Shown: piece after piece, positions 1 through 64,000 of the stretch
How the letters are laid out: every line of letters begins with the position of its first letter
Numbering within the stretch: the first letter of the stretch is position 1
From: Candidatus Omnitrophota bacterium
Lineage (GTDB): Bacteria > Omnitrophota > Gorgyraeia > Gygaellales > Profunditerraquicolaceae
Reading direction: 5' to 3'
Assembly (NCBI GenBank): GCA_028710685.1
Contig: JAQTTQ010000002.1
Location: 33,416 to 97,415, forward strand
Length of the DNA: 64,000 nucleotides
Made by a program: the position numbers and the translations under genes
The notes under the pieces: model-generated
What the model was told of the DNA's origin: nothing
The model's database searches: none
The model's input: the letters and a program-made list of their open reading frames with translations, nothing else

Positions 1-701
1 TGGAGGGATTCGGGGCAGAAGAGTCCGGGATAATGGAAGGGGATAGGATTATTGCAATAGAGGGCAATAAAGTTAAGTATTGGGAAGAGCTGCAAAAGCA
101 GGTTTATTCCCGGCAGTCTCAAGACTATGTAAATGTTTCCCTGAAAAGGGGCGATGAAGACTTGACCCTTGCGGTTAGGATAAAGCAGAGGAGCATAGAG
201 GATCAAATAGGCCAGAAACGTAAGCTCGGCTTATTAGGCATTACCCCCTTTGACGAAGTAATTACGGTCAGGCATGGATTATTGGGTTCTTTTTACGCGT
301 CCTTCAATAAGACTAAAGATTTAACAATAATGACTTATAAGGCCTTAGGTTTTTTGGTTATGGGAAGAATTTCTATGCGTGAGTCTATGACTGGCCCTCT
401 GGGGATTTTTTTTATTACCTCTAGGGCTGCTAGTTTAGGTTTTATACCCTTATTGCACCTAATGGCTGTATTAAGCTTGAGCCTGGCGATATTCAATCTT
501 TTGCCCTTGCCTATTTTAGATGGCGGGCATATTATGTTTTTGGCATTGGAAAAGTTGCGGGGTAAGGCCTTAAGCCCTAAAATGGATAAGGCGGTTAATA
601 AAATTGGAATTACCCTTATTCTCTCCCTGGCTGTTTTTGTCACCTATAATGACATAGTCAGGAATTTCGGGGATAAGGTCTCTAAATTTTTTATCAGATA
701 A
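1..701 (+). CDS. rseP: RIP metalloprotease RseP (site-2 protease), C-terminal part; 5' end lies outside the window
   Basis: The reading frame is open back to position 3 (EGFGAEESGIMEGDRIIAIEGNKV..). A PDZ-like segment is followed by C-terminal TM helices with the LLPLPILDGGHIMF motif typical of S2P/RseP. Confidence 0.8.
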   Translation, partial: EGFGAEESGIMEGDRIIAIEGNKVKYWEELQKQVYSRQSQDYVNVSLKRGDEDLTLAVRIKQRSIEDQIGQKRKLGLLGITPFDEVITVRHGLLGSFYASFNKTKDLTIMTYKALGFLVMGRISMRESMTGPLGIFFITSRAASLGFIPLLHLMAVLSLSLAIFNLLPLPILDGGHIMFLALEKLRGKALSPKMDKAVNKIGITLILSLAVFVTYNDIVRNFGDKVSKFFIR

Positions 702-1760
702 ATGGTTATCAATAGAGATAGAAAGAGAATAATAAAAGTCGGGAAAGTCGCTATAGGCGGGAATAATCCTATTGTTATTCAGTCTATGCTCAAGGTGAAG
801 TCCTCTGACATAGAGAAGGCCCTGCGGCAGATTGCTGAATTAAGCGATGCCGGATGCCAGATTGTCCGTTTAGCCGTTAAGGATAAGGATGATGCCCTTG
901 CTTTTAAGAAGATAAAACGTAAATCCAGACTGCCTTTGGTAGCGGATATACATTTTGATTACAGGCTTGCCCTTATGGCCATAGATAGTGGCGCGGATAA
1001 GGTGCGGCTTAATCCCGGTAATATATATAAGAAGAAAGAGATAATGGAGGTTGTCAGTGCCTTGAAATCCGCAAGAATACCCTTACGCATCGGGCTTAAT
1101 TCAGGATCAGTTGATGGGGCTGGAGAAAGAGGGATAAGCATGCCGGATAGGTTAGTTAAAAGCGCCCTTTCTTATATAAAGATAATTGAGGGTTATAAAT
1201 TCCGCGATATAATAGTTTCACTTAAGGCCTCGAATGTATTGGATACTATTGCGGCATACCGTAAGATGGCTAAGGCTTGTGATTATCCCCTTCATCTGGG
1301 GGTAACCGCTACCGGTGCTTCATTCGCAGGGGTGATAAAGTCAAGTATTGCTTTAGGCGCTTTATTGCTTGAGGGTATAGGCGATACAATAAGAGTCTCC
1401 CTTACTGATAATCCGGTGCGTGAAGTTTATGCCGCTAAGGCAATATTAGAATCCCTAAACCTGAGTAGTTTCGGGCCTAAGATTATAAGCTGTCCTACCT
1501 GCGGACGCTGTGAAGTAGACCTGGTCAAGCTGGTTAATGCATTTGAAAACAGGGTATCTTCTTTGAACCTGAAGCCGATAAAAGTGGCACTTATGGGATG
1601 CGTGGTTAACGGGCCCGGGGAGGCAAAAGAGGCAGATGTTGGCGTAGCCTTTGGCAAGAGGGATGGGTTATTGTTTAGGGGCGGTAAGCCTATAAGAAAG
1701 ATTAATTTTTCAGAGTGCAGCGATATCTTATTAAAGGAAATGGAGAATAAAGATGGTTAA
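702..1760 (+). CDS. ispG: 4-hydroxy-3-methylbut-2-enyl diphosphate synthase (IspG/GcpE)
   Basis: 352 aa. N-term KVGKVAIGGNNPIVIQSM and the C-terminal CPTCGRC FeS motif are diagnostic of GcpE. Confidence 0.9.
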   Translation: MVINRDRKRIIKVGKVAIGGNNPIVIQSMLKVKSSDIEKALRQIAELSDAGCQIVRLAVKDKDDALAFKKIKRKSRLPLVADIHFDYRLALMAIDSGADKVRLNPGNIYKKKEIMEVVSALKSARIPLRIGLNSGSVDGAGERGISMPDRLVKSALSYIKIIEGYKFRDIIVSLKASNVLDTIAAYRKMAKACDYPLHLGVTATGASFAGVIKSSIALGALLLEGIGDTIRVSLTDNPVREVYAAKAILESLNLSSFGPKIISCPTCGRCEVDLVKLVNAFENRVSSLNLKPIKVALMGCVVNGPGEAKEADVGVAFGKRDGLLFRGGKPIRKINFSECSDILLKEMENKDG

Positions 1761-3012
1761 GGACCTGAAGATTAAAGTTAGGGACAGGGTAATAGTTGAA
1801 TATGGCAGGCTTTTTTCCGCAGAGGATATCTCCTCCGATGAATTAAAAGAGGCTATCGTGCAGACCTTAAATACTATTATCTATCACGAACGTATTAATT
1901 TGGGATCTGCTGAGAGAGAAGTGATTATCCGCGATATCTTGGATGATTTTATTGGTTTTGGCCCGATTGACAGCCTGATGAAAGATAGCCGTGTTACTGA
2001 AATAATGATAAACGGTCCTAAAAAGGTTTTTATTGAACGTAATGGCAAGTCTGAGCTCTCTGATATTACCTTTGAAGATGATAAGCAGCTGATGTATTTA
2101 ATTTATAAGCTCCTTGCTCCAACAAGGCGCAGGATCGATGAGTCTTCACCGTATAATGATGTATCCCTGAAGGACGGATCGCGCGTAAATATTATTATAC
2201 CGCCTCTTGCATTAGATGGGCCTACGGTGACTATAAGAAAATTCTTAAAAGACCTCAGAGTCGTTGAGGATCTGATTAATGCAAATACATTAGATAGGCG
2301 GATGGCTGATTTCCTGGTTGCCTGTATTAAGGCTAAAGTGAACATAATGTTCTCCGGTTCAACCGGTGCAGGCAAGACTACTACCCTTGGGGTTCTTGCA
2401 AATTATATACCCGGGGAAGAGCGTATTATTACCATAGAGGATACTGCCGAGCTTCATTTAAATCAACCAAACTTAGTAAGGTTAGAGACGAGGATGCAGA
2501 GTATTGAAGGCAAGGGAGAGGTTAGCATAAGGGACCTTTTTAAGAATTCCCTTCGTATGCGTCCGGAGAGGATTATTTTAGGCGAGATAAGAAGTTCCGA
2601 GGCGCTTGATATGCTTCAGGCAATCTGCTCTGGCCATACAGGCTCGCTTGCGGTATTGCATGCCAATACTCCGCAAGAAGTAATATACAGGATTGAAACC
2701 ATGATATTAACCTCCGGCATACCGATAGGCCTTGATGCTATTCATCGCCAGATGACTGCGGCTATGGATATCATTGTTCAGCAGGAGCAACTGTTGGATG
2801 GTTCGCGCAAGATTACTTATATCACCCAGATTAACGGTTTGGAGGGCGGGCAGGTAAATTTGGAGAATATATTTATTTACGATTTAGAAGGGGTAAGTAA
2901 GGAAGGGGTAGTATCGGGTAAATGGAAGGCTACGGGTATAATCCCTAAGTTCTTTAAGAGATTTGAGAAATCCGGAGTGCCTTTGCCTAAAGAAATATTT
3001 AATAAGGATTAA
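1753..3012 (+). CDS. CpaF/TadA-family type II/IV secretion-system ATPase (orphan)
   Basis: 419 aa. Walker A GSTGAGKTTTL, a CpaF-like N-domain and RIILGEIRSSEALDMLQA. Its start overlaps ispG by 8 nt. Confidence 0.8.
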   Translation: MVKDLKIKVRDRVIVEYGRLFSAEDISSDELKEAIVQTLNTIIYHERINLGSAEREVIIRDILDDFIGFGPIDSLMKDSRVTEIMINGPKKVFIERNGKSELSDITFEDDKQLMYLIYKLLAPTRRRIDESSPYNDVSLKDGSRVNIIIPPLALDGPTVTIRKFLKDLRVVEDLINANTLDRRMADFLVACIKAKVNIMFSGSTGAGKTTTLGVLANYIPGEERIITIEDTAELHLNQPNLVRLETRMQSIEGKGEVSIRDLFKNSLRMRPERIILGEIRSSEALDMLQAICSGHTGSLAVLHANTPQEVIYRIETMILTSGIPIGLDAIHRQMTAAMDIIVQQEQLLDGSRKITYITQINGLEGGQVNLENIFIYDLEGVSKEGVVSGKWKATGIIPKFFKRFEKSGVPLPKEIFNKD

Positions 3013-3013
3013 A

Positions 3014-4264
3014 ATGTTCTGGACGAAAACTTTAATACCTACTTTAAAAGAGGTTCCGCAAGAGGCTGAATCAGTAAGCCACCAGCTATTGTTGCGCGCA
3101 GGGCTTGCCCGGATGCTGATGGCAGGGGCGTATTCTTATCTTCCTTTAGGCCTAAGGGTATTAGAGAATATTCAAAAGATTATTATTGAAGAGATGAATT
3201 TTTGCTCTGGTGCGCAGGTATTGCTTCCGGCATTACAGCCTTTAGAGTTATGGCAGCGTTCGGGACGCGATAAAGATATCGGCGAGGTAATGTTCAGATT
3301 TAATGACCGCCGCGGCAGAAAGCTTTGTTTAGGGCCTACGCATGAAGAAATCATTACAGAGTTGATAAAAAACCATGTTTCTAGTTACAAACAGTTGCCC
3401 CTGCTTTTATACCAGATCCAGACGAAATTTCGCGATGAAATCAGGCCGCGTTTTGGTTTAATCAGGGCATGCGAATTTATCATGAAAGATGCCTATAGTT
3501 TTGACCAGGATGAAGAAGGGTTAGAGAAGAATTACCGGATTATGTATGAGGCCTATTTAAGGATTTTTAAGAGATGCGGGCTGGACGTGCTTTCGATAGA
3601 GGCAGATTCCGGGGTTATGGGGGGGAAAGTATCTCATGAATTTATGGTTTCGGCAAAAGACGGAGAAGACGCGGTATTAATCTGCCCTACTTGTAAAAGC
3701 GTCATGGCCTTTAAAGAAGAAGCTGATAAGGTTTGTGTTAAATGTAAGGCCCATCTACAAAAGATAAATGCGATAGAGATCGGGCATATCTTTAAGCTAG
3801 GCACAAAATACAGCCTTGCCTTAGGCGCTAATTTCTTAGATGCCAAAGGCAACCTTAAACCTATAATTATGGGTTGTTACGGGATAGGCGTCTCCAGGAT
3901 TATCTCGGCGGCGATAGAACAAAATCATGATAATGACGGAATCATCTGGCCTAAAGAATTATCTCCGTATCAAGTAATAATTACGGCCTTAGATGTTACC
4001 AATAAAGATATAATGGAAATTTCTTTAAGTTTATATGAAGAGCTTGGCGCTTTAGGTATTAGCGTGTTATTGGATGATCGGGATGAACGGGCAGGGGTTA
4101 AGTTTAAGGATGCCGACCTATTGGGGATACCTTTGCAGTTAATAGTCGGTAAGGGGTCTCTAAAGGATGGTTCGCTTGAGTTGAAAAACAGGATTACCAA
4201 GGAAAAACTTATTAAGTCCAGAGTAGAGATATTAAAGGAGCTGGCTCAACAGATTCATGGGTAG
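3014..4264 (+). CDS. proS: Prolyl-tRNA synthetase, bacterial type lacking the INS editing domain
   Basis: Start is the ATG at 3014 (MFWTKT..), not the upstream ORF start at 2963 that overlaps the ATPase. Class II motifs 2 (FRDEIRPRFGLIRACEF) and 3 (GCYGIGVSRII) are present, followed by a C-terminal anticodon-binding domain. Confidence 0.85.
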   Translation: MFWTKTLIPTLKEVPQEAESVSHQLLLRAGLARMLMAGAYSYLPLGLRVLENIQKIIIEEMNFCSGAQVLLPALQPLELWQRSGRDKDIGEVMFRFNDRRGRKLCLGPTHEEIITELIKNHVSSYKQLPLLLYQIQTKFRDEIRPRFGLIRACEFIMKDAYSFDQDEEGLEKNYRIMYEAYLRIFKRCGLDVLSIEADSGVMGGKVSHEFMVSAKDGEDAVLICPTCKSVMAFKEEADKVCVKCKAHLQKINAIEIGHIFKLGTKYSLALGANFLDAKGNLKPIIMGCYGIGVSRIISAAIEQNHDNDGIIWPKELSPYQVIITALDVTNKDIMEISLSLYEELGALGISVLLDDRDERAGVKFKDADLLGIPLQLIVGKGSLKDGSLELKNRITKEKLIKSRVEILKELAQQIHG

Positions 4265-4715
4265 AGATCTATTAACGGAGGAACTGGATTTATCCCTTAG
4301 GGATTATTTTAGGTCTGCGGGCTTTATCCTGGTTGAGACGATTCTTAGATATGAAGGAGGAGTCCTTGTTTTAAGAATTCTTGCAGATAGGCCTGAGGGC
4401 GGGATTAATATGGATGAGTGCGCGATACTCAATCGTGATATAGGCAGGTTTCTGGATGAAAAAGATATTATCAGGGATAGGTATATACTTGAAGTGGCCT
4501 CTCCCGGGTTAGACCGGGCACTTAGAACCAAAGAAGATTTTTCGAGATTTTTAAATGAAAAGGTAAGGTTTTTTTTAAACAATCCTATAAACGGTAAAAT
4601 AGAGTGGGATGGATTGATAGTACGGGTAGAGGAAGAGAGTGTTTTTGTCAATATAAACGGGGAGAATGTTGAGGTGCCTTTTATAAAGATTAACAAGGCA
4701 AAACTTATCATTTGA
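4257..4715 (+). CDS. rimP: Ribosome maturation factor RimP
   Basis: 152 aa in the RimP family (ILVETILRYEGGVLVLRILADRPEGGINMDECA..). Sits in the conserved rimP-nusA-infB order. Confidence 0.8.
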   Translation: MGRDLLTEELDLSLRDYFRSAGFILVETILRYEGGVLVLRILADRPEGGINMDECAILNRDIGRFLDEKDIIRDRYILEVASPGLDRALRTKEDFSRFLNEKVRFFLNNPINGKIEWDGLIVRVEEESVFVNINGENVEVPFIKINKAKLII

Positions 4716-4735
4716 CATAATCGGAGAGTGTAAAA

Positions 4736-5965
4736 ATGAGCCAGGAATTGTTAGCAATAATCGAACAGATAGAGAGAGAAAAAGGGATTAAGAAGGAGGT
4801 TTTAATCGAGGCAGTGGAGAGTGCCCTGCTCAGCGCGGCTAAAAGGGTCATTGATTTAAAGCCCGATGAAGAATTCAAGGTAGAGCTGGACCGTAACAGT
4901 GGTAAGATACGCGCCTATAGAAATGAAGAAGAGGTTACCTCTATAGATTTTGGCCGTATTGCCGCCTCTACCGCGCGTCAGGTTATTATTCAAAAGATGC
5001 GTGAAGCAGAAAAAGATGTTATTTTCAATGAGTTCCAGGGGAGGGTGGGCGAGATTGTAAGCGGCACAGTTTATAGGTTTGAAAAAGGCAATATCGTTAT
5101 AGATCTTTTGGGTAAGGCTGAGGGGATACTCGTTAAGCGCGAACAGTCTCCCAAGGAAGAATTTAAGCAAGGGCAGCGTATACGCGCCCTATTGTTGGAT
5201 GTAAAAAAAGAATCCAGGGGCGCACAGATTATCCTTTCGCGTACCCACCCTAATCTGGTTAAGAAACTGTTTGAGCTTGAAGTGCCGGAAATTTATGAGG
5301 GCATAGTAGAGGTTAAGTCAATATCCCGCCAGGCCGGAGAGCGTACAAAGATCTCAGTCTATTCGAAGAATGATAAAGTCGATTCTGTAGGCGCTTGTGT
5401 AGGTATGCGCGGCAATAGGGTAAGAAATATCGTTAATGAGTTATACGGGGAGAAGATAGATATAGTGCGTTTTAATGAAGATATACGCGAGTATATTAAA
5501 AACGCCCTTTCACCGGCAAAGGTTTCGGAAATAAAATTGGATAAGGAAAAACTTAAGGCCGAAGTTATTGTTGAAGATGACCAGCTTTCTTTATCCATAG
5601 GCAAGCACGGCCAAAATGTGCGGCTTGCATCAAGGCTGATTGGCTGGGAACTTGATATCCGCACCAAGGCCGCTAAAGAGCAGGATCAGGAGAAAGAGAA
5701 GGCAGAAAAAGCCCTCTCCTTAGGGCAGGAAGAATCAGCAGTGGTTGAGAAAACCAAGAAAAAGACGAAGAAGTCCAAGAAGCCTTTAGCCTCGCTGGAA
5801 GATTTGCCGGGCTTAGGTGAGAAAACTATAGTAGCCTTAAAGGATGCCGGAATAAATTCATTAGCCGAGCTTATTGGTGCTGAGCAAGAGGGCTTAATGA
5901 AGATTAAGGGAATTGGCGAAAAAAAAGCTGCTAAGTTAATTGCGGATGCCAAGAAGTTAAAATAA
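4736..5965 (+). CDS. nusA: Transcription termination/antitermination factor NusA
   Basis: 409 aa. Characteristic N-term (MSQELLAIIEQIEREKGI), S1/KH domains and a C-terminal HhH. Confidence 0.9.
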   Translation: MSQELLAIIEQIEREKGIKKEVLIEAVESALLSAAKRVIDLKPDEEFKVELDRNSGKIRAYRNEEEVTSIDFGRIAASTARQVIIQKMREAEKDVIFNEFQGRVGEIVSGTVYRFEKGNIVIDLLGKAEGILVKREQSPKEEFKQGQRIRALLLDVKKESRGAQIILSRTHPNLVKKLFELEVPEIYEGIVEVKSISRQAGERTKISVYSKNDKVDSVGACVGMRGNRVRNIVNELYGEKIDIVRFNEDIREYIKNALSPAKVSEIKLDKEKLKAEVIVEDDQLSLSIGKHGQNVRLASRLIGWELDIRTKAAKEQDQEKEKAEKALSLGQEESAVVEKTKKKTKKSKKPLASLEDLPGLGEKTIVALKDAGINSLAELIGAEQEGLMKIKGIGEKKAAKLIADAKKLK

Positions 5966-5997
5966 TTATTCATAAGACAGGAAGAAGGTAGAATATT

Positions 5998-8070
5998 ATG
6001 GTGAAAGAGAGCAAGGTAAAGAAGACGGTAAAGAAGGAGTCTCCCCTTAAGGTTAAGAAGGCGGTAAAAAAGGCGGTTAAGAAAGCTACGGCTGTTAAGG
6101 CTGTTAAAAAGTCCGCCACTTTGGCAAAAACTAAAATTAAAAAAATAGTTAATCCTGTTTCTATTACGCATGAACCAAGGCCTAAAGTTGAAGTTAAGGT
6201 TGAGGCTCAGGTAAAGCCTAAGGTTGTAGTTATTCCCAAGGCTGTGGTTACCCCTAAGGTTGAAATTAAGGAAGAAATTCAGGAAAGGCCTAAGGTTTCT
6301 CCTCCTGCGGTTGAGTCCAGGGAGTTAGAACTAGAGCTTCCAATCACCCTGAAAGACCTTGCTATTAAGCTTCAGGAGAAACCCTCGGTTATTATTAAGA
6401 TCCTTATGGGCATGAAAATAATGGCCGGAATAAACCAGAGCCTGGATGAGAACTCTGTTAATTCTATTTGCGAGAAATATCATTTTAAAGTTAAGAAGGC
6501 CTTGAAAGGCGAGGAGCTGGCCTTATGTATGCATACCGTGGAAGATGGTAAAAAAGATTTAAAGCCGCGTTCTCCGGTAGTTACATTTATGGGCCATGTT
6601 GATCATGGTAAGACCTCGCTTTTGGATGCGATAAGGAAGACCAAGGTTGCTGAATCCGAACATGGAGGCATAACTCAACATATTGGCGCATACCGGGTTA
6701 TTGTGCCAAACGGCGAGATTACATTCTTAGATACCCCTGGCCATGAAGCCTTTACTGCTATGCGCTCACGCGGAGCTAAGATTACCGATATTGTTGTTTT
6801 GGTTGTTGCTGCTGATGACGGTATTATGCCTCAGACCCAGGAAGCCATAGATCATGCCCGGGCAGCAGGAGTATCTATCATTGTAGCTATTAACAAGATT
6901 GATAAGGCAGGGGCTGATGTTGATTTGGTGAAAAAGCAATTAGCTAAACTTGGTCTTAATCCTGAAGATTGGGGAGGTAAGGTCATAGTTGTACCGGTAT
7001 CAGCTAAAACCGGGGAAGGCATAGATAATCTTTTGGAGATGATTATATTGGAGTCTCAGATGCTGGAATTAAAGGCTAATCCAAGCCGTTTATCCCGAGG
7101 TGTAGTGATAGAGGCCCAGATGTCTAAGGGGAGGGGCCCGGTAGCAACGCTTTTAGTTCAAAATGGGACATTGCATCTAAATGAAAATATCATTGTAGGC
7201 AGTTTCTACGGTAAGATCAGGGCAATGTTTAATGACCGCGGGCAGGCAGTTACTTCTGCATCTCCTTCTGTTGCGGTGGAGGTTTTGGGGATATCCGGTA
7301 TTCCTGCGGCAGGGGAGCAGTTTTTTTCCATTGCCGACGAGAAAGAGGCCAAAGGATTGGCAGTTTTACGTTTGGAGAAAGAAAAAGCAGAACAGGTTAA
7401 GTCTGTAAAACGCATAAGCCTGGAGGATCTGCATTCTCAGATTAAAGAAGGAAAGATAAAAGAGTTAAAGCTTATTATAAAGGCAGATGTCCAGGGCTCG
7501 CTTGAGGCTATTAGAGAGACATTAAACAAGATGAATGTCTCAGAGATAAAAATTGATTTTATACATTCCGGTGTCGGCAATATCAATAGTTCCGATATTA
7601 TCCTGGCTGTTGCATCGGATGCCTTAATTCTGGGTTTTAATGTGGCCGTAGACGATTTGGCTAAAGAATTGATGGTTAAGGAGGGGGTAGATGTCAAGAC
7701 CTATAACATTATTTATGAATTAGCCAATGATATTAAGGCAGCTATTGAGGGGATGCTTGAGCCTAAGATAAAGAAGGTATTTTTAGGAAAGGTTGAGGTG
7801 CGTAAGGTCTTTAAGCTTACCCGTGCGGGTTTAATCGCGGGTTGTTTTGTAGCTAAGGGAAAGATTAACCGAGTTTGTCTGGTAAGTTTGACCAGGAACG
7901 GAGCGGTTGTTTTTGAAGGTAAGCTGTCATCCCTGAAGCGCTTTAAAGATGATGTGCGTGAGGTTTTGGAGGGTTTTGAGTGCGGTATCAGCTTAGCCGG
8001 TTTTGATCAGATGTTAGAAGGCGATATTATCGAGGCCTATTTGGAAGAGAGAATAGCCAGGACAATATGA
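5998..8070 (+). CDS. infB: Translation initiation factor IF-2
   Basis: 690 aa. Lys/Ala/Val-rich N-terminus, GTPase G-domain ([21 protein letters not shown]) and a C-terminal beta-barrel. Confidence 0.9.
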
Positions 8071-9047
8071 AAAAGGTGATCTTAAGCGGGATGCGCCCTA
8101 CGGGTAAATTACACTTAGGGCATCTTGCAGGGGCATTGGATAACTGGGTTAAGCTTCAGAAGGAATACCAGTGTTTTTTCATGGTTGCTGATTGGCATGC
8201 GCTGATGAGCGAGTATGAGAATACCTCGCTGCTCTCAGAAAACATAATCGATAATGTAGTGGACTGGCTGAGCGTGGGTATTGACCCTAAAGAATCGGTC
8301 ATATTTATACAATCTAAAATACCCGAACACCTTAATTTACACATGATCTTCTCCTGCCTTACCCCTTTGGGCATACTTGAGCGTTGCCCGACCTATAAAG
8401 AGCAATTAAGAGAAGTTAAAACCAGGGATTTAAATACCTATGGTTTCCTGGGATATCCGGTATTGCAGGCAGCAGATATTCTGCTTTATAAGGCTGATAA
8501 GGTTCCGGTGGGGCGCGATCAACTACCGCATCTAGAGCTTACCAGGGAGATAGCCCGCCTTTTTAATAATCTGTATAAAAAGGATATTTTTCCTTATCCG
8601 GATGCAATATTAACGCAGACCCCTAAGCTCTTAGGTTTAGACGGAAGAAAAATGAGTAAAAGCTATGCCAATACCATAAACCTCTCTGATCCCCCGCAAG
8701 TTATAACTAAGAAGATCTCGACTATGTTTACGGACCCAAAGAGGATTAAGTTAACCGACCAGGGGCATCCCAATAGCTGCAATGTTTTTTCTTACTACAC
8801 TACATTTATCCCCGGTATGAAAGATGAGGTTTACAGTTGGTGCATAGCCGCAAAAAAAGGGTGCACTGATTGTAAGAAGATCTTGGCAGAGAATATTATT
8901 GATAAAATTTCTCCTATCCAAAGAAAAAGGGAAGAGCTTTGCAAAGATATAGGAGAGGTAAGAAAGATTATCCTTAAAGGAAATAATGAGGCCCAGTCTT
9001 TGGCGGCTAAGACTATGAAAGAGGTTTCTAAGGCGGTTAATATATGA
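8067..9047 (+). CDS. trpS: Tryptophanyl-tRNA synthetase
   Basis: Class I HIGH-like motif (TGKLHLGH) and KMSKS. Start overlaps infB in an ATGA junction. Confidence 0.9.
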   Translation: MKKVILSGMRPTGKLHLGHLAGALDNWVKLQKEYQCFFMVADWHALMSEYENTSLLSENIIDNVVDWLSVGIDPKESVIFIQSKIPEHLNLHMIFSCLTPLGILERCPTYKEQLREVKTRDLNTYGFLGYPVLQAADILLYKADKVPVGRDQLPHLELTREIARLFNNLYKKDIFPYPDAILTQTPKLLGLDGRKMSKSYANTINLSDPPQVITKKISTMFTDPKRIKLTDQGHPNSCNVFSYYTTFIPGMKDEVYSWCIAAKKGCTDCKKILAENIIDKISPIQRKREELCKDIGEVRKIILKGNNEAQSLAAKTMKEVSKAVNI

Positions 9048-9805
9048 GCTATAAAATAAAGCTTGAGTTATTTGAGGGGCCGCTGGACCTGCTTTTATAC
9101 CTGGTAAAAAAAGATCATCTGAATATTTACGATATTCCTATAGCCAAGGTAACCGAGCAGTACCTTCAGTATATTAATCTTATGCAGCTTTTGGATTTGA
9201 ATATCGCAGGAGAATTTTTAGTTATGGCGGCTACCCTTATGCAGATTAAATCTAAGATGCTTTTGCCCGCCGAGGAAGGCCAGGAAGAGTCCGGGGATCA
9301 GGAAGATCCGCGGGAGGAATTAGTTAAGAGGCTTCTGGAGTATGAGAAATTTAAAGAGATAGCTGAAAATTTAAGGCAAAAAGAATCTGATCAACGCGAG
9401 GTATACAAGAGGCCGAAAGTAGAAATAGATACGAAAGAAGAAAAAGGCAAGGATGTATATTTTGAGGCTAGCATATTTGACCTGATTAATGCTTTCTCTA
9501 AGGCCCTTAAAGATGTACCTAAGGAAGTTTTTTATGAGGTAGTAAAGGACCAATTTACGGTTGAGCAGGCTACTCATGAAATACTGCATTTATTATTAGT
9601 GAGGTCGCAGGTAAAACTCTCAGAGTTATTCTCTAAGGCAAAGAATAAAATGGATATAATTGTTACCTTTCTGGCGGTATTGGAATTGATCCGGGTGAAA
9701 GAGATTATCGCCAGGCAAAACCAGCTTTTTGAAGACATTGAAATCTTGAGGAATAAGGAGAATATCATACCTTATGAGCGAAGAGACGAGAGAAGCACTG
9801 ATTAA
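9044..9805 (+). CDS. scpA: Segregation and condensation protein A (ScpA kleisin)
   Basis: N-term LELFEGPLDLLLYLVKKDHLNIYDIPIAKVTEQY is typical ScpA. Confidence 0.85.
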   Translation: MSYKIKLELFEGPLDLLLYLVKKDHLNIYDIPIAKVTEQYLQYINLMQLLDLNIAGEFLVMAATLMQIKSKMLLPAEEGQEESGDQEDPREELVKRLLEYEKFKEIAENLRQKESDQREVYKRPKVEIDTKEEKGKDVYFEASIFDLINAFSKALKDVPKEVFYEVVKDQFTVEQATHEILHLLLVRSQVKLSELFSKAKNKMDIIVTFLAVLELIRVKEIIARQNQLFEDIEILRNKENIIPYERRDERSTD

Positions 9806-10826
9806 GGGGAATATTGATTTAGCCGCGGTTAAGGAATCTGAAGAAGATTTAGTATTGAATATGTCTTTGCGGCCAAAGAAGTTTTCTGAATTTGTAGGCC
9901 ATAAGGATATCGTTGATAACTTAAAGATTTCTATCCAGGCAGCCAAACAGAGGAAGGAGCCCCTGGAGCATGTCCTCTTAAGCGGGCCTCCCGGTCTGGG
10001 CAAGACCTCGTTATCACATATCATAGCCCATGAATCGCAGGCAAAGATAACCGCTACCTCAGGTCCTGCCATTGAGCGTGCCGGAGATTTGATCGGCATT
10101 TTGACTAACCTGGAGAGAGGGGATATTCTTTTTATCGATGAGATACACAGGCTTTCTAAGGTGGTTGAAGAGTTTTTATATCCGGCAATGGAAAGCTTTC
10201 AGATTGATTTTGTTATTGATAAGGGTCCTTATGCCAAAACTATTAAATTTAACCTTAAGCCCTTTACGTTAATAGGCGCAACTACCCGTACGGGTTTATT
10301 GGCAGCCCCGTTAAGGGGAAGATTCGGAATGTTTTATACCCTGGATTTTTATAAAATTGAAGACCTCTCTAAGATTATTAAGCATTCTTCTAAAATACTG
10401 GGTATAGAGATTGCAGAAGATGCCTCTTATGAGATAGCCCGTAGGGCACGCGGAACCCCGCGTATAGCTAACCGTTTGTTGCGGCGCATAAGGGATTATG
10501 CCCAAGTGGCATCTGTGGATAGAATAGACTTAAAGATTGCGGTTAAGTCTTTGGACGGGCTGGGGATAGACCAGGCCGGGCTTGATGATTTGGACCGTAG
10601 AGTTTTAAAACTGATTTTAGAGTCGTATGGGGGAGGCCCGGTAGGCATAGAGTCATTAGCCGCAAGCCTCAACGAGGAGGTAGATACTATTGCGGACACG
10701 GTTGAGCCGTACCTTTTAAAGGCCGGCTATCTTAAGCGTACCCCTCGTGGCCGTATTGCTACTAAGCTTACCTTTGATCATTTCAACGTAAAATACACAA
10801 AAGAAAAACAGGAAGAGTTATTCTAG
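9774..10826 (+). CDS. ruvB: Holliday junction branch-migration ATPase RuvB
   Basis: LRPKKFSEFVGH.. and a Walker A GPPGLGKTSL, in the RuvB AAA+ family. Confidence 0.9.
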   Translation: MSEETREALIKGNIDLAAVKESEEDLVLNMSLRPKKFSEFVGHKDIVDNLKISIQAAKQRKEPLEHVLLSGPPGLGKTSLSHIIAHESQAKITATSGPAIERAGDLIGILTNLERGDILFIDEIHRLSKVVEEFLYPAMESFQIDFVIDKGPYAKTIKFNLKPFTLIGATTRTGLLAAPLRGRFGMFYTLDFYKIEDLSKIIKHSSKILGIEIAEDASYEIARRARGTPRIANRLLRRIRDYAQVASVDRIDLKIAVKSLDGLGIDQAGLDDLDRRVLKLILESYGGGPVGIESLAASLNEEVDTIADTVEPYLLKAGYLKRTPRGRIATKLTFDHFNVKYTKEKQEELF

Positions 10827-10835
10827 TTTTTATCA

Positions 10836-11372
10836 ATGAAATTATTAATCCATATTTGCTGTGCGCCTTGCCTTATCTATCCCCTTGAGGTATTAAAGCT
10901 TAAGGGGATAGATGTTTCCGGGATATTTTATAACCCGAATATCCACTCATCTTTAGAATATAACGAAAGAAAGAAAGCGCTGATAGCTTTAAATCCGGGG
11001 ATTGAATTAATTGACTCCGACTATCTGCCGCAGGAGTTTTTTCGGGCGATAAACCTGAAAGAAGATTCTCCTGTAAGATGCGCGATCTGCTGGAAGCTAA
11101 GGCTGAAGAAGACGGCTACTATAGCAAGGGAGAGAGGCTTTAAATATTTTACTACCACCCTTTTGGTCAGCCCCTATCAGGATCAGGAATCCTTAAAGAA
11201 AATTGGGGTAGAGGCCGCTAAAGAGGCAGGGGTAGAGTTTTATTATGCCAATTTCCGCCCGGGTTTTAAAAAGGCCCATGAAGAGGCAAGGGGGAAGGGC
11301 ATCTATATGCAAAATTACTGCGGATGTATTTATTCCGAGATAGAAAGGAATAAGAAAAAACAATATGCGTAA
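10836..11372 (+). CDS. queH: Epoxyqueuosine reductase QueH (DUF208)
   Basis: HICCAPC motif at the N-terminus and a CAICWKLRL..FTTTLLVSPYQ C-terminal region. Lies next to queA and tgt. Confidence 0.8.
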   Translation: MKLLIHICCAPCLIYPLEVLKLKGIDVSGIFYNPNIHSSLEYNERKKALIALNPGIELIDSDYLPQEFFRAINLKEDSPVRCAICWKLRLKKTATIARERGFKYFTTTLLVSPYQDQESLKKIGVEAAKEAGVEFYYANFRPGFKKAHEEARGKGIYMQNYCGCIYSEIERNKKKQYA

Positions 11373-12546
11373 ACTCATATTTGTGTTTTTAATCGGCTGC
11401 TCATTATGGAACAGCCTTATCACATTATCTTTTGCCGGAGATAATATAAGAGCCGATATCCCAAGAGGGGTATGGGTGAGTGTGTTTTCCGCGAGTAAGG
11501 TTCTTTACTCCAGGGATGAGGCGGTAAAATTAATTGCATTATGTAAGAAGGCAAAAATAGGCCAGATATATTTACAGGTTTATCAATCCGGTCATGCCTA
11601 TTATGATTCAAAGGAATTTGATAATTCAAAATACCAAGGCATGGTTAAAACTGCGCAGATAGATGTAATCGATTTTTTGTTAAAAGAGGCAAGAAATAAT
11701 AATATAAAGGTGTTTGCCTGGATTAACCTTTTGAGCTTAGGGCAAAACAATAATGCGGATGTAATCAAAAGATTTGGGGCGGAGGTTTTAACGCGGGATC
11801 AATATAACCGGATCTCTGGCAGGGGTAACCCCAATGAGTCCGATAAGTATTATTTAAGGGAAGAGCTTTTATTTTTAGAGCCAGGGGATCAAAGAGTAGC
11901 CAAGTTGTTAATTTCCGTAGTGGAGGAAGTTATAGAGAGGTATCCCTTATTCAGCGGGGTGCATCTTGATTATGTGCGCTATCCTATGACGGTCCCTTTT
12001 ATCCCCGGATCAAGGTTTAATAACTACGGGTTAAGTTATGGTTATGGCCTGAAGAATATAGAGCGTTTTCAGGAATGGACGGGTTTAGACCCTCGCTCTG
12101 GACTGAAGAGTACTAAGGATTATCTGTTGTGGGATAATTGGAGAAGGGATCAGATAACTAGTCTTGTAAGAAGAATAGCTAAACGCGTCAAAGAGAAATC
12201 CCGGGATCTTTTAGTATCTGCTGCGGTTATCCCTGCGGGAGAGCGGGCATATGCCAGCTTGTTCCAGAATTGGGCTTTTTGGCTTGAAGAAGGTATTTTG
12301 GATTATGTAGTACTTATGAACTATACCCTGGATAACCAGTTGACCAAGGAGCTAGTGCGTTCTTCCCTTTCCCATAGAGGCAGGGGTAAGGTTTTTGTAG
12401 GGTTAGGGCTGTATCTGATGAAAGACAATTTCAATACCTTTATTGACCAATATAAGGCCGTTCTTAGTCTTAATCCCGACGGGGTAGTTATATTTGCCTA
12501 CGATGATATAGACGATGTACTCCTTAAGTATTTAAGCAGCTTATGA
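11365..12546 (+). CDS. Secreted lipoprotein of the glycoside-hydrolase-like GHL10 family (YngK/DUF4015-like TIM barrel)
   Basis: Signal peptide with a LIGC lipobox. RGVWV.. start of a GHL10-type barrel. Overlaps queH by 8 nt and ends 19 nt before queA. Confidence 0.6.
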   Translation: MRKLIFVFLIGCSLWNSLITLSFAGDNIRADIPRGVWVSVFSASKVLYSRDEAVKLIALCKKAKIGQIYLQVYQSGHAYYDSKEFDNSKYQGMVKTAQIDVIDFLLKEARNNNIKVFAWINLLSLGQNNNADVIKRFGAEVLTRDQYNRISGRGNPNESDKYYLREELLFLEPGDQRVAKLLISVVEEVIERYPLFSGVHLDYVRYPMTVPFIPGSRFNNYGLSYGYGLKNIERFQEWTGLDPRSGLKSTKDYLLWDNWRRDQITSLVRRIAKRVKEKSRDLLVSAAVIPAGERAYASLFQNWAFWLEEGILDYVVLMNYTLDNQLTKELVRSSLSHRGRGKVFVGLGLYLMKDNFNTFIDQYKAVLSLNPDGVVIFAYDDIDDVLLKYLSSL

Positions 12547-12565
12547 GCCCTTCTTTCACAATAAA

Positions 12566-14687
<2,122 letters not shown>

Positions 14688-14711
14688 GAATTTAAGAGGA
14701 TAATATATACC

Positions 14712-15413
14712 ATGACTAGAATTGACCTAGTTACAATTTTTCCCGGGATGTTTGACGCTGTGCTTAATGAATCAATCGTAAAGCGCGCCCAGGCTAAAGG
14801 GAAGGTTGAATTTAAGATCCATAATCTAAGGGACTATACTTTTGATAAACATAAAAAGGTCGATGACCGTCCTTTTGGAGGGGGCGCTGGAATGGTAATG
14901 TGCCCGCAGCCGATATTTAATTGTGTTGAGTATATAAAGTCAAGGTTAAGGAGTATGAAACCCAGGGTAATCCTTCTCTGTCCCCAAGGGGAAAAGCTAA
15001 CCCAGGCTGTTGCAAAGAGGCTATCTAAGATTAAGAGCCTTATCTTAATTTGCGGGCATTACGAAGGAGTAGATGAGAGGGTGAGGGAGGAGCTGGTTGA
15101 TGAGGAGGTTTCTATAGGGGACTACATCTTAACCGGAGGAGAGCTTCCGGCAATGGTTTTGATAGATGCAATCGTAAGGCTTATCCCCGGTGTGCTGGGA
15201 GACAAAAATTCCTTGAAATTTGAGTCTTTTGAGGGTAATCTATTAGAACATCCGCATTATACCCGTCCCGCTGAATTCCGTAATATGGATGTCCCGAAGG
15301 TGCTTTTATCCGGAGATCATAATAAGATAGAGGCCTGGAGGAAGAAAGAGTCAGCTACTAGGACAAAAGAACGCAGGCCGGATTTATTGAAGCCTAAGTT
15401 AAGGAGGAAGTAA
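14712..15413 (+). CDS. trmD: tRNA (guanine37-N1)-methyltransferase TrmD
   Basis: [17 protein letters not shown].. in the TrmD SPOUT family. Followed by rplS, as is usual. Confidence 0.9.
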
Positions 15414-15766
15414 TGAATAAGATTAAATTAGTTGAAGCGCAATTTACCAAGAAAGATCACCCTGTTTTCGGCGTAGGTGATACAGTTAAAGTTTTTACCA
15501 GGATTCCCGAGGGTCCGGATAAGTTTCGCCTCCATCCTTTTGAGGGAGTAGTTATTTCAAAGGAGGGCTCAGGGATAAGGGAGCATTTTACCATTAGAAA
15601 GGTATCCTACGGAGAGGGGATTGAGCGTGTTTTTCCTTTGAACTCACCGGCCATAGATAAGATCGAAGTTGTGCGTTTGGGCAAGGTAAAGCGCGCTAAG
15701 CTTTATTATCTGAGGAATAAATTTGGTAAACGCGCCACCAAAATAGCTAGCGCAGAGGCTAAATAA
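15413..15766 (+). CDS. rplS: 50S ribosomal protein L19
   Basis: 117 aa L19 family protein. ATGA junction with trmD. Confidence 0.9.
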
Positions 15767-15783
15767 GGGCTGGCTTAAGCTAA

Positions 15784-16386
15784 ATGCTTTATTATGAAGA
15801 TAAATATAATCGACTTGGGTATAAATTTGTTATCGGGGTAGATGAAGCCGGAAGAGGCCCTTTAGCCGGGCCGGTAGTTTCAGCCGCGGTATTGTTAAAC
15901 AGAAGAAGATTCAATAATCTTATAGATGACTCCAAGAAACTTGCTCCTCTAGCGCGGGAAAAGGCTTTTTTAGAGATTAACAGAAATTCGGTAAACGGCA
16001 TCGGTATTGTAAACGAGAAAATAATTGACCGGATTAATATTTTGGAAGCTACCCGTCTATCCATGCAGCAGGCAGTAATCTCTCTGGTAAACAAACTGGG
16101 AAACATAAATCATGATGAGGTTTTTGTTATCGCAGATGGCAACATGGATTTGTGTCTCGGTTTTCCTTATCAGTCTATTATTAAGGGCGATAATAAATCT
16201 AAGAGTATTGCCGCTGCCTCTATCCTGGCTAAGGTCATTCGTGATAGAATGATGTATGCATATGACAAGATTTACCCGGCTTATGGATTTAAGAGGCATA
16301 AGGGTTATCCCACTAAGGAGCACAGAGGTATTTTAAGGGAGATCGGCCCTTGTGTTATACACAGAAAGAGTTTTGTTTGTGCCTAA
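15784..16386 (+). CDS. rnhB: Ribonuclease HII
   Basis: VIGVDEAGRGPLAGPVV catalytic motif. Confidence 0.9.
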   Translation: MLYYEDKYNRLGYKFVIGVDEAGRGPLAGPVVSAAVLLNRRRFNNLIDDSKKLAPLAREKAFLEINRNSVNGIGIVNEKIIDRINILEATRLSMQQAVISLVNKLGNINHDEVFVIADGNMDLCLGFPYQSIIKGDNKSKSIAAASILAKVIRDRMMYAYDKIYPAYGFKRHKGYPTKEHRGILREIGPCVIHRKSFVCA

Positions 16387-16393
16387 GGCAGGG

Positions 16394-16759
16394 ATGAGCT
16401 TAGGGTTAAGAGGTGAAGAGGCGGCCGCCTGTTTCTTGATGAAGAACGGGTATAAGATTATATCCCGTAACTACAAGAATAAATTAGGCGAGGTTGATAT
16501 TATAGCAGAAGACGGGGGGGTTATCTGTTTCATAGAAGTGAAAGCCCGCAAAAGCAACCGGTTCGGCCTGGCTAAAGAATCTGTGACAGTGAGAAAACAG
16601 AGGCAGATAGCTAAAGCGGCGATAGGCTTTCTTAAGGAAAAAGGTTTTTTAAACAGAAGGGCTAGATTTGACGTAGTTGCCCTAGATTACTCTTCTTTTG
16701 GGATAAAATTAGATTTGATTAGAAATGCCTTTGATTTAGGGGGTAATTTTAATTATTAG
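16394..16759 (+). CDS. yraN: YraN-family (UPF0102) endonuclease
   Basis: GEEAAACFLMKNGYKIISRNY..GEVDIIAE..FIEVKAR. Start placed at the ATG at 16394 rather than the ORF-track start at 16352 that overlaps rnhB. Confidence 0.75.
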   Translation: MSLGLRGEEAAACFLMKNGYKIISRNYKNKLGEVDIIAEDGGVICFIEVKARKSNRFGLAKESVTVRKQRQIAKAAIGFLKEKGFLNRRARFDVVALDYSSFGIKLDLIRNAFDLGGNFNY

Positions 16760-16763
16760 GAAA

Positions 16764-17324
16764 ATGTATAAGGACAATACGCTTAAAGATTACCTTGATG
16801 AATTAGCAGCTAAGCTTCCCGTTCCGGGAGGCGGATCTTCGGCTGCGCTTTGTGCCGCTATGGCAGCTGCCTTGGTGAGTATGGTGGTTAATTTTACTTT
16901 GGGAAAGCCAAAATATGAGAAATACGAAAAAAGGCTCAAGGAGGTTATTAATAAATCCGAGTTCTTAAGAAAAGAGTTCTTGCGGCTCGTAGACTTAGAT
17001 GCTATTGCCTATAAGTCCAATAATATGAGGGATGCCGTTAATGTCCCTTTTATGGTCGCCCGGCTTTGCCTGGAGGGTATAAAATTATGCCCTCCCTTGT
17101 TGAAGGAGGGGAATATTAATTTAGTGAGCGATATTGCGGTAGCCGCAGTTTTCTTTGAATCCGCTTTTGTTTCCGCATCTTTTAATGTTAAGATTAACTT
17201 AAAAAGCTTAGGCGATAAGAAATTTTGCGCAGGGGTTAGGAAGGAACTATCCCGCAATAACCGGCAAATAAGTAAAATAAGGATGCAGGTGGAGGAAAGA
17301 GTTGGCGATATTATTAGAGGGTAG
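16764..17324 (+). CDS. Cyclodeaminase/cyclohydrolase-family protein (FTCD_C domain; FchA-like methenyl-THF cyclohydrolase candidate)
   Basis: LPVPGGGSSAALCAAMAAALVSMV is the signature of the FTCD C-terminal all-helical domain. Overlaps folD. Confidence 0.7.
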   Translation: MYKDNTLKDYLDELAAKLPVPGGGSSAALCAAMAAALVSMVVNFTLGKPKYEKYEKRLKEVINKSEFLRKEFLRLVDLDAIAYKSNNMRDAVNVPFMVARLCLEGIKLCPPLLKEGNINLVSDIAVAAVFFESAFVSASFNVKINLKSLGDKKFCAGVRKELSRNNRQISKIRMQVEERVGDIIRG

Positions 17325-18147
17325 GCATATTGCAGAAAAGGTAAAGGAAGATATCAGGCTTAAGGTTTTGTCCTTAAAGATAAGGCCTTCTCTTGCCAGC
17401 TTAATGGTGGGCGATAATTCGGGGGCAGTCAGCTATGTCAAGTCTCAGGCTAAAGCCGCAGAGGAACTGGGGGTAGAATACCAAATACATAAGCTTTCTT
17501 CTTCCTCTTCACAGGAGGATATCATAGGTTTTGTCCGGAAGCTAAACAACGATAAGTCCGTTAACGGAATTATTATCCAGAATCCGCTCCCTGAAAAGAT
17601 AGATTATAAAGCGGTGAGCTTTTCTATGGACCCTGAAAAGGATATTGAGGGAGTACACCCTGCTAATATTGCAGGGATTATTACCGGCAGGGCTAAATTT
17701 ATTCCCTGTACTGCCTATGCGGTAATGGAGTTGATATCTGCCAGCGGGATTAACTTATACGGCAAGGAGGCGGTGATAGTCGGGCATAGCTCAATAGTGG
17801 GTAAGCCTTTAGTGTTTTTATTATTGGATAAGCTTGCTACAGTCACAATATGCCATATAGGCACTAGCCAGGCCGGTAAATTAGAGGATCATATACGCAG
17901 GGCGGAAGTATTAGTTGTTGCCGTAGGGAAGGCAAACCTGATAAAAGGGGAATGGATTAAAGAAGGCGCGGTGGTTATTGATGTGGGGATTAACCGGGTA
18001 AATGGCAAGATTGTCGGGGATGTAGAGTTTTCCGCTGCAGAAAAAAAAGCTGCATTCATTACTCCGGTTCCCGGAGGCGTTGGGCCTTTGACTGTTGCTA
18101 TGTTAATGCGTAATTTAGTTGAGGCAGCCAGGCTGCAGCAGGGTTGA
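17302..18147 (+). CDS. folD: Bifunctional methylene-THF dehydrogenase / methenyl-THF cyclohydrolase FolD
   Basis: 281 aa in the FolD family. Probable TTG start. Confidence 0.9.
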   Translation: MAILLEGRHIAEKVKEDIRLKVLSLKIRPSLASLMVGDNSGAVSYVKSQAKAAEELGVEYQIHKLSSSSSQEDIIGFVRKLNNDKSVNGIIIQNPLPEKIDYKAVSFSMDPEKDIEGVHPANIAGIITGRAKFIPCTAYAVMELISASGINLYGKEAVIVGHSSIVGKPLVFLLLDKLATVTICHIGTSQAGKLEDHIRRAEVLVVAVGKANLIKGEWIKEGAVVIDVGINRVNGKIVGDVEFSAAEKKAAFITPVPGGVGPLTVAMLMRNLVEAARLQQG

Positions 18148-18166
18148 TGGAGTTAATAAATTAAAG

Positions 18167-19036
18167 ATGAATTTTAAAGAAAAATTAGCATCCGATAAAT
18201 TCGTATTGACATCTGAGGTCGGGCCTCCTAAGGGGGTTGAGGTCAAGGGCCTTTTGGAAGAATCTGAGCTTATCCGTAACCGCGTGGATGCGATTAATGT
18301 TACGGACTTGCAAAACTCGGTTATGCGCCTTGGTTCTCTGGCGGTCTCCAGTATTTTAAAGCACCACGGGTTTGAACCTATCTATCAGTTAACCTGCAGG
18401 GATAGAAACCGGTTGGCGCTGCAATCAGACCTTTTGTCCGCAGCGGTGTTAGGCATTGAGAATGTTTTAATCTTAACCGGAGATCATACCACCGCCGGGG
18501 ATCATCCTGAGGCGAAGCCCGTTTTTGACCTGGATTCCGTACAGCTTTTACAGGCAGCTAACAGGCTAAGCCAGGGGTTTGATATAAAGGGAAACAGGCT
18601 AAGCGGTAAAGCGCCGAATTTTTGCCTGGGGGCGGTAGTTAACCCCGGGGCAGATCCCCTAGAGCCTCAGATTATAAAAATGGAGAAGAAAATAGCCGCC
18701 GGTGCGCAGTTTTTTCAGACCCAGGCGGTATATGACATAAAGGTTTTTGAGGATTTCCTTAAAAAAACCAAGCATCTTAAAACTAAGATTATGGCCGGGA
18801 TTGTTTTGCTTAAATCTGCAGGTATGGCTGAATATATGAATCAAAATGTGGCCGGGGTAAACGTACCCGAAGAACTGATTAAGGAGATGGGAGAGGCAAA
18901 AGATAAGGTTAAGCAGTCTGTCAAAATTGCATCAGGGATTATAAAGGAATTAAAGCCTATGTGTGATGGGGTTCATATTATGCCTATTGGTTGGGGCAGG
19001 CTCGTCCCAGAGGTTTTAGATGCCTCAGGGCTATGA
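18167..19036 (+). CDS. metF: Methylenetetrahydrofolate reductase (short MetF type)
   Basis: FVLTSEVGPPKG..INVTD..YQLTCRDRNR..ILTGD motifs of MTHFR. An alternative start lies at 18119. Confidence 0.8.
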   Translation: MNFKEKLASDKFVLTSEVGPPKGVEVKGLLEESELIRNRVDAINVTDLQNSVMRLGSLAVSSILKHHGFEPIYQLTCRDRNRLALQSDLLSAAVLGIENVLILTGDHTTAGDHPEAKPVFDLDSVQLLQAANRLSQGFDIKGNRLSGKAPNFCLGAVVNPGADPLEPQIIKMEKKIAAGAQFFQTQAVYDIKVFEDFLKKTKHLKTKIMAGIVLLKSAGMAEYMNQNVAGVNVPEELIKEMGEAKDKVKQSVKIASGIIKELKPMCDGVHIMPIGWGRLVPEVLDASGL

Positions 19037-19917
19037 TGAATCATATTGTTATTATAGGGGCTTCATCCTCCGGGCATAATCTTGCCTTCAAGATAAGAGA
19101 GAGAAATAAAGGCTGTAAGATAACCTTGATCAGTGAAGAAGGTTATTTAGCTTATGATCATCTGAGGTTGGCTGATTTTATTAGCGGGACAATAAGTGAA
19201 AGGGATGTATTTTTATGTAATGAGGATGATTATTTAAGTCAGGATATAAATTTCCTTAAGAATAAGAAGGTTGCAAGCATTAACATACAGAGGCGCTTGC
19301 TTTATTTCAAGGATAAGGGAAATATCAATTATGATATTCTGATAATTGCCTCCGGCAGGAGCCCGACTATTTTGGATATTCCGGGTGCCCGAAAGGAAGG
19401 GGCCTATCGCCTCTATACTCTGGATGATGCCAAAGAATTTCTTAAACGTTATATCGCCTCTGCGGTTTGTATAGTAGGCAGCAGTAGTTTTGCTTTAAAA
19501 ATAGCAGAGGTGGTCTCGGAGAAATACGGGGTTGAGACAAAAATATTAAGCCCTGCTGTTTTTAACCTTGCGGATCTACCCCCAAAGTCAGAGGTTATTA
19601 ATGATACCTTGGCCGAGGTTATCGGCGAGGGGGAAGTCCAGGCAGTTAAGCTTACAAGCGGCAAGGTGTTGGGAGTATCGGCGGTCTTATTTATGGATAA
19701 TTACAAGGCAAATATTGATTTCCTGAAGAATGCGGATATACAAATTAAAGAGGATTGTATCGCGGTGAATGGGCTTATGGCTACTAATTACGATAATATT
19801 TTTGCCTGCGGCAGTGTTGTGGGCAGGGATAGTTTAGCTGTAAGTTTAATGCTGGCGGATAATATAACTAATAGATTAGGCCAAGAGGATGCCGGAAACA
19901 TTAGCGCAGTTAAGTGA
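19033..19917 (+). CDS. NirB/NADH-oxidase-like two-Rossmann-domain protein with degenerate dinucleotide-binding motifs (pseudo-flavoprotein)
   Basis: Colinear with the FAD and NAD domains of class-II pyridine-nucleotide-disulfide oxidoreductases, but GxGxxG is replaced by IIGASSSG and the second motif by VGSSSFALKIAE. ATGA junction with metF. Confidence 0.5.
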   Translation: MMNHIVIIGASSSGHNLAFKIRERNKGCKITLISEEGYLAYDHLRLADFISGTISERDVFLCNEDDYLSQDINFLKNKKVASINIQRRLLYFKDKGNINYDILIIASGRSPTILDIPGARKEGAYRLYTLDDAKEFLKRYIASAVCIVGSSSFALKIAEVVSEKYGVETKILSPAVFNLADLPPKSEVINDTLAEVIGEGEVQAVKLTSGKVLGVSAVLFMDNYKANIDFLKNADIQIKEDCIAVNGLMATNYDNIFACGSVVGRDSLAVSLMLADNITNRLGQEDAGNISAVK

Positions 19918-22042
19918 AAAGGGAAGAGCCGCGTTATCAAATCTGGCCCGCCAAACTTTAGATAAGGCGTTTTCTCTTTATGGAAAAGAGACTAAGATTT
20001 CTTTCCCCGTAACAAATTATTACCTCCCCCTGATTAATTCCATTTTAAATGTAAAAGTAAAGACTTTAGCCGATTTAGCCTTTATTTTGGATGAAGTTGA
20101 AAAAGATGAATTTTTACCTTTTGCAGAAGGTATATTGAATAAAGGCTTCTCTGTTTTAGCATGTATGGAAGTGCTGGCTGCCTTGGCAGTATTCAATAAA
20201 GGGCATCCGCTGCAAGGAAGCGGCTTTATACCTGATAGTATGCTGCGTTCTCTAGGCCTTAAGCTTATTGACGGGCGGGTATCGGCAATTGCAGTAATTT
20301 TAGGGCCGGCAAAAGACGTTGATTCTGCCGTAAGCCTTATTAGAGAATTTAAGTCTAGAGGGATTGTGAGCCTGCTAGCGGGAAATATTAACGGCAATAC
20401 TATGGAAGGCCAGCTTAAGAGCAGGGGCCTGGAATTAGGGTTAGATAATGGTATTATTGCTTTGGGAAGCGATTACCTGTCTGCAATATATGCGGTGAAT
20501 TTTATAGCCCGCTTTCCCTTAATCTACGGTAATTTCCAGGCAGGGCAGTGTCAGCAGATAATAGATTATATCCGCAAGCGTATTTTGGCCTTTTGCCTTT
20601 TGTTAGGTACTGCTGATGAGGAGGTTATAGCTTATGGCCTGGGGGTTATGGTGTTGGGCATGCCTCTTATAACTGATTTAAGCCTGCCTCAATTGGACAA
20701 AATAGATGCTACTTTTATTGAGGCCTTAGTAGTAGAAAAGGATTATAAAAAGATTCCTTCCCGGTGTATGCTTGCCCGCGGGATTAAGCCAAAGATTATA
20801 AATATGGAGATGCCTTTATCTTACGCTGCGGCCTTTGAGGGGGAGAAGGTAAGGCATGAGGAGCTTCAAGTTGAATTCGGCGGGAAGGCAAATTTGTCTT
20901 TTGAGCTTTTAGTCTCCCAAGAAGAGGCTAAGGTGGAAGACGGCAGGATTGAAGTTTTCGGGCCGGATTTGGATAGCCTTGAGAGAGGGAACAGGTTTTT
21001 GCCTTTAGCCGTAGTGGTAAATGTTTACGGCCGCAAGATGCAAAAAGATTTCGAGTCGATGCTGGAGCGCCAGATTGATCGTTTTATCAATTATGCTTGC
21101 GGGATAATGCATGAAGGCCAAAGGGACAACAGTTTAATCAGGGTAAGTTGCGACGCATTCTCAAGGGGTTTCCGGCTTAAGGACCTGGGCGTTATATTGC
21201 ATGCTATGTTTCATAGGGAGTATAGCGCAATCATTGATAAGGTAGGGGTTAGATTATATACTGATAAGGCGGATGTTGATAGGTTGTTGAGCGGCGCAAG
21301 GGAGATTTTTTCCCTTCGCGATAAGCGTATGCTCGGCCTAACTGATGAAGGCGTAGGCACCTATTATTCTTGCCTGATCTGCCAGTCAATTACCCCTAAC
21401 CATGTTTGTATCCTTACTCCCCAGAGGCCGGGTTTATGCGGTGCTTATTCTTGGCTGGATGCTAAGATCTCTTCTGAGATTGTCCCGACAGGGCCTAACC
21501 AGCCTATATTAAAGGGTAAGCCCTTAGATTTAAGGCTGGGGCAATGGGAGAGTATAAATAAATATGTAAGGGATAAGTCTAATAAAACAATAGAAAAGGT
21601 AAGCATTTATTCAATTGTAGACTCCCCACAGACTTCCAGCGGGTATTTTGAGTGTATTCTTGCGGTGGTGCCTGAGGTAAAAGGGGTAATGGTAGTTAAC
21701 CGGGATTATCCTGGCATGACTCCTTGTGGCATGAGTTTTTCTGACTTATCTGCTTTGTTAAGGACAGGTGCTCAGGTTCCGGGTTTATTAGGCATAAGCA
21801 AGCTTTATATTTTAAGCAGGAAGTTTATTTCAGCGGAAGGCGGGCTTAAGCGCTTAGTTTGGATGCCAAAAGAATTAAAAAAGCTTTTAGGGAAAGAGAT
21901 TGAGCAGGCAGCCCTTGATATAGGAGAATTCGGCCTGCTTGAGGAGATTGCTGATGAGGATGATGCTGTAAGCCTCGGTGAACTTGAAAGTTTCCTTTCG
22001 AAGGCTAATCACCCATCCCTTTGCATGGACCCATTAATTTGA
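19889..22042 (+). CDS. Acetyl-CoA synthase (AcsB/CdhC, CODH/ACS alpha) homolog with a non-canonical A-cluster site
   Basis: 717 aa, colinear with AcsB over the whole length (YYLP.., VYGRKMQ.DFE..LER.I..FINY, LGLTDE.V.T.YSC..CQS..PNHVCI.TP.R.GLCGA.SWLDAK, GMTP.GM.FS.L, VWMPK.LK). The Ni-binding Cys-Gly-Cys is replaced by Ser-Gly-Tyr. Confidence 0.75.
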   Translation: MPETLAQLSEKGRAALSNLARQTLDKAFSLYGKETKISFPVTNYYLPLINSILNVKVKTLADLAFILDEVEKDEFLPFAEGILNKGFSVLACMEVLAALAVFNKGHPLQGSGFIPDSMLRSLGLKLIDGRVSAIAVILGPAKDVDSAVSLIREFKSRGIVSLLAGNINGNTMEGQLKSRGLELGLDNGIIALGSDYLSAIYAVNFIARFPLIYGNFQAGQCQQIIDYIRKRILAFCLLLGTADEEVIAYGLGVMVLGMPLITDLSLPQLDKIDATFIEALVVEKDYKKIPSRCMLARGIKPKIINMEMPLSYAAAFEGEKVRHEELQVEFGGKANLSFELLVSQEEAKVEDGRIEVFGPDLDSLERGNRFLPLAVVVNVYGRKMQKDFESMLERQIDRFINYACGIMHEGQRDNSLIRVSCDAFSRGFRLKDLGVILHAMFHREYSAIIDKVGVRLYTDKADVDRLLSGAREIFSLRDKRMLGLTDEGVGTYYSCLICQSITPNHVCILTPQRPGLCGAYSWLDAKISSEIVPTGPNQPILKGKPLDLRLGQWESINKYVRDKSNKTIEKVSIYSIVDSPQTSSGYFECILAVVPEVKGVMVVNRDYPGMTPCGMSFSDLSALLRTGAQVPGLLGISKLYILSRKFISAEGGLKRLVWMPKELKKLLGKEIEQAALDIGEFGLLEEIADEDDAVSLGELESFLSKANHPSLCMDPLI

Positions 22043-22051
22043 TTTTTTCTC

Positions 22052-22079
22052 TTGACGTCCAACGCTTATACTATATAAT
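22052..22079 (+). promoter_or_regulatory. Sigma70-like promoter (TTGACG-16-TATAAT) upstream of the TPR gene
   Basis: Sequence match to the -35/-10 consensus, located in the 53-nt gap after the acsB-like gene. Confidence 0.4.
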
Positions 22080-22094
22080 AATAAGCAATAATAA

Positions 22095-22856
22095 ATGCCA
22101 ACCGCAATCTTCAAGAGACGCTTGAAAAAAATAACCTTAAAACTAACTCTTTTTTTCGCCCTTTTAGCTATTCCTGTTTTTGCGCAGGATGCATCCTCTT
22201 TTACTAAACCGATAGAACTTAATGTTTTAGAGGTACAGGCACGGGCATACCGCCAGGATGGAATTAGGGCCCAGGATATGGGAGATTTTGATTCGGCGAT
22301 GAAGCTTTATCAAAAGGCAATAGAGCTAGATCCCTCTTATGCGGTGGCATATAATGATTTAGGGGTTATTTATGAAGCTAAGGGGATGATCGATAGGGCG
22401 GAAGAGAGCTACTTAAGGGCTATTAAAACCGACCCTTATTATTTAAGTACTTATACTAATCTGGCCCTTCTTTATGAAGAAAAAAGAGAGTTGAATAAAG
22501 CGGCTTATTGCTGGAAGAAAAGGGCGGAATTAGGCGATCTTCAGGACCCATGGACTCAGAAGGCGAGGCAGCGTTTCTCAGATATCCGTTTGAGCCTCTC
22601 TCCGCGGCCTATACAGGACTCAAAAGAGCAGGACGTAGTAAAGATGATGAAGGATATTGCAAATGAGAAGTATATCATGAGGCACGATGATAAAATGCTT
22701 GCGCGCAAGCATTTTAATAAAGCTAAAGATAGCTATGCCAAAGATGATTATGCTACCGCCGTAAAACAGGCATTAGATGCCTATCATTTAGACCCTGAAA
22801 ATAAGGATATAAAGGAATTTATCGAGAGGACTCAGCATAGGGCGCTTACGCGATAG
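22095..22856 (+). CDS. Secreted tetratricopeptide-repeat protein
   Basis: N-terminal signal peptide (..LLAIPVFAQD) and several TPR units (AYNDLGVIYEAKG.., YTNLALLYEEK..). Confidence 0.7.
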   Translation: MPTAIFKRRLKKITLKLTLFFALLAIPVFAQDASSFTKPIELNVLEVQARAYRQDGIRAQDMGDFDSAMKLYQKAIELDPSYAVAYNDLGVIYEAKGMIDRAEESYLRAIKTDPYYLSTYTNLALLYEEKRELNKAAYCWKKRAELGDLQDPWTQKARQRFSDIRLSLSPRPIQDSKEQDVVKMMKDIANEKYIMRHDDKMLARKHFNKAKDSYAKDDYATAVKQALDAYHLDPENKDIKEFIERTQHRALTR

Positions 22857-22908
22857 AAGCCACTTAAAGAAGCTTACCTACCAAAATTGATTCTCAAATC
22901 TTATATTA

Positions 22909-25467
22909 ATGAGCGGTAAAAAATTATATCTTTTAGATGCTATGGCCTTTTGCTACAGGGCATTTTATGCGGTTAGGGGCCTGACTACTTCTTTCGGCCA
23001 GCCTAGCGGGGCAGCATACGGTTTTGTCAATATTCTAAACAAGGTTCTTAAGGAAGGCAACCCCGATTATCTTGCGGCGTGTTTTGATGTCTCGCGGGAT
23101 ACCTTTAGATCCCGCAAGTTTTCCGATTATAAACTGCAGCGTCCGCCTATGCCCGATGGGCTCTCTTCCCAGATTCCTTTGATTAAAGAGATATTATCTG
23201 GTTACGGGCTTAGGGTTGTGGAAAAGAAAGGCTATGAGGCTGATGATATTATCGCAACCCTTGCCAATAAATCCGCATCTTTAGGACTTGCTGTTACCAT
23301 AGTAAGCTCAGATAAGGATATGCTGCAATTGGTAGGCAAGGGTATTGAAGTTTTTAATCCATATAAGGATGATGGTCTGGTTTATAATGAGGGCGTGGTG
23401 GAAGAAAAATTCGGTGTTAAGCCTAATCAGATTGCAGACATTTTAAGTCTTACCGGAGATAGCGCCGACAATATCCCCGGTATACCCGGAATCGGAGAGA
23501 AGACGGCGTTAAAGCTGATAAAGGAGTTTAAATCATTGGAGGGTTTGATAGGTAATATAGATAAAATAAGCAGTCAGGGCATAAGGGATGCAGTTAAGGC
23601 TCATAAGGAGAGGGCTAAGTTGAATAAAGAGCTGGTGGTTTTATCCAGCCGTCCCGAAATAGAATTTAATTTGGAAGAGTTAAAGGTAGGCACCCCTGAT
23701 TTAACTGTTTTGGCAAAGATTTTTAAGCGGCTTGAATTTAAAAAGTTATTGGCGGGACTGGATCCTAAGAAAGAAGCCTTTGCCCCCGCTAAGATAAAAG
23801 AGTGCCAGGATAGTGATTTGGCTAAGGTTTTGGGGCGGGTAGACCAGTTATTAATATCAGTTGAAGATTGCGGTAAGGTATTTTTTTACCTTCAGGATGA
23901 GGTTGTGTGCATTAAGGAGGTCGGAGAGAATTTCAAGAAGGTTTTATCTGATGGCAGGGTCAGGAAGATCGGGCATGACTTAAAGAAGTCCAAGGTAATC
24001 TTAGGAAGAAGGGGAATCCTAATGGAGGGGCTATGTTTTGATACTATGATCGCCGCTTATTTATTAAATCCCTCCCGCCCAAGTTATGGCCTAGGCGATA
24101 TTTCTTTGGCATACCTGGATGATATTTCTTCAGTTAAAAATCTTTGCGCAGCGGATACCCTTGATTTGGTTCGGAGGCTTAATCCTTTACTGGAGAAAGA
24201 GCTTTTAGCTAAAGGGCTTCTTAATTTGTTTAATGATACCGAGATGCCACTGGCTAATGTTTTAGCAGAAATGGAGCTTTGCGGGGTTAAGCTGGATTTG
24301 AGGCTATTAGCCTCTCTTTCCAGGGACTTGGAAGATCGGCTCAAAGGATTAATCCATGATATTTACGAATTAAGCACTTCGGAATTTAATATTAATTCTC
24401 CTAAACAGTTAAGGGTGGTTCTTTTTGATACCCTTAAGCTTCCCGTAGTCAAGAGGACTAAGACCGGGCCCTCTACAGATGAGGAGGTTCTGCATAAATT
24501 GGCGCAGAAACATAAGCTTCCCGGGCTGTTATTGGAGTACCGTCAGCTGAGTAAATTAAAAACAACATACATTGACGCCTTGCCTTCTTTAGTTGATAGT
24601 AAGACAGGGAGGCTGCATACTTCTTTTAACCAGTGCGCTACAGAGACTGGCAGGCTTAGCTCCAGTAACCCTAATTTGCAGAATATCCCCATCAGGACTG
24701 AAATCGGCAGCAAGATCAGAAAAGGCATAATTGCCTCAAGCAAGAAGAATTTACTTATGTCCTGCGATTATTCGCAGATAGAGCTTAGGGTATTGGCACA
24801 TTTGTCCAAGGATAAGAACCTTATCGCGGATTTTAAGTCTAACAGGGATATACATAAGGCTACCGCCGGGCTTGTCTATGGAGTAGAGGAAAAAGATGTA
24901 ACCGAAGCGATGCGCGATAGCGCCAAGCGGGTTAATTTCGGGATTGTCTACGGCCTTACCTCTTTTGGGTTAAGCCGCGATTTAAATATTTCTTTTGATG
25001 AAGCGCAGGCCTTTATTGATGCCTACTTCTTGCGTTATCCCGGGGTTAAGGAATATATTGAAGAGATGATAAGGGATGCGCAGGAGAAAGGATTTGTTTC
25101 CACAATACTGGGGAGGAAAAGGTATATACCGGAAATCAACAGTAAGAATATGGCTGTACGCCAATTTGCCCAGCGCCAAGCGGTCAATACCCCCATTCAA
25201 GGTTCTGCCTCGGACCTGATCAAATTAGCGATGATTAATGTGCAGAAGGAAATAAAGAAAAGGTCCCTAAGTTCAAAGATGGTTTTGCAGATTCACGATG
25301 AGTTGTTATTTGACCTGCCCTTAGGGGAACTTTCTTCTTTAGCCGGGTTAGTAAAGGATAAGATGGAAAGAGTTTTAAAGCTTGAGGTGCCGGTGATAGT
25401 TGATATAAAGCAGGGGCATAATTGGCTGGAGATGTCTGCGTATCCGCCAGGCAGGGAGGAGACATGA
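22909..25467 (+). CDS. polA: DNA polymerase I
   Basis: 852 aa. 5'-nuclease N-domain (LYLLDAMAFCYRAFYA), pol motifs (DYSQIELR, QIHDELLFD). Confidence 0.9.
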   Translation: MSGKKLYLLDAMAFCYRAFYAVRGLTTSFGQPSGAAYGFVNILNKVLKEGNPDYLAACFDVSRDTFRSRKFSDYKLQRPPMPDGLSSQIPLIKEILSGYGLRVVEKKGYEADDIIATLANKSASLGLAVTIVSSDKDMLQLVGKGIEVFNPYKDDGLVYNEGVVEEKFGVKPNQIADILSLTGDSADNIPGIPGIGEKTALKLIKEFKSLEGLIGNIDKISSQGIRDAVKAHKERAKLNKELVVLSSRPEIEFNLEELKVGTPDLTVLAKIFKRLEFKKLLAGLDPKKEAFAPAKIKECQDSDLAKVLGRVDQLLISVEDCGKVFFYLQDEVVCIKEVGENFKKVLSDGRVRKIGHDLKKSKVILGRRGILMEGLCFDTMIAAYLLNPSRPSYGLGDISLAYLDDISSVKNLCAADTLDLVRRLNPLLEKELLAKGLLNLFNDTEMPLANVLAEMELCGVKLDLRLLASLSRDLEDRLKGLIHDIYELSTSEFNINSPKQLRVVLFDTLKLPVVKRTKTGPSTDEEVLHKLAQKHKLPGLLLEYRQLSKLKTTYIDALPSLVDSKTGRLHTSFNQCATETGRLSSSNPNLQNIPIRTEIGSKIRKGIIASSKKNLLMSCDYSQIELRVLAHLSKDKNLIADFKSNRDIHKATAGLVYGVEEKDVTEAMRDSAKRVNFGIVYGLTSFGLSRDLNISFDEAQAFIDAYFLRYPGVKEYIEEMIRDAQEKGFVSTILGRKRYIPEINSKNMAVRQFAQRQAVNTPIQGSASDLIKLAMINVQKEIKKRSLSSKMVLQIHDELLFDLPLGELSSLAGLVKDKMERVLKLEVPVIVDIKQGHNWLEMSAYPPGREET

Positions 25468-26852
25468 AGATAGCAATATGCGCTTCCGAGGTAGTTCCTT
25501 TTGCCAAGACCGGAGGGTTGGCAGATGTTGTCGGGGCGTTATCTCTGGCTTTGGCAGAGGAGGATCAAGAGGTTATCGTTGTAATGCCCCATTATAAGGA
25601 TGTTGACAGGAAGAAGTTCGGCATTCACAGGATAAGCCCTGATATTTCATATTGTACGGTCGCAGGAAAGCTAAGGGTTTATTTTATCGAGAACAAGCAG
25701 TATTTCTTCCGGCAGGGTTTATATCAGGATAGCCAGGGAGACTATAGGGATAACCTGGAGCGTTTTGCGTATTACTGCCGCCGGGTGCTTTACTTATTTA
25801 AAGAGATAAAATTCCAGCCTGATATTATCCATGTTCATGATTGGCAGACCTGCCTTATTCCGGTTTATTTAAAGGCTCTCTATTCAGATGATAAATTTTA
25901 TAAAGATGCGCGCACGGTTTTAACCGTGCATAATATAGGCTACCAGGGTATTTTTCCAAAAGAAGGATTTTTAAAGCTGGGGCTTGACTGGAATCTTTTT
26001 GATGTCGAGGGGTTGGAATTCTACGGTAATATAAATATTCTAAAGGGGGGCATAGTCTTTTCCGATCTTATCAATACAGTCAGTCCTACTTATTCCCGGG
26101 AGATAAGGACTAAGGAATTTGGCTTTGGGCTGGAGGGCATTCTAAATAAGCGCCGCAACTCTTTATCCGGGATATTGAACGGATTAGACTATGATATTTG
26201 GGATCCTAAGAAGGATAAGTTTATTGCTGCCAATTTTTCTATTATGAATATTGAAGATAAGGCTGTAAATAAGAGTGATTTACAGAGGCGGTGTAACCTT
26301 TCGCTGCGCGAAGACGTGCCGTTATTAGGCATTGTCTCAAGGCTAGCCCAGCAGAAAGGTTTTGATATTATTTCCGAGGCGATGGAAGAGATATGCGCGC
26401 TGAAGGTTCAAATAGCTGTTTTGGGAATGGGGGATGTTAAATATACCCAGATGTTTCAGGAAGCAGTAAAGAGGTATCCTAATATTCTTTCTTTTAACTG
26501 TAATTTCGATGATCCCCTGGCCCATAAAATTTATGCCGGGGCCGATATTTTTCTTATGCCCTCCAGGTATGAACCCTGCGGGCTTGGCCAATTGATCGCC
26601 TTAAGGTATGGAACTATCCCGGTTGTCTTTAAGACCGGAGGCCTGGCCGATACCGTAGAGGATTCAAACGGGTTTATTTTTGATTCTTACAGCAGTACGG
26701 ATTTAGTGAAGGCAATAAAAATAGCAGTTAAAACTTTTTCAAACAAGAAGAAATGGTACAGTTTGGTATTGCAGGCAATGAAACGCGATTTTTCCTGGAA
26801 GGCATCTACGGGAGAGTATTTGAAACTTTATGAGAAAGCAAGGCTTAGGTAA
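25464..26852 (+). CDS. glgA: Glycogen synthase GlgA
   Basis: MKIAICASEVVPFAKTGGLADVV.. N-terminus. ATGA junction with polA. Confidence 0.9.
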   Translation: MKIAICASEVVPFAKTGGLADVVGALSLALAEEDQEVIVVMPHYKDVDRKKFGIHRISPDISYCTVAGKLRVYFIENKQYFFRQGLYQDSQGDYRDNLERFAYYCRRVLYLFKEIKFQPDIIHVHDWQTCLIPVYLKALYSDDKFYKDARTVLTVHNIGYQGIFPKEGFLKLGLDWNLFDVEGLEFYGNINILKGGIVFSDLINTVSPTYSREIRTKEFGFGLEGILNKRRNSLSGILNGLDYDIWDPKKDKFIAANFSIMNIEDKAVNKSDLQRRCNLSLREDVPLLGIVSRLAQQKGFDIISEAMEEICALKVQIAVLGMGDVKYTQMFQEAVKRYPNILSFNCNFDDPLAHKIYAGADIFLMPSRYEPCGLGQLIALRYGTIPVVFKTGGLADTVEDSNGFIFDSYSSTDLVKAIKIAVKTFSNKKKWYSLVLQAMKRDFSWKASTGEYLKLYEKARLR

Positions 26853-27462
26853 GAAAATTATTATCGGGGTAACCGGTATATTCGGCAGCGGTAAGAGTAC
26901 GGTATCGCGCATCTTCAAGGCTTACGGCTTAACTATTGTTGATGCCGATAAGATAGCACGCAGGTATCTTTCCCCGAGAACTGAAACCTACAAATCTATA
27001 GTCAATCATTTTGGCAGCGGTATCCTTAGGGCAGGGCGTGAGATTGACCGGCGTAAATTGGGTAAACTGGTATTTGCTAACCCCAGGCTTATTAATAAGC
27101 TCAACAGTATTATCCACCCCAAGGTAATCGGTGAAATAAGGGCGAGGATAAAAAAGATAAAAAGCGGCATAATAGTTTTAGATGCTCCGCTTTTGATTGA
27201 GGCGGGCCTGAAGAAAGTGGTCGATAGCCTAATAGTGGTTATCATTGATAACGATGAGTTAATCAGGAGGGCGGTTAAGAAAACTTCTTTAAAGAAAGCG
27301 GAGATTATGGGCAGGGTGAAATCTCAGATTCCCTTACGCAAGAAGATGCGTTTAGCGGATTTTATTATAGATAACAGCGGCACGATGAAGGAGACCAGAA
27401 AGCAGGTAAAGAGAATAATGGGGAAAATCCAAGGAGGAAGTTGTGGAGAAGCTAGAGATTAA
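26830..27462 (+). CDS. coaE: Dephospho-CoA kinase
   Basis: [15 protein letters not shown]-loop in the CoaE family. Confidence 0.8.
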
Positions 27463-28699
27463 GAATTTAAAAGATATGAAGATAAGCGAGCTTAATAAGC
27501 TGGCTAAGGAATTAAATGCTAACGGTACAAGCGGTTTAAGGAAGCAGGATTTAATCTTTAAGATACTGCAGGCCCAAGCGGAGAAAGAGGGGCTCATGTT
27601 CGGAGAGGGGGTGCTGGAGATTCTACCCGAGGGGTTTGGTTTCTTAAGAAGCCCGAATTATAATTATCTGCCCTGTCCGGATGATATCTATATTTCTCCT
27701 TCCCAGATAAGGAAATTTGATTTAAGGACCGGGGATACCGTATCCGGACAGATTCGTCCGCCTAAAGAAGGAGAAAAATATTTTGCGCTCCTTAAGGTGG
27801 AGGCGGTTAATTTTGAGAATCCCGAAGAAGTAAAGGAGAAGGTTCTTTTTGATAATCTTACTCCGGTTTATCCGCATGATCCTTTCGGGCTTGAGACAAA
27901 GCCGGATGAAGTCTCCATGAGGATTATGAACTTGCTTGCCCCTATCGGGCGCGGCCAGCGCGGCTTAATTGTTGCCCAGCCCTATAGCGGTAAGACCGTA
28001 CTTTTGCAGAAGATCGCTAATGCCATAACTACAAATAATCCCGATGTCATATTGATTGTCCTCTTGATTGATGAACGCCCGGAAGAGGTTACGGATATGC
28101 AAAGGCACGTTAAGGGAGAGGTTATCTCTTCTACGTTTGATGAGCCGCCAGAGAGGCATGTGCAGGTAGCTGAGATCGTATTGGAAAAGGCTAAAAGGCT
28201 TGTTGAACATAAGCGCGATGTGGTAGTATTATTAGATAGCATTACCCGTTTAGCCAGGGCCTATAATTCAGTCGTCCCGCACAGCGGAAAGGTCCTCTCC
28301 GGAGGAGTCGATTCTAATGCGCTGCAGAAACCCAAAAGGTTCTTTGGCGCGGCGCGCGCGGTTGAAGAAGGAGGGAGCCTTACGATTATTGCTACGGCTC
28401 TTGTGGATACCGGTAGCCGTATGGATGAGGTCATTTTTGAGGAATTTAAGGGTACGGGAAATATGGAGACACAGCTGGATAGGAATTTATTCCAACGCAG
28501 GATCTATCCGGCCATAGATATCAAGCGTTCCAATACCCGGCATGAGGAGCTTTTAGTTAAGCCGGATGTCCTGCAGAAAACCTGGATCCTGAGAAAGGTC
28601 CTTAATGAGTTAAGTAATGTTGAGGCAATGGAGCTTTTGATTGGCAAACTAAGCAAGACTAAGAATAATGAGGAGTTTTTGAATAGCATGAATCAATAG
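27443..28699 (+). CDS. rho: Transcription termination factor Rho
   Basis: GTG start 6 nt after AGGAGG. N-terminal and CSD-like RNA-binding domains, then an ATPase domain ([15 protein letters not shown]). Confidence 0.9.
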
Positions 28700-28771
28700 T
28701 TCAGTATATAGTAAATAGTATGTAGTATATAGGGAAAAACAAAAGAAAACAAAAAGAAAGGGGAATCAGGA

Positions 28772-28972
28772 ATGAAAGACAAAATTCATCCTAGCTATAA
28801 AGATGCAACAATTGTCTGCGCATGCGGAGAGACAATACATACCCGTTCTACTAAGCCCAGCATAAGGGTTGAGATTTGTTCTAAGTGCCATCCGTTTTTT
28901 ACGGGTAAGCAGAAATTTATCGATTCTGCCGGGCGCGTGGATAAATTTATGAAGAAGTACGGCAAGAAATAA
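28772..28972 (+). CDS. rpmE: 50S ribosomal protein L31
   Basis: 66 aa with a C..C..C..H zinc ribbon; MKDKIHPSY.. is typical L31. Confidence 0.9.
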
Positions 28973-30030
28973 TGCTTAAGAAATTAGAAAAGTTTGAAAC
29001 CCGCTATAAAGAACTAGAGGAGCTTTTAGCCTCTTTTGAGGTCCTCTCCGATCGTGAGGCCGCTAATAAGCTGGCTAAGGAACTCTCTCAGATTAAAGAG
29101 CACGTAGTTTTATTCCGGGAGTATAAAAGGATATTAAAAGAGGCCGCTGAATTAGAGGCTGTGCTTAAGGGAAAGCACGAGCAGGATTTCCTCGACCTGG
29201 CCAAGAAAGAACTGCAGGAGCTGAAAGCCAGAGAGGTTGATATGGAGGAGAAATTAAAAGCCCTTTTTGTCGAAGAGGATAAAGAAGCTGACCGCGATAT
29301 CATCCTGGAGATTCGCCAGGGTAGCGGAGGCGATGAGGCGGGACTTTTTGCAGCGGACCTTTACCGGATGTATTCCAAATATGCATCTAGTAAAGGATGG
29401 TCGGTTGAAACTATGTCCTTGGCCTCTAATGAATCAGGAGGGATTAAGGAGGTTTCTTTTAGCGTAAAAGGCAAAGACGTTTACAGGAGGCTTAAATTTG
29501 AGAGCGGGGTTCATCGGGTCCAGAGAGTCCCAGCTACTGAATCCCAGGGAAGGATACATACCTCTACTGCCACGGTAGCTGTTTTGGTGGAGCCTGAAGA
29601 TGTGGATCTCACTATCGATCCTAGCGACTTAAGAATAGATACATATCGTTCTAGCGGGCCCGGAGGCCAGCATATGCAAAAAACTGATTCTGCGGTAAGG
29701 ATCACGCATATGCCTACGGGTGTAGTGGTTGCCTGTCAGGACGAGCGTTCTCAGCTTAAGAATAAACTTAAGGCGATGCGCGTATTACGGGCTAAATTAT
29801 TAGATGCAAAGAAAGAGGCAGAGTCAAAGAAATTATCCCAGGAGAGAAAGTCGCAGATTGGTTCGGGGGATCGCAGCGAGAAAATACGTACTTATAACTT
29901 TCCGGATAGGCGCATTACCGATCACCGCATAAATTTTACTACCCATGCCCTGGAGGCTGTTTTAGAGGGTGAATTTGATGTTTTATCCGATGCGCTTATT
30001 AAGGCAGCAGCGGATATTTCAAAAGAATAA
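28972..30030 (+). CDS. prfA: Peptide chain release factor 1
   Basis: PAT tripeptide motif (PATESQGRIHTS) and GGQ (SGPGGQHMQKT). TAATG junction with rpmE. Confidence 0.9.
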   Translation: MLKKLEKFETRYKELEELLASFEVLSDREAANKLAKELSQIKEHVVLFREYKRILKEAAELEAVLKGKHEQDFLDLAKKELQELKAREVDMEEKLKALFVEEDKEADRDIILEIRQGSGGDEAGLFAADLYRMYSKYASSKGWSVETMSLASNESGGIKEVSFSVKGKDVYRRLKFESGVHRVQRVPATESQGRIHTSTATVAVLVEPEDVDLTIDPSDLRIDTYRSSGPGGQHMQKTDSAVRITHMPTGVVVACQDERSQLKNKLKAMRVLRAKLLDAKKEAESKKLSQERKSQIGSGDRSEKIRTYNFPDRRITDHRINFTTHALEAVLEGEFDVLSDALIKAAADISKE

Positions 30031-30032
30031 AA

Positions 30033-30824
30033 ATGACTGAGTCGGAATTATTATTTACGCATGCCCTGGATTGCAAGAGAGAGAGCCTGTATCTGGATAA
30101 AGACAGACCTTTGACCTCAAGCCAGTCCTCTTTCGTTTCATCCGCATTAAAAAGAAGGTTAAGCGGCGAGCCTCTCCAGTATATTCTTGGCAGTACGGAA
30201 TTTATGGGTTTGGAATTTAAGGTTAACAGGCACGTCCTTATTCCGCGCTTTGAGACTGAGATTCTGGTTGATGCCGCAATAAAATATGCAAGATCTTTGC
30301 TATCTTTCAAGGGCCGGATATTGGAATTAGGGACAGGTTCTGGATGTATCGCAATCAGCCTGGCTAAGTTTTTGCCGGATTTGAAGATAACCGCTACAGA
30401 TATTTCTATTGAAGCTTTAAGAGTGGCCTTGGATAATGCAAGGTTAAACGGGGTGTCAAATAGGATTTGTTTTACGGCAAGTGATTTATTCGATTCTCTG
30501 GCAGTAAATACCCGCAGGTATTCGATTTGTATAAGTAACCCCCCTTATGTGCCAACCGCTCAGATAGACAGGCTGCAGCCTGAGGTCAGGCATGAACCAA
30601 GGGGTGCTTTAGACGGAGGCAGGGACGGATTAGGTTTTTATAGAAGGATAATTAAGGGTGCATCGGATTATTTGATTGATGAGGGGATTTTAATTATGGA
30701 GATAGGCTTTAACCAGCGTGATGGCGTTGAGGCTATCCTGCGTAGTTCTAATTCCTTTAAGGCAATCGAGGCAATTAAAGATTTTAATAATATTGACAGG
30801 GTAATTGTAGCAAGGAGAGGTTAA
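30033..30824 (+). CDS. prmC: Release-factor glutamine N5-methyltransferase PrmC (HemK)
   Basis: NPPY motif (ISNPPYVP) and a SAM-binding fold. Downstream of prfA, as is usual. Confidence 0.85.
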   Translation: MTESELLFTHALDCKRESLYLDKDRPLTSSQSSFVSSALKRRLSGEPLQYILGSTEFMGLEFKVNRHVLIPRFETEILVDAAIKYARSLLSFKGRILELGTGSGCIAISLAKFLPDLKITATDISIEALRVALDNARLNGVSNRICFTASDLFDSLAVNTRRYSICISNPPYVPTAQIDRLQPEVRHEPRGALDGGRDGLGFYRRIIKGASDYLIDEGILIMEIGFNQRDGVEAILRSSNSFKAIEAIKDFNNIDRVIVARRG

Positions 30825-30830
30825 GGATAA

Positions 30831-32093
30831 ATGGATAAATTAATTATTGAAGGCCAGGTTAAGCTAAAGGGCGAGGTTACTGTTTCCGGGGCAAAGAATT
30901 CAGTACTGCCGATTATGGCTGCAACATTGCTCACTGAGGATGCCTGTATAATTAAGGGGGTTCCGGATCTGCGCGATACCAATACTATGATAAGGATATT
31001 GCGTGCTTTAGGCAAGGGTGTTGAATTTGATAAGGGGGTATTGGTGATCTCCTCTTTAAAAAAGACAAATTACATCGCAGATTATAAACTTGTCTCTACT
31101 ATGCGCGCTTCTTTCTGCGTTCTAGGGCCACTCTTGGGAAAGTTAGGTAAGGCTAAGGTATCTCTCCCGGGAGGATGTATTATCGGGGTAAGGCCTGTGG
31201 ATTTGCATTTAAAGGGGATAAAGGCCTTAGGCGCGGATGTGGATATAGAATCAGGATACATATCTGCTAAAGCTAAGAAACTTAAAGGCGCCCATATTTA
31301 TTTAGGAGGGGTCTACGGCTCTTCGGTATTGGCTACTGATAATGTTATGATGGCCGCTGTTTTAGCCAGCGGTAAGACGGTTATTGAAGCTGCAGCATGC
31401 GAGCCTGAAGTAGTAGACCTGGCAGATTTTTTGAATAAAATGGGTGCTAAGATTAAGGGGCAGGGTACCCCTACTATAGAAATAGAAGGGGTTAGGTGTT
31501 TGCACGGAGCAACCCATACAATTATACCGGATAGGATTGAGGCGGGAACAATGATCCTGGCTGCCCTGATCACTAAAGGGGATATTCTTATAAGAAATGT
31601 TATCTTAAGGCACTTAGGCGCCTTAATAGATAAACTTGAAGAGGCCGGTGTCAGCATTATTAAGGGTGAGAATTCACTGCATGTGCGTTATAAGAAGCCG
31701 TTAAATGCCGTGAATATTACAACACTTCCTTATCCGGGCTTTCCTACCGATATGCAGGCGCAGATGATGAGCCTGATGAGTGTTACCCCGGGTATAACGA
31801 TTATAACTGAGAAAATTTATCCCGATAGGTTTATGCATGTTTCGGAGTTAAACCGTATGGGCGCACATATACAGCGCGAAGGCCCGCATGCCATAGTGGA
31901 AGGGGTGGCGAGGCTATCGGGTTCCTGCGTTATGGCTTCGGATTTACGTGCTTCAGCCTCGCTTGCTTTAGCAGGCCTGGCGGCTTTTGGAAAGACTTCC
32001 ATATCCAGGATATATCATCTTGAGCGGGGCTATGAAAAAATTGAAGAGAAACTAGAAAGTTTGGGCGCTAGGGTGCGCAGGGAAAAAGAATGA
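30831..32093 (+). CDS. murA: UDP-N-acetylglucosamine 1-carboxyvinyltransferase MurA
   Basis: [31 protein letters not shown].. and an active-site Cys region. Confidence 0.9.
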
Positions 32094-32656
32094 TTTTAAT
32101 GATTGATAATTACGATTCTTTTACTTACAATCTGGTCCAGTATTTAGGTTCTCTGGGCAAAAGCGTTAAGGTTTTTCGTAATGATAAGATAACTATCCCC
32201 GAGATAATAAGGCTTAACCCAAAGAAGATAATTATTTCTCCTGGCCCGGGACGGCCTGAGGAGGCCGGGGTATCTTGCATGGTGATTAAGGAATTCGCCG
32301 GTAAACTTCCGATATTGGGCGTTTGCCTCGGGCATCAGGCAATAGGGTATGTATACGGAGGCAGGATTATCAAGGCAAAGAACCTTATGCACGGTAAGAC
32401 CTCCCTAGTTTATCATAACAATAAGGGCATTTTCCGTAATATACCCAATCCTTTTGAGGCTACCCGTTATCATTCGCTGATCGTAGAAAACAAGAGCCTT
32501 CCTTCTTGCCTTGAGGTTATCGCCTCGACAAAAGAAAAAGAGATTATGGGGTTAAGGCATAAAGATTATCCTGTTTTTGGGGTGCAATTCCATCCCGAGT
32601 CTATTCTTACTCCCTCGGGTATGGATATTTTAAAGAACTTCCTTAGAATATGCTGA
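32090..32656 (+). CDS. trpG: Anthranilate synthase component II / glutamine amidotransferase (TrpG/PabA type)
   Basis: [20 protein letters not shown], and the catalytic [11 protein letters not shown] junction with murA. No trpE in the window. Confidence 0.8.
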
Positions 32657-33657
32657 TTAAAGAAGCGATACAAATTCTTGCGCAAAGAAAAGACTTAAAT
32701 TCCGAACAGATGCAAGGCGTTATGTCGGATATCTTAAGCGGTGCAACCAATACCGCGGATATAATTGAATTCCTCACCTTTCTAAACGACAAAGGGGAGA
32801 CAATAGAAGAGCTTACTTCGGCGGTAAAGTCAATGCTTAAATATGTTGACCCCATTATTGTTGACCGGCCGAATATATTGGATACCTGCGGTACCGGCGG
32901 AGATAAAAAGGGCACCTTTAACATTTCTACTATTACCGCTTTTGTAGCTAGCGGTGCGGGTGTTTGCGTAGCTAAGCATGGTAACCGTTCTGTCTCCAGC
33001 AGGTGCGGAAGCGCTGATATCCTGGAGGCCTTAGGTGTAGATATTAATATGGGTAGGGATAAGATAAAGAAATGCCTGGAAGATATCGGAATTGCTTTCT
33101 TATTCGCTCCTAACTTACATCCGGCAATGAGCCAGGTAATGCCTGCGCGCAAGAAAATAGAGCGTAAGACAATATTTAATATCCTGGGGCCTTTAATTAA
33201 CCCCGCCCGGGCGACTAACCAGTTAATCGGGGTTTATAGTCTAGAATGGACTAAAATTTTATCGCGCGTTTTGCATGATCTGGGGACTAAGCATGTTTTA
33301 GTTGTGCACGGCATGGATGGGTTGGATGAAGTTACCACCGTTGATAAGACTTTTATTTCGGAGGCAATTGGCGGCCAATTTAGAGATTATGAGATCTCCC
33401 CGGAAGACTTTGGTTTTAGCAGGGCCATTGCGGAAGATCTTTTAGGCGGGGATGTACGTAAGAATGCCTCTATTGCCTTAGATATTTTAAGCGGGGTAAG
33501 AGGGCCTAAGAGGGATATCGTGGTATTAAATTCAGCTTGCGCTATATATGCCGCAGATAAGGCCGGTTCAATAGATGAAGGAATAGAGCTGGCGGTAGCA
33601 TCACTCGATAGCGGTGCAGCCCTAAGAAAATTTAAAATGTTAAAGGAGTATTCATAA
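32650..33657 (+). CDS. trpD: Anthranilate phosphoribosyltransferase
   Basis: DTCGTGGD motif in the TrpD family. Confidence 0.9.
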
Positions 33658-33658
33658 G

Positions 33659-34450
33659 GTGAAGAAAACAGATATTTTAAAGGATATTATAGCCAAGAAA
33701 AAAGAAAAAATCATTTTGGCTAAACAGCAAATTTCCGAGGAAGAACTAAAATCCAGATTAGGCTGTGTAGGGCCTGCCCGCAAGTTTGTGGAGGCGATAA
33801 ATAAACCGCGCCAGATATCCCTGATCGCAGAAATTAAGAAGGCATCCCCTTCCCTGGGGGTTATCCGTGCGGAGTTTAACCATCTTGAGATTGCAAAGAT
33901 TTATCAAGAGGCAAATGTTGCAGCGGTTTCGGTCCTTACGGAGGAGGATTATTTCTTAGGGAATATATCTTATATCAATGAAGTTAAGGAGGTAATTCAG
34001 GCTCCGGTATTGAGAAAAGATTTTATTCTAGACCGGTATCAAATTTTCGAATCCAGGTTCTACGGCGCAGATGCTGTACTTTTGATAGCCAAGCTTCTTA
34101 CCCAGGATGAATTAGTTGAGTTTTCTGCTCTTGCTTCTGGATTAGGCATGGATGCGTTAGTAGAGGTGCATGAGGAAAAAGAACTGAAGAAGGTTTTGAA
34201 GCTAAAGGAGATAGCGCTTATCGGCATAAATAACCGTAACCTTAATACATTGGAGGTTGATCCAAAAACCGTAGAGAGGCTTTTTCCTTTAATCCCTAAG
34301 GAGAAAACAGTAGTTGTGGAAAGCGGAATTAAAAGCAGCCAGGATGTATTATTCTTAAAGATATTGGGCGTAAGCGCCGTTTTAATCGGCACGGCTTTTA
34401 TGGAGTCGGGTAATATTAGGGCTAAAGTCGAAGAGATCATGGGATGGTAA
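33659..34450 (+). CDS. trpC: Indole-3-glycerol phosphate synthase
   Basis: IAEIKKASPS..; GTG start. Confidence 0.85.
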   Translation: MKKTDILKDIIAKKKEKIILAKQQISEEELKSRLGCVGPARKFVEAINKPRQISLIAEIKKASPSLGVIRAEFNHLEIAKIYQEANVAAVSVLTEEDYFLGNISYINEVKEVIQAPVLRKDFILDRYQIFESRFYGADAVLLIAKLLTQDELVEFSALASGLGMDALVEVHEEKELKKVLKLKEIALIGINNRNLNTLEVDPKTVERLFPLIPKEKTVVVESGIKSSQDVLFLKILGVSAVLIGTAFMESGNIRAKVEEIMGW

Positions 34451-35061
34451 GGCCTAAGGTAAAAGTTTGCGGTATTACTAACCTGGAAGATGCGCTAGCT
34501 GCGCTTTTTTATAAAGCGGATGCCCTGGGTTTTGTGTTCTTTAAGAAAAGCCCTCGTTATATAAATCCGGCAAAGGCCGCAAATATTTCCCGTATTCTGC
34601 CGAGAAAAATATTAAGGGTAGGTGTTTTTGTAGATGCCGACGAAGCCCGGGTTAAGAGGATCGCGCGCCGCTGCGGACTTAATATCCTGCAATTTCACGG
34701 AGAAGAAAGCCCTGAATTCTGCCTTAGATTCAAAGGCTATAAGGTTGTTAAGGCTTTTAGGGTTGGAAAAAGTATAGATTTGAGAGGCATAACAGAATAT
34801 AAAACATACGCTTATCTTTTTGATACCTTTGATGGCGGCAGGGCAGGAGGAACGGGAAAAAAGTTTGACTGGAACTTATTGAAGAAATTGGCTAAAATAA
34901 AACGTCCGGTTTTTTTATCCGGAGGCTTGAATTCACGGAATGTAAGGTATGCCTTAAGGATAATCCATCCTGATTGGGTTGACCTCTCAAGCGGGGTTGA
35001 ATCTTCTTTAGGGAAAAAAGACCATAAGAAAATAAGAAATTTTATTACTAAGATAAAATGA
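34444..35061 (+). CDS. trpF: Phosphoribosylanthranilate isomerase
   Basis: [11 protein letters not shown].. in the PRAI family. Confidence 0.85.
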
Positions 35062-36275
35062 GCATAAAACTGATAAAGAAAAGATTTCCTGATAAGAGCG
35101 GACATTTCCTGGATTTTGGGGGCAGGTTTGTCCCGGAGACGCTTACCTTTGCCCTGGATGAATTGGAGGCTGAGTACAATAAGGCAATAAAAGACAAAAA
35201 GTTTATTGCCGAGTTAAATTATTACCTGAAGGAATATGCCGGAAGGCCTACCCCTTTGTATTTGGCTAAAGGTTTAAGCAGGTATTTAGGCGTTGGGAGG
35301 GTATATTTAAAAAGAGAGGACCTTCTTCATACCGGAGCGCATAAGATAAATAATACTTTAGGCCAGGGGCTTTTAGCCTTAAGGATGAAGAAACCACGCG
35401 TTATCGCTGAGACCGGAGCAGGCCAGCATGGCGTGGCTACTGCCACAGTAGCTGCGCTCTTTGGGTTGAGCTGCGATATCTATATGGGCGAGGAAGATAT
35501 GAAACGGCAGGAGCCTAATGTTTTCAGGATGAGGCTTTTGGGCGCCAAGGTCATTCCGGTTAGGTCAGGCTCAAAGACCCTGAAAGATGCCATGACTGAG
35601 GCCCTGCGTGATTGGGTAACAAATGTCCGTGACACGCATTATATTATCGGGACAGCTGCCGGGCCTTCTCCTTATCCTATGTTGGTCAGGAATTTTCAAT
35701 CGGTGATCGGTAAAGAAACTAAGGAAGAGTTAAGGATAAAAGAAAGAAGGCTCCCGGATTATTTAGTTGCCTGTGTGGGCGGAGGAAGCAATGCCCTAGG
35801 GTTATTCTATCCCTTCTTTTATGATAAAAAGGTTAAGTTTATTGGCGTTGAGGCAGGCGGCAGGAGGATGTCTTTAGGCGAGCATGCCGCCAGTTTGGTA
35901 AAGGGGAGTATCGGGGTATTACATGGCGCAAAATCCGCCCTTTTACAGAATGATTCAGGGCAGGTCAGCAATACGCATTCAATCTCTGCGGGGCTTGATT
36001 ACCCCGGGGTCGGCCCTGAACACGCCTATTATAAGAAAATAGGGCGTGCCCGGTATTTTGCTGTTTCCGATAAAGAGGCGCTGGATGGTTTTAGGTTGCT
36101 TTCCAAGCTGGAAGGCATAATACCGGCTCTTGAATCTGCGCATGCTATTGCATACCTGAATAGAATGAGGGGTAAGGTTAAGAAAGGCTGCATTATCGTT
36201 GTTTGTCTATCCGGCAGGGGAGATAAGGATTTGGGGATTATCACCGGGTTATCCAAGAAAGGAAAGGCATATTGA
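35058..36275 (+). CDS. trpB: Tryptophan synthase beta chain
   Basis: PLP-dependent TrpB motifs ([15 protein letters not shown]). Confidence 0.9.
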
Positions 36276-37060
36276 ACCGGATAGATCTTAAATTTAAGGA
36301 ATTAAGGGGCAGAAAACAGAAGGCCTTTATTGTTTTTATCACTGCTGGGTATCCCGATTTAAAGGTTACTGAAGAATTAATCCTTCGATTCGCAGGGGCA
36401 GGCGTTGATATTATAGAGTTAGGGGTGCCATTTACCGACCCTATGGCTGATGGGCCGGTTATCCAGCATGCCTCATGCCAGGCATTAAAGAATAATACCC
36501 GCCTTTTGGATATACTTAATTTAGTAAAGAAGGTGAGGAACAAGGTTTCAATCCCGATAACGCTCATGACTTATTATAATCCTATATTTTCTTTCGGGCA
36601 GGATAAGTTTATTAAAGATTCTTTGTCTGCAGGGGTGGACGGTATAATTATACCGGATCTTCCGGTAGATGAGGGTAAAGAGTTTATTCTAAGGGCTAAC
36701 CGGGCAGGATTGTATAATATATGCTTTATTTCTCCCACAACATCTTTACAAAGGATGAAGTTTATCCTTAAGTTTGCGAAGGGTTTTATTTATTATGTTT
36801 CCTTAACCGGGGTTACCGGTATGCGCAGGGATCTGCCTAAAGATGTAAAAACTAACATTTCCCGGATAAAGAAATATACTGCGCTTCCTGTTTGTGCCGG
36901 ATTTGGAATATCTAACCGCCTTCAGGCGAAAGAATTAGCCGTTTTCTCCGACGGTGTTATCATCGGCAGTGCAATCGTAGCTAAAATTAAAGAAAATATT
37001 AAAAGCCGGCATTTGGTTAAGAAAATTAGCAGTTTTGTTGGGGGGTTGAATATAAAATGA
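36272..37060 (+). CDS. trpA: Tryptophan synthase alpha chain
   Basis: 262 aa in the TrpA family; TTG start overlapping the trpB stop. Confidence 0.9.
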
Positions 37061-38334
37061 AAATGGGTTACCGTAAGAATATATTGGCTAACGGGTTAAG
37101 GGTTGTGTCCTGTCGGATGCCGCAGAGGGAGTCGTTTTCTCTGGGTATTTTTATTAAAGTAGGCGGCCGGTATGAAAACAACCGAAATAAAGGAATGGCG
37201 CATTTTCTGGAACACCTTCTTTTTAAGGGCTCTAGGAATTATTCTTGCCGTAAGATTAAGGAGTCTATTGAGGGCGTAGGCGGCTCCCTTAACGGTTTTA
37301 CTTCAGAAGAGTTAACCTGTTATTTAGTTAAAATGCCCAGTATTTATTTAGAGCAGGCGCTTAATATCCTCTCGGATATGGTAATAAGGCCTGAGCTTTC
37401 GAGGGTTGAGATTAGAAAAGAAAGAACCGTAATCCTTGAAGAGCTTAAAATGTACAGGGACCTGCCCCAAAGCTACGTATATGAATTATTGGATGAGCTT
37501 TTATGGCCTAATCAGCCTTTAGGCGCGCCAATCATAGGCAGGGTTGATTCTCTTCTGAAGGTAGACAGGAAGGGGCTGCTTTCCTTTAAACATAATTATT
37601 ACAACGCATCAAATATGATTATAAGCGCAGCCGGCAATATTGATGAAGATGAATTAAATAAAGGCGTAAGTAAAATATTCTCAGCATTGCCTAAGGCAGG
37701 AGAAAATATGTTTATCAAGGCAAGGGATGGGCAGAGTAAGGCAAGGGTTAAGGTTTTTCATAAAGAGACCGAGCAAACGCACATGGCATTAGGTTTCAAG
37801 GGATTCAGGCGCGGCCATCCCCTAAGGCATGCTGTGGGTTTACTGCATGTTATCCTCGGGGCTAATATGTCCAGCCGGCTTTTTAATGAAGTCAGGGAGA
37901 AGCGCGGCCTTGCCTATGAAATCGGGACAGCGGTAAAACGTTTTTATGATACCGGGGCTTTCCTGGTGCATGCCGGGATTGATAACCGTAAGGTGCCCGA
38001 TGCCATATCTTTGATTTTAAAGGAGCTTGTTAAGGCCAAGGAATCCTTAGTTAAGGAAGGTGAGTTTAACCGGGCAAAGGAGTTTTATATAGGGCAGTTA
38101 AAGCTGGGGTTGGAAGATACTATGGAGCATATGCTCTGGATAGGAGAGACCACCGCTACCTTAGATAAGATCTATTCTTTAGAGGAGATAATTAATGAGG
38201 TTAACCGGATAAACAAAGAAGACATCCTTAAATGTGCCAGGTTTCTTTTTAAAGAGGATAATCTTAACCTGAGTTTAATCGGTCCGCTTAAGGGAGCTGA
38301 ATATAAAATTAGTGAGCGCCTTAATTTAAGTTAA
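37057..38334 (+). CDS. M16-family (pitrilysin-like) zinc peptidase
   Basis: Inverted zinc motif HFLEHLLFKG with a downstream Glu. Confidence 0.8.
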   Translation: MKMGYRKNILANGLRVVSCRMPQRESFSLGIFIKVGGRYENNRNKGMAHFLEHLLFKGSRNYSCRKIKESIEGVGGSLNGFTSEELTCYLVKMPSIYLEQALNILSDMVIRPELSRVEIRKERTVILEELKMYRDLPQSYVYELLDELLWPNQPLGAPIIGRVDSLLKVDRKGLLSFKHNYYNASNMIISAAGNIDEDELNKGVSKIFSALPKAGENMFIKARDGQSKARVKVFHKETEQTHMALGFKGFRRGHPLRHAVGLLHVILGANMSSRLFNEVREKRGLAYEIGTAVKRFYDTGAFLVHAGIDNRKVPDAISLILKELVKAKESLVKEGEFNRAKEFYIGQLKLGLEDTMEHMLWIGETTATLDKIYSLEEIINEVNRINKEDILKCARFLFKEDNLNLSLIGPLKGAEYKISERLNLS

Positions 38335-38336
38335 AT

Positions 38337-39347
38337 ATGGGTAATATCATAGTAGTTTCAGTATTGTTTGTAATCTTGGCGATAGTTTCGTTTCTCTTTG
38401 CGGCGTCGGAAACATCGATTATCGCCTTAAGCAAGATAAGGCTACGCCATATGGTTGCCAAGGGTATTAAAAAAGCCCAGAGCATCCAGAGGTTATCGGG
38501 GAAGATGGATAAGTTTATCGCAGCTATCTTGATCGGGAACAATTTTGTCAATATCGCTATGTCGGCGATAATAACTGCTTTATGCATCCCTATATTCGGG
38601 TTTAACTGGGGTACTTTAATTGCTACTTTTATTACAGCTTTTTTTGTGCTTATATTTTGCGAAATTACCCCCAAGATTTTTGCTGCGAAACACACCGAAA
38701 AGGTATCTCTGTTTGTGGCGCCCATAATGGAGGGTTTTGTAAAACTGTTGGGGCCTTTTACTAAATTTTTTATCTGGGTGAGCAATACCTTGCTTAAACT
38801 ATTTGGCATAGACCCGCTAAAGCGCTCTCCACTGATAACCGAGGAAGAGTTAAAGCTTATGATTGAGGTGGGCAAGGAAGAGGGGGTTGTAAGCGACGAG
38901 GAAAGGAAGATGCTCCATCGCATCTTTGAATTCGGAGATACTAAGGTAAGCGACTGCATGATCCCTAAGGATGAGATTGTGGCGGTAAATATAAATATTA
39001 ACTCTGAGGAGCTATTAAACATGTTTGTGGAGGAGGGGCATGCGAGGCTTCCGGTATATAACGGCACTATCGATAATATTGTGGGGGTAATCTATGCCCG
39101 CGACTTGCTCTATATTCTAAGGGATAAGGGGTTATTCCTTCTGCAGGACCTCATACATAACCCCTATTATGCTTTGGAGACTATGCGGGTGAATGAGTTG
39201 TTGCGCAGGTTCCAGGCAGATAGAGTCCAGATGGCTATAGTGGTAGATAAAAATAAAAAGACCCTGGGCCTTTTAACTCTTGAGGATTTGATTGAAGAGA
39301 TAGTCGGAGAGATAGAGGAGGAGAATGGCTCCCGTCTTTATAAATAA
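38337..39347 (+). CDS. CNNM/HlyC/CorC-family transporter (DUF21 TM domain + CBS pair)
   Basis: N-terminal DUF21 membrane domain, then CBS domains. Confidence 0.8.
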   Translation: MGNIIVVSVLFVILAIVSFLFAASETSIIALSKIRLRHMVAKGIKKAQSIQRLSGKMDKFIAAILIGNNFVNIAMSAIITALCIPIFGFNWGTLIATFITAFFVLIFCEITPKIFAAKHTEKVSLFVAPIMEGFVKLLGPFTKFFIWVSNTLLKLFGIDPLKRSPLITEEELKLMIEVGKEEGVVSDEERKMLHRIFEFGDTKVSDCMIPKDEIVAVNININSEELLNMFVEEGHARLPVYNGTIDNIVGVIYARDLLYILRDKGLFLLQDLIHNPYYALETMRVNELLRRFQADRVQMAIVVDKNKKTLGLLTLEDLIEEIVGEIEEENGSRLYK

Positions 39348-39350
39348 AAA

Positions 39351-39378
39351 TTGACCTTTTGCCTTAAAGTTGTATAAT
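39351..39378 (+). promoter_or_regulatory. Sigma70-like promoter TTGACC-16-TATAAT
   Basis: Near-consensus hexamers about 35 nt upstream of an AAGGAGG RBS and the small ORF at 39414. Confidence 0.5.
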
Positions 39379-39413
39379 AAACAAGTATAGTTGAAAAAAA
39401 TAAGGAGGAAAAA

Positions 39414-39560
39414 ATGGCAGAAACAGGTTATTGTGTTAAATGCAAGGCTAAAAAAGAGATGAAGGACGAACAGAAGGTTACTATGAAGAACGGCCGCCAG
39501 GCGATGAAGGGCAAATGTTCTACCTGTGGCACCGGTATGTATAAAATATTAGGTAAATAG
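39414..39560 (+). CDS. Small C4 zinc-ribbon protein (48 aa, DUF5679-like)
   Basis: MAETGYCVKCKAKKEMKDEQKVTMKNGRQAMKGKCSTCGTGMYKILGK. Two CxxC pairs, and a strong RBS (AAGGAGGA) 4 nt upstream. Absent from the ORF track because it is under 60 aa. Confidence 0.6.
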   Translation: MAETGYCVKCKAKKEMKDEQKVTMKNGRQAMKGKCSTCGTGMYKILGK

Positions 39561-39620
39561 GTATTTTAAATAAGAGGTATAGTTAAAATAGAGACAAAGA
39601 AGTTAGCACAACGTATTGCT

Positions 39621-39932
39621 TTGATTGCTAAGTCCAAGAAGGCGCAGAAGGTGGTAATCTTGGATATCCGTAAGGTTGCCGCTTTCTGCGATTATTTTGT
39701 GATTGCAAGCGCTACCTCTATGAGGCAGGTAAATGCAATTGCCCAGGCAATAGCGCAGGATTTAATCAAGGATAAAATAAAACCGCTCTCCTCCTTAGCC
39801 CAAAATGATGAGTCAGGTTGGGTAGTTCTTGATTTCAATTCGGTTATCACCCATATATTCTATAAACCAATGCGTGAATTTTATGGTCTTGAGCGCCTCT
39901 GGTCCGATGCAAAAAGAGTAAGAGCAGCCTAA
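39621..39932 (+). CDS. rsfS: Ribosomal silencing factor RsfS (Iojap family)
   Basis: VVILDIRKVAAFCDYFVIASATSMRQVNAIAQAI. The annotated TTG start is probably too far downstream: the in-frame upstream residues ..ETKKLAQRIALIAKSKKAQK also match the RsfS N-terminus. Confidence 0.8.
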   Translation: MIAKSKKAQKVVILDIRKVAAFCDYFVIASATSMRQVNAIAQAIAQDLIKDKIKPLSSLAQNDESGWVVLDFNSVITHIFYKPMREFYGLERLWSDAKRVRAA

Positions 39933-39939
39933 TCCCTCC

Positions 39940-41577
39940 ATGAAAGAAAATATTCAGGAAGAAATAATCAAATTAATAAAATTATCTTTAGTTAACTTAA
40001 AGATTGACCCTGCTTTATGTGGTGATTTACGTTTAGACTCTCCGCAGGATATTAAATTCGGAGATTTCTCTACTAATATCGCTATGCGTTTAAGCAAGGC
40101 CTTAAAGATGGCTGCGGGGAGAATAGCCCTTAATATCTTAGAGGGTATTGATGTCCACCTTAAAAAAACAAGCCTGAAGGATTATATTAAAGAGGTGAAG
40201 ATTGAAGGCGCAGGTTTCATCAATTTCTACCTTAGCGACAGGTATCTCTACGAAGAGTTAAGTGGTATATTAAGCAGGAATGTTGCGGCCTTACGTACCA
40301 ATATGGGGGAGGGTAAGCCGGTATTGATAGAGTTTGTAAGCGCAAACCCTACGGGTTCTCTTTCGGTTGCTCATGCCAGGCAGGCGGCAGTAGGGGATGC
40401 GTTAGCAAAAATTCTTGTTTTCTTAGGTTTCGAGGTTAAAAAGGAATATTATTTAAATGATGAAGGCAACCAAATCGATATATTGGGCAAGTCAGTCTCC
40501 TTAAGAATAAAAGAGTTATCTAATGAGAGAATAGAATTCCCTGAGAATTATTACCAGGGTGAATATATCTATACTATAGCCAGGGAAGCTATAGCTCAAG
40601 GGGTAGATGATTCTGCCTTGGGTGATTTTGCGGCAGAATATATTTTAGGCCTGATTAAGAAAGATCTGGTGGATTTTGGAGTAGATTTTGATTATTGGTA
40701 TTCGCAGAAAGAATTGGCTAAAAGCGGCAAGATCGAGAAGGCCTTTGATTTATTAAAGAAGAAGGAATTTTTATACGATAAGGAAGGGGCTTTATGGTTT
40801 AGGTCTACGTCTTTCGGGGATGATAAAGACAGGGTGGTTATAAAAAGCGACGGCTCTTATACCTATCTTGCTCCGGATATTGCATATCATGACGATAAGT
40901 ATAAGCGGGGGTTTAAGTGGCTAATAAACCTTTGGGGCCCGGATCACCACGGCTATATCGCCAGGCTTAAGGCATCCGTAGAGGCCTTTGGCAGGGATGC
41001 CAATTCCCTCTCTATCTTGATAGTTCAGCTGGCTACTATTTTCAGGGAAGGAAAACCCGTTCAAATGTCCACCCGAAGGGGAGAATACATAACCTTAAGA
41101 GAGGTTCTGGATGAAGTAGGCAAGGATGCCTCCAGGTTCTTTTTTATGTCGCGGCGCATCTCAAGCCATCTTGATTTTGATTTAGATGTGGCTAAGAAAG
41201 AAACCGCGGAAAATCCGGTCTATTACGTGCAGTATGCTTATGCCCGTATCTGTAGTATTTTGCGTAACGATACGGTAAAATTGGATAAGAATGCTAATCT
41301 TGCATTGCTTAAGGAAGCCGAAGAGGTATTCCTAATTAAGAGACTGCTCAAGCTCCCTTATGTATTGAATGCCTGCTTGAATACCCAGGATCCTTATATG
41401 CTGACTGTTTATTTACAGGAAGTTGCCGAAGCCTTCCACAAATTCTACGATTTGCACCGGGTTTTAACCGATGATGAGGCCCTTTCTAAGGCCAGGCTTG
41501 CCCTTATCGAAGGAGTAAGTATAGTTATCGCTACGGGTTTGGATTTACTGGGTATCTCTAAACCTGATAAAATGTAG
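39940..41577 (+). CDS. argS: Arginyl-tRNA synthetase
   Basis: 545 aa; class I HIGH-region variant (SANPTGSLSVAHAR) and a C-terminal DALR-type anticodon-binding domain. Confidence 0.9.
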   Translation: MKENIQEEIIKLIKLSLVNLKIDPALCGDLRLDSPQDIKFGDFSTNIAMRLSKALKMAAGRIALNILEGIDVHLKKTSLKDYIKEVKIEGAGFINFYLSDRYLYEELSGILSRNVAALRTNMGEGKPVLIEFVSANPTGSLSVAHARQAAVGDALAKILVFLGFEVKKEYYLNDEGNQIDILGKSVSLRIKELSNERIEFPENYYQGEYIYTIAREAIAQGVDDSALGDFAAEYILGLIKKDLVDFGVDFDYWYSQKELAKSGKIEKAFDLLKKKEFLYDKEGALWFRSTSFGDDKDRVVIKSDGSYTYLAPDIAYHDDKYKRGFKWLINLWGPDHHGYIARLKASVEAFGRDANSLSILIVQLATIFREGKPVQMSTRRGEYITLREVLDEVGKDASRFFFMSRRISSHLDFDLDVAKKETAENPVYYVQYAYARICSILRNDTVKLDKNANLALLKEAEEVFLIKRLLKLPYVLNACLNTQDPYMLTVYLQEVAEAFHKFYDLHRVLTDDEALSKARLALIEGVSIVIATGLDLLGISKPDKM

Positions 41578-41580
41578 TCT

Positions 41581-43269
41581 ATGCATGCCCATAAGATACT
41601 CAATCTCCCGCTTCTTAATCCATCCCTCCAGGAGAAAATAAGTAAAGAGTTAAAGATTTCCGGGATTACCTCCCAGGTTTTGATTAACCGGGGCATTTCT
41701 TCCGTTTCTCAGGCCGATGAATTCTTGAATGCAGGTTTCAGGCAGATGCTCGACCCTTTTTCATTCCCCGACATGAAGAAGTCGGTTGAGCGGATCAAGC
41801 AGGCGGCAAGAAATAAGGAAAAGGTTATGATTTTCGGCGACTATGATGTTGACGGCATAACTAGCGTGGCACTCCTGCACAACAGCCTAAAGAAGCTGGG
41901 CATATTCACAGAATATTATATGCCGCATCGGATTAAGGAGGGGTATGGTTTAAGCAAAGACATTCTATCTATTGCTAAGGCAGGCGGGGTAGGGCTATTA
42001 ATTACCGTAGATTGCGGGATAGGCAATATGCGCCAGATCCATGAGCTAAAGAAGAATAATATCGATACTATTATAACTGATCATCACCAGCCATTTGGTC
42101 ATGACCTGCCTTGCGCGGTAGGTATAATTAATCCTAAGGTCAATGCCAGCCCGTATAAATACCGTGATTTAGCCGGGGTAGGGGTTGCTTTTAAATTATG
42201 CCAGGCTCTTTCGGGTTCTAGCCTGATTGATGAACTTGATTTAGTTGCTATAGGGACTGTGGCTGATGTAGTGCCTTTAACCGGAGAAAACCGCATAATT
42301 GTCAAAGAGGGCCTCAAGGTTATCTCTAAGGCTAGAAGGCCCGGACTTAAAGCCCTTATAAATAAAGCCGGTATACGCGGCAATAAGTTTAATCCTGCTT
42401 TCATCAGTTTTATTCTTGCCCCCCGCCTGAATGCCTCCGGGCGCATTGGTTCTGCCCAGGACTCTTTAAACCTTTTACTCAGCAGCGATGATGAAAAGGC
42501 GCAGGAGTTAGCTGATCTCCTTGAGCAGCATAACCGTGCGCGTCAGCGTTTAGAGAGCAGGATAATGGAGGAGGCGGAGGCAATTATTAATAAGGACGTG
42601 AATTTTAAAGAGCATAAGGTTATAGTGGTAGCTAAAGAAAATTGGCATCAGGGCGTTTTAGGTATTGTTGCCTCGAAGTTGGCAGACCGGTTTTATCGTC
42701 CGGCGATAGTTATCTCTTTAAGCGAGAAAATGTGCAAGGGTTCCGCGCGTTCTATAAAAAACTTCCATCTTTTTAATGCCCTCGGGGAATGCAGCCGGTT
42801 TCTGGATGGATTCGGAGGGCATGCCCATGCGGCAGGGCTTACTATTACCCGTGAGAGCATAGATGATTTTAGGGATAGCATAAATAGGCTTGCCCACAAG
42901 CAATTATCACTGGAAGACCTTTTGCCGAGTTTAGATATTGATATGGAGCTGGGACTTTCGGATTTAGAGGAAAAGGCAGTGGGGGAACTTGAGAAGCTTG
43001 CCCCTTTTGGAGTGGGAAACAGGGAGCCTTTATTTCTTACGCGGAAACTTAAGTTAAAGGGTGAGCCCAGGGATTTAGCGCGCGAGACATTGAAATTTTA
43101 CGTTAGCGATGGTTGTTATACCAGAGAGGTGATTGGTTTTGGCATGCGGGCATTAAAGAACAGCCTTAAAGAAGCGGAAGCTTTTGATATGGTCTATACT
43201 GCGCGTATGGATAACTGGTTGAATGAGGCCTCGGTTATTTTAGAGGCAAAGGATATATTCTTCAGGTAG
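41581..43269 (+). CDS. recJ: Single-stranded-DNA-specific exonuclease RecJ
   Basis: DHH motifs (IFGDYDVDGITS, ITDHHQP) plus a DHHA1 domain. Confidence 0.9.
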   Translation: MHAHKILNLPLLNPSLQEKISKELKISGITSQVLINRGISSVSQADEFLNAGFRQMLDPFSFPDMKKSVERIKQAARNKEKVMIFGDYDVDGITSVALLHNSLKKLGIFTEYYMPHRIKEGYGLSKDILSIAKAGGVGLLITVDCGIGNMRQIHELKKNNIDTIITDHHQPFGHDLPCAVGIINPKVNASPYKYRDLAGVGVAFKLCQALSGSSLIDELDLVAIGTVADVVPLTGENRIIVKEGLKVISKARRPGLKALINKAGIRGNKFNPAFISFILAPRLNASGRIGSAQDSLNLLLSSDDEKAQELADLLEQHNRARQRLESRIMEEAEAIINKDVNFKEHKVIVVAKENWHQGVLGIVASKLADRFYRPAIVISLSEKMCKGSARSIKNFHLFNALGECSRFLDGFGGHAHAAGLTITRESIDDFRDSINRLAHKQLSLEDLLPSLDIDMELGLSDLEEKAVGELEKLAPFGVGNREPLFLTRKLKLKGEPRDLARETLKFYVSDGCYTREVIGFGMRALKNSLKEAEAFDMVYTARMDNWLNEASVILEAKDIFFR

Positions 43270-43274
43270 AGGGT

Positions 43275-43502
43275 TTAGGCCTTTTTAATATTGCCTTTTT
43301 TGATGCATTTGGCGCAGACGTAGACTTTTCTTGGGTGTCCGTCGATAATAATACGCATCTTCTGCAGGTTAGGGAAGAATTTTCGCATAGTCCAGCGGCT
43401 GATCTTAGAGCCAGTGCCGCCCTTTGCTTTATACTGTCCTTTACGGGTAACGGTTTTTCCTTTGAGTTCGCCTTTTTTACATATAGCACATTTTTTAAGC
43501 AT
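43275..43502 (-). CDS. rpmB: 50S ribosomal protein L28
   Basis: 75 aa: C..C ..FFPNLQKMRIIIDG..KVYVCAKCIK, the zinc-ribbon form of bL28. Confidence 0.8.
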   Translation of the reverse strand: MLKKCAICKKGELKGKTVTRKGQYKAKGGTGSKISRWTMRKFFPNLQKMRIIIDGHPRKVYVCAKCIKKGNIKKA

Positions 43503-43575
43503 TTATTTACTCCTTAATTATTAATTAAATAAGTATACTTGAATTTAGGATATTGTCAAGATAGAATATACAAAG

Positions 43576-46482
43576 ATGAATGACAAAATACTAGATAGCT
43601 TAAATGATGAACAGCTGAAGGCGGTAACCCATAGAGAGGGGCCGTTATTGATTATTGCCGGTGCCGGTACCGGCAAAACCCGCGTTATCAGCCGCAGAAT
43701 TTCTTGGCTTATTGCTGAAGGATTAGCCAAGACCGATGAGATATTGGCGCTTACCTTTACGGATAAGGCAGCCCGGGAGATGCAGGAGCGCGTGGATATA
43801 TTACTCCCCTACGGGTATACCGATATTTGGATATCTACTTTTCATGCCTTTGGCGATAAGCTTCTTCGGGAGAATGCGTTTATAGCCGGGCTTAACCCCG
43901 ATTTTAAGGTTTTAACACAGGCGGAATCAGCGGTTTTCTTCCGTGAGCACCTCTTTGAATTTAACCTGAGCTATTTCCGCCCATTGGCTGAGCCTACTCG
44001 TTTTATTGAAGCGATGATTTCTTTTTTTAGCCGCGCTAAGGATGAGGATATCTCTCCGGAAGAATATTTCAGATACGCTCAAGAATTTGCTGTTAGGGCT
44101 CAGGAGAATAAGGATGATGCGGCTATTCAGGAGGAGGCGCAGCTGCAGATGGAGGTTGCCCGGGCTTATATAAAATATCAGGAATTATTGGCCAGGGAAA
44201 GCCTGCTTGATTTCGGAAACCAGTTCTATATGGCCCTTGAGCTTTTACGTAAACACCCGGCAGTATTAAAAAAATACCAGGGGCAGTTTAAATACATACT
44301 GGTGGATGAGTTTCAGGATACAAATTTCGCTCAATTTCAGATTATAAAGATTTTGGCGGCGCAGTATAAGAATATTACCGTGGTTGCCGATGATGACCAG
44401 TGTATTTATCGATGGAGAGGCGCTGCCTACAGTAATATTCTTAATTTTGACAGGGAATTTCCTAACGCTGAGAAGATAAGCCTGATTCAGAATTACCGCT
44501 CAACCCAGCCGATATTGGATTCGGCCTACAGGCTCATCCAGAGCAATAATCCGGAGCGTTTTGAGGTAAAGGCTAATATTAATAAACGTTTATCCGGGGT
44601 AGCTAAAGAAGGCAGGCTGCCGCAGCATCTGCATTTCGATACCCTTTCTACTGAAGCTGATAATGTGGCAAAGATAATAAAGGATAAGGTGGCAAGTAAA
44701 GTTTTCAGGTACCGGGACTTTGCAATATTGGTACGTTCCAATTCCGATGCGGAAAGTTTCCTGCAGGCGTTGAATATGCAGAGTATCCCTTGGCAGTTTA
44801 GCGGTAACCAGGGCCTTTATACCAGGGAAGAGGTGCGCTTGTGCATAAATTTCCTACGCGTGATTGCCAATCCCTCCGATTCTTTAAGCCTATATTATCT
44901 GGCAAGCTGCGAAATTTATCCTATAAAACTTAGCGATCTTTCCCTTTGCAGCCATTACGCCCGGCGCCGGAATAAATCTTTATATTCTGTCTTTACGGAG
45001 ATAGGTTCCATTGCGGAGCTTGAGTCAGTCAGCCCGGAGTCAAAAGAGATGATCGCCGGACTTTTAAGCGATATTGACAGGTACCTTAATATTAGCCGCA
45101 GAGAAACTACCGGCAGGCTTTTATATGCCTTTCTTTCCGATTCGGGATATTTAAAGAGGTTGACCGGCAAGCAAAGCCTTGAGAATGAGTCTAAAATCCA
45201 GAATCTGGCTAAGTTTTTTAACCATGTACGTGATTTTGAATTGGTTGCTAAAGAAGACCGGGTAATGATTTTTGTAAATTACCTTAATCTTCTAATCGAG
45301 GCAGGAGATGACCCTCCTACGGTTGAGGCGGATTTAGATTCCGATGCGGTCAATGTGCTTACGATACATAAGGCCAAGGGCCTTGAATTTAGGGTTGTTT
45401 TCTTAGTCAGCCTGGTGCAGGGGCGTTTCCCCTGGCCACGCAGGAGCGGCGGTATTGAATTACCCGATCTTTTGATAAAGGAGGTTTTACCTACCGGAGA
45501 TTTTCATATACAGGAAGAGCGCCGGCTTTTTTATGTAGGTATGACCAGGGCAAAAGAAGAGCTCTATTTAACCAGCGCGGAAGATTACGGAGGAAAGCGA
45601 TTGCGCAAGGTTAGCCAGTTTGTCTTAGAGGCATTAGGCCAAGAGGTTAAGGATAAAGATAAAAAGAAGGTAAGCGCGATAGAGGCTATTGAGCGCTTTG
45701 CCCCCAGAAAGGAATCGGTTAAAATTAAAGAGAAGCTGCAGGCTAAGCCGATAGCGCTCTATTATTACCAGATTGACGATTATAAAACCTGCCCTTTGAA
45801 ATATAAATATGTGAATATTCTTCGCGTTCCCATAATGGAACACCATACGGTTATCTATGGCCGGGCAATGCACGATGCGGTAAGTAAATATTATCAGTAT
45901 AGAATGTCCGGCAGGAATATGTCTCTGGCCGATATACTTAATGCCTTCAGGGTTAGTTTTGATCCGCAGGGTTTTATCGATTTAAAGCATCAAGAAGAAC
46001 GCCTTTGTGTGGGAGAGGCAGCCTTAACCAGATTTTTTAAGGATGAGCAAAGGCGCAAGGTTAGCCCGAAGCTTATCGAAGAGCCTTTTAATTTCAAATT
46101 TAAAGATATAAAGATTACCGGGCGTTTTGACCGGGTGGATGAAGAGCCTGAAGGCGCTGTGATTATGGATTTTAAGACCTCGGAAATAAAACATCAGAAA
46201 GATGCCGATAAGCGCGTAAAGACAAGCAGTCAGCTTAGGCTTTATTCGCTTGCCTATCAGAGTATCTTCGGCAGGCTGCCTAAGAGAGTTGCTTTGTATT
46301 TCCTGGAGTCAGGTATTATCGGATCAAGGGAGATATCCGAGGAAGATTTAGATGAAATAAAAGAAGACATTGTTGAGGTTGCCCAGGGCATAGGTAATGA
46401 AGATTTCAAGGCCACGCCTGCCTATATGGCCTGCGCCTATTGCGCCTATAATCAAATTTGCCCTTCGGCAAAAATACGCTAA
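43576..46482 (+). CDS. UvrD/PcrA-type SF1 helicase fused to a C-terminal Cas4/AddB-like PD-(D/E)xK nuclease with a 4-Cys FeS site
   Basis: N-term LNDEQLKAV..IIAGAGTGKTRV (Walker A) and motifs through VVFLVSLVQG/YVGMTRAKEEL. C-term YKTCPLKY .. GRFDRVD .. IMDFKTSE .. QLRLYSLAY .. CAYCAYNQIC. Confidence 0.8.
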   Translation: MNDKILDSLNDEQLKAVTHREGPLLIIAGAGTGKTRVISRRISWLIAEGLAKTDEILALTFTDKAAREMQERVDILLPYGYTDIWISTFHAFGDKLLRENAFIAGLNPDFKVLTQAESAVFFREHLFEFNLSYFRPLAEPTRFIEAMISFFSRAKDEDISPEEYFRYAQEFAVRAQENKDDAAIQEEAQLQMEVARAYIKYQELLARESLLDFGNQFYMALELLRKHPAVLKKYQGQFKYILVDEFQDTNFAQFQIIKILAAQYKNITVVADDDQCIYRWRGAAYSNILNFDREFPNAEKISLIQNYRSTQPILDSAYRLIQSNNPERFEVKANINKRLSGVAKEGRLPQHLHFDTLSTEADNVAKIIKDKVASKVFRYRDFAILVRSNSDAESFLQALNMQSIPWQFSGNQGLYTREEVRLCINFLRVIANPSDSLSLYYLASCEIYPIKLSDLSLCSHYARRRNKSLYSVFTEIGSIAELESVSPESKEMIAGLLSDIDRYLNISRRETTGRLLYAFLSDSGYLKRLTGKQSLENESKIQNLAKFFNHVRDFELVAKEDRVMIFVNYLNLLIEAGDDPPTVEADLDSDAVNVLTIHKAKGLEFRVVFLVSLVQGRFPWPRRSGGIELPDLLIKEVLPTGDFHIQEERRLFYVGMTRAKEELYLTSAEDYGGKRLRKVSQFVLEALGQEVKDKDKKKVSAIEAIERFAPRKESVKIKEKLQAKPIALYYYQIDDYKTCPLKYKYVNILRVPIMEHHTVIYGRAMHDAVSKYYQYRMSGRNMSLADILNAFRVSFDPQGFIDLKHQEERLCVGEAALTRFFKDEQRRKVSPKLIEEPFNFKFKDIKITGRFDRVDEEPEGAVIMDFKTSEIKHQKDADKRVKTSSQLRLYSLAYQSIFGRLPKRVALYFLESGIIGSREISEEDLDEIKEDIVEVAQGIGNEDFKATPAYMACAYCAYNQICPSAKIR

Positions 46483-46661
46483 GGATTATTTACATGGATG
46501 CTAAGATCGGGCATTTGAAGGTTAGCATTTTTAAGATTAGAAACCGTTTAGGTTACGCGGCTCTTTGCTGTGACCACCTGACTGAGGGTAAAACTCCTAA
46601 AGAGGCCTACGAGCGCATGGTTAAGGCCTTACGCAGAAGCAGCCGTAAAGAGACGGTTTGA
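46458..46661 (+). CDS. HicB-like / UPF0150-family small protein (orphan, no HicA partner)
   Basis: ..LRIIYMDAKIGHLKVSIFKI..GYAALCCDHLTEGKTPKEAYERMVKAL matches the HicB N-domain pattern (..PDLPGCVTQGDTLEEALENAKEAL). An alternative start lies at 46494. Confidence 0.5.
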   Translation: MPFGKNTLRIIYMDAKIGHLKVSIFKIRNRLGYAALCCDHLTEGKTPKEAYERMVKALRRSSRKETV

Positions 46662-46747
46662 GCCCGGGGATATAAATAAAGAAAATTATTGTTGTACAAT
46701 CTACCTTTTAGTTATACAATATCAATCTAAAGAAAAAAGGAGAAAAA

Positions 46748-46909
46748 ATGGTTGAGCGTAGTGAGTTTAAGGGTAAGCCGGTTCTAGTGATTAAAAGGGA
46801 TGAAAATGATCAGTACCCATTTTCATTCGGCCTGAGCAAGGCTAAGCTGATCTTAGAGAATATTGAGGAAATCAAAACCTTTGTGTCGGAGTCTGAGGGC
46901 AAGCAATAA
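46748..46909 (+). CDS. Small hypothetical protein (53 aa)
   Basis: ATG preceded by AAAAGGAG. MVERSEFKGKPVLVIKRDENDQYPFSFGLSKAKLILENIEEIKTFVSESEGKQ. It has its own TTGTAC-17-TACAAT promoter-like element at about 46693-46721. No family recognised. Confidence 0.45.
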   Translation: MVERSEFKGKPVLVIKRDENDQYPFSFGLSKAKLILENIEEIKTFVSESEGKQ

Positions 46910-46931
46910 ATCAAAAATAATATTTGTTCTG

Positions 46932-46960
46932 TTGACTTAAGGTTAAAATTGACATATAAT
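46932..46960 (+). promoter_or_regulatory. Sigma70-like promoter TTGACT-17-TATAAT for rpsO
   Basis: Consensus hexamers about 30 nt upstream of the rpsO RBS (AAGAGGAGG). Confidence 0.5.
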
Positions 46961-46990
46961 AATAAAGAATTTAAGAGGAGGTGAGCAGTT

Positions 46991-47260
46991 TTGGTTTTAG
47001 TAAAGGAAGATAAGGCAAAGATTATCGATAATTTTAAGGTCCACGCCAGGGATACAGGTTCAGCTGAGGTCCAGATAGCGATATTAACCGAGAGGATTAA
47101 TCTCCTAGGGGAACATTTTAAACTCCACAAGAAAGATTTCCATTCCCGCCGCGGTTTGCTTACCTTGGTAGGTACGCGCCGTAGGCTCCTCAACTATCTC
47201 AAGAGTAAGGATACCAAGAAATACGAAGAGGTTCTGGCCAAGCTTCACTTGAGAAAGTAA
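46991..47260 (+). CDS. rpsO: 30S ribosomal protein S15
   Basis: 89 aa in the S15 family (..[29 protein letters not shown]..); TTG start. Confidence 0.9.
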
Positions 47261-47284
47261 AATAAAGGACTAATTATAAATAAA

Positions 47285-49354
47285 ATGAGCGATAACAGTC
47301 TGAAAATAAAGTTTGCAGAGCGTGATTTAACCTTAGGGACAGGCAGGATTGCCAAACAGGCTAATGGTTCTGTAACCATAGCTTATGGCGGAACCGTTGT
47401 CTTGGCTACGGCGTGTATGTCGCGTGAAGTAAGGGAAGGGCGCGATTTCTTTCCTCTTACCGTGGAATACCAGGAGAAGACTTATGCCGCCGGAAGGATC
47501 CCCGGAGGTTTTTTTAAAAGGGAGGGAAGGCCTTCGGAGAGCGAAATTCTTACTGCGCGGCTCATTGACCGCCCTATAAGGCCGCTTTTCCCAAAGGGGT
47601 TATTTAATGATGTTCAGGTAATGGCTATTGTTTTATCCAGCGATGGAGAGAATGACCCCGATGTTTTAGCGGTTAATGCAGCATCGGCGGCGCTATGTAT
47701 TTCAGATATACCTTTTAACGGCCCGCTTGCCGCCTGCCGCGTAGCTAGGGTTGAGGGGGCGTTAGTTATAAATCCTACATATGGTCAGCTGGATATCGCC
47801 GACCTAGAGGTTATTATAGTAATGAACAATAAAGGTATAGTCATGCTTGAATCAAGGGCTAAAGAGGTTTCTGAAGAGGATTATCTTAGCGCCGTAAAAT
47901 TCGGGCAGGGGCATTTAAAAGACTTGATATTGATGCAGGAAGAATTTACAAAAAGGTACGGCCGGGAAAAGAGGGCCGTTGAACTTAAAAAGATCCCTGC
48001 GGAATTAAAATCTAAGGTTACAGAGCTCTCGCGCGAAAGGCTTAAAGAGGTATACGGATTAGCTAAGAAAGAGGACCGCGAAGAGTCGGTGCATTTATTA
48101 GGTAAGGAATTGGAGGCAAAACTTACCCTTGAGGGGTATACAGTTGATCAGGTTAAGATGTCGCTTTCTGAGGTCGAAGAAGAGGAAGTAAGAAGCAAGA
48201 TACTCAGGGAGAATGTTCGTTTGGACGGCAGAGGCCTGAAAGATATTCGATTAATCACTTGTGAGGTTTCGGTTTTGCCGTGTACCCATGGCTCAAGCAT
48301 ATTTACCCGCGGCCAGACACAGAGCCTTGCGGTAACTACTCTGGGTACGGGTGAAGATGAGCAGATGGTAGAGGCTTTGGAAGGCAAGAAGTATAAGAAT
48401 TTCATGCTGCATTATAGTTTTCCGCCGTTTAGCGTCGGAGAAACCGGTCCGGTAAGGGGCCCGGGCAGAAGAGAGATCGGCCATGGCGTCTTGGCGGAAA
48501 AGTCTATCCTTGCGGTTATGCCTTCCAGGGAGAGTTTTCCTTATACCGTAAGGGTGGTTTCTGAGATCTTGGAATCTAACGGTTCTTCAAGCATGGCTAC
48601 GGTTTGTGCTGCAACATTATCCCTGATGGATGCAGGGGTGCCTATCAAGGCCCCGGTTGCCGGAATTGCCCTGGGATTAATTAAAGATAATGATAAAGAA
48701 CTTATACTTACCGATATCGCAGGTCTTGAAGACCATTTCGGAGATATGGATTTTAAGGTCGCCGGTACTACCTCTGGTATGACTGCGGTGCAGTTAGATT
48801 TAAAGATCGACGGTATATCCATAGAGTTGTTAGAGAGGTGTCTAGCTGAGGCAAAGGAAGCAAGGATGATTATTCTGGGGAAAATGAGTGCGGTCTTACC
48901 GGCTCCGCGTAATGAGCTATCCAGTTATGCCCCGCGTATCGACGTTCTCAAGATAAACACCGAGAAGATCGGCGAGCTTATCGGCCCGGGCGGAAAGAAT
49001 ATAAAGGCTATAATAGCCTCTACGGGCGCAAGCGTGGATATAAAGGATGACGGTACTGTATTGGTGGGTTCTAGTGACGCTGCTAAATCAGAGGCGGCGA
49101 TAAAGATGATTAAGGCAATAACCGATGATGTAGAGGTGGGCAGAGTTTATATCGGTAAAGTAAAACGTATAATGCCCTTTGGTGTTTTCTGTGAGATTGC
49201 CCCGCGCAAAGAAGGCCTGGTCCATGTCTCTGAGCTTTCAGATAAATTCGTGAAGTCTGCGGAAGAGGTCGTAAAGATCGGCGATGAAATTAAAGTAAAA
49301 GTTATAGGCATAGACGAATTAGGCAGAATAAATTTGAGCAAGAAGCAAGCTTAA
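47285..49354 (+). CDS. pnp: Polynucleotide phosphorylase
   Basis: 689 aa: two RNase PH domains, then KH and S1 domains; rpsO-pnp is the usual linkage. Confidence 0.9.
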   Translation: MSDNSLKIKFAERDLTLGTGRIAKQANGSVTIAYGGTVVLATACMSREVREGRDFFPLTVEYQEKTYAAGRIPGGFFKREGRPSESEILTARLIDRPIRPLFPKGLFNDVQVMAIVLSSDGENDPDVLAVNAASAALCISDIPFNGPLAACRVARVEGALVINPTYGQLDIADLEVIIVMNNKGIVMLESRAKEVSEEDYLSAVKFGQGHLKDLILMQEEFTKRYGREKRAVELKKIPAELKSKVTELSRERLKEVYGLAKKEDREESVHLLGKELEAKLTLEGYTVDQVKMSLSEVEEEEVRSKILRENVRLDGRGLKDIRLITCEVSVLPCTHGSSIFTRGQTQSLAVTTLGTGEDEQMVEALEGKKYKNFMLHYSFPPFSVGETGPVRGPGRREIGHGVLAEKSILAVMPSRESFPYTVRVVSEILESNGSSSMATVCAATLSLMDAGVPIKAPVAGIALGLIKDNDKELILTDIAGLEDHFGDMDFKVAGTTSGMTAVQLDLKIDGISIELLERCLAEAKEARMIILGKMSAVLPAPRNELSSYAPRIDVLKINTEKIGELIGPGGKNIKAIIASTGASVDIKDDGTVLVGSSDAAKSEAAIKMIKAITDDVEVGRVYIGKVKRIMPFGVFCEIAPRKEGLVHVSELSDKFVKSAEEVVKIGDEIKVKVIGIDELGRINLSKKQA

Positions 49355-49376
49355 TAGAGTCTGTTTAATATAAGAA

Positions 49377-51524
49377 GTGAGAGAGAAAAGGCTTAATGAA
49401 GTAAAGGGCGTAATTTTAGTTGCGGTTGGCATTATGGTCCTAGCCAGCCTGATAAGGTTCGAGCGTCTTGACCTGCCATTTTATACGTCACATCCCAATA
49501 TTCCTCCAAAAAACTTATTAGGTGTATTCGGCGCTTATTTAGGCGAGTTAATCGTCTTTTTATTCGGCAGACCGGCCAGTTTTGTCCTTCCCGTATTAAT
49601 TACTCTTTTGGGGGTTAAGTTTTTCAGGCAAGAGAAGCCTTATTTAAGCATACCCAGGGTATCGGGGATGTTTGTCCTGCTTGTGTCAATAAGTTCGCTT
49701 ATCGGGATGTTTAACCTGCTTAATGAAAGCGCAAGGTTCTATTATTCCGGCCTCTTTGGCGCTTTATCCGCTAAATTTGTTACTGCTTATTTCAGCCGCT
49801 TAGGCGGTTTTATTATATTTATTACCTTTGCCATACTCTCTCTGGCATTAGTCACCGAAACTCTTATCTCTTCTTTATTCTCTAGATATACGGATAAGGT
49901 TAAGTTTTTCTGGGGAGCGCTATTTAAGCGCCGGATGGGTTTAAGGCCCAAGCCTAAGGTTGCAGAGAAAAAAGATCCTGTTCAGGTTAACTCTAAGCCA
50001 AAGGCGGAAAAAGAGCCGGTTTCATTCTTCAGGCCTAAAATTCAGATTAAGGCTAAGTCTCCTGTTGAGCAGGTAAAGATAAAGCCGCAAGAATTAAAGA
50101 TCGGGGATTATCATTTACCTTCTTTGGATTTATTGGATGCCCCTCCGCCTCCTGAGGCAAGGCAAATTAAGGAGGATTTAGAGGGCAATGCCCGGATATT
50201 AGAAGATACTTTAGGGGATTTTGGTATTTCATCCAGGGTTACGGATATTGAGCGTGGCCCCATCATTACCCGTTATGAGCTTGAGCCGGCACCCGGAGTA
50301 AAATTAAGCCGTATTGTAACCTTAAGCGATGATATTGCCTTGAATATGAAGGCCCAGTCCGTAAGAATACTGGCGCCTATTCCGGGCAAAGACAGAGTGG
50401 GGATAGAGGTACCTAATACTCAAGGCAGTTTTGTGTATTTAAAAGAAGTTTTCTCTTCTTCGGAATTTCAGAAAAACCCTGCTTTCTTAACCCTTGCCTT
50501 GGGTAAAGATATTACCGGTAAATCCGTAGTTACTGATCTTGATGATATGCCGCACCTTTTAATTGCCGGTACTACCGGTTCAGGTAAGACGGTTTGCGTT
50601 AATTCCCTGATTTTATCCCTGATTTTCAGAAACTCTCCCGCGGATTTAAAATTTGTTATGATTGACCCTAAAATGGTTGAGCTTATGCCTTTTAACGGTT
50701 TGCCGCATCTTTTATGCCCTGTGGTGACGGATTCTAAAAAAGCCTATACTGCCCTTAACTGGGCGGTCGGTGAAATGGAAGAGCGCTACCGGCTTTTATC
50801 TAAGGCAGGTGCCAGGAACATAAAGGCCTATAACGAGAAACAGGAAAAAATGCCTTTTATAGTGGTAATCGTTGATGAATTTGCGGATTTGATGAGCGTA
50901 TCCCGCGATCAGACCGAGGCAGCGGTACAGCGCTTGGCCCAATTATCCCGGGCGGTTGGAATACACCTTGTCCTGGCTACGCAAAGGCCTTCGGTTAACG
51001 TTATAACCGGAGTTATAAAAGCTAACCTTCCTGCGCGTATCTCTTTTAAGGTTGCCTCAAAGGTAGATTCGCGTACAGTATTAGATATGAATGGCGCAGA
51101 TAAGTTGTTGGGAAAAGGGGATATGCTTTTTCTGCGTCCCGGGGAAGCAAAGCCTATACGCATACAGGGCGCTTTAGTCGGGGATAAGGAGATTGAAAGG
51201 GTCGTGGAATTTATAAAATCTCAGGCGCAGCCGGTTTACAATGAGCAGATATTGAAAGAAAAAGAAAGGTCCGGCTTAAACAGTTCAGAGAAGGATGAGT
51301 TTTATGATGAGGCAGTAAAGGTTATAATAGAGAGCAACCAGGCATCAGTATCTATTTTGCAGAGAAGGATGCGTTTAGGGTATAACCGTGCCGCAAGGAT
51401 TATTGATATGATGGAGCAGGATGGTTTAGTCGGCCCTTTTGAGGGGAGTAAGCCGCGCAGGATCTTAGTTGACCGGGAAGCCTGGTTAAAGGAGAGCCTG
51501 AATCGCGTTAAGGAAAACGAATGA
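49377..51524 (+). CDS. ftsK: DNA translocase FtsK
   Basis: N-terminal TM segments, a linker, the motor domain (IAGTTGSGKTV) and a C-terminal gamma wHTH domain; GTG start. Confidence 0.9.
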   Translation: MREKRLNEVKGVILVAVGIMVLASLIRFERLDLPFYTSHPNIPPKNLLGVFGAYLGELIVFLFGRPASFVLPVLITLLGVKFFRQEKPYLSIPRVSGMFVLLVSISSLIGMFNLLNESARFYYSGLFGALSAKFVTAYFSRLGGFIIFITFAILSLALVTETLISSLFSRYTDKVKFFWGALFKRRMGLRPKPKVAEKKDPVQVNSKPKAEKEPVSFFRPKIQIKAKSPVEQVKIKPQELKIGDYHLPSLDLLDAPPPPEARQIKEDLEGNARILEDTLGDFGISSRVTDIERGPIITRYELEPAPGVKLSRIVTLSDDIALNMKAQSVRILAPIPGKDRVGIEVPNTQGSFVYLKEVFSSSEFQKNPAFLTLALGKDITGKSVVTDLDDMPHLLIAGTTGSGKTVCVNSLILSLIFRNSPADLKFVMIDPKMVELMPFNGLPHLLCPVVTDSKKAYTALNWAVGEMEERYRLLSKAGARNIKAYNEKQEKMPFIVVIVDEFADLMSVSRDQTEAAVQRLAQLSRAVGIHLVLATQRPSVNVITGVIKANLPARISFKVASKVDSRTVLDMNGADKLLGKGDMLFLRPGEAKPIRIQGALVGDKEIERVVEFIKSQAQPVYNEQILKEKERSGLNSSEKDEFYDEAVKVIIESNQASVSILQRRMRLGYNRAARIIDMMEQDGLVGPFEGSKPRRILVDREAWLKESLNRVKENE

Positions 51525-52300
51525 TGAATGCCGAACAATTATCAGTAGGGGAGAGGTTAAAGAAAGCGCGCCAGGAAAAAGGATTTACCCTGGAGGATCT
51601 TCAGAAGAAGACCCGGGTGCATCTTAATATCCTTAAGGCGATAGAAGGAGAAACCCTTACTAATTTAAGCCCGGTTTATCTAAAGGGTTTTATTAAGATT
51701 TATTGTAAGGCGCTGGGGCTTGAGGTTAAGGATTATATTTACGATTATAAAGAGGATGCCTCCAGGGTTATGCCTAGGCCAAAGAAAGATACAAATTCAT
51801 TTTTTAAGAGTGCGGGAATTAAATTAAATTCTCTGAAGCCAAGCCGCCAGGTAAGGGGTTTGATTATAAAGGTACTGATTGTTTTGTTTTCTTTGGTGCT
51901 TCTTATTAAGGTGGGGGGGTGTCTTCTTTCCGGGCGTAAACAGTCTTCTCCACCAGCAGTTAAGCCTGCCGCTGAAGGGGCGTTATCCGCGGTTGCACAG
52001 CCCTCAGGCCTGGCCCTTCCTAAGGAGGCAATGGGAGGGATAAGCCTGGTTGTCAGCGCAAAAGAAAAGTGCCTTGTTTTTATAAAAGTAGACGGTAAGG
52101 TAGTTTTTCATAGAGTTTTAGAAAAGGGTAGATCCGCCACCTGGAAGGCAAAGGAGAGAATAGATCTTTCTTTAGGGAATGCCTCGGCCGTAGAGATAAT
52201 TGTAAACGGCCAACGCTTTACCAAGCTAGGGCTTAAGAGGGGCCAGCCGTTGAATAATATAGTAATCACCGAGAAAGACGGCCTTAAAATTCCGCGGTGA
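51521..52300 (+). CDS. RodZ-like cytoskeleton protein (N-terminal XRE-type HTH, one TM segment, C-terminal DUF4115)
   Basis: HTH (GERLKKARQEKGFTLEDLQKKTRVHLNILKAIE), a TM helix (LIIKVLIVLFSLVLLI) and a C-terminal beta domain. Confidence 0.65.
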   Translation: MMNAEQLSVGERLKKARQEKGFTLEDLQKKTRVHLNILKAIEGETLTNLSPVYLKGFIKIYCKALGLEVKDYIYDYKEDASRVMPRPKKDTNSFFKSAGIKLNSLKPSRQVRGLIIKVLIVLFSLVLLIKVGGCLLSGRKQSSPPAVKPAAEGALSAVAQPSGLALPKEAMGGISLVVSAKEKCLVFIKVDGKVVFHRVLEKGRSATWKAKERIDLSLGNASAVEIIVNGQRFTKLGLKRGQPLNNIVITEKDGLKIPR

Positions 52301-53553
52301 AACCAAGGATAGGCATATTAAGTTTAGGCTGCCCTAGAAACCTGGTAGACTCAGAGGTTATCCTAAGCCGCCTTTCAGGGAAAGGTTATAAAATAGTCGA
52401 TATAGATAAAGCGCAGGTAGCGGTTGTTAATACCTGTGCTTTTATAAAAGAGGCAAAGCAGGAATCAATAGATGTAATTTTGGATCTTATAGATTTAAAG
52501 AAACAGGGCAAGATTAAAAAGCTGATTGTATACGGGTGTTTATCGCAGCGCTATAAAGATACCCTTGCCCGGGAGTTACCGGAAGTAGATGCTTTCTTGG
52601 GCAGGGTTTCCCCCGAATCAAAGGTTATTGAATATTCCCTTACCCCAAGCCACTATGCCTATCTGAAGGTTTGCGAGGGGTGCATCAACCAATGCAGTTT
52701 TTGTATTATTCCTAAGATTAAGGGCAAATTAGTAAGCCTTTCGGTTGCTTCAATATTACATAAGGTCGAGGGGTTTAATAGGCAGGGCCTCTCAGAGTTA
52801 AATATAATCGGACAGGATATCACGGGTTTTGGATTGGATAGGGGATTAAGGCCCGGGCTTACCGGCCTTCTTAAGAAGGTAGTCCAAAAAGCAAGGCGCA
52901 TCGGATGGATCAGGCTTTTATACCTTAATCCTGAGAGATTAAGCGATGAATTATTGAAAATAATCCGCGATGAAGAAAAGATCTGTAAGTATATTGATCT
53001 GCCGATCCAGCATATTAGCAGCCGAATCTTAAGGCTTATGCATAGAGGAGCTACGCGGGATAAGATACTCAGTATTATTGACAGGGTGCGTAAGGTTATC
53101 CCTGACGTTGGCCTGCGAACCAGCATTATTGTCGGTTTCCCCGGCGAGAGGGAAAAGGATTTTAAGGAACTGCTTAGGTTTATAGAGGATACCAAGTTTG
53201 AAAGGTTGGGGGCTTTCAGGTATTCCCGTGAAGAAGGGACTAAGGCTTATAATCTTCCTCAGCAGGTGCCTGAAAGCGTGAAGTCCCAAAGATTTAATCA
53301 GGTGATGTCTTCTCAACAGGCAATCTCGCAGGAGGTTAATAAAAAGTTTATAGGCAAGAAAATAAGGGTTTTGATTGATGCGCCTTCGCAAGGTTGTTAT
53401 ATCGGGCGCAGCCAATTTGATGCCCCTGAGGTAGACGGCGTGGTTTACGTCCATTCCAAGAGTAAGCATCACAGAGGTGATTTTGTAAATTTGAGAGTAA
53501 CGGATACATTGGAGTATGATTTAGTCGGGGAGGTGGAGAATGAACTTAGCTAA
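52297..53553 (+). CDS. rimO: Ribosomal protein S12 methylthiotransferase RimO
   Basis: MTTase N-domain (ILSLGCPRNLVDSE), radical-SAM CEGCINQCSFC and a C-terminal TRAM domain. Confidence 0.85.
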   Translation: MKPRIGILSLGCPRNLVDSEVILSRLSGKGYKIVDIDKAQVAVVNTCAFIKEAKQESIDVILDLIDLKKQGKIKKLIVYGCLSQRYKDTLARELPEVDAFLGRVSPESKVIEYSLTPSHYAYLKVCEGCINQCSFCIIPKIKGKLVSLSVASILHKVEGFNRQGLSELNIIGQDITGFGLDRGLRPGLTGLLKKVVQKARRIGWIRLLYLNPERLSDELLKIIRDEEKICKYIDLPIQHISSRILRLMHRGATRDKILSIIDRVRKVIPDVGLRTSIIVGFPGEREKDFKELLRFIEDTKFERLGAFRYSREEGTKAYNLPQQVPESVKSQRFNQVMSSQQAISQEVNKKFIGKKIRVLIDAPSQGCYIGRSQFDAPEVDGVVYVHSKSKHHRGDFVNLRVTDTLEYDLVGEVENELS

Positions 53554-54118
53554 TAAGTTAACAATGCTCAGGGTTTTGCTTACCTTTGTATTCTTGTTTG
53601 TTTTTTCGATTCAGGGGCTGCTGCCTAAGATACTTGCTTTGGTAATATTTATAGTTGCAGCGTTATCCGATTTATTTGACGGGATGATTGCCAAAAAGAA
53701 TAATATGGTAACTGATTTTGGCCGCCTGATGGATCCTATCGCGGATAAGATACTGGTTTTGGCTGCATTCGCCGCATTCTTAGGCATGCAATTAATTGAG
53801 GCATGGATGTTTGTAATTATTGTCTCCAGGGAGATTCTGATTACCTCCTTAAGGCTCTTCGCCCTTAATAAAGGCAAGATATTATCTGCTGTGCGGGCCG
53901 GCAAGCACAAGACCTTTTCGCAAATGGCGGTTATATTCTACATCCTGGGTTTTATCGTGGTTAAGGAATCGGTTAAATCCTATTCTGTCTGGAATCCCGT
54001 ATGGGAGGATTTTTTCCGTAACAGCATAAATATACTTATGCTCTTTACCGTAGGGCTCACCCTTTATTCCGGCATATCCTATTTGTGGGAGAACCGTAAG
54101 ATTATAACTAAGTTATAA
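53540..54118 (+). CDS. pgsA: CDP-diacylglycerol--glycerol-3-phosphate 3-phosphatidyltransferase
   Basis: CDP-alcohol phosphatidyltransferase motif (DLFDGMIAKK..DPIADK). Confidence 0.85.
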   Translation: MNLANKLTMLRVLLTFVFLFVFSIQGLLPKILALVIFIVAALSDLFDGMIAKKNNMVTDFGRLMDPIADKILVLAAFAAFLGMQLIEAWMFVIIVSREILITSLRLFALNKGKILSAVRAGKHKTFSQMAVIFYILGFIVVKESVKSYSVWNPVWEDFFRNSINILMLFTVGLTLYSGISYLWENRKIITKL

Positions 54119-54579
54119 TGATTAAATTCCTGGTGAGGATATTAAGCACTTTTTTTTATGTGGGGTATCTTCCTTTAATCCCCGGTACATTCGCCAGCCT
54201 TGCAGGCATACTGGTGTATATGCTAATTCAAGGATATGCCCTCAACTATGTTCTGGTCACCTTATTAATTACCATTACCGGTTTTCTAGTTTCAGGCCCC
54301 GCGGAGAAGGCAATGCAAAGGAAGGATCCGCCTTATATTGTAATTGATGAAGTCTCCGGCATACTCTTAAGCCTTTTATTTTTGCCTTATGATATAAGGA
54401 TAATAATTCTTGCCTTTATCCTTTTTCGTCTCCTTGATACGCTTAAGCCATACCCGGCCGGTTCCCTAGAGAAGCTTAAGGCAGGGGCAGGTATTATGGC
54501 GGATGATTTGGTAGCGGGGATTTATACCAATATTATACTTCAGGTATCCCTAAGGGTTATTTCTTTTAAGGCTTCATAG
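54118..54579 (+). CDS. pgpA: Phosphatidylglycerophosphatase A
   Basis: FFYVGYLPLIPGTFASLAG.. in the PgpA family. Lies immediately after pgsA. Confidence 0.85.
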   Translation: MIKFLVRILSTFFYVGYLPLIPGTFASLAGILVYMLIQGYALNYVLVTLLITITGFLVSGPAEKAMQRKDPPYIVIDEVSGILLSLLFLPYDIRIIILAFILFRLLDTLKPYPAGSLEKLKAGAGIMADDLVAGIYTNIILQVSLRVISFKAS

Positions 54580-55112
54580 ACTGCACCGCCAGGGGTTAGC
54601 CTGCTCTTAAAGACTGTAATTCTTTCGGCAGTAAAGCTAATCCCTTCTTTATAAAGATCCTCCCCTAAATTGTTCATTGCCGCCATAAGTTTTTCCTTAT
54701 TCTTTGGTGACCTTGTTCTTCCAAGCGTAATATGGCAAGAGAAGGGCTTTTTTTCTTGGATTATTTCTAAGGCTTCCATTCTTTTCTCTAAGGCATAAGC
54801 TAGGTCTTCAATTTTCTTATCTCCATCCTTAACTCCTACCCAAATTACCTTAGGATGGTCTATATCGGGAAAAGTTCCTATGCCGGATAATCCAATCTTG
54901 AATTTCGAGTGATTATGCGCAGTTTCTTCGGTTACCCTGATTACGTTATTTAGCAGGCCTTCGTTTATCTCTCCTAAAAATCTTAGGGTAAGGTGCATAT
55001 TCTCAGGTAGAACCCATCTTATATCTGCCCCGCATTCTTTCAGGTTTGTTTGTATGCGGGAGAGCTTTTCTTTGATATCCGGCGTTAATGTAATTGCAAT
55101 AAAGGCGCGCAC
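54540..55112 (-). CDS. thpR: RNA 2',3'-cyclic phosphodiesterase (ThpR/LigT, 2H family)
   Basis: Two H-x-T/S-x motifs (HLTLRFLGE, HITLGR). Confidence 0.8.
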   Translation of the reverse strand: MRAFIAITLTPDIKEKLSRIQTNLKECGADIRWVLPENMHLTLRFLGEINEGLLNNVIRVTEETAHNHSKFKIGLSGIGTFPDIDHPKVIWVGVKDGDKKIEDLAYALEKRMEALEIIQEKKPFSCHITLGRTRSPKNKEKLMAAMNNLGEDLYKEGISFTAERITVFKSRLTPGGAVYEALKEITLRDT

Positions 55113-55119
55113 GGTTTTC

Positions 55120-55587
55120 TTATAAAATTGATTTTAGTAATTGCAGAGATTGAAGGGCAGTCTGTTTTCTTACCGAAGAGCGGTCTCCTTTAAAAAGGAA
55201 CCTTTGGCAAAGGTTCCTTTTCCCGTCAGTTACGGCAATAAAGGCCGTGCCCACAGGCTTATTTATTCTTGCTCCGGTTGGCCCGGCAATCCCGGTTACC
55301 GCTAACCCTAAATCAGCCTTAGCTAATTTCCTTACATTTTTTGCCATGAGCAGGGCAGTTTCTTCTGAAACAGCCCCGTTCTTGGATAGGATAGAGGCGG
55401 GTATTTTCAAGATCTTATTTTTTATCTGATTGCTGTATGCGGTTATTCCAAGCAGCAGGTATTTTGAGCTTCCCGGGTTATCGGTGAGAATTTTGGAGAT
55501 AAGCCCCGCGGTAGAGGATTCGGCGATAGCAAGGGTTTTGTTTTCTTTAATCAGGGCTTTATGTAAATATTTTGTAAGGTTTTGCAT
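55120..55587 (-). CDS. CinA C-terminal-domain protein (nicotinamide-nucleotide amidohydrolase PncC-like)
   Basis: LAIAESSTAGLISKILTDNPGSS.. in the CinA_C family; stand-alone 155 aa. Confidence 0.8.
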   Translation of the reverse strand: MQNLTKYLHKALIKENKTLAIAESSTAGLISKILTDNPGSSKYLLLGITAYSNQIKNKILKIPASILSKNGAVSEETALLMAKNVRKLAKADLGLAVTGIAGPTGARINKPVGTAFIAVTDGKRNLCQRFLFKGDRSSVRKQTALQSLQLLKSIL

Positions 55588-55620
55588 ATTTATAGCATCA
55601 TTATATCCTTTTTTAGCCTC

Positions 55621-55649
55621 TTGACAAGATTAGTTTTTATGCTATACTA
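55621..55649 (+). promoter_or_regulatory. Sigma70-like promoter TTGACA-17-TATACT driving the FMN riboswitch / rib operon
   Basis: Consensus hexamers immediately upstream of the riboswitch aptamer. Confidence 0.5.
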
Positions 55650-55655
55650 ATTTCA

Positions 55656-55775
55656 ATCAATCTTCAGGGCAGGGTGTAATCCCCGACCGGCGGTTAAGTC
55701 CGCGAGCCTTAAAATAAGGCATGAACCGGTTAGATTCCGGTACCGATGGTACAGTCCAGATAGAAGAAGATAAGT
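55656..55775 (+). ncRNA. FMN riboswitch (RFN element) aptamer
   Basis: CTTCAGGGCAGGGTGTAATCCCCGACCGGCGGTTAAGTCCGCGAGCC..GGTACAGTCCAGATAGAAGAAGAT matches the conserved RFN core (GGGCAGGGUGAAAUUCCCGACCGGCGGUA..AGCCCGCGAGC..CAGUCCGGAUG.AAGAAGAU), and it sits upstream of ribBA. Confidence 0.85.
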
Positions 55776-55785
55776 TTATCTTATG

Positions 55786-55810
55786 CCCGAAGTCAGCCTT
55801 CGGGTTTTTT
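55786..55810 (+). terminator. Intrinsic terminator forming the riboswitch expression platform (CCCGAAG-tcagc-CTTCGGG + TTTTTT)
   Basis: 7-bp GC-rich hairpin followed by a U6 tract, ending 13 nt before the ribBA ATG. Confidence 0.7.
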
Positions 55811-55823
55811 ATTGGAGTCAGAT

Positions 55824-57035
55824 ATGCTTAATACGATACCGGAAATTATTGAAGAATTAAAAAGGGGAAGAATGGTGATCGTCGTTGACGATGAGAGCCG
55901 CGAGAACGAAGGCGATCTGGTCATGCCCGCTTCCTTTGTAAGGGCTGAAGATATCAATTTTATGTCCAAGTTTGGCCGGGGGCTTATCTGTGTACCAATG
56001 GAGGAATCCAGGCTCAGCTTTTTAGGGCTTAGGCCTATGTTAGGCGAGGCTTCCTCTTTAGGGTCAAAAGACCCTTTTTCCACCGCCTGGGTAATATCAA
56101 CAGATGCGGCCTTAGGCGTAACTACGGGTATATCTGCCCATGACCGTTCGCGTACAATCGAAGTCTTAATCAACTCCAGGTCAAGGCCTGAAGATTTAAT
56201 CCGCCCGGGCCATATCTTCCCTTTACGTGCCCGCGAAGGAGGAATTTTGGTGCGCGCCGGACATACCGAAGCATCGGTGGACCTTATGAAATTAAGTGGC
56301 CTGTATCCGGCAGCGGTTATTTGTGAGATTATGAATGATGACGGAAGCATGAGCCGTATGCCGCAGCTTCTTGATTTTGCAAAGAAGCATAATTTAAGAA
56401 TTTGTTCTATTGCCAATCTTATCGAATACCGCCGTAAGTCGGAGAAATTGGTAGAGAGGTTAACCGAGACTATCCTGCCTACTGAATTCGGCAAGTTTAA
56501 TCTTATCCTTTTTCGCGACCTTACCAATGGCAAGGTCCACACAGTGCTTACTGCCGGGAATTGGAAAGAAGAGCCGGTTTTAGTGCGCGTGCATTCGGAG
56601 TGTTTAACCGGAGATGTTTTCGGCTCATTGCGCTGTGATTGCGGCAAGCAATTGTCCAAGGCTATGCAGGCTATATCTGCCGAGGGCAAAGGCGCTATAC
56701 TCTATATGAACCAGGAGGGCAGGGGGATAGGCCTTGTAGAAAAGATTAAGGCCTATAAGCTTCAGGATAAAGGGTTGGATACGGTTGAGGCCAATGAGGC
56801 CTTGGGCCACAAGGCTGATTTAAGAGATTACGGCATAGGCGCTCAGATCTTGGTGGATTTAGGAATAAAGAATATCCGGCTTTTTACCAATAATCCGCGT
56901 AAGATCATAGGCCTGGAAGGTTATGGGCTCAGGGTTGTTGAGAGGGTTTCTCTAGAGATCAAGCATAACCCCTTGAATTATAAATACCTTAAGACCAAGA
57001 AAGAAAAGCTTGGCCATAATTTAAATATAGATTAA
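55824..57035 (+). CDS. ribBA: Bifunctional 3,4-dihydroxy-2-butanone-4-phosphate synthase / GTP cyclohydrolase II
   Basis: DHBP synthase N-half (RENEGDLV) and GTP cyclohydrolase II C-half (CDCG, zinc cysteines). Start placed at the ATG at 55824, after GGAG. Confidence 0.9.
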
Positions 57036-57078
57036 TTTTACAACAAGTATAAGCAAGAAAATTGAGGAGGGTAGAGAA

Positions 57079-57546
57079 ATGAGCAAGATAATAGAAGGCA
57101 GCCTAATTGCCAAGGGTAAAAAGTTTGGTATTATTGCTTCGCGTTTCAATGATTTTATGACTAAGGAATTAGTCTCCGGTTGTAGCGATACCCTTTTAAG
57201 GCACGGGGTTTTAGATCAGGATTTAACTATATCCTGGGTCCCGGGTGCATTTGAGATACCTCTTGTCGCCCAAAAGATGGCCAAGACTAAGTCATACGAT
57301 GCTATTATTTGTTTAGGGACAGTTATCAGGGGCGCAACGCCTCACTTTGATTACATTGCCTCGGAAGTAGCTAAGGGCATAGCCAAGGCTTCTTCTGACT
57401 CGGGTATCCCGGTAATCTTTGGGATTATTACCGCTGATACTATTGAGCAGGCAGTTGAGCGCTCAGGCTCTAAAGACGGAAATAAAGGCCGTGATGCTGC
57501 GCTTTCAGGGATTGAGATGGTGAATCTCCTGGAGAAGATCAAATAA
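57079..57546 (+). CDS. ribH: 6,7-dimethyl-8-ribityllumazine synthase
   Basis: 155 aa in the lumazine synthase family (..[17 protein letters not shown]..). Confidence 0.9.
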
Positions 57547-57962
57547 TGCGTAAACGTAGCCTTGCCCGTGAATTTTCCCTGCAGGTCCTCTATCAGCTGG
57601 ATATTACCAAGGATTCCCCCGAGGCGGCATTGGATAATTTCTGGTCGGCCCAGCCTCAAGAAGGGGCTGATGAAGAGTTAAGGGTTTTCACCTCTAAACT
57701 TGTTAAAGGGGTTATTCTTCATCTTGAAGAAATTGATAAAAAGATTTCTCAGTACGCCCAGAATTGGCAGCTTAAACGTATGGCGGTAGTAGATAGGAAT
57801 ATAATGCGTATGGGCTGTTTTGAGCTTATCTATTGCGATGATATCCCGGCTAAGGTTTCCATTAATGAGGCTGTTGAGCTAGCCAAGAAATTCTCCGGGT
57901 TAGATGCGGGAAAGTTCGTTAATGCGATTTTAGACAAAGTTAAGATAGAGCGGAATAAGTGA
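57546..57962 (+). CDS. nusB: Transcription antitermination factor NusB
   Basis: 138 aa all-helical NusB family protein (ARE..LQVLYQLDI). ATGA junction with ribH. Confidence 0.85.
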   Translation: MRKRSLAREFSLQVLYQLDITKDSPEAALDNFWSAQPQEGADEELRVFTSKLVKGVILHLEEIDKKISQYAQNWQLKRMAVVDRNIMRMGCFELIYCDDIPAKVSINEAVELAKKFSGLDAGKFVNAILDKVKIERNK

Positions 57963-58783
57963 AGTTCGCCGACTTGCATTTACACACTAATTATTCAGAC
58001 GGGACATATACCCCAGAAGAGTTGGTAGAAAAGGCTGTTGGGGCTAAGCTCTCCTGTATTTCTATAACCGATCATGATACGGTAGGGGCTATCCCTGAGG
58101 CAATGGCTGCAGCTAATGCCTCAGGTATTGAGATCTTGCCTGGCATAGAGATTAGCTGTGAGTATGAATTGCGTGAAGTGCATATATTGGGATATCTGAT
58201 AGATTATAAATCATCGGAGTTATTGAAAAGGCTGGAAACTTTAAAAGAAAACCGCATCAGCCGGATATATAAAATAACTGAGAAGTTAAATGCCCTGGGT
58301 ATTGGCTTAAAAGCTGAGGATGTCTTTAGTGTTGCCAACGGCGCTACCGTTGGCAGGCTTCATGTTGCCCGGGCAATGGTATTAAAGGGTTTGGTTAAAA
58401 CTGTTTCTGAGGCCTTCAATAGATATATCGGGGATAGCGGCCCGGCATTTAGTTTAGGTTTCCGTTTTACCCCTGAGGAGGCTATAAAATTCATTCATGA
58501 TAATGCAGGGGTTGCGGTTCTTGCACATCCCTATATAATTAAGGATGAAGAGCTAATATTCAAGCTTATAGGTTTAGGGCTTATGGGGCTGGAAGTTTAT
58601 TATCCCGAACATTCCCAGGGAGAGATTAATTTTTATTTGGGCCTGGCCAAAGAATATAATCTGTTAGTTACCGGAGGCTCTGATTGTCATGGGAGCGCTA
58701 AGCCGCAGGTACGCATTGGCTCGATTAAAATACCTTACGATCTGGTGGAGAAGATGAAAGAGGTAAGGGGGAGATTATCATGA
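57959..58783 (+). CDS. PHP-family phosphoesterase (TrpH/YciV, COG0613 type)
   Basis: ADLHLHTNYSDGT N-motif ... GSDCHG C-motif, 274 aa. Overlaps the nusB stop and the ribD start by 4 nt each. Confidence 0.8.
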   Translation: MKFADLHLHTNYSDGTYTPEELVEKAVGAKLSCISITDHDTVGAIPEAMAAANASGIEILPGIEISCEYELREVHILGYLIDYKSSELLKRLETLKENRISRIYKITEKLNALGIGLKAEDVFSVANGATVGRLHVARAMVLKGLVKTVSEAFNRYIGDSGPAFSLGFRFTPEEAIKFIHDNAGVAVLAHPYIIKDEELIFKLIGLGLMGLEVYYPEHSQGEINFYLGLAKEYNLLVTGGSDCHGSAKPQVRIGSIKIPYDLVEKMKEVRGRLS

Positions 58784-59871
58784 TAAAAAGCCCTGGATAT
58801 TATATGAATTTAGCTATGCGGCTTGCCTTAAAGGGAAGGGGTAAGACTTATCCTAACCCTATGGTTGGCGCATTAGTCGTAAATAAGGGCAGGATTGTTG
58901 GAAGAGGCTTCCATGCGAAAGCAGGCCTGCCTCATGCGGAGATTGTGGCTTTGGATGAGGCCGGAAGTTATGCAAAGGGGGCTACGCTTTATGTTACCTT
59001 AGAGCCGTGTGCCCATTTTGGGCTTACCCCTCCCTGCGTAAACAGGATTATAGAAAGCCGTATTAGAGAGGTAGTTGTGGGAATGGTTGATCCTAATCCT
59101 ATCAATAACGGTAAGGGTATTGCAATATTAAGGCAGTTTGGGATTAGGGTTAAGGTGGGTTTCTTAGAAGATAAACTAAGGCGGATGAATGAAGTCTTTG
59201 TGAAATATATAACTAAGAGGCTTCCTTTTGTAACGGTTAAGGTTGCCCAGTCATTAGACGGCAGGATTGCTACCAGGACAGGAAATTCCAAGTGGATTAC
59301 CTCTGACAGTTCGCGTTCCTTTGCCCACCGTATACGCGAGGATTTTGATGCCGTTATGGTGGGGGTCAATACGGTTTTGCGCGATAACCCTAAACTTAGT
59401 TCATGGTTTTCAAAAAAGCAGCCGGTAAAGATTATAGTAGATAGCCAATTAAGTACCCCTGAAGATTCAAATATTTTCTCTAAAGGTTCTTCGGTTATAA
59501 TCGTTACCTTACCCGTTAAGCCCGGTCTGGAGACGGATAACAGAAAGATAATTGAGCAGAAGGCCCGTATTCTAGAGGTCAAGGAGAAAGACGGTCAGAT
59601 AAACCTTAAGGATATGTTTAAGAAACTGTTAAAGGAAGGTATCTTTAATGTTCTAGTTGAGGGTGGCGGTACTTTAAACGGCTCGCTATTTGATGACGCA
59701 TTAGTGGATAAGGTGATGTTTTTTATTTCTCCGAAGATTATCGGGGGCAAAGATGCAATCAGCTCGGTGATGGGGCAGGGGGTTGTGCGCGTTGAGCGGT
59801 CTATAAAATTAAAAGAATTAAAATTAAGTCGGTTCGGGGAAGATTTTTTGATTGAAGGATATGTTAAATAG
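58780..59871 (+). CDS. ribD: Bifunctional diaminohydroxyphosphoribosylaminopyrimidine deaminase / 5-amino-6-(5-phosphoribosylamino)uracil reductase
   Basis: CMP/dCMP deaminase zinc motifs (HAEIVAL, LEPCAHFG) and a C-terminal RibD reductase domain. Confidence 0.9.
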   Translation: MIKSPGYYMNLAMRLALKGRGKTYPNPMVGALVVNKGRIVGRGFHAKAGLPHAEIVALDEAGSYAKGATLYVTLEPCAHFGLTPPCVNRIIESRIREVVVGMVDPNPINNGKGIAILRQFGIRVKVGFLEDKLRRMNEVFVKYITKRLPFVTVKVAQSLDGRIATRTGNSKWITSDSSRSFAHRIREDFDAVMVGVNTVLRDNPKLSSWFSKKQPVKIIVDSQLSTPEDSNIFSKGSSVIIVTLPVKPGLETDNRKIIEQKARILEVKEKDGQINLKDMFKKLLKEGIFNVLVEGGGTLNGSLFDDALVDKVMFFISPKIIGGKDAISSVMGQGVVRVERSIKLKELKLSRFGEDFLIEGYVK

Positions 59872-59893
59872 TTATCTCCTTTAAAATTAAACC

Positions 59894-60484
59894 ATGTTTT
59901 CAGGCATAGTTGAAGAATTAGGGATAGTAAAAAGGATATCGCCTACGGGTAATGTCACCCTTCTTGAAATTTCCGTTATTAAAGTCTTGGAGGGTTTAAA
60001 GATAGGCGATAGCATCTTGGTAAACGGGGTTTGTCTTACGGCGGTTAAGGTTAGTAAAGACCGGGTAAGCTTTGAGGCAGTACCTAATACGCTTAAGGTT
60101 ACAAATCTTAGGTATTTAAGGATCGGCGAGAAGGTTAATCTTGAGCGCAGCCTGAAGGTCGGCGAAAGGATATCGGGGCATTTTGTTTCGGGCCATATTG
60201 ATTGTATAGGGATTATCCGAAGAAAGAGCATCCTTTGCGGTAATTTAGTTTTTGAAATATCCATACCGCCGCAGTATATTAAATATTGCCTTTCTAAAGG
60301 TTCAGTTGCCGTTGACGGCATAAGCTTAACCATACAGGAAATTAAGTCTAATTCGCTCAATGTTTATGTAATTCCTCATACCCTTAAAGAGACAACCTTA
60401 AGTTTTAAGGGGCCTTCAAGCAGGGTTAATGTCGAATTCGATATGTTGGCTAAAGGCCGGGCCGCATCTTATGTTAACTTCTAA
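59894..60484 (+). CDS. ribE: Riboflavin synthase alpha subunit
   Basis: MFSGIVEELG.. and the duplicated lumazine-binding domain. Confidence 0.85.
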   Translation: MFSGIVEELGIVKRISPTGNVTLLEISVIKVLEGLKIGDSILVNGVCLTAVKVSKDRVSFEAVPNTLKVTNLRYLRIGEKVNLERSLKVGERISGHFVSGHIDCIGIIRRKSILCGNLVFEISIPPQYIKYCLSKGSVAVDGISLTIQEIKSNSLNVYVIPHTLKETTLSFKGPSSRVNVEFDMLAKGRAASYVNF

Positions 60485-60522
60485 TTATTGCCAACCGCAG
60501 TAAATTCTGATATACTAAATTT

Positions 60523-61218
60523 ATGAAATTAGGAGAAAAGGATAAATCAAGAGAGTTGAGGCTGCAGGGATATTCAATGAAACAAATAGCAGGCTTATTA
60601 GGTGTATCTAAGGGCTCTGTGAGCAACTGGGTAAGAGATATACCCTTACCCCTTGAAGCAGCGATTAATATCGACAATCAATACTTAATTGGCAGGGAGA
60701 AGGCGCGGGTAACCAGGCTTAACAATATCACTTCTAGGAATAATGAAATATTTCGCATATGCAAAGAAGAGATAGTGCCATTTTCGATAAGAGATCTTTG
60801 GATGGCAGGGTTAATGATTTACGCGGGTGAAGGAAATAAATCTTCCGTTGTGTCGAATCAACATGTTGAAGTTGCTAATTCTGACCCTAACATTCTTAGG
60901 ATTTTTATTAAATTTCTTGTGGAAATTTGTCTTATTTCAAAAGGAAATATTATAATCCGTTTGATTTTATATAAGGATATCAATATAGAAGAGGCGTATA
61001 GATATTGGTCAGCAGAACTTAATATACCCCGGGCGCAATTCCGTAAAGAATTTATAAAACCGAGCTACAAAGATTCTCCATACCGACATCTTCGTCGTTC
61101 CTGCTATGGTACGGCTCACGTATGTTTATACGATATAAAAATCTATCGTAGAATAATGGGTTGGTTAAAAGCTGTATATGAGAATTTAATATTAGATGAA
61201 TTGATTATCGGGAAGTAG
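60523..61218 (+). CDS. HTH-domain plus LAGLIDADG-fold (homing-endonuclease-like) protein; AT-rich and probably mobile
   Basis: N-terminal HTH (LRLQGYSMKQIAGLLGVSKGSVSNWV), then DLWMAGLMIYAGEGNKSS (LAGLIDADG-type helix with GEG) and ..ANSDPNILRIFIKFL..KGNIII. Own TTGCCA-17-TATACT promoter 6 nt before the ATG. The stop codon lies inside tRNA-Pro. Confidence 0.55.
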   Translation: MKLGEKDKSRELRLQGYSMKQIAGLLGVSKGSVSNWVRDIPLPLEAAINIDNQYLIGREKARVTRLNNITSRNNEIFRICKEEIVPFSIRDLWMAGLMIYAGEGNKSSVVSNQHVEVANSDPNILRIFIKFLVEICLISKGNIIIRLILYKDINIEEAYRYWSAELNIPRAQFRKEFIKPSYKDSPYRHLRRSCYGTAHVCLYDIKIYRRIMGWLKAVYENLILDELIIGK

Positions 61219-61286
61219 CGTAGTTTGGCTAGCGCGCGACGTTCGGGACGTCGAGGTCGTGGGTTCGAATCCCACCTTCCCGACCA
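61209..61286 (+). tRNA. tRNA-Pro (anticodon CGG), CCA encoded
   Basis: Cloverleaf folded by hand: acceptor CGGGAAG/CTTCCCG, D-arm GCGT/GCGC, anticodon stem CGACG/CGTCG with loop TTCGGGA, T-arm GTGGG-TTCGAAT-CCCAC, discriminator A, then CCA. Confidence 0.85.
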
Positions 61287-61300
61287 AATATTAAGTCTGC

Positions 61301-61573
61301 ATGAGAAAATTATTGCATGTCTTTTATTCAGGAACTGTGCAGGGAGTAGGTTTTCGTTTTACTGCAGAGGCAATTGCTGTAAGGCTTAAGGTGTCTGGTT
61401 GGGTGAAGAATTTAAGCGATGGCAGGGTAGAAATTAACGCCGAAGCGCAGGAAGAGAGTTTAAAAGATTTTCTAGACCAGATTAATAGCGCATTTAACCG
61501 CCATATTCAGGATGTGGAGGTGAACTGGGGTCCTGCTAAAGGCGAGTTTAAAGATTTCAGAATAAGGTTTTAA
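61301..61573 (+). CDS. acyP: Acylphosphatase
   Basis: 90 aa with the VQGVGFR signature. Confidence 0.85.
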   Translation: MRKLLHVFYSGTVQGVGFRFTAEAIAVRLKVSGWVKNLSDGRVEINAEAQEESLKDFLDQINSAFNRHIQDVEVNWGPAKGEFKDFRIRF

Positions 61574-63565
61574 ATGCAGGATATAGAGAAAACCATAAAC
61601 GCCTTAAGAGAAGAAATACGCCGCCACGATTACCTTTATTATATTTTAAGCCAGCCCAAGATCTCTGATAAAGAATATGATAATCTTATTTTAAAGCTAA
61701 AAAAGCTGGAATCGGATAACCCGAAGTTTCACTCTGATGATTCTCCCACTATGCGAGTTGCCAAGGTTATTCAGGAGGGTTTTAATACTGTCAGGCATAA
61801 GGATAAGATGCTCTCCCTGGAGAATACCTATTCTTTTGATGAATTGATGGAATGGGATGCGCGCGTTCGCAAGGGGTTGGATAAAAATGAAAAGGTGGAA
61901 TATGTTGTTGAGCTTAAGATAGACGGGGTTAGTGCCAATCTTACCTATCGAAACGGCAGTTTAGCGGTTGGGGCTACAAGAGGTGACGGTGAGGAAGGAG
62001 AAGATGTAACCGAGAATTTACGGGCTGTGCGGGCTATCCCCTTAAGGCTTCTGGGTGAGGATCCCCCTGGGTTGATTGAGATTCGCGGCGAAGTTTATAT
62101 GGATAGAAATGAATTTATTAAATTAAATCGGGAGAGAGAAGATGAAGGGGAGGTTATTTTTGCCAATCCGCGTAATGCTGCCAGCGGTTCCCTGAAGCTT
62201 CTTGACCCCAACCTTACCTACAGACGCAGGCTTGATTTTTTTGCTCATTCCCTTGGTCAGGTTGAGGGCCAGGGCTTTCCCTCCCACTGGGATTTCTTGC
62301 AGAAATTAAAAGATTGGGGTATCCGCGTAAATGCACACTCTAAACTCTGTAAAGGGTTAGAGGAGGTAATGAGCTATTGCCGGATGTGGCAGGATAAACG
62401 CGACGGGCTTACCTATGATATAGACGGGGTGGTTATAAAGGTTAATAATATTTTTCAAGAGAAAAGGTTAGGTGCTACCTTGAAAAGCCCTCGTTGGGCC
62501 GTAGCTTATAAATTCCCTGCCCGCCAGGCTACTACTGAGGTTTTAGGTATAAATGTAGATATAGGCAGGACCGGGGTGATAACTCCTACTGCAGAGTTAA
62601 GGCCGGTTGAATGCGCGGGAGTAATCATACGCCATGCAACTTTGCATAATTTCGACGAAATAAAGCGTTTAAACTTGAGAGTTAATGACCGTGTATTAAT
62701 TGAGCGCGCAGGGGATGTTATCCCAAAGGTTGTAAAGGTGGTAGAGCATTTAGGCTCTAAGGAGTTTGAGATTCCCAAAAGCTGCCCGGCTTGTTCAGGC
62801 TCCATAGTTAAGGAAAAAGAGGAGGATGTGGCCTATCGCTGCATAAATCCCTCTTGCCCTGCGCAGCTTGAAAGAAGGCTTTTCCATTTTGCTTGCCGTG
62901 GGGCAATGGATATTGAGGGGTTGGGTGAGTCTGCTATTACCCAGTTGGTAAAATTAAAGTTGGTAAATAATTTTCTTGATCTTTATAAATTAACCCGCGC
63001 AGATTTAGAGAAGCTGGATTTATTTAAAGAAAAAAAAATCCGTAATCTGCTCGATGCAATTAAGAAGAGTAAGTCCCGTTCTTTGGCCCAGCTTATTTTT
63101 TCTTTGGGAATCCGTCATGTAGGTGAAAAGGCAGCCTTTGTTTTGGCCAAAGAATTTAAATCTTTGGATAAGCTTTTAAAGGCGAAGAAGGATGATTTAG
63201 AGATTATACCTGAAATAGGCCCGGTGATAGCTGAGTCAGCCGTAAATTATTTTGCCCAGAAACAGACCCGGGATATGATTAAGGGTTTGAAAAAAGCAGG
63301 CTTAAGGTTTAAGGAAGAGGGCTTGCCTTTAAGTAAAGGCCCCTTGAATGGAAAGTCAGTTGTTTTTACCGGAGAGCTTTCTAGCTACAGTCGGCATGAA
63401 GCCGAGGCTTTAGTACGTAAATTAGGAGGGGTTTCTTCTTCTTCGGTTAGCAGGAGTACTGATTATCTGGTAGCAGGGAATAAACCCGGAAGTAAGTACG
63501 ATAAGGCAAGAAAGTTAGGCGTAAAAATTATTAATGAAAATGTCTTTAAGGAGATGCTTAAATGA
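61574..63565 (+). CDS. ligA: NAD-dependent DNA ligase
   Basis: Adenylation motif KIDGVS, an OB domain, a Cys4 zinc finger (CPACSGS..C..C), HhH and C-terminal BRCT domains. Confidence 0.9.
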   Translation: MQDIEKTINALREEIRRHDYLYYILSQPKISDKEYDNLILKLKKLESDNPKFHSDDSPTMRVAKVIQEGFNTVRHKDKMLSLENTYSFDELMEWDARVRKGLDKNEKVEYVVELKIDGVSANLTYRNGSLAVGATRGDGEEGEDVTENLRAVRAIPLRLLGEDPPGLIEIRGEVYMDRNEFIKLNREREDEGEVIFANPRNAASGSLKLLDPNLTYRRRLDFFAHSLGQVEGQGFPSHWDFLQKLKDWGIRVNAHSKLCKGLEEVMSYCRMWQDKRDGLTYDIDGVVIKVNNIFQEKRLGATLKSPRWAVAYKFPARQATTEVLGINVDIGRTGVITPTAELRPVECAGVIIRHATLHNFDEIKRLNLRVNDRVLIERAGDVIPKVVKVVEHLGSKEFEIPKSCPACSGSIVKEKEEDVAYRCINPSCPAQLERRLFHFACRGAMDIEGLGESAITQLVKLKLVNNFLDLYKLTRADLEKLDLFKEKKIRNLLDAIKKSKSRSLAQLIFSLGIRHVGEKAAFVLAKEFKSLDKLLKAKKDDLEIIPEIGPVIAESAVNYFAQKQTRDMIKGLKKAGLRFKEEGLPLSKGPLNGKSVVFTGELSSYSRHEAEALVRKLGGVSSSSVSRSTDYLVAGNKPGSKYDKARKLGVKIINENVFKEMLK

Positions 63566-64000
63566 AAAGAATGATGAAGTGCCAGGTTTTTATCTTGTTG
63601 CTTATATTTTTAGTTAATTTAACCGGCTGCGAGGCATTTGTGCGGAAGTTTACCAGGAAATCAAAAAAAGATAAAGCCCCTGAGGAGATGGTTTTAGTTC
63701 CCGAAGAATGGACCGGGCCAAAAATGAGTAAAGAAGAGATCTACAGGCGTTACTATAATTTCTGGCAATCTTGGCAGGAGGAGTTAATCAATGTCCTTAC
63801 GCAAAAGGCATCCCTGAAGAAGAGGGTTGATTGTGCGCAGCAGTCAATCAAGAATTTATCGGGAATGCGCTCTATGCTAAATGTAACTAAACAAAAGCAG
63901 CTGGATGTTTATTTAAACCTGATGAATGATTTGCTGATTTCAATTAAGGCTGATATTTACGGGACGGCTAACAGCTCCAACCGCCAGAAGGCCGAGAGGG
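63562..64000 (+). CDS. Hypothetical lipoprotein; 3' end lies outside the window
   Basis: ATGA junction with ligA. MKRMMKCQVFILLLIFLVNLTGC.. has a signal peptide and lipobox. The frame is open to the window end. Confidence 0.5.
   Translation, partial: MKRMMKCQVFILLLIFLVNLTGCEAFVRKFTRKSKKDKAPEEMVLVPEEWTGPKMSKEEIYRRYYNFWQSWQEELINVLTQKASLKKRVDCAQQSIKNLSGMRSMLNVTKQKQLDVYLNLMNDLLISIKADIYGTANSSNRQKAER

Follow-up and report, generated by a model that had tools for sequence, protein, structure and literature searches.

Five open reading frames on the forward strand make up the locus, and their families, as assigned by Pfam and NCBIfam, agree with those of the preliminary description of this DNA. The first is an fchA-like gene of the FTCD_C family, a putative methenyl-tetrahydrofolate (THF) cyclohydrolase of 186 aa (16764..17324; PF04961, 161.8 bits). 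It is followed by folD (17302..18147; 281 aa, TTG start; PF00763 and PF02882), metF for a methylene-THF reductase (18167..19036; 289 aa, PF02219, 116 bits), a gene called X here for a Pyr_redox_2 protein without the C-terminal part (19033..19917; 294 aa, PF07992) and finally an acsB-like gene (19889..22042; 717 aa, NF040764). The best protein matches are proteins from Omnitrophota metagenome-assembled genomes, and the host is a small-genome, streamlined Omnitrophota lineage of anaerobic-digester-type metagenomes. No genes for Fhs, CODH, CFeSP, AcsE, MetV, Hdr or Rnf were found among the open reading frames of at least about 100-150 aa in the window, namely the whole 64-kb stretch of DNA analyzed. 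Nearly all of these frames were covered by Pfam or NCBIfam scans, and visual inspection of the translated sequences gave names to six. The reported absence of formate-THF ligase, CODH, CFeSP and the methyltransferase near the operon, and of metV within it, is thus upheld at the scale of the window. The gene yraN ends 4 nt before the start of fchA and therefore the transcription unit may begin further upstream. A possible 3' end of the unit may be marked by a promoter-like site (TTGACG-16-TATAAT, 22052..22079, forward strand) between the acsB stop codon and a TPR gene, identified by consensus match only (11 of 12 positions) in a region where such sites are not more numerous than the shuffled expectation.

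Three gene junctions are seen directly, with a 23-nt overlap of fchA and folD, an ATGA junction of metF and X and a 29-nt overlap of X and acsB, and the same three junction lengths recur in the relatives L001, L002 and L003. The earlier statement that all five cistrons overlap one another was nevertheless too broad, as folD and metF are probably separated by a gap of 19 nt. The metF ATG at 18167 is favored by the Pfam alignment and by relatives whose metF was called at 289 aa, whereas the alternative TTG at 18119 is unlikely, with the PF02219 profile beginning at residue 20 of the longer reading frame. For folD, a GGAGG is positioned at 17291-17295, 6 nt before the TTG. When adjacent forward-strand pairs of the window were counted with longest-ORF starts, 29 out of the 56 pairs overlap and 42 are spaced by 20 nt or less. 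Genes with no functional relation to each other are among them, for example trpS/scpA, glgA/coaE and coaE/rho. Because overlap is this common between neighbors, genome-wide here and not above background in the operon, the overlaps within the operon carry little weight, and translational coupling is unsupported as evidence for a dedicated module.

The three folate genes contain the domains of their families and are under purifying selection (dN/dS 0.05-0.22), although their functions are given at the family level because the NCBIfam equivalog cutoffs were not reached; the window FchA, for instance, scores 147.8 with NF045657 where the cutoff is 275. The fchA gene holds the same place in every related locus (dN/dS 0.18), with fhs directly upstream of it in L006 and L024-L026. 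FolD has Gln49 (nt 17446-17448) at the conserved lysine of bifunctional FolDs, reading YVKSQAK where the Campylobacter jejuni enzyme (3p2o) reads YVKSKAK, and is probably a dehydrogenase-only enzyme. Most operon FolDs with a readable motif, including those of the complete-operon loci L031 and L042, share YVKSQxK. No rate acceleration was observed for metF in the window lineage (dN/dS 0.045-0.11), and MetV (PF12225) occurs in L096 only, a more distant Omnitrophota-like locus.

The protein X had been described as an inactive-looking flavoprotein, which our annotation supports. Like flavoproteins of the ferredoxin-reductase type, it has an FAD and an NAD sub-domain, with the G-x-S-x-x-G FAD motif typical of the family, and the C-terminal domain is missing, as in all copies of X examined. 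Its NAD-binding GxGxxG reads GSSSFA (nt 19477-19494) and its GD motif reads CGS (nt 19807-19818), with GS in place of GD. No Pfam match to PF18267 or PF00070 was found in X, whereas the FNORs of L030 and L042, which are CODH-associated FAD-dependent NAD(P) oxidoreductases, match both. The AF2 model (pLDDT 92.6), with TodA, putidaredoxin reductase and CoADR as its Foldseek neighbors (TMq 0.85), predicts the fold of a ferredoxin reductase, a flavoprotein with two dinucleotide-binding domains. The NAD motif GGGL(I/V)GL was found in 12 of 12 full-length FNORs (GGGCVGL in L046) and the GD motif in all 16 FNOR sequences, partial ones counted. Both motifs are lost in all eight X-type genes, none of which adjoins cooS or cooF, and the aspartate of the GD motif is kept by none of 77 X-family members. 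The place immediately upstream of acsB is taken by an FNOR in L030-L032 and by X in L022-L026, L003, L097 and the window. X is a dead remnant of the CODH-linked FNOR, in other words a pseudo-FNOR. In other lineages X was found either fused to the AcsB N-terminus (1029 aa) or reduced to a 130-aa stub extending AcsB (about 850 aa), the stub being the state in most lineages. X is tied to AcsB by these fused and stub forms, and it is the fusions that suggest a physical contact, since the AF2 model of a stub-bearing AcsB is of low confidence (pTM 0.57).

The AcsB-like protein has the complete three-domain architecture of acetyl-CoA synthase (ACS, EC 2.3.1.169; PF18537, PF03598 and PF19436). It scores 809 bits with NF040764, just above the cutoff of 800, and aligns with the Carboxydothermus hydrogenoformans ACS (8cjb_B) with an E-value of 1.7e-171 and 575 bits. 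The cysteine motif of the [4Fe-4S] cluster is retained (C495-x2-C498-x8-C507-x9-C517; 21371..21439, forward strand). At the nickel-binding Cys-Gly-Cys of the A-cluster, the alignment to solved ACS places Ser584-Gly585-Tyr586 (AGC GGG TAT; 21638..21646, forward strand), with TSSGYFE in the window for TSCGCFE, which bears out the designation of this protein as an SGY-type AcsB. Cys-Gly-Cys is present in 116 of the 120 best homologs of the window protein, whereas SGY or GGY was found in all 14 sequence variants of the window clade, which come from independent assemblies and keep the four cluster cysteines intact. Both nickel ions of the A-cluster, proximal and distal, depend on the Cys-Gly-Cys thiolates. 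Because both ions need the missing thiolates, we infer that the protein would no longer make or cleave acetyl-CoA, although an unusual metal site formed by Cys498, Tyr586 and backbone amides may be conceivable. Changes extend beyond the nickel ligands: of 345 positions with a conservation of at least 97% among canonical sequences, 43 differ in the window clade (87% kept). The hydrophobic CO alcove of the Moorella thermoacetica ACS consists of G145, I146, V149, F229 and F512 (PMC11321310). As mapped through the C. hydrogenoformans alignment, Ile501 stands at F512 and, in the clade, Ala133 at G145; the F229 equivalent, mapped likewise and not from Moorella directly, is tyrosine in all Omnitrophota. 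The CoA-associated tryptophan (Trp416) and the GGG loop near the A-cluster are also altered in the window clade. Among ACS homologs clustered at 50% identity, at least one nickel cysteine is missing in 44 of the 116 representatives that cover the site, and L096 provides a second, independent case of Cys-to-Tyr substitution (CSY).

A neighborhood comparison had been proposed as a test of the operon linkage, and the linkage was found to be conserved in all relatives. The window and its relatives have a housekeeping block in common (tgt-trmD-rplS-rnhB-yraN ... TPR-polA-glgA-coaE-rho), and the synteny is identical in L001, L002, L003, L005, L006, L014 and L097. The fullest arrangement among the relatives is fhs-fchA-folD-metF-cooS-cooF-FNOR-acsB, in which fhs is missing from its position in most loci. 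Four loci (L030, L031, L032 and L042) have cooS (Prismane, 578-600 bits), cooF (Fer4 dicluster) and an FNOR of 422-450 aa (Pyr_redox_2, Pyr_redox and Rubredoxin_C) directly upstream of acsB, and in the first three of them this cooS-cooF-FNOR-acsB group sits inside the same housekeeping block as in the window. In an intermediate form, cooS and cooF are gone and X, a shortened FNOR of about 290 aa, is left. Parsimony and synteny, rather than a rooted species tree, give this series its polarity.

The dN/dS of acsB in the window clade is 0.17-0.23 (bootstrap CI 0.125-0.317) compared to 0.063 (0.045-0.090) for a canonical pair, and metF, X and polA lie at about 0.05-0.12, with X itself at 0.08-0.12. 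In the A-cluster domain the value is 4-5 times that of canonical relatives. For AcsB, the branch of the window clade has about 3-4 times the length seen in sister lineages (~3.7 times that of L097), with three-taxon identities of 65, 62 and 82%, while the housekeeping genes evolve at roughly equal rates. Reading frames of 715-717 aa are intact in the 12 full-length clade variants, from independent assemblies (two more variants are partial), at pairwise dS of up to about 0.68. The constraint on the acsB-like gene is relaxed, yet purifying selection continues, as it does on X. With dN/dS far below 1 and reading frames intact over such divergence, both proteins still do something.

Taken together, the locus is probably a relic of a classical Wood-Ljungdahl operon shaped by reductive evolution, and not a new C1 module. 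As a first step, cooS and cooF would have been deleted from a fuller Wood-Ljungdahl arrangement, after which the FNOR would have lost its C-terminal domain, NAD(P)H site and GD motif to become X. A third step, confined to the window clade, would have converted Cys-Gly-Cys of AcsB into Ser/Gly-Gly-Tyr and altered the alcove, the tryptophan and the glycine-rich loop. X and the AcsB-like protein would then persist as a non-catalytic pair of Fe-S proteins, in which the only clear cofactor site left would be the [4Fe-4S] cubane, perhaps with FAD in X; their residual role is most likely structural or that of a redox or electron carrier. FchA as cyclohydrolase, FolD and MetF would continue to serve biosynthesis by converting formyl-, methenyl-, methylene- and methyl-THF into one another.

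A more novel and tentative reading, which we regard as unlikely, is that X and the nickel-less AcsB are former enzymes that now work together in a conserved complex with a new job, for example as a partner of folate C1 metabolism with a regulatory function or a redox function based on [4Fe-4S]/FAD. If so, the pair would be one instance of a large unrecognized class of proteins with the ACS fold in which the cubane, but not the nickel site, is retained.

The preliminary description had instead proposed a module for an undescribed C1 transaction, in which the five genes would be dedicated to novel chemistry by the SGY-type AcsB, with X exchanging electrons for a MetF without MetV. The linkage kept in all relatives, the purifying selection on X and AcsB-like and the retained [4Fe-4S] site are all compatible with such a module, and the nickel-site variants in many ACS homologs hint at non-ACS functions of the scaffold. 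However, the same linkage is shown by bona fide CGC-type ACS and by unrelated housekeeping neighbors, gene overlaps are found genome-wide, and the A-cluster domain has become less constrained rather than more. The unconventional electron transfer to MetF is not supported by X itself, whose NAD site is destroyed and which goes with AcsB, as its derivation from the FNOR of cooS-cooF-FNOR-acsB, its position, its fusions and its stubs indicate, whereas MetF is fully conserved in lineages without any X FAD domain (L005 and L014). Since the clade ACS has lost its catalytic nickel ligands, a loss and not a gain of a C1 reaction is argued for, and we consider the module improbable, the cluster being the endpoint of a stepwise reduction of the Wood-Ljungdahl operon.

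It is more doubtful still that acsB-like, and X with it, is a functionless pseudogene heading for deletion. The missing catalytic ligands, the long AcsB branch and a dN/dS about 3 times that of canonical ACS, rising further in the A-cluster domain, would fit such decay, but this reading is largely refuted by the selection analysis, in which the upper bootstrap bound for acsB is 0.32 and X is more constrained still, and by the intact reading frames, the cluster cysteines and most of the canonically invariant positions that were kept. Least probable of all is that the AcsB-like protein retains acetyl-CoA synthase or decarbonylase activity at a remodeled metal site, working with CFeSP and AcsE encoded elsewhere, for although the NCBIfam cutoff is passed, the three domains and cubane ligands are intact and CODH-less ACS systems have been proposed to be functional in Omnitrophota (PMC10066038) and Dehalococcoides (PMC7005905), the thiolates that hold both nickel ions are missing, the alcove Phe and Gly, Trp416 and the GGG loop are changed, and the A-cluster domain has been released from constraint 4-5-fold relative to canonical relatives.

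Several known systems are close to the locus. Seymour et al. (2023, PMC10066038) described a partial Wood-Ljungdahl pathway without AcsA and CooS/F in Omnitrophota, and this system is like the window in phylum and gene set. It shares with the incomplete pathway of Dehalococcoides mccartyi the absence of CODH together with the retention of ACS and folate enzymes, as in the window. In the accounts of both, ACS is assumed to be functional, whereas the window protein is without the nickel ligands; the passages on partial pathways that were searched mention neither a loss of nickel ligands nor a pseudo-FNOR. CODH-CooF-FNOR, in which a Ni-CODH is combined with a ferredoxin-like CooF and the FNOR, is a known putative unit (Whitham 2015 and Geelhoed 2016, cited in PMC6344411). 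X has the FAD and NAD two-domain fold of this FNOR and its position in the locus but, in contrast to the unit, cooS and cooF are absent from the window, X is without the Rubredoxin_C-type domain, the GxGxxG and the GD motif, and X in sister lineages is fused to AcsB or down to one sub-domain. Compared to canonical AcsB, represented by the CODH/ACS alpha subunit of M. thermoacetica and the monomeric ACS of C. hydrogenoformans, the window protein has the same domains, about the same length and the four [4Fe-4S] cysteines, and differs in SGY for CGC, in Ile for Phe512 and Ala for Gly145, in the 43 otherwise invariant positions and in having no CODH or CFeSP gene near it. In acetogens, the methyl-branch cluster is of the type fhs-fchA-folD-metV-metF. 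The window is without fhs and metV, but it keeps the gene order fchA-folD-metF of this cluster and, as in acetogens, pairs a separate FchA cyclohydrolase with a FolD without the cyclohydrolase lysine.

Five plus-strand open reading frames make up the operon at 16764-22042, and their identities were assigned with Pfam and NCBIfam. They encode an FTCD_C/FchA-like protein (16764-17324), FolD (17302-18147, with a TTG start preceded by GGAGG at a 6-nt spacing), MetF (18167-19036), a truncated Pyr_redox_2 protein of 294 aa that we call X (19033-19917) and a 717-aa AcsB homolog (19889-22042), which scores 809 bits in NF040764 against a cutoff of 800. Direct reading of the sequence gives a 23-nt overlap for fchA/folD, an ATGA junction for metF/X and a 29-nt overlap for X/acsB, and these three overlaps have identical lengths in relatives at 88, 80 and 62% AcsB identity. 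The gene set and these overlaps are as the preliminary description stated, whereas its statement that all five cistrons overlap probably does not extend to folD and metF. A 19-nt gap most likely separates these two genes: the match to the MTHFR profile sets in only at residue 20 of the long ORF, and gene calls in relatives use the corresponding ATG, which places the metF start at 18167. In the P0005 lineage the otherwise tight operon is broken by a NYN-domain gene between folD and metF (L003:7474-8085, and likewise in L004).

The overlaps had also been taken as evidence for a coupled module. However, 29 of the 56 adjacent plus-strand pairs in the window overlap as well and 42 of the 56 are no more than 20 nt apart, counts that use longest-ORF starts and include functionally unrelated neighbours. 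Overlapping is a genome-wide habit and is not distinctive of the operon. The spacing from yraN to fchA is only 4 nt. Promoter and terminator scanning gave no matches above the shuffled expectation, and no Rfam RNA element was found in or near the operon; a weak promoter-like site at 22052-22079, 3' of acsB, is the sole such hint.

Genes for Fhs, CODH, CFeSP, the methyltransferase AcsE and MetV, previously described as missing, were not found among the larger ORFs of the 64-kb window, and neither were Hdr or Rnf genes (the inventory covers larger ORFs only, six of them named by eye instead of by profile scan). The rest of these ORFs are housekeeping genes. The ribBA gene (55812-57035) is preceded by an FMN riboswitch (55656-55775, 106 bits) and forms part of a full riboflavin set (ribD, ribE, ribBA and ribH) at 55.8-60.5 kb. 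Nearly all genes at 1-64000 are on the plus strand, and GC skew is positive throughout, at 0.13-0.30 apart from a single dip to 0.03 at 54-56 kb, the site of two minus-strand genes (54540-55587) for a LigT-like phosphoesterase and cinA. A 231-aa ORF at 60523-61218, just 5' of a tRNA gene (61209-61283), has no Pfam match at E <1e-8.

A total of 78 close homologs of X were found (E ≤1e-53), followed by a score gap to 400-aa ferredoxin reductases of 25% identity. The AF2 model of X (pLDDT 92.6) is devoid of a C-terminal domain and resembles the FAD and NAD domains of TodA, putidaredoxin reductase and CoADR (TMq 0.85). Clostridial Wood-Ljungdahl clusters have lpdA after metF; an LpdA-like identity for X was rejected, as the NCBIfam LpdA matches are far weaker than those to CoADR, NirB and ferredoxin reductases, and as its position is accounted for by an origin from FNOR, the CODH-associated FAD-dependent NAD(P) oxidoreductase. 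Fuller forms of the operon came to light in a metagenome scan whose loci were then examined with local phmmer and Pfam searches. Three of these loci (L030, L031 and L032) share the window's rnhB-yraN ... TPR-polA block and carry cooS (Prismane/CODH), cooF (a 4Fe-4S dicluster protein) and, immediately 5' of acsB, an FNOR of 422-450 aa with Pyr_redox_2, Pyr_redox and Rubredoxin_C domains, while more distant loci such as L042 have an additional acsC downstream. The combination of CODH, CooF and FNOR has already been put forward as a unit (PMC6344411).

All twelve full-length FNORs contain a GGG-type NAD motif, either GGGL(I/V)GL or, in locus L046, GGGCVGL, and the GD motif is present in all sixteen FNOR sequences. 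Both motifs are lost in the eight X-type genes, none of which has a neighbouring cooS or cooF, and the Asp of the GD motif is kept by none of the 77 X-family members. The flavoprotein thus looks as inactive as was first suggested, and X is best classed by its motifs as a pseudo-FNOR. Its N-terminal G-x-S-x-x-G is also the normal state in functional FNORs, so that FAD is possibly still bound.

The proposal that the flavoprotein and MetF form an electron-transfer arrangement fares less well. Fusions of X with AcsB were found in the 1029-aa proteins P0036 and P0089, which argues that X is associated with AcsB and not with MetF. Most Omnitrophota AcsBs (~850 aa) retain no more of X than its central NAD-type sub-domain, an N-terminal extension of 110-140 aa, and this remnant is under purifying selection (dN/dS 0.10). 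The AF2 model of one stub-bearing AcsB (P0048) is of low confidence (pTM 0.57, N-terminal pLDDT 65-84). That X has been retained and fused to AcsB would predict a physical contact between FNOR and ACS in complete systems, a contact of which no description was found in the literature searched.

The A-cluster motif, TSCGCFE in the solved C. hydrogenoformans ACS, aligns with TSSGYFE in the AcsB-like protein, where the four cubane cysteines (C495, C498, C507 and C517) are all present. Among the 120 closest database homologs, of which the source-named sequences are all from Omnitrophota, 116 have CGC, SGY or GGY is restricted to the window's clade, and CGF occurs on one short contig. Fourteen variants make up the clade, 12 of them full length, and they come from independent assemblies (NCBI, JGI, ENA and Logan); every one has SGY or GGY together with the cubane cysteines, and normal sense codons (AGC/GGA, GGG, TAT) encode the Ni-site residues. 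The SGY/GGY state is therefore real and fixed in the clade, recoding and sequencing error being ruled out on the same grounds. In ACS the thiolates of the Cys-Gly-Cys motif hold both Ni ions, and with these gone we infer that the AcsB-like protein is incapable of acetyl-CoA synthesis or cleavage. Canonical relatives have 345 positions with a conservation of 97% or more, and all three main members of the clade differ at 43 of them. These include the alcove Phe (equivalent to M. thermoacetica F512; PMC11321310), which is replaced by Ile, the Gly145 equivalent (Ala), Trp416 (Leu) and the LAGxVGGG loop. The AcsB of a 2.7-kb contig (L015:114-2219; P0065) has Cys-Gly-Phe and a Ser at the F512 position and sits beside the SGY clade at the end of a long branch; it may represent an intermediate or a parallel state.

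Ni-site variation was surveyed in 116 representatives of 50%-identity clusters of ACS homologs covering the site (from P0252-P0399, many of which are ~400-430 aa, the size of CdhC). CGC was found in 59 representatives, both cysteines with another middle residue in 13, and at least one cysteine was missing in 44, although rare divergent sequences and fragments count too heavily in such lists and the proportions are not natural frequencies. The non-CGC variants include CSC, CRC, CGR, CGD, SSL, SAC and CYR, and nearly all representatives retain the four cubane cysteines. One of these 44, the CSY protein P0253 (L096:7153-9312), belongs to an Omnitrophota-like locus of another lineage than the window (trmD-rplS-rnhB-yraN-fchA-folD-metV-metF-acsB-acsC), in which metV (PF12225) precedes metF and acsC follows acsB. 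It appears to be a second, independent Cys-to-Tyr case, on a single contig where sequencing error is possible. Ni-site loss is thus recurrent in the ACS fold, and no paper describing such loss was found in the literature searched. Variants this frequent suggest that the fold may also have functions other than ACS that await characterisation. Two Omnitrophota AcsBs (L028:6986-11170 and L010:6844-10362) are interrupted in the A-cluster domain by an intein carrying a LAGLIDADG homing endonuclease (PF14890 and PF14528), one near the cubane CxxC and the other near Cys-Gly-Cys. Several more AcsBs of 1172-1254 aa have the same intein domains, some being annotated just as 'LAGLIDADG family homing endonuclease'.

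Within the window's clade the dN/dS of acsB is 0.17-0.23 (bootstrap 95% CI 0.125-0.317), compared with 0.045-0.11 for metF, 0.08-0.12 for X and 0.11 for polA. The AcsB core of a canonical pair with similar dS gives 0.063 (0.045-0.090), and the A-cluster domain gives 0.040 in the canonical pair versus 0.16-0.22 in the clade. AcsB identities among the window, L097 (the canonical relative closest to it) and a third taxon (L003) are 65, 62 and 82%, which makes the window branch ~3.7 times as long as that of L097, whereas tgt, metF and other housekeeping genes have equal rates in all three. Constraint on AcsB is therefore specifically relaxed in this clade, yet the gene is far from neutral, and both X and the AcsB-like protein are kept by selection.

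The folate genes remain well constrained. At 17446-17448, the window's FolD has Gln49, in the motif YVKS(K/Q)xK, where bifunctional FolDs have a Lys (alignment to 3p2o) that is essential for cyclohydrolase activity (K54 in E. coli, K56 in human). The same replacement occurs in most related operon FolDs with a readable motif, those of complete Wood-Ljungdahl operons included. It suggests that FolD has dehydrogenase activity only and is paired with FchA, which would explain why a separate FchA is present, and we conclude that FchA, FolD and MetF would carry out ordinary folate C1 interconversion.

The linked methyl-branch genes and ACS homolog had been read as a module for an undescribed C1 transaction. 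Several observations speak against it: X originates from FNOR and is fused to AcsB in some proteins, constraint on the A-cluster domain is relaxed, and gene overlaps are genome-wide. A dead acsB-like pseudogene is also disfavoured, as dN/dS is well under 1 and the ORFs are intact at pairwise acsB dS of up to ~0.68. A still-active ACS seems unlikely given the lost Ni ligands and the altered alcove.

We favour a stepwise reduction, in which the directly observed architectures, motif losses and rate and selection patterns are ordered by synteny and parsimony. The series would begin with fhs-fchA-folD-metF-cooS-cooF-FNOR-acsB(-acsC) (stage A), followed by the same genes within the Omnitrophota housekeeping block (stage B). 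Loss of cooS and cooF and cutting of FNOR to X would then give stage C, and joining of X to AcsB, or its trimming to a stub, stage D; the window's clade (stage E) would have the stage C architecture minus the Ni ligands. The cofactor sites remaining in the X/AcsB-like pair would be the cubane and possibly FAD, and nothing else. A structural or redox role is our best guess for the pair, held with low confidence.

The locus may serve as a natural record of the stepwise loss of Wood-Ljungdahl machinery from small-genome bacteria, where CODH and CooF would go first, the flavoprotein partner would become an ACS-attached stub and the ACS nickel site would go last, the protein still being under selection. 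Automated annotation gives these genes the names 'acetyl-CoA synthase' and 'FAD-dependent oxidoreductase', so that metabolic reconstructions from gene presence could over-call acetogenesis or CO use in the clade. The case is moderately interesting for how ACS evolves and for work on pseudoenzymes, and as a caution against annotating acetogenesis too freely in Omnitrophota. A partial Wood-Ljungdahl pathway without Fdh and AcsA/CooS has already been described in these Omnitrophota classes (Seymour et al., PMC10066038), and the passages of that paper covered here mention neither a pseudo-FNOR nor a Ni-less ACS. The locus is a degenerate variant of a known system, the Wood-Ljungdahl operon, and the variant itself is new.

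Follow-up and report, generated by a model that had tools for sequence, protein, structure and literature searches.

The ACS-like gene at 19889..22042 (forward strand) of the window, i.e. the whole 64,000-nucleotide stretch of DNA analyzed here, from a member of the uncultured phylum Omnitrophota, probably encodes a pseudoenzyme: a catalytically dead, cubane-bearing subunit that is retained by selection and would serve in a role other than that of an acetyl-CoA synthase (ACS). The gene is the Omnitrophota acsB ortholog without the Ni-Ni site. Judged from the well-established structure and function of ACS and from the residues lost, the protein is almost certainly unable to assemble an A-cluster or to make or cleave acetyl-CoA. 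Residues essential for the enzyme are gone, and purifying selection has continued after their loss.

Protein features

The reading frame is unbroken in translation and comprises 717 aa plus the stop codon. The Pfam domains CODH_A_N, CdhC and ACS_CODH_B_C were detected, and the NCBIfam ACS equivalog model NF040764 was matched with 809 bits (cutoff 800). The best PDB match in HMMER is the ACS of C. hydrogenoformans (8cjb_B, E = 1.7e-171, ungapped). The AF2 model gives a TM of 0.84 against 1RU3, with low confidence precisely at the metal-binding loops (aa 495-519 and 568-587). By sequence and by fold, the protein is thus an ACS homolog over A1-A2-A3. It is colinear over its full length, at approximately 40% identity, with the ACS of C. 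hydrogenoformans (1RU3, 7ZKJ) and the CODH/ACS alpha subunit of M. thermoacetica (1OAO, 1MJG). A full-length colinear homolog with an intact cubane and Ser-Gly-Tyr in place of Cys-Gly-Cys had been described in the earlier note; the alignments bear this out, and all of its coordinates are exact.

The N-terminal domain A1 (aa 1-310; 19889..20818, forward strand), delimited by alignment to solved ACS, serves in canonical ACS for CODH docking and contains the CO tunnel. It is present in the window protein and deleted in sister variants, namely the CGY and SSL relatives. The middle domain A2 (aa 311-490; 20819..21358, forward strand; Pfam CdhC aa 308-463) is the CoA-binding domain of canonical ACS. 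The C-terminal A-cluster domain A3 extends over aa 491-717 (21359..22039, forward strand; Pfam ACS_CODH_B_C aa 474-717).

Cubane and Ni site

The [4Fe-4S] cubane motif C495-x2-C498-x8-C507-x9-C517 (21371..21439, forward strand) is intact, with Cys codons TGC at 21371, TGC at 21380, TGT at 21407 and TGC at 21437. The four cysteines are invariant across all variant and all canonical sequences, and the cubane stretch is the best conserved one among the variants (25 of 35 columns invariant). That the cubane cysteines persist may be due to structural requirements alone.

In M. thermoacetica, the thiolates that bridge the proximal and distal Ni come from Cys595-Gly596-Cys597, and Cys-Gly-Cys occupies this site in every solved ACS. 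The window protein carries Ser584-Gly585-Tyr586 there (21638..21646, forward strand), within TSSGYFEC at 21632-21655; the codons are AGC (Ser, 21638), GGG (Gly, 21641) and TAT (Tyr, 21644), compared with TGC GGA TGC in L004, the closest canonical ortholog. In the HMMER alignment pqTSSGYFECi lies beneath pmTSCGCFEAi of 8cjb_B, and the profile alignment yields the same columns; the comparison of the Cys-Gly-Cys column proposed in the earlier note therefore places Ser-Gly-Tyr in it, with no gaps. Neither HMMER nor profile alignments allowed an alternative Cys-x-Cys of the window protein to be placed in the Ni column. The Cys of FEC was considered as a substitute Ni ligand and rejected, as it is also present in canonical Omnitrophota (SSCGCFEC).

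SGY is found in all members (13-14) of the two closest clusters, at 100% and 80% identity, and GGY in a third cluster consisting of a single sequence at 88% identity. The earlier note had proposed a search for such orthologs in related genomes; the resulting SGY/GGY clade comprises 14 sequences, all at syntenic loci, which were drawn from NCBI MAGs and from assemblies of JGI, ENA and Logan that are independent of one another. The other 216 Omnitrophota ACS sequences retrieved have CGC in 207 cases and CGY or CGF in 6, the remaining 3 being unmatched by the search pattern. Tyr586 recurs in 11 of the 12 variants, and positions 584 and 501 are variable.

Other active-site residues

A Phe above the proximal Ni has been reported as Phe512 in M. 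thermoacetica, Phe515 in C. hydrogenoformans and Phe491 in C. autoethanogenum (bioRxiv 10.1101/2024.08.05.606187 and a second source). This gate is replaced by Ile501 in the window protein (ATT, 21389..21391, forward strand); the position is an invariant Phe in 29 canonical Omnitrophota sequences and I, L, F, T, H or S among the variants. In C. autoethanogenum, Trp405 stacks on the adenine of acetyl-CoA and His386 has been proposed to deprotonate the CoA thiol (bioRxiv 10.1101/2024.08.05.606187). Leu416 (TTA, 21134..21136, forward strand) stands in place of this Trp, which is present in 29/29 canonical sequences and replaced by Leu, Cys or Ser in 12/12 variants. Asp397 (GAT, 21077..21079, forward strand), mapped to His386 through the R-x-x-H motif with the numbering shifted uniformly by -11, is likewise found in 4/4 sequences of the SGY/GGY clade examined, the column being invariantly His in the canonical sequences examined. 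Arg394 and Gly410 are kept and correspond to Arg383 and Gly399 of C. autoethanogenum; of the CoA-site residues Trp405, Arg383 and His386, only the Arg is therefore retained.

The loop of aa 618-640 (21740..21808, forward strand), which is Gly-rich and near-invariant in canonical sequences (LAGSVGGGVQTPGFLGVGK), has been rewritten to LSALLRTGAQVPGLLGISK. It shows the biggest loss of constraint, the column entropy rising from 0.08 (canonical) to 0.82 (variants); the greatest release was found at aa 618-640, 391-420 and 571-600. Only two columns are switched and conserved, namely 586 (C to Y) and 637 (G to S). Cys404 occurs only in the SGY clade; Cys613 varies between canonical sequences. With the Phe gate, the Trp that stacks on the CoA adenine and the putative catalytic His lost on top of the Ni ligands, no ACS chemistry would be expected, which strengthens the view of the earlier note that canonical condensation could not be performed.

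Genomic context

The ACS-like gene is preceded, on the forward strand, by an fchA-like gene (16764..17324; Pfam FTCD_C, the cyclodeaminase/cyclohydrolase domain), folD for methylene-THF dehydrogenase/cyclohydrolase (17302..18147; THF_DHG_CYH, THF_DHG_CYH_C), metF for a methylenetetrahydrofolate reductase of 289 aa (18167..19036; MTHFR) and a Pyr_redox_2-like, flavoprotein-like gene of 294 aa (19033..19917), which overlaps the ACS start by 29 nt. The degenerate FAD and NAD motifs of the latter, alluded to in the earlier note as a pseudo-flavoprotein, were confirmed by alignment with 3KLJ (GASSSG and GSSSFA for GxGxxG; GS for GD), and the same degeneracy occurs in the flavoprotein-like proteins of canonical relatives. 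Fusions to ACS occur in other Omnitrophota and include either the flavoprotein-like protein as a whole, in forms of 1029 aa, or no more than its middle domain, in forms of 843-865 aa. A promoter-like site TTGACG-16-TATAAT (22052..22079, forward strand) lies in the 52-nt gap past the ACS stop; its 11/12 matches are a consensus match alone, the regional match total being equal to that of shuffled sequence. The site suggests that the ACS-like gene may be the last of its transcription unit.

Other Omnitrophota share the order fchA-folD-metF-flavoprotein-like-ACS-TPR-polA, there with a canonical Cys-Gly-Cys ACS. The complete order common to the window and the canonical genomes is queA-tgt-trmD-rplS-rnhB-yraN-fchA-folD-metF-flavoprotein-like-acsB-TPR-polA-glgA-coaE-rho. 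The window gene is a positional ortholog of canonical Omnitrophota acsB and was inherited vertically; it is not the diverged paralog suggested in the earlier note. The canonical acsB products (P0004 in L004; P0009 in GCA_026387335.1) are 62-65% identical to the window protein and, unlike it, have kept the Cys-Gly-Cys, the Phe, the Trp, the His and the Gly-rich loop. Profile and sequence searches of the 64-kb window revealed no acsA, acsCDE or cooC, in agreement with the earlier note, and no CFeSP, acsE, CODH or cooC/acsF genes lie within 10 kb of the canonical Omnitrophota orthologs. Operon context and the lack of acsA/CDE nearby are uninformative on the variant, since both are normal for canonical orthologs too.

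Sister variants

At the same locus, sister lineages have Cys-Gly-Tyr, Cys-Gly-Phe or Ser-Ser-Leu at the Ni site; in L033, column 586 has Leu instead of Tyr. Forms without A1 also occur at this locus and have an A2+A3 architecture (CGY, 420-441 aa; SSL, 424 aa). A1 was removed cleanly and in frame, with a start that still overlaps or closely trails the upstream gene. Trees of the flanking genes suggest at least two parallel losses of the Ni site, with recurrent changes in two lineages (Cys to Tyr, Trp to Leu, Gly to Ser and Gly-Gly to charged residues). The shared parallel changes are all single-nucleotide changes and mostly transitions.

Selection and rate

Values of dN/dS are pairwise Nei-Gojobori estimates, as distinct from a codon-model test, and the sequences of the SGY and CGY clades diverged, within each clade, entirely after the loss of the Ni site. 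The whole gene has a dN/dS of 0.17-0.22 within the SGY clade, where A2+A3 give 0.14, and the A1-less CGY clade has 0.11-0.13; Fisher p values against neutrality are < 1e-36 in both clades, at dS 0.3-1.1. By domain, the within-clade values are 0.20-0.28 for A1 (the most relaxed), 0.11-0.15 for A2 and 0.17-0.24 for A3, compared with 0.04-0.11 for metF. The dN of the window branch exceeds that of the L004 branch 3.8-fold for ACS and 1.2-2.1-fold for eight neighboring genes. Between canonical genomes, ACS ranks with the most conserved genes (80% identity); in the comparison of the window with its canonical sister it is the least conserved one (65%). Neither stop codons nor frameshifts were found in more than 20 variant sequences. 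The variant ACS is under relaxed yet clearly purifying selection, and its rate of evolution is 3-4 times that of the canonical orthologs. Given this relaxation relative to canonical ACS, part of the variant protein may already be dispensable.

Comparison with known systems

The window protein and bacterial AcsB have the three-domain fold, the four-Cys cubane motif, Arg394 and Gly410 in common; the former differs in lacking the Cys-Gly-Cys that defines the A-cluster and, in addition, the Phe gate, the adenine-stacking Trp and the putative catalytic His, and in its rewritten loop at aa 618-640. Dehalococcoides mccartyi has a CODH-less ACS within an incomplete Wood-Ljungdahl pathway. A partial pathway and a CODH-less ACS have been reported for many Omnitrophota (PMC10066038). 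As in the window, acsB of such systems lies without an adjacent CODH gene amid genes of one-carbon/folate metabolism; their ACS is assumed to be competent (CO use or acetyl-CoA cleavage), whereas the active site of the window protein is gone. Archaeal-type CdhC (PDB 9C0S chain E) consists of A2+A3 without A1, as do the short CGY and SSL forms of Omnitrophota, but its A-cluster is intact, whereas the short forms lack one or both Ni cysteines. These short forms derive from a recent deletion in a three-domain bacterial ACS, and the window protein still has A1.

In a survey of the ACS family, about one third of the 50%-identity cluster representatives covering the site were without a Ni cysteine; nearly all of these keep the four cubane cysteines, and some form deep clades. 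Examples from other phyla are RLC73175.1 (Chloroflexota MAG) and MDR2520099.1 (Eubacteriaceae MAG). Like the window protein, such cubane-only proteins have the four cubane cysteines and have lost one or both Ni cysteines and usually the Trp, but their identity to it is only 24-45%, and at least one of them, in L032, stands alone with no C1 genes near it. No described function for cubane-only ACS-like proteins was found in the accessible literature.

Interpretation

On the preferred reading, a vertically inherited acsB ortholog has had its catalytic apparatus dismantled. Ser and Tyr stand for the Ni-bridging cysteines, Ile for the Phe gate, Leu for the Trp and Asp for the His, and the Gly-rich loop of the A-cluster domain is rewritten. 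Left standing are the fold of three domains and, with it, the [4Fe-4S] motif of four cysteines. Related lineages have gone further by the in-frame loss of the CODH-docking A1, the middle and cubane domains staying under selection. Conjecturally, the space vacated by the Ni-Ni unit may be taken up by the conserved Tyr, or by the Phe that one relative has instead. The most likely role of the protein would be a structural or electron-carrying one in a methyl-branch module with FchA, FolD, MetF and the flavoprotein-like protein, as suggested solely by gene order and by the fusions in relatives with canonical ACS.

The explanation by an error of sequencing, assembly or reading frame at 21630-21660 is refuted. 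No point in its support was found; the same residues recur in independent, syntenic assemblies (14 sequences of 80-100% identity, with synonymous differences nearby), which argues against an error, and the frame is continuous in a gapless alignment to solved ACS structures. Such an error, or another Cys-x-Cys in the Ni column, had been named in the earlier note as grounds for abandoning its reading; neither was found. It is very improbable that the protein is a working ACS with Ni held by other ligands such as the FEC Cys or backbone amides. The passing of the equivalog cutoff and the retention of Arg394 and Gly410 would be in line with a working enzyme, but both bridging thiolates are gone with no Cys-x-Cys aligned there, the FEC Cys also belongs to canonical Omnitrophota enzymes, and the Phe gate, the adenine-stacking Trp and the putative catalytic His are lost.

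A slowly decaying relic heading for deletion, ACS being no longer needed, e.g. after loss of CODH/CFeSP in a reduced, host-dependent genome, is a distinctly unlikely explanation. The ACS-specific 3-4-fold acceleration, the stepwise erosion in relatives (CGY to SGY or SSL, with partial and complete A1 deletion), the free variation at the released positions 501, 584 and 622-626 and the partial Wood-Ljungdahl pathway of many Omnitrophota (PMC10066038) are all consistent with decay. It is countered by the post-loss dN/dS of 0.11-0.22 (p < 1e-36 vs neutrality), the unbroken frames of more than 20 variants with clean, in-frame A1 deletions and the nearly invariant cubane loop; the genomes concerned are also small and streamlined, of a kind that normally purges useless DNA. 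New chemistry or a different metal, as envisaged in the earlier note, is improbable: no positive evidence of either was found, and the pattern looks like that of a dismantled site on a retained scaffold. A neofunctionalized catalyst with a Tyr-flanked, site-differentiated [4Fe-4S] cluster and other chemistry or another metal, reached repeatedly in the ACS family, would account for the conservation of Tyr586 (Phe in one relative) amid varying released sites, for the same substitutions arising in parallel in two lineages on the flanking-gene trees, and for the one third of representatives that lack a Ni Cys and keep the cubane, whose deep clades suggest a long-lived alternative function. This, too, is rather improbable: there is no new conserved set of polar or Cys ligands and there are only two switched-and-conserved columns, Cys404 is restricted to the SGY clade while canonical sequences vary at Cys613, Ser and Gly both occur at position 584 and Leu replaces Tyr in L033, the parallel changes are single-nucleotide ones, mostly transitions, as expected at released sites, and the CoA-site residues are lost rather than retuned.

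A broader proposal, speculative and on balance doubtful, is that cubane-only ACS-like proteins might be an unrecognized functional Fe-S class on the A2-A3 scaffold, with an aromatic residue replacing Ni-Ni beside a site-differentiated [4Fe-4S] cluster, which would have arisen many times across bacteria. The Omnitrophota locus would then display a transition in progress (canonical, Cys-Gly-Tyr, Ser-Gly-Tyr, Ser-Ser-Leu and domain-deleted forms), and the parallel substitutions would point to a directed shift to a new redox or catalytic role.

Significance

The protein passes the NCBI ACS equivalog cutoff, and public records all name it acetyl-CoA synthase. When a partial Wood-Ljungdahl pathway or acetogenesis is claimed from genomes, a dead enzyme would thus be counted in these Omnitrophota, and probably in other lineages. 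The family survey suggests that ACS homologs without a Ni-site cysteine but with the cubane are common among sequence clusters. At one orthologous position, a rare series leads from the intact enzyme to the loss of one Ni ligand, then of both, and to the deletion of the CODH-docking domain; it shows one of the most ancient metalloenzymes shedding its Ni-Ni center, the Fe-S domain still being under selection. Given that cubane-only homologs are undescribed in the accessible literature, the ACS fold may have a second function.

Reading frame and nickel site

The reading frame at 19889-22042 on the forward strand of the window runs uninterrupted through 717 codons on translation, and its product contains the Pfam domains CODH_A_N (aa 22-99), CdhC (aa 308-463) and ACS_CODH_B_C (aa 474-717). 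It scores 809 bits against NF040764, the NCBIfam equivalog of acetyl-CoA synthase (ACS), which has a cutoff of 800. The top matches among solved structures are the ACS of C. hydrogenoformans and M. thermoacetica (E = 1e-171 to 1e-169), colinear over residues 12-717. In the gapless alignment to solved ACS, pqTSSGYFECi of the window protein lies under the canonical pmTSCGCFEAi, and the cubane motif YYSCLICQSITPNHVCILTPQRPGLCG under the canonical YYSCLLCQSFAPTHVCIVSPERVGLCG. The cubane Cys codons are located at 21371, 21380, 21407 and 21437, and the Ni-site codons at 21638-21646 read Ser(AGC)-Gly(GGG)-Tyr(TAT). The earlier note had described an ACS homolog without the nickel-binding Cys-Gly-Cys and with intact cubane Cys; this observation is confirmed by the gapless alignment and the codons, and its coordinates all proved exact when the codons were re-read. 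An alternative Cys-x-Cys in the Ni column was ruled out by pairwise and profile alignments, and the Cys of FEC is found in canonical relatives too.

An AlphaFold2 model of the protein (mean pLDDT 75.5, below 50 in the cubane and Ni loops) reached a TM-score of 0.84 against monomeric ACS 1RU3; this predicted structure bears out the ACS fold. The sole Shine-Dalgarno-like sequence, AAGAGG, directly adjoins the ACS ATG at 19889 (…CCAAGAGGATGCC…). Its position and the start codon, which falls 29 nt within the upstream gene, would be compatible with translational coupling over independent initiation of the ACS gene.

Inheritance of the change

The motif [ST]SCGCFEC is present in 116 of the 120 best homologs from a 5.8-billion-protein database, and only three clusters in this set, at 100%, 88% and 80% identity, carry SGY, GGY and SGY, respectively. 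All 14 members of these clusters agree. They comprise proteins of several NCBI MAGs (MDD3987422, MDD4981301, MDD5664588, MDD3087519, MFA5437580, MFA5311086 and OQB10836) and further members assembled by JGI, ENA and Logan. By the names given in the sources to identical and related proteins, the organism belongs to Candidatus Omnitrophota. The SGY/GGY loci are syntenic, with many synonymous differences between them. A sequencing, assembly or frameshift error is ruled out by the agreement of the 14 members, which come from independent assemblies, and by the gapless alignment to solved ACS. The residue changes at the Ni site are present and inherited.

Gene order and missing partners

Canonical ACS genes encoding Cys-Gly-Cys occupy the identical position in relatives (P0004 in the fetched neighbourhoods L004/L005, P0005 in L031, P0009 in GCA_026387335.1 and P0048 on a 922-kb contig). 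The common gene order is queA-tgt-trmD-rplS-rnhB-yraN-fchA-folD-metF-(Pyr_redox_2-like)-acsB-TPR-polA-glgA-coaE-rho. The ACS-like gene of the window is an ortholog of the canonical Omnitrophota ACS genes, and the proposal of the earlier note that it may be a diverged paralog fails, being ruled out by this synteny; the note's interpretation as a whole holds in part.

At 13563-22042 (+) the C1 genes closely adjoin tgt-trmD-rplS-rnhB-yraN, neighbours overlapping or lying only a few bases apart, so that the C1-THF operon may be the end of a longer transcription unit of housekeeping genes. Starts at TTG or GTG occur in several genes of this interval. A near-consensus sigma-70-like promoter sequence (TTGACG-16-TATAAT, 11/12 matches) is located at 22052-22079 (+), in the 52 nt that separate the stop codon of ACS from the TPR gene. 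An ORF of 231 aa at 60523-61218 (+), lying between the riboflavin genes and ligA, gave no Pfam match at E <= 1e-5.

None of cooS/acsA, acsC, acsD, acsE and cooC was found in the 64-kb window, where all genes other than the C1 genes are housekeeping genes. The canonical orthologs likewise lack them to a distance of 10 kb, and their absence is therefore not diagnostic. According to a published survey, the Wood-Ljungdahl pathway is partial in many Omnitrophota, without formate dehydrogenase and AcsA/CooS (PMC10066038). A separate Omnitrophota lineage (L010) has the classical cluster folD-cooS-FNOR-acsB-acsC-RACo-cooC-acsD-acsE. Its canonical ACS of 1172 aa (L010:6844-10362, MAG JBARPB010000021.1) bears a LAGLIDADG intein directly before Cys-Gly-Cys (...YPETS/CCVGDTEV...MHIAN/CGCFECI, slashes at the junctions), by which the first Ni-ligand Cys would be the +1 extein nucleophile.

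Flavoprotein-like partner

The Pyr_redox_2 homolog at 19033-19917 (+), 294 aa, overlaps the ACS start with its end. Alignment to 3KLJ and the full-length FNOR of L010 shows that both of its GxGxxG motifs have degenerated, to GASSSG and GSSSFA, and that GD is replaced by GS, so the label pseudo-flavoprotein of the earlier note is reasonable. The same degenerate motifs occur in the homologs of L002-L006, L018 and L019, in relatives with canonical ACS and in variants alike. Other Omnitrophota have ACS fused with the entire flavoprotein-like protein (1029-aa forms) or with its middle domain alone (843-865-aa forms); these fusions argue for a physical association of the two proteins. Within the variant clade dN/dS is 0.08-0.12 for the flavoprotein-like gene and 0.04-0.11 for metF, indicating strong purifying selection.

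Further changes in the active site

Comparison was made over 330 columns with >=97% conservation across 117 other Omnitrophota sequences (116 canonical); 34 of these columns are altered in all three SGY/GGY representatives, several of them at residues of known function. Residues were mapped through the R-x-x-H motif with the offset constant at -11, in agreement with the ends of the solved-ACS alignment. Ile501 of the window protein replaces the Phe positioned over the proximal Ni, which is Phe512 in M. thermoacetica, Phe515 in C. hydrogenoformans and Phe491 in C. autoethanogenum. Trp405, the adenine-stacking residue in the acetyl-CoA complex of C. autoethanogenum ACS (bioRxiv 10.1101/2024.08.05.606187), is replaced by Leu416, and the counterpart of His386, the proposed deprotonator of the CoA thiol in C. 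autoethanogenum, by Asp397. Arg394 and Gly410 (Arg383 and Gly399 of C. autoethanogenum) are kept. In a table of 41 sequences, Trp416 and Phe501 are present in 29/29 canonical proteins and Trp416 is missing in 12/12 variants.

The largest release of constraint lies in the Gly-rich loop aa 618-640 (column entropy 0.08 in canonical proteins versus 0.82 in variants), followed by aa 391-420, the region of the His and Trp, and by aa 571-600, the Ni loop. Conservation among the variants is highest in the cubane loop aa 491-525, where 25 of 35 columns do not vary. At the level of residues, this pattern is that of an ACS whose active site appears dismantled and whose scaffold is kept. New Cys ligands were considered and rejected, and a new metal site finds no support: Cys613 is S/C-polymorphic in canonical sequences, and Cys404 is confined to the SGY clade.

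Selection after the loss

All members of the SGY/GGY clade have the loss, and divergence inside the clade is thus post-loss. For the whole ACS gene, dN/dS within the SGY clade is 0.17-0.22 (dS 0.27-0.68); by domain it is 0.20-0.28 in A1 (N-terminal), 0.11-0.15 in A2 (middle, CoA-binding in canonical ACS) and 0.17-0.24 in A3 (C-terminal, A-cluster). The neighbouring genes range from 0.04 to 0.23, mostly about 0.1. The synonymous excess in the ACS-like genes is very strong (Fisher p < 1e-36), and purifying selection on the gene persists after the loss.

When the canonical genomes L004 and L006 are compared, ACS ranks with the best-conserved genes (80% identity; dN 0.14 versus 0.28 for polA); when the window is compared with L004, no gene is less conserved (65% identity). 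In a three-taxon decomposition, ACS dN on the window branch is 3.8 times that on the L004 branch, the corresponding ratio for eight neighbouring genes being 1.2-2.1. Constraint on the variant ACS is relaxed, and the acceleration is specific to ACS.

Degenerate relatives and the number of losses

Relatives carry further degenerate forms at this locus. Six with Cys-Gly-Tyr (P0132-P0135, P0137 and P0149; loci L018, L019, L020 and L029, with genes at L018:3212-4540, L019:8705-9988 and L029:10001-11278) are 420-441 aa long and have lost A1 entirely by a clean in-frame deletion; at these four loci the gene lies directly behind the flavoprotein-like gene. A further Cys-Gly-Tyr protein of 621 aa (P0136, L030:4502-6367) has A1 deleted in part, P0065 (701 aa) has Cys-Gly-Phe, and P0391 (L033:4782-6056, 424 aa) has Ser-Ser-Leu and is without A1. 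Every fetched locus of the Cys-Gly-Tyr and Ser-Ser-Leu forms is syntenic with the window, a comparison that leaves aside P0065 on its 2.7-kb contig. Erosion at this locus is recurrent. In ACS, A1 docks CODH and holds the CO tunnel. The A1-less Cys-Gly-Tyr proteins are under purifying selection (dN/dS 0.11-0.13); A1 is thus dispensable after loss of the Ni site, with the middle and cubane domains retained.

Flanking genes, divided into an upstream housekeeping, an upstream C1 and a downstream set, were used for neighbour-joining bootstrap trees. In each of the three sets and in the combination, L004, with its canonical ACS, shares a clade with L033 and the SGY lineage (98-100%), and the Cys-Gly-Tyr lineage lies outside. 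The ACS tree joins all variants and excludes L004 (91-98% bootstrap), a grouping which could reflect a single loss followed by recombinational restoration of ACS in L004, and this history is possible. The ACS of L004 groups with no potential donor, and the ACS-tree grouping is for this reason read as long-branch attraction and parallel change at released sites; the changes common to the variants are single-nucleotide, mostly transitions (e.g. Cys TGY to Tyr TAT). Parallel change would imply that, in closely related lineages, Cys597 was lost at least twice and A1 deleted twice, each time independently, although neighbour-joining trees on simple distances cannot decide between parallel and single loss.

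Family-wide survey

HMMER was run exhaustively against 1.84 billion cluster representatives and gave 1068 ACS-family proteins at E <= 0.001. The best 150 of these were placed in a profile alignment, about 110 of which span the Ni site: 57 have Cys-Gly-Cys, 13 Cys-x-Cys, 15 the first Cys alone, seven the second Cys alone and 19 no Cys. One or both Ni Cys are thus missing in about one third of the 50%-identity representatives spanning the site (P0231-P0378; best 150 of 1068), a figure in which such clusters overstate the share of fast-evolving lineages, fragments are counted and the alignment of distant homologs may be imprecise. Nearly all representatives among the best 150 retain all four cubane Cys, and loss of the Ni Cys is accompanied by loss of the CoA-stacking Trp. 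Forms lacking Ni Cys include recent offshoots of canonical clades and also deep clades, with examples outside Omnitrophota in Chloroflexota and Eubacteriaceae MAGs. One of these genes, at L032:10001-12109, is an orphan that has no C1 neighbours. Full-text literature searches retrieved no description of a natural ACS without Cys-Gly-Cys.

Interpretation

Judged by the established structure and function of ACS, the window protein would not be an acetyl-CoA synthase, because neither Ni would bind in the absence of Cys595 and Cys597, and lack of the Trp and His would also impair the CoA half-reaction; that it is still a working ACS is very unlikely. A slowly decaying relic might be suspected from the relaxed constraint, but the dN/dS values, the intact frames and the clean domain deletions disfavour this explanation. 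A new catalyst is possible, though less likely. The protein may, more tentatively, survive as a cubane-bearing structural or electron-carrying subunit tied to the flavoprotein-like protein and the methyl-branch enzymes, and it may be conjectured that Tyr586 fills the cavity.

An ACS ortholog without the Ni site and under selection adds a new natural variant to a known enzyme family. Automatic annotation counts this protein as a functional ACS, and the finding exposes a recurrent, apparently undescribed class of ACS-like proteins that retain the cubane alone.

Follow-up and report, generated by a model that had tools for sequence, protein, structure and literature searches.

RNase AM (YciV/TrpH), which has been described in E. 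coli, V. cholerae and P. aeruginosa, is a 5'→3' exoribonuclease and diribonuclease that matures the 5' ends of rRNA and removes FAD caps. Cv1693 of Chromobacterium violaceum (PDB 2YB1) is a 3',5'-nucleoside bisphosphate (pAp) phosphatase. In the rRNA antitermination complex of E. coli, NusB and NusE work with SuhB, which is a protein of the inositol-monophosphatase fold. As described below, each of these systems has a bearing on a PHP phosphoesterase gene that we found inside a riboflavin operon.

The dephosphorylation of ARPP (ARAPDP), which is sometimes assigned the name RibZ, is the sole step of riboflavin synthesis without a general dedicated enzyme. The phosphatases reported for this step belong to the HAD family (YigB and YbjI of E. 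coli; YcsE, YwtE and YitU of B. subtilis; PyrP2 of plants) and, in Aquifex, to the histidine phosphatase and IMPase families, as published for that organism; a PHP precedent in Aquifex was therefore rejected. Because the step has no general enzyme, a candidate that is encoded in a riboflavin operon and controlled by a riboswitch would be valuable. A first-pass annotation of the DNA analyzed here had proposed such a candidate, as an alternative to the HAD enzymes. Our search of the literature yielded no ARPP phosphatase of the PHP family and nothing relevant that ties COG0613 or PHP proteins to riboflavin or the FMN riboswitch.

Results

The PHP gene belongs to an FMN-riboswitch-controlled riboflavin operon

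The window, which is the whole 64-kb stretch of DNA that we analyzed from an Omnitrophota bacterium, contains a riboflavin operon on the forward strand that runs from a promoter through a riboswitch and a terminator into ribBA-ribH-nusB-PHP-ribD-ribE. Searches with Rfam, Pfam and NCBIfam models confirmed this order, which had been read earlier from the open reading frames. The putative promoter (55621–55648; TTGACA-16-TGnTATACT) is sigma-70-like, and its assignment is by consensus match, with 11 of 12 positions and an extended -10 TG. It is followed by an FMN riboswitch aptamer, or RFN element (55656–55775), which matches the full length of model RF00050 with 106.1 bits against a gathering threshold of 66.2, and by an expression-platform terminator (55785–55812) of the transcription-attenuation type, in which a hairpin, GCCCGAAG-loop-CTTCGGGT, precedes a T-run, TTTTTTATT, the two together at 55785–55805. 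With this riboswitch and terminator, the PHP gene is switched on at low FMN.

The coding region begins with ribBA (55812–57035), which encodes DHBP synthase and GTP cyclohydrolase II (PF00926 and PF00925; NF006803, 576 bits, above the cut-off), and continues with ribH (57079–57546) for 6,7-dimethyl-8-ribityllumazine synthase (TIGR00114, 177 bits) and nusB (57546–57962) for the transcription antitermination factor (TIGR01951, 146 bits, above the cut-off). The PHP gene (57959–58783) comes next and is followed by ribD (58780–59871), which encodes the deaminase/reductase (TIGR00326, 362 bits), and by the final gene of the operon, ribE/ribC (59894–60484), which encodes riboflavin synthase (NF006767, 205 bits). 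In the sequence, nusB overlaps the ribH stop codon by 1 nt (TAATG), and the 4-nt overlaps that the first-pass annotation had reported for the PHP gene are present as GTGA at the junction with nusB and as ATGA, which includes the PHP stop codon, at the junction with ribD. Intergenic gaps or strong terminators were not found upstream of the PHP gene within the operon. The gene thus lies in the same transcription unit as the RFN element and downstream of it, which places it in the FMN-riboswitch regulon. A weak match to the promoter consensus at 57107–57134 leaves some room for an internal promoter. Elsewhere in the same genome, a gene of the DHH/DHHA1 (NrnA-like) type lies about 8 kb downstream, and no second PHP paralog was found within the 64-kb window.

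The PHP protein keeps the metal site and nucleotide pocket of RNase AM

The PHP open reading frame is intact, begins with GTG and encodes 274 aa. Its product matches PF02811 with 53.6 bits (cut-off 26.4) and retains all nine metal ligands (H7, H9, D14, H39, E64, H75, H190, D242 and H244), which align to H13/H15, D20, H45, E72, H83, H198, D255 and H257 of RNase AM and complete the three-metal set of the superfamily (HxH, D, H, E, H, H, DxH). Together with the fold described below, these results uphold the initial assignment to TrpH/YciV-type COG0613 phosphoesterases. According to the residue assignments in the structure paper on RNase AM, the pocket for the nucleotide 5'-phosphate comprises R107, R110 and R141, which align to R99, R102 and R133 of the PHP protein, and the base-stacking residue F161 aligns to F153. 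None of the metal ligands, the arginine triad or the phenylalanine varies among 20 Omnitrophota proteins, and they vary hardly at all across 150 subfamily representatives. The arginine of the HPGR motif (R201 in RNase AM), whose contact is with the scissile phosphate, is absent from the window protein, which has HPY and a two-residue gap, and an arginine after the HPG motif is likewise missing from most of the COG0613 subfamily (150 representatives).

[quoted passage not shown] The pocket residues are compatible with hydrolysis of pAp to AMP and Pi. The highest-scoring NCBIfam models were those for nucleoside bisphosphate phosphatase (NF041577, 180.9 bits, cut-off 400) and RNase Rnm (NF047791, 157.8 bits, cut-off 375), and both scores fall far short of the equivalog level for a Cv1693-type enzyme and for RNase AM, respectively. 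In a neighbor-joining tree, the window protein lies outside the gammaproteobacterial RNase AM clade, and the PHP proteins linked to nusB cluster together. Sequence comparison therefore assigns the PHP protein to a large uncharacterized COG0613 subfamily, as an ortholog of neither RNase AM nor Cv1693. A search with the window protein returned 3,165 representative clusters at E ≤ 1e-30, a count that includes the uncharacterized branch.

Linkage to nusB and ribD is conserved throughout Omnitrophota

The gene order was the same in all 80 of the species-level Omnitrophota loci that a search with the PHP protein retrieved (PHP identity 51–94%), in which the PHP gene stands beside nusB, ribD or both as far as the contigs reach, and an FMN riboswitch was found with Rfam in 8 of the 9 relatives tested. 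This recurrence rules out a chance origin of the operon arrangement. The two junctions of the PHP gene are equally tight: the gap from nusB to PHP has a median of -4 nt, with an overlap in 55 of 78 loci, and the gap from PHP to ribD also has a median of -4 nt, with an overlap in 47 of 77 loci and a maximum of 91 nt. However, the broader synteny, pgsA-pgpA ... acyP-ligA, is likewise conserved, which indicates one inherited Omnitrophota arrangement instead of 80 independent observations. A genome scan with the Omnitrophota alignment matched Omnitrophota only and thus contributed no independent evidence.

In Verrucomicrobiota and Brocadiales the PHP gene keeps nusB as neighbor or fusion partner

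The Verrucomicrobiota loci read nusB-PHP-ftsY; ftsY overlaps ribD by 4 nt, and ribD-ribE is either adjacent or 4.5–5.7 kb away. The Brocadiales, which are anammox Planctomycetota, have NusB and PHP as a single fused protein. A search seeded with one such fusion returned NusB-PHP fusions of 424–472 aa, from Scalindua, Brocadia and other Brocadiales, in all of the top 120 clusters, which sets a lower bound of at least 120 sequence clusters. The 35 fusions that were aligned share 49–84% identity with the Scalindua reference. The fusion genes are situated between ribH and ftsY, and ribBA, ribD and ribE were not found near them. Some rib genes accordingly stay nearby in all three phyla, namely ribH in Brocadiales and ribD-ribE in many Verrucomicrobiota, while the FMN riboswitch was detected in none of the Verrucomicrobiota or Brocadiales loci scanned. 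An AF2 model of the fusion (pTM 0.63) has a disordered linker and predicts no fixed interface between NusB and PHP.

We also scanned metagenomes with a consensus sequence derived from 150 representatives. Among the 45 loci with both flanks, nusB was upstream of the PHP gene in 24, and ribD was also adjacent in 14 of these and not in the other 10; adjacency of PHP and ribD without nusB occurred in 0 of the 45. Neither these loci nor the Brocadiales fusions revealed a rib linkage that recurs across lineages independently of other passengers. In other lineages, members of the subfamily stand in an RNA-related context, beside RNase Y-SpoVS or a gene of the MiaB/RimO type, or beside unrelated genes, and never beside rib genes. 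Judged by length, fusions among the 150 best representatives were to NusB only, with no PHP-Rib fusion. The rib linkage anticipated by the first-pass annotation was therefore retained across the 80 Omnitrophota loci, whereas in Verrucomicrobiota and Brocadiales the PHP gene remains with nusB and loses the company of ribBA, ribD, ribE and the riboswitch. The E. coli locus ribD-ribE-nusB-thiL-pgpA carries no PHP gene, which shows that nusB has long resided in rib clusters without a tie to flavin chemistry.

Discussion

The PHP gene follows nusB across phyla, to the point of fusion in the anammox lineage, which makes processing of RNA or nucleotide 5' ends a likelier function than that of the missing riboflavin phosphatase. 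On balance, we favor the explanation that PHP is an RNase AM/pAp-phosphatase-like enzyme of a nusB module that acts in 5'-end processing and not in a riboflavin step. The gene would reside in the riboflavin operon because nusB is there, nusB being an ancient passenger of rib clusters, and the nusB-PHP module would be a conserved feature of PVC-related phyla (Omnitrophota, Verrucomicrobiota and, in fused form, anammox Planctomycetota). In the proposed mechanism, a COG0613 PHP enzyme with a trinuclear metal site would hold a 5'-phosphorylated nucleotide in its arginine-lined pocket and hydrolyze the phosphoester 3' of the bound nucleotide, by chemistry as in Cv1693 and RNase AM. Its likely role would be to trim or clear RNA ends that carry a 5'-phosphate, and small nucleotides as well. 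This would probably take place close to NusB and hence close to nascent rRNA. The fold, the catalytic and pocket residues, the gene linkage and the fusion are shown by the analysis, whereas the substrate and a functional tie to NusB and rRNA are what we infer. Several results weigh against this explanation: the low identity to RNase AM and Cv1693 with scores far under both cut-offs, the missing R201, and the lack of a predicted fixed interface in the fusion. The PHP-ribD junction in Omnitrophota, which is as close as that of nusB and PHP, and the rib genes that stay nearby in all three phyla also leave a link to flavin some probability. The first-pass annotation had named an RNase AM-like enzyme that rides with nusB as its second choice, and the nusB linkage, the fusion and the invariant pocket now place it ahead of an ARPP phosphatase; clear RNase AM orthology did not emerge, as the protein falls in a separate subfamily.

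We tentatively consider a more specific form of this explanation, in which the COG0613 PHP protein could be a dedicated partner of NusB in PVC bacteria that acts co-transcriptionally, on boxA-bound NusB, upon nascent rRNA at its 5' leader or upon other NusB-bound transcripts. The partnership might be established by translational coupling to NusB or, in Brocadiales, by a flexible-linker tether. If so, PHP would represent a new enzymatic accessory of the machinery for antitermination and rRNA maturation. Our literature search returned no paper that connects PHP proteins or enzymes of the RNase AM type to NusB.

In the reading originally preferred, PHP would serve Omnitrophota as the ARPP (ARAPDP) phosphatase, with translation coupled to that of RibD and repression by FMN, either as its sole activity or as the second function of a promiscuous phosphoesterase; if true, it would add a fourth enzyme family to the riboflavin dephosphorylation step. 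In its favor, the FMN-riboswitch operon is complete and places the gene between ribH and ribD, the arrangement holds down to about 43–51% PHP identity, and across 77 relatives no junction is tighter or varies less than the ATGA overlap with ribD. Biochemically, RibD makes the substrate of the step and RibH uses its product, no dedicated enzyme for the step is universal, non-HAD solutions to it exist in Aquifex, and phosphomonoesterases exist among PHP enzymes, such as the pAp phosphatase. Histidinol-phosphate phosphatase is also a PHP phosphomonoesterase. However, operon membership is the sole positive evidence, and it is undermined by passengers that are not riboflavin enzymes: nusB is in the same operon, and ftsY overlaps ribD in the same way in Verrucomicrobiota. 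Outside Omnitrophota, PHP keeps nusB and loses both the adjacency to ribD and the riboswitch, and its fusions are to NusB, with none to a Rib protein in the 150 best representatives. Furthermore, the arginine triad and phenylalanine are as invariant here as in relatives without rib linkage, and the single phosphate of ARPP would have to fill the metal site, which would leave the arginine pocket unused. The PHP fold is also unrelated to those of the HAD, histidine phosphatase and IMPase families, in which dephosphorylation of ARPP has been demonstrated. With the linkage following nusB across phyla, this reading has lost ground; we regard an ARPP phosphatase as unlikely, and PHP probably does not serve as a step of riboflavin synthesis.

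It is similarly improbable, in our estimate, that PHP is a housekeeping pAp phosphatase or nanoRNase with no tie to NusB or riboflavin, and that its linkage is a frozen accident of PVC genome organization. Such an accident would fit the conserved wider synteny of the Omnitrophota operon, the roughly half of sampled subfamily members that have neither nusB nor rib neighbors, and the lack of a fixed NusB-PHP interface in the AF2 model, but it is hard to reconcile with a fusion that is order-wide, paralog-free in architecture and present in at least 120 clusters. The retention of the nusB-PHP overlap in 55 of 78 Omnitrophota loci also argues against it, as does the DHH/DHHA1 gene downstream, which could supply the pAp phosphatase or nanoRNase activity. 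It is very doubtful that PHP acts on flavin nucleotides, by removing FAD caps from RNA or by FAD/FMN-type hydrolysis that recovers flavin at low FMN: although E. coli RNase AM strips FAD caps, frees intact FAD and affects cellular FAD-capped RNA, and although the riboswitch and terminator turn the gene on when FMN is low, deFADding is inseparable from ordinary 5'-P exonuclease activity and is described as its intrinsic by-product, FAD caps are rare, the flavin riboswitch is absent from the Verrucomicrobiota and Brocadiales loci scanned, and the rib-embedded proteins have no specific sequence feature.

That the nusB module better explains this candidate lowers the expectation of a riboflavin phosphatase. 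The analysis instead identifies a large, entirely uncharacterized branch of the RNase AM/pAp-phosphatase family, whose conserved NusB-PHP gene pair and genuine anammox fusion point to a link between antitermination and 5'-end RNA processing. It also provides a caution for annotation through guilt by association, as passengers can ride in rib operons over the long term, nusB across a wide range and, in Verrucomicrobiota, ftsY.

Comparison with known systems

The known ARPP phosphatases have only the hypothesized reaction in common with PHP, as their folds are unrelated. PHP would be a metal-dependent phosphomonoesterase like most of them, whereas the Aquifex histidine-family enzyme works differently, and in contrast to the PHP gene they are not, as a rule, encoded inside the rib operon. 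The resemblance to COG0613 enzymes is much closer. BAD_1165 of Bifidobacterium adolescentis (3E0F/3O0F), a PHP phosphoesterase from structural genomics, is placed by the tree within the same broad subfamily or close to it and has the GGSDxHGxxKP motif and the fold (TM 0.82–0.87) in common with PHP, although its identity is 33%. Cv1693 shares the fold, the trinuclear site and the residues that hold AMP or the 5'-phosphate, and its model NF041577 gave the best NCBIfam score; it differs in identity (31%), and the arginine that follows its HPG motif is absent from PHP.

RNase AM shares the COG0613 PHP barrel with its insertion lobe (TM 0.86 to V. cholerae RNase AM, 9ETK), the metal ligands, the R107/R110/R141 pocket and F161. 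PHP differs from it in identity (32–34%), in the missing R201 (HPGR) and in tree clade. In E. coli, yciV does not lie beside nusB, whose locus there carries no PHP gene. Both enzymes are nevertheless tied to an rRNA-related factor, as RNase AM paralogs are fused to RNase III (Jain, 2020) and PHP proteins are linked or fused to NusB, which makes the RNase III fusion a second case of fusion to an rRNA-processing factor. Finally, although SuhB differs in fold and has a structural role, it provides a precedent for the recruitment of a phosphatase-fold protein to a NusB-containing rrn antitermination complex.

Organization and conservation of the operon in Omnitrophota

Within the window, which derives from a Candidatus Omnitrophota genome, a near-consensus promoter (55621-55648, +) is followed by an FMN riboswitch (55656-55775, +; Rfam, 106 bits) and a GC-rich hairpin with a T-run (55785-55812, +), an arrangement that is a transcription-attenuation layout. 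Using Pfam and NCBIfam, the genes downstream, all on the + strand, were identified as ribBA (55812-57035), ribH (57079-57546), nusB (57546-57962), the PHP gene (57959-58783), ribD (58780-59871) and the riboflavin synthase gene (59894-60484), with junctions that read TAATG (ribH/nusB), GTGA (nusB/PHP) and ATGA (PHP/ribD). The gene calls, riboswitch and junction sequences therefore reproduce exactly the overlapping order riboswitch-ribBA-ribH-nusB-PHP-ribD-ribE described in the first-pass annotation. An NCBI MAG protein carrying the annotation 'PHP domain-containing protein' matches the PHP protein at 100% identity, and the gene order on its contigs is the same. Divergent from the rib promoter are genes for a LigT/ThpR-type 2',3'-cyclic phosphodiesterase (2'-5' RNA ligase family) and a CinA-family protein (54540-55587, -), and pgsA-pgpA lies just upstream on the + strand, which recalls the E. 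coli cluster ending in thiL-pgpA. Between the riboflavin synthase gene and tRNA-Pro(CGG) (61209-61286), a 231-aa helix-turn-helix ORF (60523-61218, +) overlaps the tRNA start by ~10 nt. Because a contig with an identical PHP protein (L005) has no gene called at this position (3085-3248), with only ~160 nt from ribE to acyP, we suggest that the ORF is a strain-variable insertion beside the tRNA. In the same genome, ~8 kb downstream of the operon and past the window end, are, in this order, rbfA, a DHH/DHHA1 (NrnA-like) gene and ribF (FAD synthetase) (L005 8778-11000); the DHH/DHHA1 protein is a candidate pAp phosphatase/nanoRNase that could overlap the PHP enzyme in function.

A scan of one genome per species, queried with an alignment of 20 homologs, retrieved 80 loci, all from Omnitrophota, with PHP identities of 51-94%. 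The PHP gene lies beside nusB and/or ribD in unchanged order, to contig limits, in 80/80 of these loci, and the FMN riboswitch was found in 8/9 relatives tested. The tightest junctions are nusB to PHP and PHP to ribD (median -4 nt each), which overlap in 55/78 and 47/77 loci, respectively, and the looser ones are ribH to nusB and ribD to ribE, where the gap reaches 100 nt or more in 11 cases each. The flanking genes are also kept (pgsA-pgpA upstream, acyP-ligA downstream), and therefore the order in Omnitrophota is one vertically inherited arrangement and not independent evidence. Several MAGs recorded as 'uncultured Planctomycetales' or 'Candidatus Paceibacterota' (L008, L012, L015, L024 and others) show the full Omnitrophota synteny around the operon, and they probably reflect misassigned taxonomy or contaminated bins.

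The PHP gene follows nusB

An exhaustive sequence search covering 1.84 billion representatives returned 3,165 at E <= 1e-30, of which the best 150 matched at 39-55% identity and 214-305 bits, compared with ~110 bits for characterised enzymes; the search shows that the window protein belongs to a very large uncharacterised COG0613 branch. Two of these 150 representatives are longer than the rest and are NusB-PHP fusions. A search seeded with one of these fusions recovered at least 120 clusters, each with both Pfam domains, from Scalindua, Brocadia and other Brocadiales (anammox Planctomycetota). These proteins, 424-472 aa long and in most cases given no annotation beyond 'transcription antitermination factor NusB', are encoded between ribH and ftsY (L086-L091, e.g., L086 8001-9308), and ribBA, ribD and ribE are absent near the fusion genes examined. 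An AF2 model of the fusion (pTM 0.63) has two well-folded domains and a disordered linker (residues 135-156), which indicates that NusB and PHP would be joined by a tether and not as a fixed complex. An RF02003 match (104 bits; L088 553-691) marks a group II intron domain ~7 kb upstream of the Brocadia NusB-PHP gene, near restriction-modification genes; this domain is unrelated to the fusion.

A metagenome scan with a subfamily consensus query retrieved 80 further loci of three classes: the Omnitrophota-type operon, nusB-PHP-ftsY, and PHP without nusB or rib genes. The second class was identified as Verrucomicrobiota (L136 5356-9550; L172 8504-17364), and its ribD-ribE pair is directly next or 1-6 kb away (4.5-5.7 kb in some Verrucomicrobiota). 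In some of these loci, such as L136, ftsY separates PHP from ribD and has a 4-nt overlap with the start of ribD, which places an SRP receptor gene inside the rib cluster with exactly the feature that makes PHP seem a pathway member. In the third class, recurrent neighbors are formiminotransferase-cyclodeaminase, RNase Y-SpoVS, and SppA with a MiaB/RimO-like enzyme. One lineage has the PHP gene after RNase Y, a gene of 263-371 aa and SpoVS, and in a further lineage it is flanked by SppA and a MiaB/RimO-like radical-SAM methylthiotransferase (L110, L131, L161, L169, e.g., L161 4105-7810); both are RNA-related neighborhoods. Among the 45 metagenome loci with both flanks, nusB and ribD are both adjacent in 14, nusB only in 10 and neither in 21, and ribD is adjacent without nusB in 0/45. 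The FMN riboswitch was not found in the scanned Verrucomicrobiota or Brocadiales loci. The gene-context survey of COG0613 homologs that the first-pass annotation had called for finds a gene that keeps nusB in Verrucomicrobiota and Brocadiales, where it loses adjacency to ribD and, in the loci scanned, the riboswitch. The E. coli order ribD-ribE-nusB-thiL-pgpA confirms that nusB, a non-flavin gene, has long resided in rib clusters. Taken together, we conclude that the PHP gene follows nusB and not the riboflavin pathway, and that its embedding in the rib operon is real but best explained by nusB. In the searchable literature we found no account of a nusB-PHP module or of its fused form in Brocadiales, and they are a more interesting by-product than the rib embedding.

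Function and relation to characterised PHP enzymes

The AF2 model of the window protein (pLDDT 92.7) superposes over its full length, insertion lobe included, on V. cholerae RNase AM (9ETK), BAD_1165 (3E0F) and the pAp phosphatase Cv1693 (2YB1), with TM-scores of 0.82-0.87. With residue roles assigned from the RNase AM structure paper, alignment identified all metal ligands (H7, H9, D14, H39, E64, H75, H190, D242, H244), three arginines in which the nucleotide 5'-phosphate is buried (R99, R102 and R133, corresponding to RNase AM R107, R110 and R141) and the base-stacking phenylalanine (F153, RNase AM F161). None of these residues varies in Omnitrophota, and across 150 representatives of the wider subfamily they are nearly invariant. 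The substrate pocket is the one seen in enzymes that act on nucleotides with a 5'-phosphate. Hydrolysis of pAp is one characterised activity in the COG0613 family. Others are 5'->3' degradation of short RNAs and diribonucleotides, 5'-end maturation of all three rRNAs, and FAD-cap removal.

On balance, we favor the reading that PHP, an enzyme resembling RNase AM and pAp phosphatases, belongs to a nusB module in which PHP and NusB would be functionally linked. Because NusB, as part of the antitermination complex, binds boxA of the rRNA leader and the fusion is stable across an order, the fusion is most simply read as bringing the PHP enzyme close to nascent rRNA or to other RNA bound by NusB. 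The first-pass annotation had preferred PHP as the missing ARPP phosphatase of riboflavin synthesis, which we consider unlikely. In its favor, PHP is very tightly coupled to ribD in Omnitrophota, each of the three phyla keeps rib genes close to the module, and organisms are known to differ in the enzymes, often promiscuous, that carry out that step. Its support does not go beyond adjacency, however, and it leaves both the NusB fusion and the conserved 5'-phosphate pocket unexplained. A role on flavin nucleotides, for example deFADding, is a minor alternative of interest but of very low probability.

The window protein is a COG0613 PHP phosphoesterase of the TrpH/YciV type, as the first-pass annotation assigned it, whereas clear orthology to RNase AM is not supported. 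The best NCBIfam models both scored below their cut-offs: 181 bits against 400 for 3',5'-nucleoside bisphosphate phosphatase, and 158 bits against 375 for RNase Rnm. Among PDB sequences, the protein is about equally distant, at 31-34% identity, from RNase AM of V. cholerae and E. coli, from Cv1693 and from BAD_1165. In a neighbor-joining tree, indicative only as it lacks bootstrap support, nusB-linked PHPs of the three phyla group together, with proteobacterial RNase AM and Cv1693 outside. The one difference from the RNase AM active site is the absence of the 'HPGR' arginine (RNase AM R201), a trait of the whole subfamily that is not specific to rib-embedded proteins. The window protein is a new member of a known family, within a subfamily that has no characterised representative.
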